64,000 bases of DNA from Octopus vulgaris (lineage: Eukaryota), in contig OX597833.1 of NCBI GenBank assembly GCA_951406725.2, forward strand, positions 28,086,001 through 28,150,000, written 5' to 3'. The translations under genes were made by a program, and so were the position numbers. Numbering within the stretch: position 1 is the stretch's first letter; each line of letters begins with the position of its first letter. The notes under the pieces were generated by a model. The model did not search any database and had not been told where the DNA came from. It saw only the letters and a list, made by a program, of their open reading frames with translations. Shown piece after piece: positions 1 to 64,000 of the stretch.

Positions 1-271
1 TACATACATACAACCATACATACATACATACATACGTACTTATATATCATGTACTAACTGTTACTTTCTCAGACGCAGCACGGAATTTTGTCAGTGAACA
101 GGTCGCAGTCTCAAAACGACAAAAATATTTTGACAAATGTAAATGTTAAAGTAAATCAAACGGTTTTTGGGTGTTTTTAAATGGCTTATAAACACCTTCC
201 ACGTTGCAATTGTTTTCGTTCTAACACACGATCTCAGATCAGATCACTTGCTATGCAAGTACATCACCGTA

Positions 272-388
<117 letters not shown>

Positions 389-394
389 TATAGA

Positions 395-963
395 TATAAG
401 TAAATAAATGGAGTTGAACGAAGATGTTATTAAAATTCTTTTACTTTCGACATATGTTTCGAAGACAACATTGGTTTTATTCCAAAGGAATAAACGGTAT
501 AAAATGCAATCTTCTCGTCAGGAAAGAAAGAGAGCCTATCTCAACAATAAGACATTATAACAATTACGATGACTGCCTAAATGATAAACAGAACGTTATT
601 AAGTGTTTTAAAAAAACCGTTAGTAGATTTGACGTCAAAGGCAGATACCAGGAAGAGAAGGGTTAAAGAAATAATAAGTAAAGAACTAATAAAGAGGGAT
701 GCGTTGGTTGAAAAAATGTTCAAAGGCTTACAAGTAGATTTCTCTATTGAAGTAAAGTGCAAGTTAAACTAACTGTTTAAACTAATTTTAATAACATCTT
801 CGTTCAGCTCCATTTATTTACTTATACTACACAAATTACTACACATTAACCCGGAGTTTCTACCTTTGAATAGGCCGCTTCATCCGTGTTACTTGCGTGA
901 ATTTTGCTACCCTGGTAACTGTTTATTGAATTTTCCATGTTAACGGTAAACATTCATTCATCC
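395..963. mobile_element. Non-autonomous Penelope-like (pLTR-type) element with internal inversion, between (TA)n tracts; same family as 6511-7230
   Basis: Approximately 399-437 is inverted at approximately 784-820. It carries a hammerhead at 444-526, and 840-960 matches 7110-7225 and (inverted) 13615-13692. Confidence 0.7.
444..526 (-). ncRNA. Type I hammerhead ribozyme (minimal helix III, long branched helix II)
   Basis: Minus strand reads CUUUC-CUGACGA-GAAGAUUGCAUU...AAUGUUGUCUUC-GAAA-CAUAUG-UC-GAAAG. Core intact, GUC site, palindromic CAUAUG. Confidence 0.85.
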
Positions 964-977
964 ATATATATATACAT

Positions 978-1073
<96 letters not shown>

Positions 1074-1092
1074 CATATATATATATATACAC

Positions 1093-1471
1093 GCAAATAA
1101 TAAAATGGAGAGGATACAAAACAACACATCACCCCGTAGACATTCCAGTGTGTCTATTTATTCCAAAGCATTAGAAAGTATTAGAAGAAAACATACACAT
1201 GTAGCAACTGTGTGTTACACACTCATGTATTAATATTACAAAAAAGACCAAACGATCAGTTCCTTACAGCCGTTTCTGCCAAGAGGCAACGAAATCCTCT
1301 TGGCAGAAACGGCCGTAAGAAACTGATCTTTTCTGAAATCTTAATATATGTGTGTATAACACATAGTTACTACATTCTTCTAATACTATCTAAGACTTTG
1401 GAATAAATAGACACACTGGAATGTCTACGGGATGATGTGTTGTTTTGTATCCTCTCCATTTTCTTATTTGC
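1093..1471. repeat. Nested inverted repeats (76-bp outer arms; inner hairpin 1254-1328)
   Basis: 1093-1168 is the near-exact reverse complement of 1396-1471. The inner arms contain GAAACGGCCGTA, a hammerhead 3' half. Confidence 0.85.
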
Positions 1472-1714
1472 CGTATAAATTAAGGGTAAACCACTTTTAC
1501 CACCCGCCCATATATGACACTCAGATGCGAGACTGCCACGCAATAATCAGCATTTGACTATGAATAATTGGGTACACTACCAGCAGTATATTGGATAGGC
1601 ACTATCCCTTGGTTGGTTTCCCAGCCTCTAACTCTCACAGAAATATATGTGTGTGTGTCTGTATGTATGTATGGAAGTATGTATGTATATATGTACGTTT
1701 GTATGTATATACAT

Positions 1715-1749
<35 letters not shown>

Positions 1750-1756
<7 letters not shown>

Positions 1757-2012
1757 ACATAAATAATATATAAACATGTGCATATATACATACATATATG
1801 TACATACCTACATCTATATGTATATATACATGCATATATGGTACAGGACACCAAAAAAACGTTGAACACAATGAGAAACGAAAACATAAAAACAAAAACA
1901 TAGAAACGAATTTTTTTCAAACAACGAAAAAACAGAGTACAAGACATACAACATAAGGAATATTCCCCTTCTTCAGTTGTCCCTGTTTCATCTACTCTGC
2001 GTTTTGAAGGTA
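1750..2012 (-). mobile_element. Truncated copy of the ~786-bp non-coding repeat family A
   Basis: Highly similar to 27430-27692 and 28220-28478; flanked by TA-rich microsatellite. Confidence 0.8.
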
Positions 2013-2401
2013 TACATATATATATACACATATATATATACATACATATATATTTACATATATGCATATATTTAACATAATACATGCATATATGTATACA
2101 CGCACGCACATACAGATACCCATACATACATACATACACACACATACATACATATATACGTACATACATACATACATACATACATACATACATACATACA
2201 TACATACATACATACATACATACTAGATTGAAGTCATTATTTAACACTAGTTTAAGAATAAGAAATTGAACATTTACTAATGGAGAAAATCAACGGAAAT
2301 CAGCAGTAAGACAGATTCAAGTTTATCATAAAATTCATGCTGATTGAGACTTAAGTTTCGTTTGAAGGTTTATTCAACCGTTTGACTAAGATGCCAGATG
2401 A

Positions 2402-2474
<73 letters not shown>

Positions 2475-4039
2475 TGTGTGTGTACGTGTGTGTGTGAGTG
2501 TGTGTGTTTGTGTATGTGTGTCTATGTGTCTGTGTCTGCGTCTGTGTGTTTGTGTGTGTGAGTGTGTGTGTGTGTGTGGTTTTGTGAGTGTGTGTATCTC
2601 CATGGCTTGCATGCATACAGTCGTGATGAATCGCTACAAACACAGCTTCCCGCGTTAATACGATCATTGAATCAACGACCAGGTTTTTTATTGGACACCA
2701 TATTTTCGACTATAATTTGCCCAGTCCTGGGGATTAAATCCCCGGGTATCCCAGCAAAAGGACATCAGCGGTGTCCGACAGATAGCTTGTTAGATTACAG
2801 AGGTCTGTGTTAGAACCCACATTAAATGTTTAACAAGGCTACCATTATGACAATTTGATAGAAGTTTGATTAGGAAAAAGCTCCACACGAACATAAGCTG
2901 GTGCTTCCATAATTGTTGGGTGGTTCATTAGCGACACTTTTGGTTTGCCACATTTTTAATTAACATGCGGGGCAATGAGATATTTAATAATCACTCACTT
3001 TCTCTCTTTTTCCACAAATACATAATACGTATGTATACATGTATGTATGAATGTGTATATAAGTGTGTGTATGTTTATATATATATATTCATACATACAC
3101 ACACACTCGCATATACACACACATATACATACACACACACACATACAAACACACACATATAATCATGGGAGAAGGTCTTGCTTGTGTTTTGCCATTTAAT
3201 ATACCAGAAACAAATACGTATCTACATATCTCGTTATTAGATAGATGTTATATATCATTATATTATTTATATTATATTGTATTGTATTTATTATATCATA
3301 TTATTGTTGGTTTTTATTCATTTCGGCTACATATGCGTCTATAAGTGCACGGACACGCATACACATACACACATACACACACACCTACATTACAATAACA
3401 ACGACGACGACGATGATACTGGTGGTGGTGGTGGTGGTGTTGTTGGTGGTGGTGGTGGTGTTGTTGTTGGTGGTGGTGGTGGTTCTCTTCCTTCACCCAT
3501 CTGTGGTTGACACCACTTCCGTTCCCATCTCTTCCGCCCTCTTCTCCTCCCCTTCCTCTTCTTTTTCTAAATGTGACACAATGACAGACACTGAAACCCT
3601 AACAAGCTGAAGGCTGCAACCCGCATCTCTGTCCACAGAAGAACACCATCTTTCGCACACACACGCGCCCGTACACACACACGCACACACACACACACAC
3701 ATTCGATATTCTGGTTATTGTTGTTCTTGCTGATGCTACTATTGTTGTTGCTGCTTAGCTGCACATTAACCCTCACTAAATAAAACCTATTATCAAAGCC
3801 GCTCCAGCCATGGCCATCCCGTCTTTTTTTTCTTTTTTCTTACATCAGGGTTTACAACAGACGAGTCAACCTCATTATCCGACGTAGCCTTCATATTTAA
3901 CAGAATAGGCTGATTTGAAGGCAAGGTTTGCCTGCTACCTCTAGCTAATCGCACGACCACCTAGCACCTCATTTATTGACTGGCTATTATTGTAGTTGTT
4001 GTTGTCGTTGTTATTGTTGCTGTTAATCGTGTTGTTATT

Positions 4040-4252
4040 ATTCTTTTACTTGTTTCAGTCATTTTGACTGTGGCCATGCTAGAGCACCGCCTTTTAGTCG
4101 AAGAAATCGACCCTAGGACTTATTCTTTGTAAGCCTAGTACTTTTGCCGAACCGCTTAGTTACGGGGACGTAAACACACCAGCATCGGTTGTCAAGCGAT
4201 GTTGGGTGGGGGACAAACACAGACACAAACATATACGCACACATACATACAT

Positions 4253-4260
<8 letters not shown>
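4040..4260 (-). mobile_element. 3' half of microsatellite-containing tRNA-derived SINE
   Basis: Reverse complement of 24530-24745. Confidence 0.8.
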
Positions 4261-4347
<87 letters not shown>

Positions 4348-4443
4348 ATCCAAACAAGAAAGCACAAAAAAAAACACAACAACGTGAGGACGTGGAACAA
4401 ATATAGTATTATTGGACGCTCAGGAAAGAAGGAAAGAAGGAGG

Positions 4444-4478
4444 GTTTAACGTTTCGAGCGGAGCTCTTCGTCGGAAAC
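4444..4478 (-). ncRNA. Minimal type I hammerhead (CCGACGA core variant) in a short pLTR-like element (~4340-4550)
   Basis: GUUU-CCGACGA-A-GAGC(UCC)GCUC-GAAA-CG-UU-AAAC. Related copies at 7283-7392 (3' half only) and 44061-44087 (helix II deleted). Confidence 0.7.
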
Positions 4479-4569
4479 ATAGGAGAAGGAAAGATCCAAA
4501 GAAGGGAAGACAGAGGGAAAAAAATTGCCAACGGTACACACGAGGTCACATATATACAGTATATACATA

Positions 4570-4631
<62 letters not shown>

Positions 4632-4729
4632 TATGTATATATATATATATATATATATCATATATATATATATATATATGTATTATGTATATATATATAT
4701 ATATATATATATACATACATACATACTTA

Positions 4730-4807
<78 letters not shown>

Positions 4808-6261
4808 GTATATACAACGAGCTTCTTTCAGTTTGTTGCGGTTGTTTTTTTCTGTTGTAGCTGTGGTTGTTGTTGCTGTTACTATTACTGTTGCTGCTGC
4901 TGCTGCTGTTACTATTATTGTTGTTGTTGCTATTATAAATGTTGTAATTGTTACTGCTGTTGATTATGTTTACTGTTCGGTGTCGACTTTGCTGCTGCTG
5001 CTGTTCGTTGCAACTGCCGCCGTTGTCGTTAGTGTTTCCCGTTTCATGTCAATATATTATACTCCTTTGATTTAAGTGATGTTTTCCTCTCTTTACACTG
5101 TTATTCATGTCAGATGTGATGAGATGAGGTTGGTGGAGGTAACGAAGCGGCGACGGGATTGGGGAATGGGGTCCTGGAGGGTGTATCTCGTGAAGGTGCG
5201 GGTGGTCTGGTAGAGTGAGATGTGGTAGGGTAGGGTGGTGTCTGATGAAGGTGCGGGTACTATGACGGAATGATGGGGGAGAGGGGCGGGTGTGGGGGTG
5301 ATAGATCTTTGGAGACAGTTTGATAATTGCAAGGTAATTAATTTGTATTATTTTCTGTACACAAACATATCGTCAGCAACAACAATAACGATAACAATAA
5401 TGATGACGATGATGATGATGATGATGATGATGACGACGACGACGACGACGATGATGATGATGATGATGCTGATGATGATGCTGATGATGCTGATGATGAT
5501 GATGACGATGATGATGATGATGATGTAACTAACGATAACAGGTGTGTCAATGTGTTGTGGTTTTATTATCGTTGTTGTTGTGTTTGTTGTTGTTTGGTGG
5601 GTGCACAGCTGAGATTTATTTTAAAAGAATTACCAGAAACATAACACCCTCCCCCAACACACACAACCGTTATACCAAATCATTAGTGTTCGTCGTAAAA
5701 AAAGAAAAGACGCTCATGATCATGATCATAGTGGTGGTGGTGGTGGTGGTGGTGGTGGTTGTGGTGGTGGTGGTGGTGGTGGTGGTGGTGGTGGTGGTGG
5801 TGGTGGTGGTGGTGGTGGTAACGATTGTCTTTCTGCAACTGATACCTAAAAGGATGGCATGACCATCATAAAACTTTATTCACTACTACGAAATGTCATA
5901 CATATAGGAAGTACGTGTGTGTGTGTGTGTGTGTGTATTTATACGTATTATACATATCTGTCTGTGTTTATACATATATATATATACATGCATGCGTACG
6001 TACGTGTGTTTGTGTGTGTGAGTGTGAATGTGTGTACTTGTCCATATGTGTGTAGCCAGCCCCACATTACCAATGTACAGAGACCCCTGCAGCCATTGTT
6101 GGGTTCTTCTGATCTACAATAAATCACCTCCTCATTTCACTTAAGTAGTTTAGCGATAACAGCAGCAGAACACACACATACACACGTATGGATGTGTGTG
6201 TGTGTGTGTGTCTCTCTGTGTGTGTGCGTGCGTGCGGGCGTGCGTGCGTGTGTGTGTGTAG

Positions 6262-6495
6262 AGGCGTGTGCCTTAGTGGCTAGAGCGATGCACTCATGAT
6301 CGTAAGAGCATGATTTCCATTTCTGCATCGAGTGATGCATTGTTTTCTTGAACAAAACACTTCATTTCATGTTGCTCCAATCTATCAGCAAAAATTTGTA
6401 ATCCAGCGACGGATTAAAGTCCCCCATCGAATGGGGAAACATATATGCCACAGAATCCAGGAAAACATATCTGCGAGGCTATAGCTCGGGAAGGA
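6262..6495 (+). mobile_element. Degenerate tRNA-derived SINE
   Basis: A-box-like CTTAGTGGCTAGAGC followed by a body similar to 35172-35290. Confidence 0.5.
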
Positions 6496-6552
6496 CCGTT
6501 GACCCCTTTATATAAATGGAGTTAAGCGCAGGTATATTTTAAATTCTTTTAC

Positions 6553-6638
6553 TTCCGACATATATTTCGAAGATAACATTGGTATTATTCCAGAAGGAAT
6601 AAAATGGTGTAAAACAATGCAATCTTCTCATCAGGGAA
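6553..6638 (-). ncRNA. Type I hammerhead ribozyme
   Basis: UUCC-CUGAUGA-GAAGAU...AUCUUC-GAAA-UAUAUG-UC-GGAA. Confidence 0.8.
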
Positions 6639-6969
6639 ATAAAGAAACCAAACACATCAATATAACATTTTAACAGAATGTGATGACTGCATAAAATGAT
6701 GAAGTTTTGTTTTTTCTTAAAGCGTTAGTAGATATAACTTTAAGGTAGTTTATAGAAAGAGAAAGAGAAGGAAAGAAATTAGCAGAAAACAAATAGTGGA
6801 GAGATATAGAGCGATAGGTGAATTAGAATAAAGCTTAAAAGCGTGGAAGTAGATATATTTAGTGGAAGTGAAATGTAAGAAGACAGTCACAGGTCAAATT
6901 ATATAGAATGGTAGAACTCATTTATAGGAACTAAAGGGATGTTTCTGCTAATGTGTTTGGTTTCTTTCT

Positions 6970-7055
6970 TTCCCTGATGAGAAGATTGCATTGTTTTACA
7001 CCATTTTATTCCTTTTGGAATAATACTAATGTTGTCTTCAAAATATATGTCGGAA
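6970..7055 (+). ncRNA. Hammerhead copy with G12-to-A core mutation (probably inactive)
   Basis: UUCC-CUGAUGA-GAAGAU...GUCUUC-AAAA-UAUAUG-UC-GGAA. Confidence 0.7.
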
Positions 7056-7241
7056 ATAAAAGAATTTGAATAACACCTGCGTTAGACTACATTCATTTAT
7101 TTATCTATGTTACACAAAACGTTTCACCTTAACCCGGAATTTCTACCTTATAAATAAGTTGTTATTTGTGTGAATTTTTGCTAACCTGGTAACTATTTAT
7201 TTTTTCCGTGTTATTTGTAAGCACTGAAAAAACACACATAC

Positions 7242-7283
<42 letters not shown>

Positions 7284-7683
7284 AATCCAAACGGGAAAAC
7301 AAAAAAACAACAACAATGGAACAATTACAGTATTATTATTAATAGGCGCTCAGGAAATGGAAGCAGGAAGGTATGACGTTTCGAGCGGAGCTACACACAC
7401 AAACATGCACGGACACACCCAGACATACATACATACACCTATATACACACGCCCACACACCTACATACACACACATATACACACGCCCACACACCTACAT
7501 ACACACACATACATACACACACATACACGGACACACCCATACATACTTACATACATACACCTATACACACACGCCTACACACCTACATACACACACATGC
7601 ATACACACACACACATGTACGCACATACACACACATATACGCACATACATATATACCCACACACATGCACACGCACACACATA

Positions 7684-8482
7684 CGGAGGTCTGATCAGTA
7701 AGTATCCAGACTGTTGCCATAGTAAAGAAGCTAAAGCACGCAGAGTAAAGACGCTTGGCATAGATTGACCATAAGCTCTGCTGTGCATGTGCACTAAATT
7801 TTAACGTTCTAGCTCACTTGCGCTGTTTACAGCAGTGCTTGGAAGAAAAGTGTGTAGCGTGTGATCGTCGTATTGACCATGATAGAGAAAGTTGAGCAGA
7901 GAATCAGCATCAAATTTTGCCAAAAACTTGCCAATACCTGCTCAGAGGCCAACGCAAGGTTTTCAAAAACTTTTCATCATCTTCAACACAATCAAGGAGA
8001 TCTTGTGCAAATGAAACCCAAGTGTCTTTTTGGTCAGCTGAAGCAGTTTTGACACAAATTTGGCAGACATGTATCTCATACCCAAATCTTCAGTGATAAT
8101 GGACTGAACTGAACTGTAACTAATCTGCACATTCTCTGATAACTCACGGATGGTGAATCGACGATTTCCCCTCACAGCTGCACGCACATCTGGGATGTTT
8201 TTCGCAGTTCTCCTGGTTGCGGTTCTCTCACTTTCTGCAACTTTGCGTAGGCTTCATTGGTATCACCATGACAACTTTCTTTGTCATGGTCAATGCGATG
8301 ATCACACGCTACACACCTTCCTTCCAAGCACTGCTGTAAAACAATAGAAGTGAGCTACAGCGTTAAAGCTTAGTGCACATGCACAACAGAGTTCAAGGTC
8401 AATCTATGCCAAGCGGCTTCACTCTGCATGCGTTAACTTCGTTACTATGGCAACAGTCCGGATACTTATTGATCAATTCTGT
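7684..8482. mobile_element. Mariner-derived fold-back element with ~200-bp inverted ends
   Basis: 7684-7885 is inverted at approximately 8283-8482. Internal transposase N-terminal fragments lie on both strands (EQRISIKFCQKL; RRFTIRELSE..LGMRYMSAKFVSKLL). Confidence 0.8.
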
Positions 8483-8532
8483 GTATGTATAACAAAACAG
8501 GAAATTGGAAATTTGTCGGTATTATTCATTCA

Positions 8533-8626
8533 CCATTACATATGTTTCATTTACTAATGGGAATCACAAGGTTTTACATTTAAGATAGACATGTAAGGAA
8601 TTTCCTATTGGAAGTTCTTCAGACAG
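8533..8626 (-). ncRNA. Degenerate hammerhead with long helix II
   Basis: CUGU-CUGAAGA-[~67 nt, imperfect stem]-GAAA-CAUAUG-UA-AUGG. Core intact, helices eroded. Confidence 0.5.
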
Positions 8627-8746
8627 AGAAATAAAATAATACAAATTTTACATATGGACGAAGTGTTTGTATTTAGACAGTGATCAGATGTGCTTCAAGT
8701 GGAAACAGCTGGGATTTACCCAAACTACCTATATCATATATTTTGT

Positions 8747-8747
8747 G

Positions 8748-8826
<79 letters not shown>
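8747..8826. repeat. (GATA)n microsatellite
   Basis: Direct reading; another tract at approximately 21207-21303. Confidence 0.95.
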
Positions 8827-8916
8827 TGCGTAGCAGTACCACCGTCTACAAATGAAGAATCAGTACTATATTGTCAGTCTCATTTTGTGTCATATATATA
8901 TGTTATATATGTCATC

Positions 8917-8989
<73 letters not shown>

Positions 8990-9009
8990 CATACATACAT
9001 ATACATAAA

Positions 9010-9045
<36 letters not shown>

Positions 9046-9074
9046 TGTATGTATGTATGCCTATGTATAAATAT

Positions 9075-9839
9075 CAGTGGCGACTTCGGACTCGGGCTGT
9101 TCGGGTTTAGCCCGAGTATAAATTTAGTAAAGTGAACGCGTATTTGCTGATTTAATTTCTGCCAACACTAACTTCAAGTATGTATTTGCAGTCAATAACT
9201 CGGACGCCTTTTATTGAGCCTGGTCGCAGTTTATTTATTTTTGTTCAGCGTCTGGCGGTCGTCTTAGAGGTGCCCTGTGTCAAAAAATATCATTCGTAAC
9301 AGACGTTCTCTCGACATCGTTCACACGCACCTGACTCGGGCTCAGACGTTACAGCCCGAGATGTTATTTATAATCGTAAAAATTAAAAATAATTCAAATT
9401 CAGTGTTTTCTTGAAACAATAAATTTCTATAGGAATTAAGACTTAAATTCCAATCTATGAAAAGTTTCCATTCTACAATATTCTTAAAGGAACGAAAAAT
9501 TATCCAGCAACTCGGGCTAATACGAACGAACCAGATAGGTGTAAAAAACTAACTGGCATCTCTTGTCAAGAGTACAGGCGACAGTCAAATCGCTAATGTT
9601 TGTTGTGCACTCCTCTGTCGTTATTTGAATGCTATTATTCTGTGCATCTGTGTGTAAAGATCAGTTATGTTTTGCAGAGTTGCTTTATTTTTAACCTTAA
9701 CTTAGAAATGGAGAAAGACATATAGTACTAGATATACAAAAATAAGCCATTTGGGACAAGAAATATTGCGGGGAAACGTGAAATTCTTCGAGCTGGCGAA
9801 ATGAACCCGAGTGACGCTGGTGTGCTGACCTGGAGTCGC

Positions 9840-9844
<5 letters not shown>
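9075..9844. mobile_element. Non-autonomous DNA transposon (hAT-like MITE)
   Basis: Imperfect TIRs CAGTGGCGACT / AGTCGCCTCTG, multiple internal CTCGGGCT/AGCCCGAG motifs, ATAT flanks. Confidence 0.65.
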
Positions 9845-9893
<49 letters not shown>

Positions 9894-10275
9894 GTCACAT
9901 ATATATATTTCGTTTTTATATATGGTTTGCAAGATTCTTTATGTGAATTCGTGTGATTAGACAAATTTTGTTGTCTGGGGAAGTCATGCTGCCTTAATAT
10001 CTAACACACTCACCGGTTCCATTTCCATTCATTAATTTTTTTTTTTTTTTTTCTAAAATTTTCGTTGCTTTTGCAGACTTGTCAATGGCTGTTGACGCTG
10101 TCCGTTATCGGAACTGCGTTCCTTTTGTCTGTTTGTGCGCGAGTGTGTGTGCCAGCGTGCTTGCGCCTGCACATATGTATGCATTTATGTATGTATGCAT
10201 GTATGTATTTATGTATGCATGTATGTATGTATGTATGTATGTATGTATGTATGTATGTATGTATGTATGTATGTA

Positions 10276-10306
<31 letters not shown>

Positions 10307-10820
10307 ATGTATGTATGTATGTATGTATGTATGTATGCATGCATGTATGTATGCGTGTGTGTACGTATGTGTGTATGTATGTATTCTGCATATTCATGTG
10401 TTTGCGTGTGTGTGCGCATGGTTGTGTGTTTGTATGTGTGTATGTGTGTGCGTGTGTGTGTGTACCTCTGTATCTTTGTGTGTGCATGTTTGAGTTTGTC
10501 TATGTGTATGAGATTTTGTGACTATATACGTGTCTGTTATGTATGGATGTGTGTCTTCATACGTGTCCTCGTGTGTATGCGTGTGTGGAGTGTGTGTGTG
10601 TGTTTGTGTGTGTGAGTGTTTGTCCTTATTACCTGTGTACCTATCTATCTACTTACCTATGTATATATTTGTTTACATACATATCCATTTACCTCCCTAT
10701 ATATATATATATATATATATAATTAATTAATAAGGGTGAGAGAATTAGATACTAATTTAATAGTATACCTATTCAACACCAAGTGGCCAGTGCAAAGAAA
10801 CCTGGATTTTAATAACATTT

Positions 10821-11147
10821 TATACATAAATATAAGAGAGTGGTCAAAATGTGGCTCACTCTTGCACTAGAAATAGATCCAATAGGTTTCAACCACAAAA
10901 TAAATGTTTCCCATGAAAGTCAGTACGATTGTTAGCTCAAACGAACAGGGCAAATAAAAATAACAAAAATACAGATTATTTTGCCAAAATAATCTGTATT
11001 TTTGTTATTTTTATTTGCCCTGTTCGTTTGAGCTAACAATCGTACTGACTTTCATGGGAAACATTTATTTTGTGGTTGAAACCTATTGGATCTATTTCTA
11101 GTGCAAGAGTGAGCCACATTTTGACCACTCTCTTATATTTATGTATA
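10821..11147. repeat. Perfect palindrome, 162-bp arms, 3-nt loop
   Basis: Arms read as exact reverse complements around GCC at 10983-10985. Confidence 0.9.
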
Positions 11148-11469
11148 TATATATATATATTATTTTATTTATTAGGGAATAGTCCCCTTCATCACACCAT
11201 ATAAAAGAATTTTAATTTAATTTAATACTTACTACTCATTTCTCAGCTACACGTGTTTCTTGAGGTTCTTTTACGGTTCCTTAAGCACGCAGTGTTTTGC
11301 AGGAACCTTTCTTAAAATCATTGGGCCTCTAAATAACTTTATCATAGTTCAATACCAAATACTATATTTTAATTTTAACATACTTATATGTTAAAATTAA
11401 AATATAGTTTTTATGTCTGAGTGTTGGGTCCTTCGGGCACTTGGATAAAATGCGGATGTCAAGTCAGCC

Positions 11470-11950
11470 CAGTATGCTTCCATGTTGGTCCTTGGCATGT
11501 TGAAGGAGTATGAAGGACCGTTTCTTGTCATCATATTGCTTCATGTATTTATTTATTCTCTCCGCGATACTTCTAGATGTCTCTGCAATGTATGACGTGT
11601 TTTTTTCCCTTACAAGCACCCTTTATGCAACTAATGCTATAGACTACATTTCCTGTTCTACAAATTAATGCCAGGATTAATCTTATAAACCACGCGGTTC
11701 TCATTAGTGCATGTGATATTTTCGAGGGGGTACATCCTACATAATTGCGATCTAATGCAGTTCCCTCGCTTCTCACCAATCTTAAACGTTGAGTTTGGTC
11801 TCCTTCAGAACCTTCCTAAATCTACAGGCTAGTTCCATATTGGATGTAGCCTCTACAAACATCACCCCTTGATATTTATTAGCCTTGTGCCATGTGTTTT
11901 TTTTTCTGTTTGCTTTGTTACAAACGCTCTGTATGTTCTCATAGCTTCGC
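11470..11950 (-). pseudogene. Penelope-like element remnant (linker and GIY-YIG endonuclease)
   Basis: GVMFVEATSNMELACRFRKVL, GNVVYSISCIKGAC, then frameshifted YIAETSRSIAERI. Confidence 0.7.
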
Positions 11951-11964
11951 AATTGTTGTAGATT

Positions 11965-12950
11965 TGTCAACCTCCATGTAACGTAGCTGTTCGGCAAGTT
12001 TGCGGACATCACCTGGACAAAGGTAGTCTTCAGTAAAGCTATGGTATTGTGAGAATGTCGGTTAGTCTCCTTTTCAATCCTGCTCCAAACGTGGCAGTCC
12101 ATGGGATTTAAATCTGATAAATTTGAAGGTCACAATTTTGGTACTAAATGATTGTCTGAAATACATTCTTGAGTTATGTGAGCTTTGTGAGAATATAAGT
12201 GTTGTTGAAACACGTATGGCCTTCCATTGCATATTCCATCTATCCAGGGCTTAACAACTGTCTCTAGCACCTCAACGTTTCTACCAGCATTAATTCTAAG
12301 ACCCTGTGGTAAGATGTGACGTGGCATGGCATAACATTCAATTCTCACTACTCCTAAAGCCATCACAGTTGGTGGAAACATTGTTTAACAGGAGGAATGA
12401 CGGATGGTTATGTGCAGATTCTTTGTTTCCTTCACAATTGCTGGAAACTTACTGTGTTTCGCTCTGGAGACATCAGAAGGATCTGCACATAACAATCTGT
12501 CATTTCTTCTGTTAGACTTTTAGTCTTGTCGAAGTTTTTCTCCACAAATAACCAAACCATGTCATGTTCCTGACGGTTTTTAAACTTTCTAACAGCTTGG
12601 TACGGATCAAACGACTTTCCTCTCATTTGTACATATAGCTTGAATTTCCTCGTGCACCACTGTTCTCATAGTCTAGTCCGACATCTGGCCCACGTTGATT
12701 TTCCTGGTTCATTATGGCTCATATTTTAAAACCATTCGATAATTACGGTGTCCTTATAGTATTCGAACGTTTAGAGTATTTTTCTTTTCCTTCATACCGT
12801 TGAAACATTCCCGTCAGAGACTCCCACTTCTATCTGAACTTTGTGTACAAAAGCCCTTCCAAGTTTACAAAGTTGGTGATTTCTAAATCCCTATGTTCTG
12901 CGTAAATAGCAACCATGGCTGCATGTCTTTTCGTTTCTTGTTTCTGTTCC
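11965..12950 (-). pseudogene. Degenerate IS630-Tc1-mariner transposase (DD37D/maT-like)
   Basis: VMALGVV..VVKPWI..RPYVFQQ..H and DLNPMDCHVWS motifs; many stops and frameshifts. Confidence 0.75.
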
Positions 12951-13263
12951 TGTTAGCATTTTATCGTCATTAGATGTCTGAAAGGAATAAAAACCTCTTG
13001 ATCGGTTGAAGAGAGTAATGTACTGATAATTAAGATTCCTGAATTACATTTCGTACTCTGTGTGTGGGCGGAGTGAAAGCAATATGGAACACACAAGGTG
13101 TGCGTTTCGCTAGTTCGTAGGTAGCGCTTATAAGCGTAAGAGAATATATTTTCACCAATGCACCTGGTGTTAAAACACTTGGAAGTCATAGACGAGCAAG
13201 ATACTTGCATCTGGTCCCATTCAGGAGCGATAGATATCAATGTTTCGTCATTTGTGTGTGTGT

Positions 13264-13302
<39 letters not shown>

Positions 13303-13577
13303 GAAGTAAAAAAAAAAAGGCTAAAGAAGGAGAAGAGTGTTTCACAGTAGATGCAAAACTGCAGTTTTTACTAAGAGAAAAATGAAGAAATAAACTATAA
13401 TAAAAAGGCACGAATTGTAGGAGGAAATGAAGTCTCATTCATACACACATGCACACACACACTACCACACACACATACAGACTTATGCACAGTAACACGA
13501 CCATCCCAATATATATATATAAATGTATGTGTGTGTGCGCGCATTCGCGTTGTGTGTATATTTGTACATATATGCAC

Positions 13578-13619
<42 letters not shown>

Positions 13620-13853
13620 GAGTGTATTTTACCTTGTTAACAATTAACACGGATAAATGAATGAATAGTTACCAGGGCAGCAAAATCTCACATATATATA
13701 TATATACATACGTACATACATATATATATAACGGGAAGCTTTATGAAAATAGACAAAAGACGAAGGCAGGTTTACGGAAATAAACAAAAGACGAAGGCAG
13801 GTGGAATACAAACAAACAATTGTATTAGTATGGCGCTCAGGAAATATAAATAA

Positions 13854-13900
<47 letters not shown>

Positions 13901-14196
13901 ATAAGAGTAAATAATTTCTATAAAGGCTTTTAAAAAAACCCCAATTATTTACTGGTAGAATTCGGTATGTAAATATAGCCGATTACCGGCAGGAACTTCC
14001 GTAAAGTTCAGTATATATATTGTATATAAGAAAAAGGGACAGGCAAAACAGGTTGCTTGACCGCATACCGAAAAAATAGAAATAGCAGTCAAGAATGCTT
14101 ATTTCTATCAAAGTTGGACTCCGGGCATGACAGACCCTGTAATTCACATATGCAAAACAGAAGGAATAGATAACGAATACGAAGTCTGGCGGTTAT

Positions 14197-14307
14197 CTGT
14201 GAACATCATGTTTCTGGATTATAAACATATTGAATATATATTCCATATATTTTTGATATATATTTCATATATATTGCAAATATATTTCACATCCTTCTTC
14301 AGCACAG
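14197..14307 (-). ncRNA. Type I hammerhead, array unit 1
   Basis: CUGUG-CUGAAGA-AGGAU[AU-rich extended stem]AUCCA-GAAA-CAUGAUG-UU-CACAG. Confidence 0.75.
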
Positions 14308-14812
14308 CTTTCTATTGAAAAAGATTTATCGTAGATTTATCAAATGCTACGTACCTCAAACCTTCTGACCATGCGACATCAAAATATTTGAAGAAAGTGA
14401 GCAAAGGCTAAACCTACATAGACGTTTGAATTCATAAATCTTCCCTCCAAAATTTTGCCATGCGCACTACAGTTAGGTTGTCAAAGGGAGTGAAAAATCC
14501 AAATAGTAATATAATGATAAGAGTAAATAATTTCTATAAAGGCTTTTAAAAAAACCCCAATTATTTACTGGTAGAATTCGGTATGTAAATATAGCCGATT
14601 ACCGGCAGGAACTTCCGTAAAGTTCAGTATATATATTGTATATAAGAAAAAGGGACAGGCAAAACAGGTTGCTTGACCGCATACCGAAAAAATAGAAATA
14701 GCAGTCAAGAATGCTTATTTCTATCAAAGTTGGACTCCGGGCATGACAGACCCTGTAATTCACATATGCAAAACAGAAGGAATAGATAACGAATACGAAG
14801 TCTGGCGGTTAT

Positions 14813-14923
14813 CTGTGAACATCATGTTTCTGGATTATAAACATATTGAATATATATTCCATATATTTTTGATATATATTTCATATATATTGCAAATATA
14901 TTTCACATCCTTCTTCAGCACAG
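14813..14923 (-). ncRNA. Type I hammerhead, array unit 2
   Basis: Identical to unit 1 (+616). Confidence 0.75.
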
Positions 14924-15428
14924 CTTTCCATTGAAAAAGATTTATCGTAGATTTATCAAATGCTACGTACCTCAAACCTTCTGACCATGCGACATCAAAA
15001 TATTTGAAGAAAGTGAGCAAAGGCTAAACCTACATAGACGTTTGAATTCATAAATCTTCCCTCCAAAATTTTGCCATGCGCACTACAGTTAGGTTGTCAA
15101 AGGGAGTGAAAAATCCAAATAGTAATATAATGATAAGAGTAAATAATTTCTATAAAGGCTTTTAAAAAAACCCCAATTATTTACTGGTAGAATTCGGTAT
15201 GTAAATATAGCCGATTACCGGCAGGAACTTCCGTAAAGTTCAGTATATATATTGTATATAAGAAAAAGGGACAGGCAAAACAGGTTGCTTGACCGCATAC
15301 CGAAAAAATAGAAATAGCAGTCAAGAATGCTTATTTCTATCAAAGTTGGACTCCGGGCATGACAGACCCTGTAATTCACATATGCAAAACAGAAGGAATA
15401 GATAACGAATACGAAGTCTGGCGGTTAT

Positions 15429-15539
15429 CTGTGAACATCATGTTTCTGGATTATAAACATATTGAATATATATTCCATATATTTTTGATATATATTTCAT
15501 ATATATTGCAAATATATTTCACATCCTTCTTCAGCACAG
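15429..15539 (-). ncRNA. Type I hammerhead, array unit 3
   Basis: Identical to unit 1 (+1232). Confidence 0.75.
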
Positions 15540-16077
15540 CTTTCCATTGAAAAAGATTTATCGTAGATTTATCAAATGCTACGTACCTCAAACCTTCTGA
15601 CCATGCGACATCAAAATATTTGAAGAAAGTGAGCAAAGGCTAAACCTACATAGACGTTTGAATTCATAAATCTTCCCTCCAAAATTTTGCCATGCGCACT
15701 ACAGTTAGGTTGTCAAAGGGAGTGAAAAATCCAAATAGTAATATAATGATAAGAGTAAATAATTTCTATAAAGGCTTTTAAAAAAACCCCAATTATTTAC
15801 TGGTAGAATTCGGTATGTAAATATAGCCGATTACCGGCAGGAACTTCCGTAAAGTTCAGTATATATATTGTATATAAGAAAAAGGGACAGGCAAAACAGG
15901 TTGCTTGACCGCATACCGAAAAAATAGAAATAGCAGTCAAGAATGCTTATTTCTATCAAAGTTGGACTCCGGGCATGACAGACCCTGTAATTCACATATG
16001 CAAAACAGAAGGAATAGATAACGAATACGAACAACCTGTGTTGCCTGTCCCTTTTTCTTATATATATATATATATAT

Positions 16078-16937
16078 AGGTTTCGGTGATAAACTGTCGT
16101 CTAAATTCCGCAAATATGAAAATAACACAGACATCTCATTTTAACAGATATATTTTCCAAAATTGCATGAAAATATCTTGAAATACTTGAAAAGTAAATT
16201 TATTCAATAAATTTGCCATTGGCTTCAACTACGGCCTCCATGCGACTTCGGAATCTGCCACAATTCTTCTGGGCGGCCTTCTTGTTTAAGTTGCTGAATG
16301 CTACTATAACCCTTGCCTTCAATTCATCTTTGTTGTTACAAGGAATTTTGTTGGACTCTTGCTCAACTGCGCCCCACACATAATAATCAATGAAGTTGCA
16401 GTCTGCGGAGTTAGGTGACCAGATGTTAGGGGTGATGTGGTCGCAGAAATTGTCTCACAGCCATGACTGAGTTCTCCTGCTTGTGTGGCATGATGCAGAG
16501 TCCTGTTGCCAGATATAGGGTCTTCCAGCAGCCACCCTCTTGACCCAGGGCAGCACTACCTCCTCCAGGCACTTAATGTAGGTCTCCGTGTTGGGTCTGC
16601 GGACGTGTGTGAAGATGAATGGAGGCATAACGTCGCCATTACTAGTGAACAATCCAAACAACATGATGTTGACTGGATGTTTGATTTTTATACGCTCGGT
16701 ACATGTCCTCAGATTGACACCTAAAAACTTTGAAATGTTCGTATTGGAACACCAAGCAGTACAGCATATCGTTTCCGAATTTCTAGCAGGGTGAATTGCG
16801 TCATGGTGCTGTTCTTCTCACAGACGGTGTCCAACTGACCCTACTATACTGTTTAGTCGACAAAATCAAAAACAAACAATGCGCATGAGTGAAATTAAAG
16901 ATATAAAATGGCGACAATTTACCCATCGCAGTCTCTG
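16078..16937 (-). mobile_element. Internally deleted Tc1/mariner-superfamily element (DD37D/maT-like)
   Basis: RPYIWQQDSASCHTS and WSPNSADCNFIDYYVWG motifs; degenerate TIRs (TAAACTGTCG / CGACAATTTA). Confidence 0.75.
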
Positions 16938-16961
16938 TGTGTGTGTGTGTGTGTGCGTGCC

Positions 16962-17017
<56 letters not shown>

Positions 17018-17252
17018 TGTGTCCGTGTGTATGAGAAATCTTTGTATAATCATTAAATTCTGCGCATCAATAAAAGTTCCAATCTACATTTAATTGTCTT
17101 ATTAATTTCTTAATTAAGTATTACTCACACACATACATACATACACAAATATACACACATGCACACATATGCACACACAAACACAAACAAATATCTGTCT
17201 ATTTCTCTGAAGAGAGAGACTGATATAGATAAACATATTATGTTTGCACGTG

Positions 17253-17283
<31 letters not shown>

Positions 17284-17287
<4 letters not shown>

Positions 17288-17630
17288 AATAATAAATCTC
17301 TGAACGAGATATAAACAGTAACTGCTCTATAACGTAAGGGGGGATCAGCCATCTGAATGTGGCTAGGGACAGGGCGGGGTGGTAGGGGTGTTACTGATGC
17401 TTTTAGCCCCAGGCGATCATCGACGTCACCAGAAGGACCGACACCATCTCGGTGTCCTTGTTAACCTGTAAAGGGAGATCATCCTCCCTCGAAGATACGA
17501 ATACTACATACGGACCGGTTTCGAGGTCATTGCCTCTTATCAACGTATGGTAAGCACCGTTATGGCTGATCCCCCTTACGTTATAGAGCAGTTACTGTTT
17601 ATATCTCGTTCAGAGATTTATTATTGTTTT
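17284..17630. mobile_element. Short pLTR-like element with ~68-bp inverted ends enclosing a hammerhead
   Basis: 17284-17352 is inverted at approximately 17562-17628; preceded by (TA)n. Confidence 0.7.
17507..17549 (-). ncRNA. Minimal type I hammerhead with U3-A8 core variant
   Basis: CAUACG-UUGAUAA-GAGG(CAAUGA)CCUC-GAAA-CCGG-UC-CGUAUG. Confidence 0.75.
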
Positions 17631-17646
17631 CGGACGGTTTTTCTAC

Positions 17647-17886
17647 AAAGTCTAAAAGTTGGAAACCGGTACGAAGATGTCCTTCATGATAAAATTATTT
17701 TAGCATTTTCTACCCTGACTTATTTTCCTTATACAAATCAACTCGCATGTTACTTTTCTACCTTCTAGAAGGTAGAAAAGTAACATGCGAGTTGATTTGT
17801 ATAAGGAAAATAAGACAGGGTAGAAAATGCTAAAATAATTTTATCATGAAGGACATCTTCGTACCGGTTTCCCACCTTTAGACTTT
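17647..17886. repeat. Near-perfect loopless palindrome, 120-bp arms; diverged third copy at approximately 17930-18013
   Basis: Centre TTCTAGAA at 17766/17767; arms contain GAAACCGGTA. Confidence 0.9.
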
Positions 17887-18010
17887 TTCAACTAAGGGTA
17901 AAATAAGAAAAACAATTAAATTAGTTGAAAAAGTCTAAAAGACGGAAACTGGTATTAATATGTACTTCGTGATACAAATTATTTTAGCATTTTCTACCCA
18001 GTCTTATTTT

Positions 18011-18044
<34 letters not shown>

Positions 18045-18128
18045 GGTCCCGGGTTGATTCGGGGTTAACCACAGTAAATAAGGTACTCAATACATAGCAG
18101 AGTAAAATTAATTTATTATATAGAAGGA

Positions 18129-18177
18129 GCTTCTACAGGACTAGAACTGTTTCATTCAAGAGAAATCTTCAGGAAGC
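18129..18177 (-). ncRNA. Type I hammerhead (mirror copy in palindrome 18111-18254)
   Basis: Reverse complement of 18188-18236; 5-bp helix I. Confidence 0.7.
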
Positions 18178-18183
18178 ATCTTC

Positions 18184-18240
18184 AGGAGCTTCCTGAAGAT
18201 TTCTCTTGAATGAAACAGTTCTAGTCCTGTAGAAGCTCCT
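18184..18240 (+). ncRNA. Type I hammerhead
   Basis: AGGAGCUUC-CUGAAGA-U-UUC(UCUU)GAA-U-GAAA-CAG(UUCUAGUC)CUG-UA-GAAGCUCCU. 9-bp helix I, GUA site. Confidence 0.8.
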
Positions 18241-18248
18241 TCTATATA

Positions 18249-18330
<82 letters not shown>

Positions 18331-18710
18331 GTACATATATATATATACATAAATGTTTATATATATTCATATATATATACATATATACATGTATATTATA
18401 TATATAATATATGTTATATATTTTTATTCATATGCATATATATATATATAGGATATTTATACATATGATATATATGTGTGTGTGTAAGTAAGTATTATAT
18501 GTATGTGTGTGTATGTGCATGTGTGTGCCTGTGTATGCATATATAAAGTTTGAAGGATGGATTGATAGATAAACAAATCTGTAACTTTTGCATATACAAA
18601 CACACACATACATACGCACACACATACATCTGTGTGTGCATATCTTTGAGTCCATATATACATATATTTCTACACACATATATACCTACCTACCTACATA
18701 CATGCATACA

Positions 18711-18743
<33 letters not shown>

Positions 18744-19053
18744 GCATTCATATATACACGCAAACATACATACACACACTACACATAGATACATGCATAG
18801 AACGACAAAAACAACATCTTGAGTAGCTAAACGAGAGAAAACGTAAAAACCTGAAAGCAAACCTTCTAGAAAATTCTAATTGGTCCGGTGAGAGAGCCAG
18901 TTGTTGTCAACGTAAAGTTAGGAATCAATTAGACCGGAGGCAGTGGTGGCTAACTTCAGCCCCAGAGACTTTCTACCGTGGACAATATGGCGGACACGAT
19001 TTGAATCTCGGCTTTAGCTACACTCTGCTGTTGTTGTTGCTGTTATTGTTGTT

Positions 19054-19354
19054 GTGGTGGTGGTGGTGGTGGTGGTGGTGGTGGTAGCGGCGGCAGCGGC
19101 GGCAGCGGCGGCAGCGGCGGCAGCGGCGGCAGCGGCGGCAGCGGCGGCAGCGGCGGCAGCGGTGGCAGCGGCAGCGGCGGCAGCGGCGGCAGCGGCGGCA
19201 GCGGCGGCAGCGGCGGCAGCGGCGGCAGCGGCGGCAGCGGCGGCGCGGCGGCAGCGGTGGCAGCGGTGGCGCGGTGGCAGCGGCGGTGGCGGTGGCAGCG
19301 GCGGTGGCGGTGGCGGCGGTGGCAGCGGCGGTGGCGGTGGCGGGCGGTGGCGGT

Positions 19355-19414
<60 letters not shown>

Positions 19415-19420
19415 GGCGGT

Positions 19421-19492
<72 letters not shown>

Positions 19493-19530
19493 GGCGGCGG
19501 TGGAGGCGGCGGTGGCGGTGGCGGTCGGTG
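19054..19530. repeat. Compound GC-rich triplet repeat (GTG)n-(GCGGCGGCA)n-(GCG/GTG)n
   Basis: Direct reading. Confidence 0.95.
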
Positions 19531-19945
19531 GTCTTTTAGTTGGGTTTATTTCTTTTGTCGCTTGTTTTATTTGGAAATGTTTAATTTTGATTCATATATT
19601 TTTTAGAAAACCCATGTTTGTGAGGGAGTGTAAAAGGGGAGAGAGAGAGAGCGAGAGAGAGAGAGAAGGAAAATACGCAAAAAAGAAAGGCTGATGGTGT
19701 ATGAAAGGGTAGGAAGGGACACATACATACGATATAGAATATGAAAGGGGAATGGTTAGGGTGTGTTATGGTGGTGGTAGTGGTGGTGGTGGTGGTGGTG
19801 GTGGTGGTGGTGGTGGTACCGCTGCTGTTACTGCTGACGGTGTTGCTGCTGCTATTGCTGTTGAGGCTACAGTCGGAAATGAAGAAGAAGAAGAAGAAGA
19901 AGAAGAAGAACAACAACAACAACAACAACAACAACAAGAAAGAAA

Positions 19946-19978
<33 letters not shown>

Positions 19979-20527
19979 CACCCACCCACCCATACCTCCC
20001 ACCGTAAAAACACATCATAGTTCTGTCATATTTTTCGTCTTCCATTACTGATTTTTGATATATTCAAGAAATGCTGCTGACATAAAAAGTTTGGGGTTTG
20101 GAAATTGATGTTTTAGCAAATCTCCGCGGTCTGCCTCAGACGCTGTAGAGCGGGTAAACTGTTCCATTAGATATTGTTGTGTGGCCGGTTTGTTAAGGAT
20201 ATGGAGGTGACAGAGGCGGAAAGAGAGGCGGTCGAGGCGGCAAGACACAAGAGCATGATGGCTTGATGTCGTCGTCGCCGTCGTTGTCGTCGGCAGTAGC
20301 GGCGCTAGCCTTTATGATGATGGCGTAATAGAGTCCGATGGGACTCTATTTACTCCACTAAAAAACCCATCCGCCACTGCAAACCTCGCCGCCTACAGCC
20401 ATCTACGTTACCTTCCTCTAGTCCACAGCCACAATTGTCGAAGCTTGCTCCAGAAAATCTCCTTGTAAATAAACTCAAACACGCATACACACGGACTCAT
20501 ACACTCATAAACACACGCTTCAATATA

Positions 20528-20570
<43 letters not shown>

Positions 20571-20761
20571 ATATATATGCATGTACACACAGGTGCGCGC
20601 ATATTTATACTTATTGGTTATGCCTTAACCCATAAATACTTTTTGTCCGCCAATGCGGTTCGATATTAACGTATATGTATGTATATATGTATGTGTGTAC
20701 ATGAATGTGTGTGTACATGTGTGTGTATGTAAGCATGTATATATATAATCTATGTAGATAT

Positions 20762-21138
20762 GTAGGAGCACTCCGTCGGCTGCGACGATGAGGGTCCCAG
20801 CTGATACGATCAGCGGAACAGCTTGCTCGTGATATTAACGTGCAAGTGGCTGAGCACTCCACAGACACGTGTACCCTTAACGTAGTTGTCCGGGATATAC
20901 AGCGTGACACAGAGAGTGACAAGGCCGGCCCTTTGAAATACAGGTACAACAGAAACAGGAAGTAAGTGTGAGAGAAAGTTGTGGTGAAAGAGTACAGCAG
21001 GGTTCACCACCATCCCCTGCCGGAGCCTCGTGGAGCTTTAGGTGTTTTCGCTCAATAAACACTCACAATGCCCGGTCTGGGAATCGAAACCGCGATCTTC
21101 CGACCGCGAGTCCGCTGCCCTAACCACTGGGCCATTGT
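20762..21138 (-). mobile_element. tRNA-derived SINE
   Basis: Minus-strand head TGGCCCAGTGGTTAGG (A box) ... GGTTTCGATTCC (B box), followed by a ~300-bp non-tRNA body. Confidence 0.85.
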
Positions 21139-21178
21139 AGATAAATAGATAGACAGACACACGCACATACAGACAGAA

Positions 21179-21306
<128 letters not shown>

Positions 21307-21359
21307 TATTATGTGTGTGTGTATATATCCATTATTAGCGACGAAAGTAGTATTAGTTC

Positions 21360-22005
21360 AACATAACATTCTGTATATCATATTTGACACAAATATACTG
21401 TTGAAAACCTTGAACCTGCGGTATTGATCTGCAGAAAGCATCTCGTATGGACCTACAGTGTTAACAAAGCACGGAAATGTTCCAGTAGCTGAAGAAAAGT
21501 CTTTAGCAGTTGTGATAGAATTGCTAAATATTGATATCAGCTACTTGCAGCGTCATCAGTAACAAGCATTCATTATCAACTGTGTTTTTTAAGTGTTGTA
21601 CGTCCATACAAGATGGTTTCTTGAGACAAACAACTCGGTTTCTAGATGTTCAGCAGTATATCTGCGTAAAGTATGACACACATATTGCTATTTTGAACTA
21701 ATATTTCCTCTGTCTCGAGTAACAAGTCTTTATCCAGTCTGCCTCGCTGTTTTTCTAAACCAGTAGATGTCAAATTGGTTAAATCTGTCTTGACATGCGG
21801 TATTAGTGAATGCTTGCTACTGATGATGCTCAAAGAAGCAGAAATGCGTATTTAGCAATTCCACGAACACTGCCAGACATTTTTCATCTACTACTGCTAC
21901 ATTTCTAATGTTTTTATAACACTGTACGTCCGTACGAGATGTTTTCTCGAGACCAGTACCACAGTTTCCAGGTTTTCAACAGTATATCTGCGTTAAGTAC
22001 GATAT
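21360..22005. mobile_element. Old pLTR-like inverted/tandem structure just upstream of a Penelope-like RT remnant
   Basis: Approximately 21375-21575 is a diverged inverse of approximately 21803-22003; 21595-21675 is a direct repeat of 21922-22000; two opposed hammerheads. Confidence 0.65.
21814..21858 (+). ncRNA. Minimal type I hammerhead
   Basis: UUGCUA-CUGAUGA-UGCU(CAAAGA)AGCA-GAAA-UGCGUA-UU-UAGCAA. Degenerate inverse copy at 21521-21565. Confidence 0.8.
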
Positions 22006-22109
22006 TCAAAATTACATATATATATGTGAGGATATCCATAAATTCTGTCGTAAGTTACATGTAGAATTCTTCACTAATAAAAGTAATGAGATTGATGAAT
22101 CCCTAGTAA

Positions 22110-24194
<2,085 letters not shown>

Positions 24195-24266
24195 TACTAA
24201 TATTTAGAGGTACTATTTCTACTGATACGACCACTACCACTAACAACAAATGTTCTCATGATGTGT

Positions 24267-24435
24267 GCGTAGGAGTGGTAAGTAGCTTGCTTAACAACCA
24301 CATGGCTCTTCCGGGTTCAGTCTTACTGCGTGGCACCTTGGTCAAGTGTCTTCTACTATTGCCTCGGGCCGACCAAAGCCTTGTGAGTGAATTTGGTAGA
24401 CAGAAACTGAAAAAAGCCCGTCGTGTATGTGTGTG

Positions 24436-24504
<69 letters not shown>

Positions 24505-24746
24505 ATGTATGTATGTATGTATGTATGCGTATATGTTTGTGTGTCTGTGTTTGTACCCCCTACATCGCTTGACAACCGATGCTGGTGTGTTTACGTCCCC
24601 GTAACTTAGCGGTTCGGCAAAAGAGACCGATAGAATCAGTACTAGGCTTACAAAGAATAAGTCCCAGAGTCGATTTGCTCGACTAAATGCGTTGCTCCAG
24701 TATGGCCGCAGTCAAATGACTGAAACAAGGAAAAGAGCAAAAGAGT
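24267..24746 (+). mobile_element. Full-length tRNA-derived SINE with internal microsatellite
   Basis: Homologous to 23173-23632; AAAAGAG-type tail. Confidence 0.9.
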
Positions 24747-24874
24747 ATGATGATGATAGCAGAAAAATACTAGTTAAGTCAAGAGAAAAGTCAGTAAAAA
24801 TAATCTTATTTGGGGTTTAAAGTTCTATTACCATTGCTACTCCTACCACCATCACCACCAACGACAACAATAAT

Positions 24875-25490
24875 AAAGTTTCTCGATGACAAGCGCCAAC
24901 CTCTTGGCTAACACCTTGGCCAACATTTTCAAATCTGCATTGAGCAGAGTGATGGGCCTAAAGTTATCTATTACATACCCCTTGTTTGGATCTTTCTTCA
25001 GCAGCGTTACGGCTCCTCGGCTCACAAAACCGGGGATGCTCCCATTTTGCTGCCAGTTGCAGAACACTGCTGCCAAGACGTCTCCAAACAAGTCTGGCAT
25101 ACAGCTCGTAGGGTAGACCATCCAAACCCGGCGATTTGTCCTTCGAGCATTCTGCCATCGCGTTCCGCACTTCGGCCGTCGTGATGGCACCTTCGCAGCC
25201 CTCTGCCTCTCTTGTCGAGAGTCGTGGCAGATTGTGCAGGAAGGCACTGAAGTCCACCCTACGTTCTCGCTCGCCACTCGTCCCGAACAGTCGGGCAAAA
25301 TGTTGTTGAAAGGCCTCACACATTTTACTTGGCTCGAGTAATTCGCGCCCATGTTCATCTATCAGAGACCGAATGGTGGCTTTGTTGCCCTGTTGCGCCT
25401 CCGCCACCCGGGGCCTCTCGCGCGGCTCCAGCACCTTCATTCCTTAGAGCACGCACCCTAGCCCTGACAACACACCCTTCGTGTTTGGCG
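24875..25490 (-). pseudogene. L1/Tx1-type LINE ORF2 fragment
   Basis: KSPGLDGLPYE; GAVTLLKK..NFRPITLLNADLKMLAKVLAKRL. Confidence 0.85.
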
Positions 25491-25615
25491 TAACTGGTAC
25501 TTATTTAATCGACTCCGAAAGGATGAAAGTCTAAGTCGACCTCGGAACCTAACGGCAGACGAAATACGCTAAGCATTTCGCACGGCGTACTAACGATTCT
25601 GCCAGCTCGCCACCC
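25491..25615 (-). mobile_element. SINE 5' fragment (separate SINE family; copies approximately 33447-33580 +, 36040-36228 -, 42530-42645 -)
   Basis: Head GGCGAGCTGGCAGAATCGTTAG and shared CTTTCATCCTTTCGGRGTCGAT..AAGTACCAGT domain. Confidence 0.7.
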
Positions 25616-25710
25616 TTAATATTAATAACAATCAGGAGGCGGATAATTCATGCATCTCGACTTTATTTCCTCATACGTTTTGGTGATTTAATTATAATTA
25701 TATTGATTAA

Positions 25711-25960
25711 AACGAGACATGCAACATAAAGAATATTCCCCTTCTTCAGTTGTCCCTGTTTCATCTACTCCTTGCCTTCGAACCGTGGAGTAGATGAGAC
25801 AGGGACAACTGAAGAAGGGGAATGTTCTTTATGTTGCATGTCTCGTTTCTCTGTTTGTCTTTTTCGTTGTTCAAAAAAAGTTCGTTTTCTATGTTTTTGT
25901 TTTTATGTTTTCGTTTCTCATTGTGTTCAACGTTAATTTGATGTCCTATACCCATATATA
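25711..25960 (+). mobile_element. Family A copy with 5' fold-back (25711-25849), interrupted by mariner and continuing at approximately 27249-27330
   Basis: ~60-bp inverted arms; family A sequence resumes immediately after the mariner. Confidence 0.75.
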
Positions 25961-27248
25961 CGAGGGGCGTTCAATAAGTAATGCCCCTGACCCACTTCCC
26001 ATAGCAGTAGAGCAACGAAACTTGGCACAGTTATTAGTCTTTTTCTACATAGGAACCACCCAGAGTTACGCATTTCTCCCATCGTTTGATGCAGCTCTGA
26101 AGACCGTTTCTGTAGAAGACAGCTTGGTCCTCCAGCCACGACGTGACTTCAGAAATCAAGGCTGCATCATCTGGGAAACGCTTTCCTTTCAAAAACAACT
26201 TCATGGCTGGGAAGAGGTGAAAATCAGAAGGTGCAAGGTCAGAAGAGTAGGGGGATGGGGGAGGAGTTCATAGCCGCACGCCTGTGCTTCTGATTTGGCG
26301 ACACGCGAGTTGTGGACCAGAGCGTTGTCCTGCAGGAGGAGGATGCCTTTGCTGATCTTGCCCCGCCTCTTGATTTTGATAGCTTCTCTTAATTTCCTCA
26401 AAAGTGAAGCATAATAGGCTCCTGTAATTGTGGCACCATTTGCCAGGAAATCTGTCATCACTACTCCGTCCTGGTCCCAGAAGACTGTGAGCATGACCTT
26501 GCCAGCGGAGGGCTGCACCCTTGCCTTCTTTGGAGGAGGGGAGTCACGGTGCTTCCACTGCATTGACTGGGCTTTGGTCTCTGGATCATAGTGATGGACC
26601 CAGGTTTCATCCTGTGTAATCAGTCTTTTGAAAAATTTTGACTCATCTTCTTTGCACATCCCCAAATTCATCCTCGAGCAATCGACGCGTTCTTGCTTCT
26701 GGAAAGGCGTGAGCAACCTGGGAATCCATCTGGCAGACACCTTTTGCATATGCAAATGGTCATGAATGATAGTTTCCACAGACCCGGTACTAATATTGAC
26801 CTCATGGGCTATTTCGCGAATAGTTATGCGTCGATCTTCCAAAATGGCAGCCTCAACTTGACGGACAGATGCCTCATCAATGGCAGAAGGAGGCGACCAG
26901 ATCTGGGAGCTGTTTCCACCGAGTTCCAACCATGTTTGAATTCACGATGCCAGCGTTTTACAAGGTCATATGATGGGGCATTATCACAATAAGTTACTTT
27001 CATTTCATCAAAAGTCTCCCGTGGTGTGCGTCCTTTCAAATACAAAAACCGGATCACTGCTCGACATTCAACAGACTCCATTTCACACGTGACTCATTTC
27101 AAACACCTGTAAATCAGAAACCACAATTAGTTTAGAGCTGTAATTTGCCACTTACTCTATAGAGATATAAGTAATTGCACACGCAAAATTTCAGCTAGAT
27201 CGAACAACTTCAAGTGGATCAGGGGCATTACTTATTGAACGCCCCTCG
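25961..27248 (-). mobile_element. Full-length mariner (DD34D) transposon, transposase frameshifted
   Basis: ~37-bp TIRs CGAGGGGCGTTCAATAAGTAATGCCCCTGA, TA target duplication; WIPRLL, TQDETW, LLQDNA motifs. Confidence 0.95.
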
Positions 27249-27316
27249 TACATGTATATATACATATATATGTAGGTATGTACATATATGTATGTTTATA
27301 TGCATATAATAATATA

Positions 27317-27359
<43 letters not shown>

Positions 27360-27367
<8 letters not shown>

Positions 27368-28606
27368 GCATATATACATACATATATGTACATACCTACA
27401 TCTATATGTATATATACATTCATATATGCATATAATAATATAAATAATATATATATATATGCATATATACATACATATATGTACATACCTACCTCTATAT
27501 GTATATATACATGCATATATGGGTACAGGACATCAAAAAACGTTGAACACAATGAGAAACGAAAACACAAAAACAAAAACATGGAAATGAACTTTTTTTC
27601 AAACAACGAAAAAACAGAGTACAAGACATACAACATAAGGAATATTCCCCCTCTTCAGTTGTCCCTGTTTCGTCTACTCTGCGTTCGAAGGTAAGGACAA
27701 GACGTGACTTCGTTGAAACAATCCTTCCCGCAAAGCAAATTAAATAAAACTTGGGATTTTTGCGGAGGGGTAAAAGTGGTAACAAGAACAGGACAGTAAG
27801 AACAAAGAAGACAGTAAAAACAATACAAATAAAAACAATAAAAGATAGGACAAAGAGAATAACACAGTAAAAACAAACGATGAGGGCTGTTAAGCCAAGA
27901 CGACGGAAAAATAATTTTGAACGCATTGAGGAAATAGCTTATGAGAGGGACGGGATAAGCCGTCTTGTCTCGGTGAAGATAGCAGTTGGAAAGGTGGCTT
28001 CCCTCTGATCACGTGTCAGTGACGAGAGAGTCGAGGAGGAGGAGGAGGAAGAGGAAGAGTAAGAGATAGGGAGAGGAGAAGAATAGGGAAGGGTGGGAAA
28101 GAAAACCAGAAAGGATGAAGAACAAGAGAGGGAGAGATATAGTAGAGATAGAAGAGTGCGCATCATAATTATTAAGATAAAACTTACTTGGAAAAGGATG
28201 CGTGTCGTTCGATCATATAATAATATAAATAGTATATAAATATATGCATATATACATACGTATGTGTGCATACCTACCTCTATATGTATATATACATGCA
28301 TATATGGGTACAGAACATTAAAAAAACGTTGAACACAATGAGAAACGAAAACATAAAAACAAAAACATGGAAATGAACTTTTTTTCAAACAACGAAAAAA
28401 CAGAGTACAAGACATACAACACAAGGAATATTCCCCTTCTTCAGTTGTCCCTGTCTCGTCTACTCTGCGTTCGAAGGTAAGGACAAGACGCGACTTCGTT
28501 GAAACAATCCTTCCCGCAAAGCAAATTAAATAATATGCTTATATTTATGTATTATTTATATTATTATATGATCGAACGCCACGCATCCTTTTCCAAGTAA
28601 GTTTTA
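27360..28606 (-). mobile_element. Family A non-coding element: ~786-bp partial tandem plus terminal inverted segment (pLTR-like)
   Basis: 27430-27746 is repeated at 28216-28532; 28177-28230 is inverted at 28552-28606. Confidence 0.75.
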
Positions 28607-30742
28607 TATATATAGGACAGACTTCTTTCAACCTGAAAGTATTATCTCACATTACAATAGAGACGTAATACTGAAATAGTATAAGAGATAAGAAATAGCT
28701 CTGGGCTCGCAAGAAGTTGGAAATTTATGTGGCCCATGACACTGCATGGACCTTGGCTTTTGTATTTGACGACTGTTGCTTTAAGTATTTTATTTCGATT
28801 TTATGTATATATGTATGTATGTATGAGCCAATGAGGGAGACATCTACATGGTAGCTAGACCTGGTAGAAATAGCAGCCAAATCTCCCTCAAAACACCCTA
28901 CTGTCTTAATCCGATAACTCTGCCTATTATGTAGTTTGAATGAGAAACTTAACTAACGATTAAGATTATTAACCCCAAACTTGGACAGTGTTAAGTAGTG
29001 GAGATGTTTGGTGATTGTATGTGCTGCTAACTTTTGACTGTTTTTTTTTTCTCAGTAAGGATAATTGATTGATAACGAATCTTAACACTATATATATACA
29101 ACTTCAAGTGGAATCGGACATCATAAGAGAGTTAGAGAGAGGAAAGAAGAGAGACAGCATAGCGACGGTTTTGGCTGAGTGTCATCCTGTACTCCCCTTG
29201 TTGCTAGCGAAATGGTATGTGCCGGCTGTCTGAGCAAACACCTTGGTTAGACCTAAGACTTCTGAGAGGAATTGGCTAAACGGAAATTGTACGGAAGCCT
29301 GCTTGAGGAATTGTAGCTGTTATTCGAAGGTCTAACCATGACACACTCTGTATCATGCTGAATCTTTCTGAGGAATACACTGCCACTTACACTTTAAACT
29401 AAAAAAGTAGCAGTTCCAATGACCGAATAACTAGAGTGTGCGTCGTTGCGACCGACGGATACCCATTAAGAAGTGCAGGGTAATTTAATGTTTATAAAGA
29501 AGATTAAAATCGCAGCATATTATTTGACCATATTGGGGTCGGGACGACTAAGTAATTGTTCATCACACAGGTAGGTAGATAGATGTGTGCGTGTGTGTGT
29601 GCGTATGTGTGTGTGTGCGTGTATGTGTGTGCGCGTGTGTGTGTGCGTGTGCATTAACACACGCATGCTTATATATGTATATACACATGTAAGCATTAAA
29701 CACAAGCGAGTATAATTGGGTACACTTATATTGATGTATATGAGATGGATCAGTTTGAATAATATATGGATGTGAGTGCATGTGTTATGTCTATACGTAC
29801 TCTGAGTGTATGTGTGTGTGTATGTATATGTATGTATGCGTGTGTGTGTCTGCATCTATGTCTGGGTACATGTGTATGTTCACAGCCTCATACGTACGTA
29901 CTTTCTTATACAATACAAACACAAACACTTACACACGCACACACGCACAGACACTTACACACGCACACACACACTCACACACACACTCACACACACATAC
30001 TTCCAACTAACAGATGTGCACGTGTAAGTGTGTTCTCGATCCACAAAGCAGCCGCGTGCGTCTTTCACCTGTGCACGTGTACTGAAACACATCACATATG
30101 GCCGAGTATTGACGATAGCTTAGCGCCAACGGTGAAACAGTCACATGTCGGCCATTTTAACAAGATGGTTTTTCGGCTGTCTTCGTCTCTTCATTTATTA
30201 TTTCAAACCCTTAAGCACTTCTTTAATCTGGCGAACGTCGATATTCACCACAGGATCTTTGTCGTTTTCCCTTATATATCTTGTTAATAGTTTGTTATGG
30301 CATTGTTATTTTTTCGTTGTTAGTTCGTTATTTATTATTACATGTTGTTCCTGTGTTGTTTAGTTTTTTATTAGGTGTGACGTTTTTCGAAGTTAAACAA
30401 ACAAAATATTTTATAACCCCACCCCGATTCAATATAAGCCCCGATAACACCACCACTACCATCGCTCTCACCAACACCAACTCCATCAGCAACAAGAAAC
30501 AATTACAAGGCAATCAAATCCACCCGCAACAACGATGTCATCACTATCACCACCAACATCACCACCCCCACACCACCATCACTGCCAGCACCACCACCAC
30601 CATCATCACCAACACTATCATCACTAACACCACAACGGCCAACACCATAATTGCCTCCACCACCACCGTCGCCTTCACCAACGATTGCAAGAAAAAATCG
30701 TCATTCTTCTCTTCCTCTGTCTTTCTCTCTGATATTTTAAAC

Positions 30743-30903
30743 GCAGGCATGGACGGCTTTGTGGTAAGAAGTTTGCTTCCCAACCACATGGTTCCGGGTT
30801 CAGTCCCAATGCGTGGCACGTTGGGCATGTGTCATCTATTATAGCCTCAGGCCGACCAAAGCCTTGTCAGTGGATCTGGTAAAGGGAAACTCAAAGAAAC
30901 CTA
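30743..30903 (+). mobile_element. SINE 5' half (plus an inverted 5' fragment at approximately 30943-31018)
   Basis: Matches the head of 24267-24746. Confidence 0.8.
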
Positions 30904-31015
30904 TGTGTGTGTGCATGTGTGTGTGGCGGGGGGTCAGCCCGATGCTATAGTAGAAGGTGCCACGCTGTGAGACTGAATCCAGAACCATATGGTTGGGAAG
31001 CAAGCTTCTTACTAC

Positions 31016-32348
<1,333 letters not shown>

Positions 32349-32439
32349 TACACACACACACATATATATATGCATACATACACACACATATATATATATA
32401 TATACATACAATCATACACACATACACACCAGTATATAC

Positions 32440-32538
<99 letters not shown>

Positions 32539-32546
32539 ATATATAT

Positions 32547-33220
32547 ACAATAGCATGTCAATTCCGGATGGTACTCGCCGTTCGTTTGACGATATAGGCG
32601 TGGTTATATAGGAAGGGGAGGAATATGTAGTGTGAGTGTCGCGCATAATAATATTTCCAGATTAAATAAGCAACATTGGTTATAATTGTCAACTTTGATT
32701 GAATAGAGAAATGATGAAAAGTGTCCCAGTCGCGACCATTTAGGACTACATTATTAAATCTCTCTCATTCCTTATATATTTTTCTCTTAACCCCTCTTTC
32801 CTTATTTTCTACTTATCTTAGAGAGAAAGAGAGAGAGGTGAGAGAGGTGAGAGACAAAAATACGAACTGAAAAATAAACAGCTGAGAGAGAATTTGAATG
32901 AGCGAGAAAGAGAGAAGAGAGAGGGGTGAATGAGTGAAGGGAAGAGAAAGATAAGTAGAAAATAAGGAAAGAGGGGTTAAGAGAAAAATATATAAGGAAT
33001 GAGAGAGATTTAATAATGTAGTCCTAAATGGTCGCGACTGGGACACTTTTCATCATTTCTCTATTCAATCAAAGTTGACAATTATAACCAATGTTGCTTA
33101 TTTAATCTGGAAATATTATTATGCGCGACACTCACACTACATATTCCTCCCCTTCCTATATAACCACGCCTATATCGTCAAACGAACGGCGAGTACCATC
33201 CGGAATTGACATGCTATTGT
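32547..33220. repeat. Inverted repeat, 273-bp apparently identical arms, 128-bp GA-rich spacer
   Basis: 32547-32819 is the reverse complement of 32948-33220. Confidence 0.9.
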
Positions 33221-35799
33221 GTTAGCATTGCCACGCCCATATCCCTAACCATTGATGTCTATCGACTTGCAACACATAGCAGCTTAATATCCGCTAATCA
33301 CACCCTACCGTCTTTGAAAGGGGTAAACACATCAGATAAACCTTAGCGCTAGATATACACAGAAAGACGAGATCGTTACGGCTGGAACGATTTTGATCAA
33401 AGGGCCTTTCACCTAATTTAACAACTCTGTCATTAACAAGAAAATAAGGCAGCGAATTAGCAGTCGTTAGTGTGGCATTTATTACGACCCTCTATTTTCT
33501 GAGTTCAAATCCTGTCAAGGAAAATATTTGCCTTTCATCCCAAGTTGGGGTCGATAAATAAGGTACTAGTCAAACACTGAAACTGATTTCTTCTATCCTT
33601 CCCCCTCTCTCCGCTTCATTCGTTCATTCAACTGACCCAAGTAATTCCACTTCACCTCTACACAGCAGATCTCGCTCTATGACTTACTAAGCTGCCTATC
33701 ACCAACCACGCCTATTTATTATCACCTCACCTATCAGACTTATCTCCTCCCAGTTCTCTCAATCCTTCTCTCCCAGGATTGAAATTCCATCCCCGACAGC
33801 GACATGTTTTGTTTTAGTTTTGTTTTTTTCTTTTCTTTTATCTTTTATTTCTTTCAGTCATTGGACTGCGCCCATGCTGGGGCATCACCTTGAAGACTTT
33901 TAGTCGAACGAATCCACCCCAATACTTATTTGATTTTTTTTCTTTTTTAAGCCTGGTTCTTATTGTTTTTGCCGAACTGATAAATTACGAGGACATAAAC
34001 AAACTAGCATCGGTTGTCAAGTGGTGGTGGAGGGAATACACAATGACACAATGACACATTCATATACGTACACACACACACACACACACACTTCAGATTG
34101 TGTTATGGAAACAGAAAAAGTTTTTAAAAAGCAGAGAAAGTACATTTCGGTCAACCTCTTCGGAAGTTCAGTCGACCGCATGGAAAGAGTACGAGATAAC
34201 CAGGTTATGAATCAACCACGGGTTCGTTTCTTGTCGCAGGCCCTGTATTGTATCTCTGGCCAAGGCACGTAACTCTAAAATATTACGGTACACCACCCGA
34301 TTGTACATAAATTGACATCCACGAGCATTGCCGACTCTAGGTATGAGCTCACTAAGCAGTTGCCAAAGGCCTTACTGGTCTAGGAGCCCAATTCGGGTCA
34401 ATGTATGTTGTGGCTTACTAGCAGTAAATATATACTATATGGCCCAGAGCATTGATTTGCTAGGAGACTTCACAGGTCTAGGGGGCCCAATTCTGATTTA
34501 TGAATACTTTTAGTTACGGGTAGTAGATATATACTATATATTTGCCCGGGAGCGGTGGCTACTAAGATGGCCCTGCCCTCGCGATGGTTTATACTTAATC
34601 TGCTGCAATCGACGCCAGCACTGGAGCATTCACTGATCACTCGACGTTTGACCAAATTTTCGTGCGATAGGCTAGCATTCTATCCATGGTCATATTTACC
34701 CCTTCGTCAATTTATCCAAGAAAAAGAGAGAAGTATTGATTTGTGATTAATTCTTGTTTAGAAAGGGAGTTGTGACTATGGCCATAATAACAACCACAAC
34801 ATCCCCAAGTAATACAACCACACCTCCTTCAATAATTGCTGCCACGAAACCCTCCTCTCCCGCCTCCCATGTGGTCCAACTAAAGCAGTCACCCATCGCC
34901 CAACACTCCTATTCAGTTACTCCACTTTACTTAGATGAGTCCCGCCCACAACATATATCACGCCCACAATGTTGAACGATGCTAAAATGCATAACATTTT
35001 CATAACAAGTGTCACACTTTGCCACGCCCAACGACCAGAATCAAAACAATATAAGAACTTCGAAGTTTAAGTACGTATTTCACTTTTATCAAAAACTTCC
35101 CACTTCCTGAGTATTCTGTGAATTATGTACGTGTGTATGTGTGTACACGCGCGCATATACACACAGAGGAAGGCACGTGACCTAGTGGTTAAGATGTTTG
35201 GCTAATGATCATAATATTATGGGTTCAATTCCTGTACCGGGTGCGTGTTATGCTCTTGAGCTAGGAACTCCGCTTCACATTACTCCAACCTTCTAGTCGT
35301 CGCATCTTGGATGTGCTACTCATATATATTTTTTTTCTTAAGGGTAGAAGAGTCAGGATGTTGTCTTTGTCTACGCACGTCCACATAAACTAATCAACGA
35401 AAGCCATATTCGTTCGTGAGTGAATGCCAGTTGTATGTATGTACTGCAGCTCTAGGTGATCCAAATCGGATATGCAATCTATGTGGGTATCTTTTCAAAA
35501 CATTGTCTGGTTTTAAAAGCCTCGTCAGATGCCATGATGGTTCTAAGGTGTAAGTACAGGAGGTGGTCAAACTCTGCATCAGGAGTAGACAACCACCACC
35601 ATGCATGTATGCTTGTAAGGAGTACCACATTAAAGGATTTTTAGTCGAAGAAATCGACCCCAGGATTTACTCTTTGTAAGCCTAGTATTTATTCTATCGG
35701 CTTCTTTTGTCGAACCGCTAAGTTACGGGAACATAAACACACCAGCATCGGTTGTCAAGCGATGGCGGGGCACAAATATAGAAACATACTCATAAATAT

Positions 35800-35833
<34 letters not shown>

Positions 35834-36295
35834 GTATATTAGAGAGAGAGAGAGAGAGAGAGAGAGAGTAAAGATTATTTGTCAATATAACGTGGAATCG
35901 AATGCTACAGTTATTTAACCCCAGGAAACATCGTCTCCAGCTGGTTATACGACACAATATCTGTGTCTTTTCGAAAAGGGGAATTTACCATCCCCACTCA
36001 GCACAAAATAATAATACGTTCTACTGTAGATACAAGGCATGAAATTTTGGGGGATGGGGTAAGTCGATTACATCGACCCCAATACTTAACTGGTACTTAT
36101 TTTACTGACCCCGAAAGGATGAAAGGCAAAGTCGACCTTGGCGGAATTTGAACTCAGAACGTAGCGAGGTGTGAAATACCGCTAAGCATTTTGTCCAGCG
36201 CGCTAACGATTCTACTAGCTCGCCGCCTTAACAACAACAACAGCAACAATAATAATAATAATAATAATAATAACAATAATAATAATAATAATAAT

Positions 36296-37530
36296 GCCTT
36301 CTTTTATTTGCTACCAGGGCGAAGGATGAAGGGGACAATAGAAAGACAGACGTAAAGTTTTGGGGGTTTATATATTATGGAATGATAAAAAGAAAATAAC
36401 AATATACACGGTATACATTAGAAGAAGGGAAGTTTACATAGTATACGACACTTGAAGAAGAAGGGGAAAAGTGATGGTGATACAGAAGGACCTCCTGCAA
36501 TAATCAAGGAACCCCACCATCCAAGATCACCCTGAATACCAAAGACGAAAGCCCGCTCCAACTCCTTTCGTCTGACTCGAAGGTCTACACTGAGAGTGGT
36601 AACATCCACTCTTGCCATTTTCACAACTCTCACCCACCTTCTGATAAATTCACTCAAGGACTGCACCTGCCTCTCCACCCTCACTTTCCTCCCGAATCCA
36701 ATTTCGAAAGGGAGGGCTCTTAATTGTTCCAACTTCCGCAGCAGTGACAGCGGGTAGCTCTGACTGACCGAACGAGCTATACTAAACGGTTCTGATAAGT
36801 GGTCATTTACTTTGTCCACCGAACAAGTGCCGCTGTGCATTGCAGCAATCCAGCCTCTGAAAACGGGTCCGAAACCGGCAACTTTAAGGACGGCTTCCAA
36901 GTAGCAATGGTCGACCCTATCGAAAGCTTTCGACTGATCTAAATTGATCAGGACCCCACCGAAGCCATCTTTAGTTCCCAGCCCGCTCTACGATGTATCA
37001 CATAAGGTGGAGGTTGTGGTGGATAGACCTGCTAGGGATTGCACACGTTTTTGCCTCCCCGACCAGACTACCAACGACAAGCGTCAATCACTTCGCTAAC
37101 ACCTTGGCCAAAATCTTAAACTTTGTGTTTAACAGAGTTATGGACGGAAAATTCCCTAGCACGTCCTCTTTGTCGGCGTTCTTTCTCAGCAATGTTACCA
37201 CACCCCTGCTAACAGCACTAGGAATTCTTCCGTTCTGCTGCCAGTTACTGTAGACGTCTGCCAAAAGGCTGCCAAATAAATTTGGCGTGAATACATAGAA
37301 TTCGTAGGGTAGACCATCCAAATCGGGCGATTTGCGACTTGAGCAATCGCTCATCGTCTCCCATATTTCAGTGGCTGTAATCGACTTTTCGCAGAATCTC
37401 GCATCCGTTACCGAGGTTTATGGTAGGCCGTCCAGATACGAAGTAAAGTCTGCTACCGTCGTCGACCCATCACCCTCCTCAAACAGCCACGCAAGGTACT
37501 GCTGAAAAGCCGCACGCATCTGCTCAAAAC
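36296..37530 (-). pseudogene. L1/Tx1-type LINE remnant, internally deleted, 3' end next to (ATT)n
   Basis: KSPDLDGLPYEFY, ITLLNTKFKILAKVLA, LDQSKAFDRVDH. Confidence 0.8.
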
Positions 37531-37544
37531 AAAAAGAAATAGTG

Positions 37545-38345
37545 ATGGGGTCCTCCTGATACAGGAGGACCTCAAGGGATGATCAAGGAACCCCATCATC
37601 CAAGATCACCCTGAACACCAAGGACAAGTGCCCTTTCCAACTCCTTACCCCCAACTCACAGGTCTACACAGAGAGTGGTACCATCTACTCTTGCCATTTT
37701 CGCAACTTGCATCCATCTTCTGATAAATTCACACGAGGACATCTCCCTCTCCATCCTCACTTTCTTCTTCAAGTGAAACTTGAAAAAGTCGATGAAAGCT
37801 TTACCAAAGAGGAATGTTTCTGTCCTCATTCCTTTCAGCTTCGTCATCTAGACAACCTCTTTCGTCACAGCCACGAGACAAAGAAAAACTACCTTGCCTG
37901 CCCAACTAAAGGAGGGCGGCGGTGCAATCATCACTATGGACTCGGCTGACCAACGGATCCGTCCCACACACGACAGCAGCTGTTCAATATAACTCCATAA
38001 GTCAGCAATGCCTGGTCATTGAACGAACGCATGCAGAGCAATTTCGTCGCACTGCACGCATCTCGAACAAGCCCGTCTGACAGCACATCCGTGCCTGTAG
38101 AGTTTATCTCGAACCGGTAACGCCCTATTATCCATAATAGTTCCTAATTGAAAAGCCATCCGGAACAGACTAGCCAGTTCGTCTTCGTCGACGCCCAGAG
38201 CCTCCCCTAGGACGTCGTCGTCGCAATTCCTCGCCACTAATCCTCTACATATAGCTGAGAACACCCACCGATTCTATTGCCCGACTGATAGAGGACGGTG
38301 AGCGCCTGATGACATCCTAGGTGCCAAGCTCCCAGTCTTGGTCTA
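37545..38345 (-). pseudogene. L1/Tx1-type LINE 3' fragment
   Basis: C-terminal CxxC..E...HAFVQ motif; 3' end homologous to 36480-36700. Confidence 0.7.
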
Positions 38346-38649
38346 TCCTTCACAAAGACTTTACATCAAGAAAAAAATCATGGACTTCACAGGACAAAAC
38401 AATGAATGTGTGTGTATGTGTGTATGTATGTCTGTGTGTGTGCGTGTTTGTGTTAATGCGTGTGTGTATGTGTGTGTATGTGTTTGTGTGTGTTGATGTA
38501 TTGATGATTTGGCGTATAAACAGGTTTAACGTAAAAAAAAACATTTTAACAATGTGTAATCCTCATTAGAGTTGAAGCGTTCGAGAGCTGCTCATGGGTA
38601 AACCCCATAAAACCACGTGTGCCCTGACTTCTGAAGCATATTCCTTTTC

Positions 38650-40200
38650 TCTCATTTCCTCATCTCCGATTACAGGTGTATGCTTAGAGCAGGCCCATTC
38701 ACTCGCACCATGCTCGCCACTCTCTTACACCTTTGAACGAATCTTTATGTTAGTCTTGAAATGTGAAGAAGTTGATGAGAGATTGGTCAAAGAGGAAAGT
38801 TTTTGTCTTCAGACACTTCAATCTCATCCACCAGACAACCTCTTTCGCCATGACCACCAGGCATATGAAAACTGCCTGCCCTCCACGGTTAAAAGAATGC
38901 GGTGGAATGACTTCACGATTGATTCACAATGGATTCAGCAGATGATCTCCAGCAGGTGACTGCAGGTGATCGACATAAATTTACAGGTCAACAATGCCCG
39001 GGCACTAAGCTAGTGCATGCAGGACGGTTTCGTCGCCCTGCGCACATCTCGCACATGCTTAGCTGACGGTACTTCCGTGCCTATAAAGGTTATCTCGAAC
39101 AGGCAAAGCTCCCCAGTAGCACGCACTACCAGGCCGGCGGTTCCTGGATGTTATCCATCGGTCCCAGACCAAAAGTTGTCCAGAAGAGAGTGGCTAGCTG
39201 ATCGTCTTCCACGTACAAGGTCTTCCTCAAGAACGTCGTCGCACTTTACCGCCACTAATCTTCTATAGAACGCTTAAGTGGACTTTCCACCTATCACAGT
39301 GTCCGACTGGTTGAGGGCTGTGAGCGCTTAAAGATATTACACTTTTCAAATGCTTTCTCACTGTCTCTGTTTGACCCAGGACTACAGTTCTGTGAAGGAG
39401 ACCAGCAGGGGAAGGCGAAACACGTGTCCGGCACACGGCCACCACATCTGTTCGCCGTCAAGGAAGCGCTGGAGATATCGTAGCTATAGTGCATGTTTGA
39501 GCATCATCAGCCAGAGCTTGCCCATTCTACCACGCAGCGGGTGTTGACAGCAGACAGACCACTTGGACCATTGGAACGCGACCCTTCCACAAAAAGCGAA
39601 GTGGTGGTGGTATTGGTGGTGGTGGTGGTGGTGGTGTTTTCTAATTGAAGCACAAGATCGGCAGTTTTTATGAAATGCATTTTGTCCGACGCTCTACCAC
39701 CAAGAACCTTAACTACCAAGGACCTTGACCACCAAGGACCTCGACGACCTTGCACTCCAGACTAACAACCCCTTCCAGCTGCAGTCTCCAAATAGAATTC
39801 ACGAAGTGGTGCTCTCTCACACGTAGCAGTTTTGCCACTTGCATCCTCCTTACCTCAAATTTGCTAGAAAGTAACACTGCCCTCTCTGCTTTCAGGGTTT
39901 TTTTTCAAGTGAAACATAGAAAAGTTGATGGTGACTTTGTCGAGAGACTGATTCTTGTCCTCAAAACTTTCAAAGCCGTCCGCCAAACAACTGTTTTCGC
40001 CATAGTATCAAAAAGATACGTGAAAGAAGAAACAGTCTACTCTATTTGCAAAAATAGAGCGACAGGTTTCTTCGTGTCGTCCTACATACAATAGCACCCG
40101 CTCGACAAAACTTTACACACCCTGTCTCGAGCAAACCCGACAGACGATGTTTCTGTGACGGTTTAAGCCAAACCGGAAATTCTCCCCAGTAGCATTGATT
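38650..40200 (-). pseudogene. Further degenerate L1/Tx1-type 3' fragments
   Basis: Nucleotide similarity to 37690-38300 in two successive blocks. Confidence 0.55.
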
Positions 40201-40315
40201 CCTATTCTCCAGAATAAGGAGTTTAGCTGCTGCTGCTGCTGGTGTTGGTGAGGATCAGTCCAATAACTCTACGGGTCATCACGTTACCTCCTTCCCCACA
40301 TCATCGTCATCATCA

Positions 40316-40360
<45 letters not shown>

Positions 40361-40738
40361 TCATCATCATCGTCATCATCCTTCTCTGACTAACCTATTA
40401 AATAAGTGAAAATATCGAATGGACCGTAAACTGTTCACATTCGAATCCACGGAAACAAAATACGCATACATAGACAATGACGGGCGTATCAACGTGGGGG
40501 GCCTATATGTGGTCTCCTGACTTGCTAGAAATAGCACGCGAATCGTCTTAAAGAAAGAGAACGTGTTACAAAAGTTAGCGCAACTAAGGGGTGGCAAGCC
40601 TTTCTTCATAGATCTTCTCAGTCACAGTTGAACAAGGACTAAACAACATCAGCAAAATTAGTGGTTTAACGGTATTTAACCATTTCCAAACAATTTTCCC
40701 GTCTATAGTCTGAATAGACTCCACATGGGAGTCTATAC

Positions 40739-40926
40739 CAGTGCTCCGCAACCGATATGCCGCGGCACACTAGTGTGCCACGAGACGATGCTAGGTGTGT
40801 CACAGTGTAACCTGAATATAATTTTTTTCCTCTATGCTTTTTAGTTATATTTTTAGTTCAAGTGTGCAGCCGAAGTTTGAATAGAATATAAGTGTACCGC
40901 AAGTGGGAAAAGGTTGCGGAGCACTG
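40739..40926. mobile_element. hAT (Buster/Charlie-type) MITE, 188 bp
   Basis: Perfect 15-bp TIR CAGTGCTCCGCAACC; 8-bp TSD GTCTATAC/ATCTATAC. Confidence 0.9.
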
Positions 40927-42140
40927 ATCTATACAGACAACACTGCTCCGCATTCCTTTTACAATATTTGTAATAAAAAAATCTAAAATGTTTAATATCA
41001 TCGAAGGAAAAGATAAGGTATAAAAATTATAAATCCTGCAAGGGAAATAACTCCCTAATACTATAATTTTGTCCTGCATTACTTCTCCCCCTTTAATCAA
41101 GCATGCCACTTATATAATGTATATGCAGTTGAAGCAGGAAGCGATTAGAAAATGTTATTATTGCCGTAAATCAATATATTTCATATGAATATAGCATTGA
41201 AAAATGACAAGAAGGCAAAAAAACTGAAAATTTAGTGTTGGCCTGCATCTTATAAAAAGTGGGATTAATTCACCAATAGGTTAACAAAAGTGCCATCTCT
41301 TAAACATTAGTATTAGTATCTCGTCAGAGGCAACTAACTTAAAATTAAATTTCTCTGCGACAAAGGCAATATTAATACTGAGATAAGAGATATCAAAGAT
41401 AATGTAAAGAAACCGCTGTCGTCATCACTAAACTCTCGTGTCTTTCCAAATATAGCTGAATCAACAGAGACAACCGTAGAATAAACTCAACGTAAAATCA
41501 TCTTGAAACCAGTTTGAAGAAAATTTTTCTACTTTTTCGAAACTATCGACAGGCCAGGCCATACTTAACAAGATTAAGATAAAATCAACAGCTCTCATGA
41601 TAAAGTTACCGACGATGTCGCTAGAGAGCGCATGGAATACTAATAGCGTCAAACACACAGCTGCTATTATTCCTAAAGAACACGCTGGAGAAATCTACGG
41701 TATACATGGTAATAAAACTACAAAATGGAAGCAACCTAAATGGAAAACAAAACTTGAAAAAAACAAGTCTACGCCTCCTATATTGGACTGTTAACCACGA
41801 TAATGAATTTACGCCTCACCAGTTACATCTTATAACTAAATTAACAAAACTCTACGGTGATTTTTCACATCAAGCTCTTGGGGGAAGGTTGATTACTCTA
41901 AAACACGAATTCAGGACGCTGGGCGAAATCTACGCTATCGCAAACCCACATACATTATACAGAGAGCTGGGGAAGGAAAATATGGAGCTAAAGCTTAGAG
42001 TTAAACATTAAAGAATATATATCGAATAAACATAGACTCTACTGGCGTACAGAAGTGGATTTGACAGTGGAGAAGGTTATGAATGAGATGAGAGCCAACC
42101 GAAAACTGATGACAATGGTCAAAGAGCGAAAACTGCTGTA

Positions 42141-42429
42141 CAGAGGGTCAATAGAAAAGTTCATAGGCTGACCAAGACACTCTTATGGAATGTGACCTTA
42201 GTCTCTCTTGCAGTCCACACATTTCTTCCACCGGTGTTGCAAGAGGTTGGATCCTATTGATGAAGAAGCTTTCACCCTGTTGGCCAAAAAGCCATCAACA
42301 AAAGATATGACACCATCACTGCGATCCTGGTTCCTAGCCAAGTGGGGTTTTTTTTTGTTTTTTGTTGTTTTTTTTTCCATGACTATGAAAAGTTCATAGT
42401 CAGCCTACGAACTTTTCATACCGGCTCAT
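42141..42429 (-). mobile_element. Mariner-derived MITE
   Basis: TIR core GAAAAGTTCATAGGCTGAC / GTCAGCCTACGAACTTTTC; C-terminal relic LQHRWKKCVDCK. Confidence 0.65.
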
Positions 42430-44182
42430 ATTTTGGACCTGTTATCGGGGTCAAGAATCTATGTACGAGCATCCTCGGTGTCTGATGGCAGAAGTGATAA
42501 AAATATTGATCCCACTCACAGATTAGTAGTTTATTTATTGATCCCGAAAGGATAAAAGACAAAGCTAACCTCGATGAAATTTGAACTCAAAGTAGTGACA
42601 AATACCCCAAATACTTGACGCTCAAACGACTTCGCCAATTCACCACAATACACTTGGCTAAACAAGTCAGAAATATATGTGAATGGTACTGGAATAGCAT
42701 CAGACATCTTCCAAAGGCTCCAAAGAAAATACAGAAAGAAAAACAGAAATAGTAGACTATTTTCGAACAGAAAATGTGTTCTAGTTAAATGCAGCATTGA
42801 CATCACAATGGTCAACTGAATTTTATGTACAAGGCGCTTTACACATGATGACGTCATAATGTAGAGAATTCAGATCCCAACACAGAAAACATGTTGAAAG
42901 GTAGAGTTAACTTTATTATGCATTATTCTTGCACTTTTCACTTAATCTGTATACCTGTGTGTGGATGTACCTCTGTGTGCTGTGTATGTATATATGCATG
43001 TATGTCACACACATACACATGCAAAGGAATGCATACATACCTAACCCACACAACCCCACGCACACACAGACACACACACACACCTATATATGTGTGTACA
43101 TACACGTACACACATACACACAACCACACACACATACACACACACATGCACGCGCATACACGCAATAAAACGCACACATACCTTCACACACACATATACA
43201 CACGCGCACACACACACATACACACATACGCACACATACATATACACACGCACATACATATACATACACACACATGCACATGTACGCACACATATCTGCC
43301 ACACACAACACTCATACAGACACGCACACAATTACGTATGCATATACACACACGCACGCAAGCACCCGCGTACATACACGCAGAAGAACGTACTCCAGAC
43401 ACAACACACGCATACACACACACACATACAAACACATACATACACACATACACACGCACACATACATACACACACGGACACACACACAGACAAACATACA
43501 CACACACGCACACGCACACATGCACAGGAATGCACATATACCTAACACACACAACCCCACGCACACACGCGCGCACACAGACGCATGCATACACTACACA
43601 CACACACAACATATGCATACGCGCACACACCTACATACACATGCACACACATACTTCAAACTGCTAGTGAAACACCTTTCTACTGACCATTCCTCTACGC
43701 ACATGTGAAAAAAACACTACACAAAAGACAGCCACTCCTACAACTAAATTCTTCCTACAACAGCAAGAGACACAAAGTTCACTCACACATACACATATAA
43801 ATAGCCAAAACCACACACACACACACGCACACACAACACATGCACAAATATATGCATACACACATGCTACTACACACACACACAACCTGTGCGCATGCAC
43901 ATACCCACACATACACACACATACCTCCTACTCTTACAGTCTCCTGTCTTAGAAAGAACTTCTCCTTCATCCATTCCCTTCCGGTCATTTCAAAATGTAG
44001 CCACATGTGAGCCGTTGACGATTTTCTTCCACCGTCTTCCCTTCTTTTGGACTTTCCTCTGTTTCCGAAGAACTCGAAATGTTAAACCATCTTCCTTTCT
44101 TTCCTGAGCGTCTGCTAATACATTACACATACCACGTCCTCGCGTTGTTGTTTTTTGTGTTTGTTCTTTGTTTAATTTACTA

Positions 44183-44214
<32 letters not shown>

Positions 44215-44229
44215 CATACATAATGTATG

Positions 44230-44267
<38 letters not shown>

Positions 44268-44319
44268 TACATATATACATTATGTATGCATTATGTATGT
44301 ATATATATGTATATGTATA

Positions 44320-44384
<65 letters not shown>

Positions 44385-44926
44385 ACATCATGTATGCATA
44401 TACATATACACACATATGTATACACACGCATAAACATACATGTATACATACCAACGTACATATATATACATATATGTATTACCCGGAGCTTTGAGAAAGT
44501 CATCGCTACCGAGCTAATCCACAGCCTACAGACGAACAAACTCACCTCCTGCATTCAGTTATGCGCTGTCGATAAAGTTTACGACATTAGCGCTGCTTTT
44601 AAATTGTGTTTGCATTTATTCTTACGTAATCATCGTCGTGGCATGCCAGCAAATGGTTTTTACATTGTTTGTAGATGGTCATTGACTGCTGATTCAGTTC
44701 GCCTCCAATTCGATTTGGGTATATGATGTTGATAAGCCTCAAAAATGGTGAAATATCGATATCCATCGCTTCTGAGTGGTATTTAGGGCGAATTGCCAGA
44801 TTTAGCACCTCTATACTTCCATCTCTTCCCTAAGATGAAGATGCCGCTCAAAGGTCACCGTTGTCGAGATCAAGAGCGAATCCTTGACTCACTTATGGAA
44901 AATGACTTCCAGGCCGGATTCTAAAG

Positions 44927-45275
44927 GTGACCACCATCCTCACAGACACCCATCATCGTCCCTATCACATCACCGAATCCTTTACCTACACTTCTAGTAA
45001 CATCGTTTACTACATCACCTGCTCTCGCTGTCCTTCCCTGTACATCGGTCAAACGAGACGCCGCTTGGCTGACCGGTTCGCGGAGCACCTCCGAGACATC
45101 AGACTCGGCAATGACACCTTGGTCATGCGCCATTTCCGCTCTACCGGTCGTTCGCTACAACATTACAACATCTGTCTGTCTTCGGACTGTCTTTGCACAG
45201 GAGCCATCCGGACTCTCGCCTTCACTGTGAACAGGAATTAATCTTCTCTCTTCCCTTCTTTGCACCATTGGGCTC
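44927..45275 (+). pseudogene. Penelope-like GIY-YIG endonuclease fragment
   Basis: SSNIVYYITCSRCPSLYIGQTRRRLADRFAEH. Confidence 0.85.
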
Positions 45276-45438
45276 AACTTACCTCCTCTCTTCATCTGAT
45301 ACCAACCTCACCTCCTCTTTTCATTTGATACCAACCCCACACCACTCCACACACACTAGCACTGGCCACTTCCTAGCACTCACACCACACATCATCTACA
45401 CGCCCACACAAAATCTTCTATAGCGTTACCACACATAC

Positions 45439-48358
45439 TAGTTGCCAATTTAGCATATTTTATGCTAGATCTAGCATTCTTTTTCAGCATTTTGCAGAAA
45501 ATTTTTGAATCTAGCATTTAGCGGGGAAAATAGCAGGTTTTAAATTTTATTTAGCATTTTTCTCTGATCGTGACATTTCCACAATAGCTATTCTTTTTAC
45601 TTCTTTTTCCTCCTTTTCTACTTTCGCTAATGTATCTTATAGCCAAATTTTAGTACTATCGGCTATTGTTGAATTTTTCTTTCACTTTCTTGAAACTTCA
45701 AATGAAAGTTTATCAAAAGGAAATTTATCAAGTTATGAACTTTTCCAGTCCCTCTTCCCCCATCCCCCCTCTTGGATACAGAGTGGTGCTTGGGGTGGGG
45801 GGATAATTCATGTCAGCATCTGAACTCACTACACAATAATGGAAATATGTTGCAAAGAATGAAAGCATGGAAATACGTTCTAACAATGTTTTATTCTGTT
45901 GTGATGAGTTTTTATCCTGACAGGTTGACTGATTTACTTTCAGTTTGACTGTTTTAAAATAGACCTGTGTTTTTTCATGCTTGTTTTGGATTATATATCT
46001 TGTATAGAAGTACAGGGGTGGCGGGGGTTTTCCCCCTTTATATTTCTACTTACTTTTTTTTCAACTATTGTAGTTATATTTGTGGTTTTACCAATAGATA
46101 TTAAATGTAAGATTGGAAGCGAAATATGATGTTTCCAGGTTTATATCAGAACATAGTTTTAGGATTCCTGCAGATTTTACTTTTCCATTTATAAGTTGGC
46201 CACCCTGCATCCTGATTCAGTATTCTTCACCTCAAGAATTTGTAAGCAGCAAACTTAAGAATTGTTAATGACGAATGAAAGAATTGTTAGCAGCAAACTG
46301 ATAAGTCGTGTTTTCAATTTTATATTTTTATTAATCATTCAATTTATTTTCTTGCTTCCCACTACATTATAATGAGCAAAGAAAAATCAAAGTTGTGCCA
46401 GCAAAAATTCCAAAAGGAATGGCTTAAGATGCCAGCGTTTACTAGTGACCAATCTAAAGCACATTGCAGATATTGTAGATGTAATATGTTGGCAAAATAT
46501 TCCCTTTTAATAAGCCACTGTGAAGCAAAGAAACATAAAGCATCAACTCCACATCAAATGATTCTGCTTACCAATTCTATTGAAACCAAAAATGATAAGA
46601 CATCTATGCTTGAAGCAAATTTAGCAATGTTTATTTGTTGCCATTCATCATTTAATAGCTGTGATCACTTAATAGAGTTATGTAAGAATTATATGTCTGA
46701 TAGTGATATTATATCAAAAGTGAAGTTGCTTCGTACAAAATGTGCAAATATTGTGAGAAATGTTCCAGCTCCATATTTTGATGGAGATTTGATTTCTGAT
46801 ATAGGAGATAGAAAATTTAGCCTGTTATTAGATGAATCCAATGATATATTGATGAGCAAGTTGTTAGGAATTGTTATCATATATTACAGTGGTACATACA
46901 TACAGTATGGTATCTTTAGAAACGTGATGCAGATGGCATTGTAGATGCCTTAAAAACTGAATTAGTGAAAAAGAAATTAGATATAAAAAAAATTTACTGG
47001 CAATAGGAACCGACAATGCTAGAGTAATGATAGGAGTCAACAATGGTGTTTTCCAGAAATTAAATGAAGTTCCATCATTGCTTCTATTTAGATGTGTATG
47101 TCATTCTTTACAGTTGGCAGTATCCCACACTTGTGCTGAATGCTTGCCCATAAATTTAGAATTTTTAGAATCCGAAACCTATAAATGGTCCTCTCATTCT
47201 TCAACAAGACAAAGTGCCTACAAACAACTTTACCTTGCTATCAATGATAAAGAGCCTTTGAAGATCATGAATTCTTGTACGACTAGGTGGCTGTCAATAG
47301 AACCAGCGGTAAATAGAATTTTAAGCCAATGGTTTGAATTGCAAACTCTCTTCCAAACTACAACCACAAAAGAAAAATACTTTACAGCACAAACGTTACA
47401 TGAAATGTTTTGTGATTCTAGGAATGAACTTTACCTTTTATTTTTGCATCCAATTTTAAAACATGTTCAGGAAGTGAATAAACTGTTTGAATCAAACACT
47501 GTCGACAAAACAAAATTACTTGAATATCTTTCAAATTTGATCAAATTTGTTGCTAATATGACAGTGTTGCCAACATGTAGAATTGATCCTCTTGATCCAG
47601 ATGCTTCTATTGAAAAATTTCTGGATCCTAAACCAAATCTAAGCTACAGGTTCGAGAGAAAAATAGCACAAATGATTATCAAGAAGCCACCGAAGAAAAT
47701 AATATTCGCAAAAGAGCACAATTTTTACTCTGCCTTTATAAAGAGCTCAAGCACCGTTTGCCAAGAAATATTAATATACTGAGGAATATCAAATGTTTTT
47801 CAGTAGAGAATATTTTGAAGCATTTCAAAGAGCCAATTTTACCTGTCTTAGAAGCAATGCATTTAAATGAAGAAAAAATTGCTTCAATTGAAATTCAGTT
47901 TAATAGCATTCATTTAGTTAAATGGACAAATACGTCTAATACTGAGGCATTCTGGCTGGAAGTCTTGAACTATAAAGATGCTACTGGAGGAAATCCTTTT
48001 AGAGATGTTGCAAATTTTGCCATTAATCTATTGACATTGCCAACCTCAGATGCAGAAGTTGAACGGTTGCTCAGTAGTATGGGTGTAATCAAATCAAAAT
48101 TGAAAAACAAAACGCATCTTCCTATGCTTAGATCAATACTGTCTATAAAATATGGCCTGAAAAGATATGGGAAATGTTGCAAAAACTTTGATATTCCAAA
48201 ACCCATACTTAACAAGATTGGGACCTTGAATGTATACAGAAGTCAAAATAAAAATGTAAATAAAAATTAAGCTTTTTAATATAATTAGTTTTTAGCAGCG
48301 CACTTTACGGTAATAACAATCAACTTCTGTCATTCAAATGCAAAATGGCTGGCAACTA
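45439..48358 (+). mobile_element. hAT transposon with frameshifted transposase (46372-48270)
   Basis: TIR TAGTTGCCA/TGGCAACTA; N-terminal CxxC..H zinc finger, FSLLLDES, GTDNA, CVCHSLQL, TRWLS and hATC LPTSDAEVER motifs. TSD not clear. Confidence 0.85.
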
Positions 48359-48483
48359 ACATCATGCTTGAAAATCAAAAGTACCAACGAATTTGAATCA
48401 AACTGTTTTGATCCATACATGTAACTTCCAATAAATTCGTTGAGTGCCCTTCTTTCGTTTGTCCACTCACTCGTGTGTGTGTG

Positions 48484-48535
<52 letters not shown>

Positions 48536-48542
48536 GTATATA

Positions 48543-49833
48543 CGAGGGACGTTCAATAAGTAATGCCTCTGACCCACTTGCAGTTATTTGATCTAGCTGA
48601 AATTTTGCATGTGCAATCATTTATATCTCTATAGAGCAAGTGGCAAATTACAGCTCTGAAATAATTGTGGTTTCTGATTTACAGGTGTTTGAACTGAGTC
48701 AAGTGTGAAATGGGGCCTGTTGAATGTCGAGCAGTGATCCGGTTTTTGTATTTGAAAGGACGCACACCACGGGAGACTTTTGATGAAATGAAAGTAACTT
48801 ATGGTAATGATGCCCCATCATATGACCTTGTAAAACGCTGGCATCGTGAATTCAAACATGGTCGGAACTCTGTGGAAACAGCTTCCAGATCTGGTCGCCC
48901 CCTTCTGCCATTGATGAGGCATCTGTCCGTCAAGTTGAGGCTGCCATTTTGGAAGATCGACGCATAATTATTCGCCAAATAGCCCATGAGGTCAAGATTA
49001 GTACCGGGTCTATGGAAACTATCATTCATGACCATTTGCATATGCAAAAGGTGTCTGCCAGATGGATTCCCAGGTTGCTCACGCCTTTCCAGAAGCAAGA
49101 ACGCGTCGAGTGCTCGAGGGTAAATTTGGAGATGTGCCAAGAAGATGAGTCAAAATTTTTCAAAAGACTGATTACACAGGATGAAACCTGGGTCCATCAC
49201 GATGATCCAGAGACCAAAGCCCAGTCAATGCAGTGGAAGCACCGTGACTCACCCCCTCCAAAGAAGGCAAGGGTGCAGCCCTTCGCTGGCAAGGTCATGC
49301 TCACAGTCTTCTGGGACCAGGACGGAGTAGTGATGACAGATTTCCTGGCAAAGGGTACCACAATTGCAGGAGCCTATTATGCTTCACTTTTGAGGAAATT
49401 AACAGAAGTTATCAAAATCAAGAAGCGGGGCAAGATCAGCAAAGGCATCCTCCTCCTGCAGGACAACGCTCCGGTCCACAACTCGCTTGTCGCCAGATCA
49501 GAAGCACAGGCGTATGGCTATGAACTCCTCCCCATCACCCCTACCTTCCTGACCTTGCATCCTCTGATTTTCACCTCTTCCCAATCATGAAGTTGTTTTT
49601 GAAAGGAAAGCGTTTCTCAGATGATGCAGCCTTGATTTCTGAAGTCACGTTGAGGTTGGAGGACCAAGCTGGGTTCTTCTACAAAAACGGTCTCCAGAGC
49701 CGCATCAAACGATGGGAGAAATGCGTAACTCTGGGTGGTTCCTATGTAGAAAAAGACTAATAACTGTGCCAAGTTTCGTTGCTCTACTGCTATGGGAAGT
49801 GGGTCAAGGGCATTACTTATTGAACGCCCCTCG
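48543..49833 (+). mobile_element. Full-length mariner (DD34D), second copy, frameshifted
   Basis: Same TIRs and transposase as 25961-27248; inserted in (TA)n. Confidence 0.95.
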
Positions 49834-49843
49834 TATATATATG

Positions 49844-49905
<62 letters not shown>

Positions 49906-50155
49906 TTTGATTTGATTTTGATTTTTCCAGTTTCAGCTTATGAGCTGTGGCCATGCTGGGGCACCGCCATTTGGTGTTGCTACTTGGTTTCACTTCATGA
50001 AGGCTTTCTAGCAGCTGCTATTTGGTGCATGAGAGAGTTCGATGCAGCTGCCCTCATCTGCCCCTCCTGCCGTGAAGTTGGTTCATCTGGGACACCTGAC
50101 AGGAAGAGATCCAGCTTCATTTTAAAGACATCTGTATCCACCCCATGCAGGTCTC

Positions 50156-52081
50156 TCAGGTTCTTCGGGAAGATATTGAAGAGCTGTGGGCTCTTGTCCT
50201 ACATCTTGATGGCAAGTTTGGAGTCCTAGGCACCACGCAGTGGCGCCCAGTTCTGGCATTTGCGTAACTCTCGATGCCAAAGTTCAGGACACTTCCCTCC
50301 AGGATCTTCCAGATGTATATTATGGCATATCTTTCCCGCCTACGCTCCAGGGAATATAATTTTAATTTCCTGAGTCTTTCCCAGTAGCTTACATTCTGCA
50401 TAGAGGCTATCTTCTTCGTGTAGCTACGTTGGATTGCCTCGAGCTCTGTGATGAACTTGACACTGGATGGTGACCATAACTGAGAGCAGTAGTCAAAGTG
50501 GCTTAGGACAAGTGTCCTCCAGAGGACCATCATGGTTTCTTGTTCTCTTGTTCTAAAGGTTCTGAGGATCCATCCGGCCAGTCGTCTACATTTCATTGCC
50601 AATTTAGCAACATGTACACGAAAGGTCGCGTCATCACTCATGTAAATACCTAGGTCACGCACTGATTGTGCCTCTGGGATTGCTATTCCTCCGGGTCCAG
50701 TGTATTCATTGGGTATTGCATTTAGTTTTGCATGCTGATAGTATAGAGCTTGAAACTTTTCAGCATTGAACTGCATGCTATTCTTTTCGGCCCACTTGTA
50801 TATTTTGTCTAGCTCACATTGCAGGTGTTTAGTGTCCTCAGGGTTCTGTATTGCCTGTGAAACTTTTGTATCATCTGCATAACTTGTGATCGTGGCTCTC
50901 TGCGTGGCTGAGGGCATGTCTGAGAGGGCCATTATGAACAGTAGTGGTCCCAGAACAGTGCCCTGCGGAACACCGCTCACTATTTGCGTGTTAATGGAAG
51001 TGGCCCCATTGGCCACTACCACCTGACTTCTATCTTTCAGAAAGTCATGAAGCCATTCTCCCAGTTTTCCAACTATGTTGAGATCACGCAGTTTGTGACA
51101 TATCATTCCATGATCGACTTTATCAAAGGCCTTTGCAAAGTCGAGATATATGACTTCCACATTTGAGTGGTTGAGCAGCCGTTTCAGCACCCAGTCATAG
51201 TGTTGTAGGAGCTGAGTTAAACAGCTTCTCCCTGGTCGGAAACCATGTTGGGTGTCGGGCAGCAAGTCATTTTCTTCAAGGAAGGTGATCAGCTTCCTTC
51301 TGACTATTCGTTCCATGACCTTGCTGATGTGTGAGGTCAGAGAGATAGGTCTATAGTTCTTGGCTTCCGCTCTGCTACCTCCTTTATGAATGGGGCATAT
51401 TTTACCTTCCTTCAGTTTTCTTGGAAGTTTGCCAGCTGCAAGGAAGCTCTGAAAGAGGAACTGCAGTGGTCTTGCTAGGACTCTCTTACATGCTTTTAGG
51501 AGGATTGCCGGGAATCCATCGGGGCCAGTAGCTGAGTCTGTTTTCATTTCATCTATAGCCTTGATTACATCGTCTTCCTTTATATCGATGTAATCTATCG
51601 TCGCCGCCTCTGATTTTATATCTGCAGTGGTAAAAAAGTCAGTTGGATTGGTGATTTGGAGATGCCCAAGGGGTGGAGTGAAAACACTCTTGAATTGCTC
51701 ATTCAGTATTTCACTTACCCTCATTGGTTTTCCTGTAAGTGTGCCATCCTTTTCGAGGAGTGGCCCTATTCTACAGTGCACCGTAGCTGTTTCTTTGGCA
51801 TACCTGTAGAAAGCTCTGGGGTTAGATTTTATGTTGTCTATAGCCCAGGCTTCTTTGTCTGCTCTTTCCTTTTCATGGGAGAGTTTCAGACATTTTTCGA
51901 TTTCCAACAGTTTTATTTTTAGGCGGGACTTTTCACTGCTTTCAATCTGTTTGTTTAGGCGATTTGAAAATTTTGTACGCCGTCTCATTAGAATTTTCCT
52001 CTCTCTGGGGATTTTGTTCTTGTGTACAGTGGCCTTTCTCTCTGGGACACATTTGTAGCATATGGCTTGCATTACAGACAT
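50156..52081 (-). CDS. CR1-clade LINE ORF2 reverse transcriptase, 5'-truncated
   Basis: 641-aa open frame: [63 protein letters not shown]. Confidence 0.9.
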
Positions 52082-52082
52082 G

Positions 52083-52187
<105 letters not shown>

Positions 52188-52429
52188 GCGTGTGTGTATA
52201 TACGTGTTTATGTCTTTATATTTGTGTTTGCCCACTACCACCGCTCAACAGTCGGTGTGGGTTTTTATACCCCTGGAACTTAGTAGTTTGGCAAAAGAGA
52301 CAGATAGAATAAGTACCAGTGTCAGTCAAAGGCATTTATTCATCGAAATATATCCCATCATATTTTATTGCCATCATTATGCCAAAAGCTTAATTCCACG
52401 CATATAGCATTTGGCTACGTTAGAGGCAA

Positions 52430-53160
52430 AAACTCCTTACACCAGTTTTCAACCTCATCTATGGTTCGGAAATATGGTATTCTGATGGTGCAAGGACTGG
52501 ATAGTATGTAGGGTGAAGTAGTATTTCTGGCCCCTCAAGTTTGCGCTTGGTCACATTAGTAGTGTGTGGTGGGGCATTGTTTATGCTGTAGGACTGTGCA
52601 TCTTCAATTGACTGGTGCCTGGTAGCCGGTTTCAAAGCATCATATACTCGCTGCAGTTGTTGAGCATAAAAGTTAGCACTCACAGCATGACCATCTGGGA
52701 TAAACTCAAAGTGCAATGACTCCTTGAAAGTCCACCAAATACACAATATGATCTGTTCAAACCGTCCTTCTTTAACAACAGGTTCTGAAGCCCGGTTGGA
52801 ACGAAGCCACTGATTTCGGTTATTAGGATTATGAAAATAGTTCCATTTTTCATCCTCAGTTACAATTTGATGCCAAAAACGAGTTCTTGAGGATTTGCCA
52901 GCAGTTTGCAAATATTCACATGTCATTGAGCTTGGTCATTGGTCAATTCATGGGGAGCTTCTCGACAACGTTTGTTCAAAAGGTTGAGTTTATGGCAGTG
53001 TCAGTTGACGGTGCTTTGCAAAGGACCAAGTTCTGTCGTCAATGTATGAGTGCTTGTGCTTGACGTACTTAACCATTTTTAAATAAGGACTCACCCTCCA
53101 CAACAGTTCTCACTGGCCTTAGTTTCTCTTCAAGACTGGTGTCATCTTCTTTGAAACATT
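52430..53160 (-). pseudogene. Degenerate mariner transposase
   Basis: IVTEDEKW, NAPPH, HPTYYPVLAPSEY. Confidence 0.8.
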
Positions 53161-53221
53161 CTGCCAGAAATCATTAATGAAAATCAAAAAAAACTTTTGA
53201 CTCAACCTGGTATATATATAA

Positions 53222-54001
53222 AGTGTATCCCAGAAGTTTTGAGACTTTTTGGGGAGAAACATTTATAAATTTTAAAGAAGTACAATTCGAAATCGGAACC
53301 TCTAACTTCAATGCACTTGTTGTAGTGCTCGAGCCGCTTCGTGAAGGTCCCATGAAAGGGTCTCCAGGACCCTTGTCATAGCTTCCATCTTCTTCAGCTT
53401 GGAGAACAGCCAAAACTCACAGTTCTGATGCCCATCTCTGTCATGTCGTTGGTTACCAGGATGGAATTGTGGACTGGTGAATTGTGCTGGTGCAGGTTCT
53501 CTTGCCATGGGCAACGTAATGTCTTTCTGAACTTCCTCAAAACCTCAACAAAGTATTCTGTTACTGCTTGGCCAGAGAGAACCCAGTGGATGTAGATGAT
53601 ACCCTTGCTGTCGAAAAATGAGGTTATTGTGAGCTTTCTAGTGGACTTGCTTTGCCTGGCTGCTTGTGTCAGGCAAAAACAGGGGTTCAGGCTCACACAC
53701 GTTAATCCATAAGCAGTCTGGGGCATTTCATACGTTTCTGTAGCACTTTAAAACAAAGCTTTATTGCATAGCGAGCTTCCACAGCATCTTCAAGTCCCAA
53801 CTGCATTCTCCAAACTGGTCAATTATGGCAGTGTTTAGTAAGACGTAGGTTACAACCGTCTCCTTCAGTTTGGAATAACAAAAGTTGGTCGGTCAGCTTC
53901 TTAGATGTATAGTAATGATACACTAGAGTTACAATAATCTAGGACAGTTATAACAACCTCTGCTAGAAAAAAAAGTCTCAAAACTTCTGGAATATACCTC
54001 G
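53222..54001 (-). mobile_element. Deleted mariner-family element
   Basis: TIR CCAGAAGTTTTGAGACTTTT; relic FFDSKGIIYIHWV..LHQHNSPVH reads on the minus strand (ORF 53394-53726). Confidence 0.7.
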
Positions 54002-54029
54002 TATATGTGTGTGCGTGTCTGTGTCAGTG

Positions 54030-54084
<55 letters not shown>

Positions 54085-54776
54085 ACGAGTGAATTATCAA
54101 ATAAACTGAAGTACCACTCGACATATAGGTGGAGTTGTATTTATAGACTAACAGATTGATGTAGCTCCTCATGTTAAAGCCTTGGGGACGGGGGAAAAAA
54201 ATGTTCATTTCCTCATTTCTTCAGAAGCAAAGTGAAGAAGAAAAAGATGGCTACTTTATGACAGAGTGATTTCGCCATCACTATATTTCAGTGGTTCCAT
54301 GATTTCAGAAATTAACCAGCCTTCAAATTCACCCAGTTCTTTATCATCGATTTTAGCCCTTCACTGTCAAAACCCTCCTCTTTGAAGATTTTGCTAAGCA
54401 ATTTTCCAAAATCAATAACCTTCACACTAGAATCATTATGGATGCTAAGAAGTCGCTTCTTTTTTTTTTCACAATATTTCTTACACGATAAAAACAAAGG
54501 AGGGTATCACTGATGTGTTAAATATCATGCAGCGATTGTAAACTGACATCAAGATTCCGCCTGTTTTAATACATAGCATGCTTCCATCTAGTTGTAGTTA
54601 TCACTAAGTTATCACTATACCAATGTGACCTGAACTGAGTAATGTGGTTCATATCCCCTCTATTATAAAGAAATCATATTTTTCTTCACTTTGCTTTTGA
54701 ATGATTGAGGAGATGAATGCCCTTTTACGTTCACAAAACTTTTAAGTAACATGAGGAGATAAATCAGACTGTTACT

Positions 54777-54823
<47 letters not shown>

Positions 54824-57050
54824 CTAAGCTGTTGATATTGTCTTCAAAAAATATAATCTTTCATTTTTAGTCTTATCTCGTAATAACTCGTCCCTATGTG
54901 CTGATAATTTCTTCTTTCTTTGCTCTCTACGATAATTTGTCCGTTGTCTATGACATTGTTTCTTCAAACCCCGTTTGCCTAATTCTTCTCTTTCCATACA
55001 TCTCTCTGAATCAAAACTTCGCCATTCGTGGTGCACCCGCCATTTCCCACCCCCACCACCAATACCGGATATCTCTCTATATATTTCTCAATCTATACCG
55101 GATATCCCTTCTCCCACCACCATTATGGGTGCCTATTCCTCGAACCCCTCCTCCTCAATACGCTATTTCACTATGAATTACCCCTGCTTATCTTCCCCTC
55201 CTTCCAGTCCCCCCCCCCTCACGTTATATCCTACGTTTAATTTTGTCTAGAACCTGCCACCACCCCTACCTGTCATCGTTTCTCCTAACACCCCTCCCCA
55301 CTGGTGCTCCCCCCCTATATTACCTGCACTCTCCCCCCATTCTCTCTTCTCCCTGCTGGAACCCCCAGCCCATCTCTAGAATATCCATGTTTCTGCTACA
55401 CTGCTTAAACCACTTGCTCAATGACCATAATGCTTGCTTAGAATACTGCTAACACCTGCCTACGGCAGGGGCCAGAACCTTAACATGCCTAAATGCTTGA
55501 ATGTTGTCAGGTCGGAAGAGAGATCAGACGAAAAATGCCTAAAAAACAATCACCACCACCACAACAACCCTCTTCTTTTCAGGCGCTAAATTGCACCCCT
55601 CCTCCCCACATCTCCTTCCCAGTTTTCAGAGTTGGCACTGTGAGATTGTAGAGATGCTTGAGAGAAGATGGGTTGATGTATGCTGCATACAAGAGGTAAG
55701 GTGGAGAGGTGCATCAGCTAGGGTCCTCACAGGCAAGGCACATAGGTATAAAAGTCTTCTGGCAAGGTAACATGGATGGGGTAGGGGTGTAGGCATTCTC
55801 CTTGCGGAGAAATGGGTGGATAAGGTCATAGAGGTTGTCAGGGTTTGCGATAGAGTGCTTAAGCTCAGGTTAGTCCTACAGAGTGGCACAGCTACGATTA
55901 TCTCCGCCTATGCCCCACATGTGGGGCTACCAAATGATTAGAAGGACCACTTTTATGATACCCTTCTACAGGCTACCTCAAAGACTAGTGGCAAGGACCT
56001 CATCTTTGTGGGTGGAGACTTTAATGGGCATGTTGGGCGGGAATCGAGTATCTTCACTGGGGTACACAGTGGCCATGGTATTGGCACCAGAAATGATGAG
56101 GGAACTAGACTACTGGAATTCTGTGATGCATATAACCTTTTAATCTGCAACACTAACTTCAGGAAGCCTGACTGTCACCTAATAACTTATCAGTCAGGAG
56201 ACTCCGCAAGCCAAATAGACTTCATCCTCACCAGACAGCGGGATGCAGGGTCGCTCTTAAATACAAAGACCCTCCTGGGTGAAGAGTGTATCCATTCAGC
56301 ATAGGCTAATCATTAGTGACTTTAGGCCTGAGGCCAGAAGGACTCCAAGAAACAGACCAATCCAGAAAAGAAGGATTTGGAAGCTAAAGAACCCTTCACA
56401 TGGTCAGAGATTTAGGGACATCCTCATCAAGAAATTTGATGAGAGGGAGGAGGAGCTACAGACGTCGGACATAGAAGGTAGCTGGAAATTCCTACAGGAC
56501 AGCTTGCTGAGTGCCACAGACCAAGTCTGTGGATGGTGCAAAGTCCCTTCCAGACCCAGAGTTACGTGGTGGTGGAATAGTGCAGTAGACAAAGCAATTA
56601 GTGCAAAGAAACAGGCCTGGAGAGCCTGGGGGAATGGGGGTAGCAGGGAACCGTACCAAGTGGCCAAAAGGGAGGCCGGGTGGCAGGTATACATAGCCAA
56701 AGATATAGCAGAAAAGAAGAAGTTTGCCAATGTCCAGCGACGTGAGGACCAAAGAACTGAGGTATTTTGGATTACTAGACAGTGTGTGAGAGAAAATAGT
56801 GATGTTACAGGAGAGAAATGTGTCCGCATGGATGATAGGGCACTTGCTTTTAATGTTGGTGAAAAGAAAGAGGCTTGGGGAAGCCATTATGAAAGACTGC
56901 AGAATGTGGAGAATGATGGGAGGAAGAGAGCCTGCCAAATGTTGACCCAGTAGAGGGACCAGCTATCCAAATAGACAGCTCCCTTGTAGTTAAGGCAATT
57001 AAGGGTATGAAACCAGGTAAAGCCCCGGCCCATCAGGTATCACTGCTGAG

Positions 57051-58640
57051 ATGCTTAAAACAGCTGGTTATGTGGGCTATGGCCTAGTCACCTGTATTGT
57101 AAACCAGGTAGTTCATAATGGAGTCATACCCAATGACTGGCATAGCAGCACCATAGTCAACTGCTACAAGGGTAAGGGTGATGCTCTAGATATAAATAAC
57201 TACAGGGGTATTAAACTGTTGGATCAGGTGATGAAGGTCACAGAGAGGGTCATAACCCATCTCATTAGGGAGAGGATTTGCTTAGATGAAATGCAGTTAA
57301 GTTTTGTGCCGGGTAGAAGCACCACTGATGCTATATTCCTGGTCCGACAACTGCAGGAGAAGTACCTAGCTAAAGATAAACCCCTCTACATAGCTTTTGT
57401 GGACTTGGAGAAAGCCTTTGACAGGGTTCCCTTATCCCTTATCTGGTGGTCGATGCGGAAACTGGAGATTGACGAATGGCTAATAAGGGCTGTACAGGCC
57501 CTATACAGAGAGGCTGTCAGCAAGGTTAGGATTGGCAACAAATATAGTGAAGAATTCCGGGTAGAAGTAGGTGTACACCAAGGCTCAGCCCTCAGTCCCC
57601 TTTTATTCATCATAGTCCTCCAGGCAATAACAGAGGAATTCAAAACAGGTTGCCCCTGGGAGCTCCTCTATGCTGATGACCTGGCTCTCATAGCAGAATC
57701 ACTACCAGAACTAGAAAAGAAATTTTGGGTGTGGAAACAAGGGTTAGAATCAAAGGGCCTTAGAGTAAATGTAGCGAAGACCAAAGTTATAGTAAGCAGA
57801 AAGGCGAACTCAGCACTCACCCCATCTGGCAGGTGGCCCTGCTCGAGCTGTAGGAAAGGTGTAGGTAGAAACTCCATAAGATGCACCCAGTGTAAGCTAT
57901 GGACGCATAAGAGGTGCAGCAACATCAAAGGGAAATTAACTGATAAGATAGCTTTCATGTGTGGCAGATGCACAGGGACAATAGACACCACAAATACTCA
58001 GAAAACAGATTCCATCACACTCCAGGGGGAGAAACTAGAAGTAGTTGATAGTTTCTGCTACCTGGGTGACCAAGTTAGTAGTGGAGGTGGATGCTCAGAG
58101 AGTGTCACCACTAGATTACGAATAGCCTGGGCAAAGTTTATAAAGCTCCTACCCCTACTGGCAACAAAGGGTCTCTCACTCAGAGTGAAAGGTAGATTGT
58201 ATGATGCATGTGTGCGAACTGCCATGCTTCACGGCAGTGAAACATGGGCTGTGACTGCAGAGGACATGCGTAGACTTGAAAGAAATGAAGCTAGCATGAT
58301 TCGCTGGATGTGTAATGTCAGTGTGAATGCACGACAGAGTGTAAGCACCCTGAGAGAAATGCTAGGCATAAGAAGCATCAGATGCGGTATGCAAGAGCGA
58401 GGCTTGCGATGGTATGGTCATGTACTGTGGATGGATGAGGAGAGATGTGTGAAGAAGTGCCGCTCCCAAACAGTTGAAGGAATCAAGGGGAGAGGTAGAC
58501 CCAGGAAGACATGGGATGAGGTAGTCAAGCATGACCTCAGAGCGTTGGGCCTCACTGAGGCAATGGCGAAGGGCCGAGATCTCTGGAGATGTGCTGTGAC
58601 TACAAAGACCCGGGATGCTTCCGGCACCAGTTCTGCATAG
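57051..58640 (+). CDS. RTE reverse transcriptase domain with embedded PHD-like zinc finger (open part of a broken ORF)
   Basis: FVDLEKAFDRV, GVHQGSALSPLLF, YADD, then CSSC..CTQC..H..C..CGRC. Confidence 0.85.
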   Translation: MLKTAGYVGYGLVTCIVNQVVHNGVIPNDWHSSTIVNCYKGKGDALDINNYRGIKLLDQVMKVTERVITHLIRERICLDEMQLSFVPGRSTTDAIFLVRQLQEKYLAKDKPLYIAFVDLEKAFDRVPLSLIWWSMRKLEIDEWLIRAVQALYREAVSKVRIGNKYSEEFRVEVGVHQGSALSPLLFIIVLQAITEEFKTGCPWELLYADDLALIAESLPELEKKFWVWKQGLESKGLRVNVAKTKVIVSRKANSALTPSGRWPCSSCRKGVGRNSIRCTQCKLWTHKRCSNIKGKLTDKIAFMCGRCTGTIDTTNTQKTDSITLQGEKLEVVDSFCYLGDQVSSGGGCSESVTTRLRIAWAKFIKLLPLLATKGLSLRVKGRLYDACVRTAMLHGSETWAVTAEDMRRLERNEASMIRWMCNVSVNARQSVSTLREMLGIRSIRCGMQERGLRWYGHVLWMDEERCVKKCRSQTVEGIKGRGRPRKTWDEVVKHDLRALGLTEAMAKGRDLWRCAVTTKTRDASGTSSA

Positions 58641-58764
58641 CCCCTGCCCATTCAAAGTACCTTGGATCCCGGAACATCTCGCTGTGCTTGAGTAGACTTG
58701 TTGAGTCAAGTGCATGTACATGAACATCGAAACAAATATCAATGGAAATAGTAGATGTGATACC

Positions 58765-59053
58765 TGTGCCAGTGGTACATAAAAAGCACCATCCGAACGT
58801 GGCCATTGCCAGCGCCGCCTCAACTGGCTTCTGTGCCGGTGGCACATAAAAAGCACCATCTGAACGTGGCCGATGCCAGCACCGCCCCAACTGGCTTCTG
58901 TGCCGGTGGCACATAAAAAGCACCATCCGAACGTGGCCGATGCCAGTGCCGCCTTGGCTGGCTTCCGTGCCAGTGGCACGTTAAAAGCACCAACCGACCG
59001 TGTCCGATGCCAGACCCCCCTGGCACCTGTGCAGGTGGCACGTAAAAAGCACC
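58765..59053 (+). repeat. 67-bp minisatellite (~4.4 units) in RTE 3' UTR
   Basis: Units start at 58765, 58832, 58899, 58966 and 59028. Confidence 0.9.
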
Positions 59054-59429
59054 CACTACACTCGCAGAGTGGTTGGCGTTAGGAAGGGCATCCAGCTGTA
59101 GAAACACTGCCAGATCAGACTGGAGCCTGGTGCAGCCCTGGCTTCCCAGACCCCGGTCGAACCGTCCAACCCATGCTAGCGCGGAAAACGGACGTTTAAA
59201 TGATGATGATCATGATACATAAGAAATAATGAATAATACATTCACTAATATTGCAGAAAGATTACTAGGCTGTAATAAACTCAGCGTACGCAGCTGAAAC
59301 GGCTTTTTGTCTTTTATTTATATAGTATTGTAAATTTAGCCTCATAACAGCCGGTTCATGTTACTAAACAGTTTCATGCTAAAGAATTTTCCAATTACTG
59401 TAAAACTGTTATTGCCACTAGTCCTCATC

Positions 59430-59830
59430 ATTATCATCATCATCAGCATCATCATTTAACGTCTGTTGTCCGTTGTCCATGCTGGCATGGGTTGGACAGT
59501 TTGACCGGGCTGGTACGCTGGAAAGCTGCACCAAACTCCGGTCTGATTTGACATGGTTTTCTATGGCTGGATGCCCTTCCTAATGCCAACCACTCCAAGA
59601 ATGTAATGGGTGCTTTTACATACTACCGACATGGGTGCCATTTGCGTGACACAGGGGTGCCAATTTGCATGACACCGGTATCTGCCATGACTGTAATTTT
59701 GCTCAGTTTGATGGGTCTTCTCAAGCATGACATAATGTCAAAGGTGTCAGTCATTGCCTCTGTGAGGCCCAACACTCGAAAGGAGCTCTAGTCACTTTAC
59801 CTCCATCAGACCCAACACTCGAAAGGAACC
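59430..59830 (-). mobile_element. RTE-type 3' end or RTE-dependent short element, opposite orientation
   Basis: Inverse homolog of 59050-59211 with (ATC)n tail. Confidence 0.75.
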
Positions 59831-61669
59831 TCATGACTGAAAATATATCTTAGCCAACTTGTTGATTCCATCCTATAAGTCAAGGTTGGCTCTCACCTCA
59901 TTAGAAGTCCTCTCATTGTAAAAAGGAATTTATTTCTCCTACACCCAACACTTATACATGAACTTTTCCAAGCTTAATTACTGCTTGCCCTGTATTTTCC
60001 AGGCTCAATATTAATGAATATTCTAGTACTTTGCACCTGCATTTTTCATTCTTGTCCACTTTTCCAGGCAATGCTTCTAGTATTGTTATTGACTAAATTT
60101 ACCTTTATATTTTTCATTCTATTAATACTAAAATTAAGACAGAAATGTTTTTATTTAAATACAAAGAAATTTTTAAATTAAAAAATATTAACTTCAATCT
60201 TTTTTAGTTACAATAAAAAGCAAAAAAATATTAAAAAATCAAAAAAAGCACACACACTATTTGATGAACAATTTCAGAAATTTATTTTGATCCAGATTTT
60301 CCCAAAAACCTTCAGCTTCATTGTTCTCCACTTTTGTTTGGTAGCTATTCACATACCTGGTCAATATCATACTGTTTCTTCCAATATAATGACAGTATTT
60401 GTCTGCCATATTAAAAACAGTAAAGGATTGTAATCATTGATAAATTTTCCAGATGATTTTCTTTGAAATTGATAAAGCTTTTTAAACCTTTTCAATTTCT
60501 TCTTAATTTGACACTTTCAAATTTTGCTGCATAAATGCATTTGCAAACTACTGATCAAATTGTAAAACTTGCAACTAGCTACTGAATATGGCAATCTGGA
60601 AGTAAAACATTGCTCAAAACATTTTTGAATTTTTTCTAGAGAATCTTTATCATAAATAGGTTTTTGATTCATCTGAATTTCCATATGAACTTGTGGAGCC
60701 CTTCTTTGTTAATACTCCATTCTTCAAGAATAATGCCTGATGTTGCCACAAATTAGATTGCTTGTGTTTTTTTTACCGAAAACACTTTATTTATTATAGC
60801 TTGTAATCAGTGATAAAAATGTTCACTAACAGCAACATCATTTACACACAAAGTACTTGTTTTGACCGTTTGATTATATATATATATCTTTATAAACAAA
60901 CTTTGAAGTACCAAATGAGTTGGTATTTTATCGAAAATAAAGGAAATCTCAAACACAGAATAGCTGTTCAAACAGCTTACAAGATCAGGTAAATACCCCT
61001 AGAAAACAGGGGTAAAAAATGGCCAGCAAGAGAATCAAACCTGGTACCTCTGAAAGTCCAGTTAAGCACTCTGTACCTTTAAGTTAAGTGACCATTCACA
61101 TGAGAGACTGTATTTTATATCACTAAATATCTTAAAATGACAAAAATATTTTGATCATCTTTTTTTATCCCTTAAAACCACACTACTTTTTTTGTAGCTG
61201 ATATTTTCTGACGAGATTTTCATCATAAGATTCCTCGCATAGAGCTCTTTCATTTGAATAGCAATTGTAGTATTTTCTTTTACAATAGCTAAGATATTTT
61301 GATTCAAAGTCAATTTTTGGCTTTACTCTCCCGTTTTTGACATCACATATTTTGACCTAACATTTTTTTTTAATGAACCAAATTTCAATAATTTTATCTC
61401 CAAATGTAGCTTAGAGCTGGACAGTCATTGCAAAAAAAACCACATTCAATTTGGTTGAGAACTGAATTAATGAGGAAGCCTAGAACTGCTCATAAGTGAC
61501 TAAAAGTTAACCTTAAGAACATATTCAACAACTGCCATGGTTGAATGACATGAAACTGTCCAGTAACATGGATTGGATGTTTTGAGACCAAGTTTATAAT
61601 ACTGTATAAATAATATACTCACTTTATTACCTAATACACAATTGCTTGCTTTTTTCTGCTTTATGAAAA

Positions 61670-61739
<70 letters not shown>

Positions 61740-62441
61740 TACATTTAAGCTCACCTTTTCTTCATTTTTCAATCTGATTGCTTTCATTACTATTCAATCA
61801 TTTGGTCATTTAAATGCACAGCCCTATGCATTCCTTAACTACTGTCCTTGAACTGCAATACATAAAAGAGCATGTTTCTAGATAGGTCTGTCACTAATAA
61901 ACTCTCTACATTCGATGCTCACGATAACTGAAGACCTAAACACAGAGCCAACTTATGCATGTTTTATACTTTTTTACTTTTTATACTGTCATTTTTGTTG
62001 TTTTATATTTTATGTTATTATTGAAACACTTGTTCATATGCATCATCATTCACACTCACATGTAGACAAACCATTGTGTATACACATCCCAAACACACAC
62101 AGACATGCATGTACATGGACATGCACACATACACACACACACACACATACACACGTACACATACATACACACACACACAAACGTATGCATACACACACAT
62201 ATACATATGCTCACATTCTCTCCTGTACAAACTCAATGATACACGTACACACACACACACATACAACAATACCTACCACAGCCTGTATATATATATATAT
62301 GCACACATACTTGAATAGCCACAATAATATACACATGCACAAGACACACTGCTAAACTCCCATCAAATACACCCAAACCAATACACACATACCGGGACAG
62401 ACACTCACACATAAATGCATTGATGATCTTTTGCTCTCTTG

Positions 62442-62481
<40 letters not shown>

Positions 62482-62606
62482 TACACATACACATTAAAGT
62501 GTTTACATGTGCACAAATAAATACATATATATCTATGACAAATGTTTATTTGTATGTACATTACTCACTTTTTCTTTCTTTTCTTCTTTCTCTCTCTCTC
62601 TTTCAG

Positions 62607-62820
62607 TAAGCACCTCGAAAATATCTGAGAGGCAATCAGTTACTTTCTTAGACCATGAATCTACCGCTGCTAGCCCACCAACGGGACCACCTCCATCTGA
62701 AGCTACTGAAGCTATTGAGGTAGAGACTCCTTCTGAAAGTTATCAGATAAGTGACATACAGATAGAGATAGATGAGGAGACTTTCTCGCTTGAAGATGTT
62801 GAATCAACAGAAATGTTAGA
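62607..62820 (+). CDS. Probable internal host exon (214 nt) encoding an acidic Ser/Thr/Pro-rich peptide; gene unidentified
   Basis: Branch-like TACTCAC, long polypyrimidine tract, TTTCAG acceptor, open frame STSKISERQ...VESTEML, GTGAGT donor. Confidence 0.7.
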
Positions 62821-62986
62821 GTGAGTGTTTTGATTATTATGGAAATGAGTTTAATTGATTGGTATTTTGTGTTCTGAAGAAGTCTTCAAATATTGCAAGT
62901 TTAATTAATATTAAATTACTTTTACAATTTGAAGAATTCAGAAAGAAATGAAAAATAAGGATAACTCAGCAGAGTTGGAAAACATA

Positions 62987-63145
62987 GGCACAGACGTAGC
63001 TGTGTGGTAAGAAGCTGGCTTCCCAACCACATGGCTTTGGGTTCAGTTCACTGCATGGCACCTTGGACAAGCGTCTTCAACTATAGTCTTGGGCCAACCA
63101 AAGCCTTGTGAGTGGATTTGGTAGACAGAAACTGAAAGAAGCCTA
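62987..63145 (+). mobile_element. SINE 5' half followed by (TA)n
   Basis: Matches the head of 24267-24746. Confidence 0.8.
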
Positions 63146-63154
63146 TAGCCTATG

Positions 63155-63202
<48 letters not shown>

Positions 63203-63366
63203 CATATATACATACATATACATCGATATATATATAATAAAAGAAACAAATAAAGTTTTATTAGAAACGTCAGAACACTTCTACATGGGCTCTATTGGAT
63301 GCAAAGAAGTTGTCAATAAATTGAAGAAGTTGTAAAGATAATTTAAGAGCACCCTGCATGTATATA

Positions 63367-64000
63367 CACTGAACCTCAAAAGAAATGCAAGATGTGTGTG
63401 ACTGTGAAATATATTTTGATTTCATTATGTCTGTGATAAACTTTGAAAAAATCTGATAAAGATAATTTCTTGGATGCACTTTGACCACAATCTATGGGTT
63501 GTTGTCATGTGTTCTGGTAGTCGGCAGATCCAGCACATCGAGATGGTAGGGCATGACACGTTCAATACTGTATATGCCGTCCCTGGGTGTTCAAAACAAT
63601 CATACACTATTGGTACATGGAGTGCATGAGGAGATTCACAAAAGCCATTGGCACCTGTGCCCACACCTTGAGGAAAGCTGCCTCCAGTTTCACACAAGTT
63701 GTTGGCCTTGCAGCCACCTGGTTTTGCCATCTCTGAATTTCATCCCACAGGTGTTCAATTGGGTTCAAATCTGGGCTGAGAGCCGGCCATGGCATGATTC
63801 TGATGTTGTGCTGATGCAGGAAGTCCTTGGTGACGCTGGCCATGTGGATGGGAGCATTGTCCTGCTAGAACACGTGGCCATGGTGACGTGTGAAGAAGTG
63901 CACAATGTGAAGTCTTAGGATCTGGTCAACATAGCACTGCATTGTAATGCTATTCCCTCTGCCTGCATCAACATTTTGGAACACATGGGGCCCAATTCTC
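63367..64000 (-). mobile_element. Tc1-family (DD34E) element, 3' part, runs off the window
   Basis: QDNAPIH and WPALSPDLNPIEHLW motifs; TA-CACTG terminus. Confidence 0.85.

Follow-up and report, generated by a model that had tools for sequence, protein, structure and literature searches.

The closest described relatives of the repeat analysed here are the animal non-LTR retrozymes, non-coding tandem repeats with a type I hammerhead ribozyme in each unit. According to the portion of their description consulted (PMC7229834), they are known in a mollusc too, with Penelope-like elements (PLEs) proposed as their helpers. A study in Xenopus considers non-LTR retrozymes as non-autonomous PLE derivatives, with units of 51-972 bp (Li, Clavereau, Pollet 2026, 10.64898/2026.07.22.740005); its main text nowhere mentions a mollusc or an octopus. 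Both the enzyme which spreads animal retrozymes and the use of an RNA circle as template have been the subject of proposals since 2020. Among the papers listed by our literature searches none describes an octopus retrozyme (Repbase/Dfam and preprint supplements may contain the family), and in the publications consulted on retrozymes and PLEs we saw no retrozyme ends mapped to PLE start sites.

PLE insertions may be partly tandem, have a tail at one of their ends and include a truncated copy in inverted orientation, and non-autonomous PLE-type tandem elements are known in Chlamydomonas, both as given in the consulted sections of PMC8557442. In PLE biochemistry, for which an in vitro assay exists, two internal reverse transcriptase (RT) starts define the tail, both target strands are nicked and the target is AT-rich (PMC11167929).

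The work presented here concerns a tandem array in the window, that is, the whole stretch of 64,000 nt of Octopus vulgaris DNA analysed, and its relatives in the genome. Like animal non-LTR retrozymes, the repeat is non-coding and tandem, carries one type I hammerhead per unit, has a GC content of 33% and a strongly self-paired monomer, and shares its genome with PLEs. It differs in the length of its unit (616-644 bp compared to 150-450 bp), in being known from genome sequence alone, and in its fixed start sites, inverted arms and TA targeting, which do not appear in the consulted portion of the retrozyme description (PMC7229834). Co-occurrence with PLEs is common to it and the Xenopus retrozymes, and its unit length falls inside their range; in Xenopus the link to PLEs is made by pLTR homology and local tandem growth is favoured, whereas in octopus the link lies in the insertion anatomy and no homologous pLTR was found (10.64898/2026.07.22.740005). 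It is very probable that the array is a PLE-mobilised hammerhead retroelement. The more detailed reading, that of a recent insertion into (TA)n copied by a PLE RT/endonuclease from a self-cleaved, probably circular RNA of 616 nt, is the one we favour, with somewhat better than even confidence. One genome thus combines a young family with exact starts, a structure that is a candidate for RT binding, and PLE ORFs which are themselves young and intact, and this makes the mechanism directly testable.

A hammerhead repeat flanked by (TA)n

The tandem array covers 2133 nt, equivalent to 3.46 units of 616 bp as judged by identity at period 616, and is arranged as follows:

13858-13897, no strand: (TA)20 target repeat, left flank, read from the sequence
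13899-16031, minus strand: main arm of 3.46 tandem units; RNA sense is minus, and the left end is cDNA start site A
13899-14514, 14515-15130, 15131-15746 and 15747-16031, minus strand: unit borders in the main arm
16032-16064, plus strand: second arm in inverted orientation, covering unit positions 125-157 and begun on the opposite strand at site B
16059-16078, no strand: (TA)n target repeat, right flank

The preliminary description had reported 3.46 near-identical units with one substitution, no credible ORF, (TA)n on both flanks and a 33-bp inverted copy at the right end, all of which is confirmed. The units are 99.8-100% identical, their sole internal difference being 14313 T versus 14929 C. 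The longest stop-to-stop frame inside the 616-bp unit (GC 0.33) is 85 aa, with neither an RT nor a GIY-YIG ORF, and the 33-bp inverted end repeats unit positions 125-157 as their reverse complement, apart from one substitution. The remark that such a unit is unusually long for a retrozyme does not survive comparison with the published range of 51-972 bp (10.64898/2026.07.22.740005).

Each full unit had been proposed to carry a type I hammerhead on its minus strand. A type I descriptor finds the motif in 3/3 full units and in 0/2000 dinucleotide shuffles of the unit, and the isolated 122-nt hammerhead region adopts the hammerhead fold without constraints, in agreement with that proposal. The motif reads CUGUG-CUGAAGA-A-GGAU...AUCC-A-GAAA-C-AUGAU-GUU/CACAG:

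14197-14307, minus strand: type I hammerhead 1, predicted cut 14202/14201; helix I CUGUG/CACAG, core CUGAAGA, GUU site
14813-14923, minus strand: type I hammerhead 2, predicted cut 14818/14817
15429-15539, minus strand: type I hammerhead 3, predicted cut 15434/15433

There is an extra A on either side of the helix II base, the helix II domain comprises 83 nt, and helix III is 3 bp long and palindromic (duplex -6.4 kcal/mol), so that cleavage as a dimer is plausible. The octopus motif shares with PLE minimal hammerheads an additional nucleotide following A9, as well as the G10.1-C11.1 pair; a second extra A before G12, the 83-nt helix II domain and the 3-bp helix III set it apart from these, as far as the consulted part of their description goes (PMC4209133). 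Rfam gives no hammerhead family at E<=10 for 13899-14700, nor one for the window, probably because helix II is 83 nt long. In context, an upstream hairpin competes and has an advantage in stability of 1-3.5 kcal/mol, and helix I has a probability of 0.02-0.5; this modelled competition, the GUU site and the A/A at the helix II base could together make for a slow ribozyme. In vitro, 8/9 Xenopus retrozymes failed to cleave and 1/9 cleaved (10.64898/2026.07.22.740005). The circular minus strand folds with z=-5.2 and is 65% paired, and the plus strand folds with z=-2.8 (25 shuffles).

A plant LTR retrozyme, which has a type III hammerhead in its LTRs and a 4-bp target-site duplication, is ruled out by the type I topology, the tandem units and the TA target. 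The type I descriptor gives 2 further matches in the 64-kb window outside the array. Hammerhead-like descriptor matches occur at 521-449 (minus) and 21820 (plus), the former being close to a TA run and resembling a recurrent old PLE end. An unrelated small PLE-type insert (17284-17629) lies beside (TA)n and has perfect inverted arms of 59 nt; its minus strand carries a minimal hammerhead of type I with helix I CAUACG/CGUAUG, core UUGAUAA and helix II GAGG/CCUC.

Genomic copies and insertion anatomy

The assembly searched is 2.8 Gb in size, and about 30 of its contigs are of chromosome scale. With the unit as query there are 1372 first-look candidates, the best 40 of which were scored and give 164 matches on many chromosomes; full-unit matches in this best-scoring set are 97-100% identical. 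An 18-mer from the hammerhead has 463 exact copies genome-wide (control 0), and its first 94 matches represent 49 loci, which extrapolates to a total of ~240 loci. Because this 18-mer occurs 463 times genome-wide, the array is not a local satellite. A genome-wide search for dispersed copies of variable unit number, as had been suggested, thus finds them, from monomers to multimers. The earlier view of a retrozyme-like non-autonomous element holds as well: the dispersed copies are non-coding and have kept the hammerhead, core and helix I being intact in 140/148 genomic segments. Variants common within the family occur at 0/50 functional positions compared to 20/398 elsewhere, a difference which is not significant (p=0.15). 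Full units, 90 of them taken from 52 loci, group by length at 613-621 and 633-644 bp, and the mean unit distance is 0.6% within loci and 1.3% between loci. The family is very young, with ~1% divergence. Two loci (L013 and L066) contain a mixture of two subfamilies.

Low-depth contigs of 4 public sequencing runs, presumed to be RNA, cover the unit and 3 of them, one labelled as another species, show the unit-to-unit joint; among the differences listed for these contigs, none lies in the hammerhead core. These joints, the shuffling result and the hundreds of dispersed copies with fixed ends all argue against an ordinary satellite or an assembly duplication with a chance hammerhead look-alike, a reading which would fit the near identity of the local units and the silence of Rfam but which we consider largely refuted and very improbable. 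In one run (X5), low-depth contigs on window positions 14862-15068 show clustered plus-strand A>G changes at 26 places, likely due to ADAR hyper-editing of a plus-strand transcript folded on the inverted arms. A single degenerate copy of a sister family (L203, C30:3653043) reaches a contig depth of 158 in the same run, above that of the family itself, and is perhaps located inside a host transcript.

The anatomy of insertions was established at 73 loci (74 insertions), of which 40 belong to the 49 hammerhead loci of contigs 1-2 and the other 33 were picked by best score. Most are two-armed (53), 18 are one-armed and 3 complex. Arms start at site A (unit position ~1) in 62 cases and at a second site, B (~114-132), in 33 cases:

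14012-14030, minus strand: second of the recurrent element ends, start site B, at about 114-132 of the unit

The distance from A to B, or tail, is about 113 nt. Two-armed insertions fall into A+B (24), A+other (26), B+other (2) and B+B (1), and many of the "other" arms open with several bases from site B or from a different UA-rich spot before they hop. The 33-bp inverted end of the window array is a short B arm. Orientation switches head to head in 54/55 cases, the RNA 3′ ends thus facing outward, with a junction overlap of 0-4 nt in 36/54 head-to-head junctions. In the contig 1-2 set, half of the A arms (17/34) exceed one unit. (TA)n adjoins both ends in 45/74 insertions, one end in 25/74 and no end in 4/74; a target-site duplication is unreadable within (TA)n.

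Since two fixed starts, a TA target and inverted arms match the published PLE pattern, the repeat can be considered as mobilised in the manner of a PLE. The Penelope-type ends foreseen in the preliminary description are recognizable in the genomic copies as fixed sites A and B, a tail, 5′ truncation, an inverted second arm and a TA target at 70/74 insertions. Its suggestion that the tandem units are rolling-circle-like cDNA made by a Penelope RT fares less uniformly: the ends agree with it, but rolling-circle copying is not the sole source of tandem units as long arrays also duplicate locally, with higher-order duplication in L042, L122 and L065. In Poseidon, a PLE of Anolis (PMC11167929), two internal RT starts likewise define the tail, both strands are nicked and extended and the target is AT-rich. 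Poseidon is autonomous, with a tail of 30-40 bp and priming without homology, whereas the octopus tail is about 113 nt and the UA-rich starts may pair with the TA target. PLEs of the Hydra and Neptune clades, in the part of PMC8557442 consulted, likewise show a (TA)n target, tandem or inverted insertions, a tail at one end and a hammerhead near the 3′ end; unlike these, the octopus repeat has no ORF and no detectable similarity to their ends. Naiad is another PLE type with a (TA)n microsatellite as target. The long two-armed insertions bear on the origin of the tandem and inverted structures of PLEs.

Circle, multimer or cut monomer as template

Genome-wide, 480 copies of the 18-mer ending at the cut are found, 472 of that ending 4 nt past it and 463 of that ending 13 nt past it, or about 98% of cDNA passes crossing the cut site. 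The template is therefore a circle or an uncut multimer. A cDNA started at A would stop at unit position 303 on a linear cut monomer. There are 15 matches to a pattern which stops at 303 and is followed by a foreign base, 6 of them unrelated. Another 4 continue past the cut with a scar there, two of them without the last two RNA bases before the cut. The remaining 5, in 4 loci, end exactly at the cut, one locus doing so twice with a jump back of 50 nt. These 4 loci compare with 0.84 expected (P=0.011), a value weakened by the uneven spread of cDNA stops, three positions having 3 stops each in the sample. An earlier count of ends at the cut (1/124) came from loci biased by the cut-spanning pattern or the full-unit score. 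L251 has a cDNA stop at 303-305. Such ends and scars are a hint that cleaved RNA may exist in vivo, mostly closed or bridged.

An alternative is PLE insertion from an uncleaved tandem read-through transcript, in which the hammerhead would be slow or a passenger and unit number would be restored, once the element is inserted, by unequal crossing-over. It draws on the anole PLE, for which hammerhead cleavage is dispensable for insertion in vitro (PMC11167929), on the higher-order patterns of local duplication described above, and on the existence of possible masters, arrays of 7-13 units, the fixed variant of L122 also being present in L124 and L131. Both rare variants of the window array also lie within what would be the single-copy part of a 1.46-unit founder. 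Ends and scars at the exact cut speak against such a transcript, as do the variants and junctions of individual loci. There are 21 locus-private variants (private among about a third of loci) fixed in all segments of their locus, and in L034, L062 and L065 private variants are fixed over both multimeric arms. Private differences are common to opposite arms in 14/48 cases, and common variants are concordant between arms in 45/48. None of the 55 inversion junctions is copied from another, with 3 near-matches in 1485 pairs; read-through of short source loci is disfavoured because such copying would give repeated junctions. Fixed private variants, concordance of arms and uncopied junctions would thus favour a monomer bottleneck, while local duplication can equally fix private variants and the mixed subfamilies of L013 and L066 also count against it. 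On balance we regard the read-through transcript as a doubtful source, and an RNA circle as probably the main template.

Copying from a circle would proceed as follows. A tandem RNA of minus-strand sense would be transcribed and the hammerhead would cut after GUU, likely best as a dimer, a prediction for which the four genomic ends at the cut provide a hint. The 616-nt monomers would then be ligated to circles, as in known retrozymes. A PLE protein would bind a 3′ module of the RNA and nick both strands of the TA repeat. In keeping with the pattern of ends, cDNA would begin internally, at A for one strand and at B for the other, and the RT would travel round the template and beyond the cut over 0.1-4 units. 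Both cDNAs would then meet head to head via 0-4-nt microhomology, as the junction pattern indicates, and some arrays would grow afterwards by local duplication, as in the long arrays.

Sister families, 3′ RNA module and candidate helpers

A motif from unit positions 166-190 has 4550 genomic matches (control 0). The 20 of these which were opened are all outside the 616-bp family; most are short pieces, truncated or two-armed, which end at A and B as in that family. Tandem copies with a unit of about 530-590 bp are also present, and one sister family of 555 bp has 118 marker matches. Sister hammerheads keep the core and have a different helix I, at least 6 helix I sequences being represented (CUGUG/CACAG, AUAGCG/CGCUAU, CCCAUG/CAUGGG, UUUGAG/CUCAGG and others), and the positions flanking helix II are A/A, C/A, A/C or G-C across families. 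These hammerheads were chosen by a descriptor which demands pairing, leaving out the degenerate copies L153, L154 and L203, and helix I pairs were tabulated by anchor; a MAFFT alignment of the hammerheads misregistered helix III. Retention of the core in divergent sister families is a further point against an uncleaved read-through transcript with a passenger hammerhead.

The 3′ 200 nt of 8 sequences have three elements in common: a 9-bp helix around site B, a hairpin of small size and, ahead of site A, a terminal hairpin. In the first unit of the window array these correspond to:

13899-14100, minus strand: conserved 3′ RNA module, present in each unit and common to sister families; candidate RT-binding/initiation element
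13907-13952, minus strand: terminal hairpin within the module, formed by 13943-13952 and 13907-13916 and lying immediately upstream of site A on the RNA
13961-14072, minus strand: 9-bp long-range helix, 14064-14072 with 13961-13969, bracketing site B

Within this structure 94% of cells are paired, compared to 34-54% when it is slid, 9/24 pairs are changed on both sides and covariation is 0.32, compared to 0.16 for shuffled sequences and <=0.06 when slid, the structure and its scores deriving from one and the same alignment of 8 sequences. Both sides are changed at 6/10 pairs of the terminal hairpin across families, and the 9-bp helix is paired in 8/8 sequences with G-U changes only. From this model we infer that the module may serve as an element for RT binding and initiation.

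The unit might itself be the pLTR of an unsampled autonomous PLE and the arrays its 5′-truncated or recombined remains. Frog retrozymes have been traced to pLTRs (10.64898/2026.07.22.740005), and with 20 of the 4550 motif matches opened there is room for such an element. Against this, the unit is joined to a PLE ORF in 0/73 loci of the family and 0/33 sister loci, arms pass from unit into unit, and an apparent junction (L209) is a chance neighbour, which makes the pLTR a quite unlikely origin. For the preferred reading, that of a non-autonomous repeat copied by a PLE enzyme, two PLE families are candidate helpers:

L101-L117, e.g. C6:133343000-133350500: copies of PLE-A (Neptune-like)
L161-L190, e.g. 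C2:149283377-149287000: copies of PLE-B (Hydra clade)

PLE-A is young and intact, with a 781-aa frame including RT, a CX4CxxC linker and GIY-YIG, and an upstream frame of 479 aa. It is ~4.7 kb long, with a U3-A8 minimal hammerhead, a TA target and ends 40 nt apart. PLE-B has a young intact frame of 727 aa whose DKT, CxCX5C, CxxC and CxH motifs are those of the Hydra clade description. It is very abundant (150 matches at 98-100% identity among 21716 candidates) and has long inverted arms, a TA target, ends about 75 nt apart and a hammerhead which is likewise A/A-flanked at helix II. Outward-facing arm pairs number 17 in the 150 PLE-B matches and 1 in the GIY-YIG search behind PLE-A, and 3/3 fetched PLE-B pairs have one distal and one proximal end. 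The ends of PLE-A and PLE-B resemble the unit only at the level of shuffled sequences, and a profile search finds nothing. Nor is the module present in PLE terminal repeats at 50 GIY-YIG loci, 30 Hydra loci, 12 further loci and 20 + 15 old Hydra-like loci (two families). Judged on behaviour alone, the odds that the young Hydra-clade PLE-B is the helper are about even; a Neptune-type PLE and a PLE family unseen here are each rather improbable.

A broader proposal, which we advance tentatively and consider unlikely as a whole, is that a cephalopod retrozyme superfamily of thousands of copies hijacks a Hydra-clade PLE via a covarying, independently maintained 3′ RNA structure and not via pLTR identity, a dimeric RT/endonuclease priming both strands of a TA repeat on one ribozyme-made circle, at two programmed sites, and rolling out two multimeric cDNAs. 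If true, hammerhead cleavage in vivo and retrotransposition from a doubly primed circular template would both have left their first direct footprints in the genome.

Five loci (L097, L078, L200, L161 and L209) were considered as unions of the module with a PLE and rejected, the two being joined by chance or being distinct elements side by side in a TA run common to both. In L097, L161 and L200, retrozyme pieces occupy a TA run beside a PLE end, elements piling up at shared targets.

The window also contains long near-perfect hairpins of MITE-like or fold-back type (17618-17915, 10880-11090, 18137-18228 and 25732-25826), which give spurious Rfam microRNA matches. Fragments of Mariner-type transposase and LINE RT are located at 26204-26941, 48850-49587, 50159-52084 and 57021-58637. 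The region 46291-48267, without a match in Pfam, looks like a broken hAT-like transposase, and a 67-bp minisatellite is present in 4.4 copies at 58764-59053.
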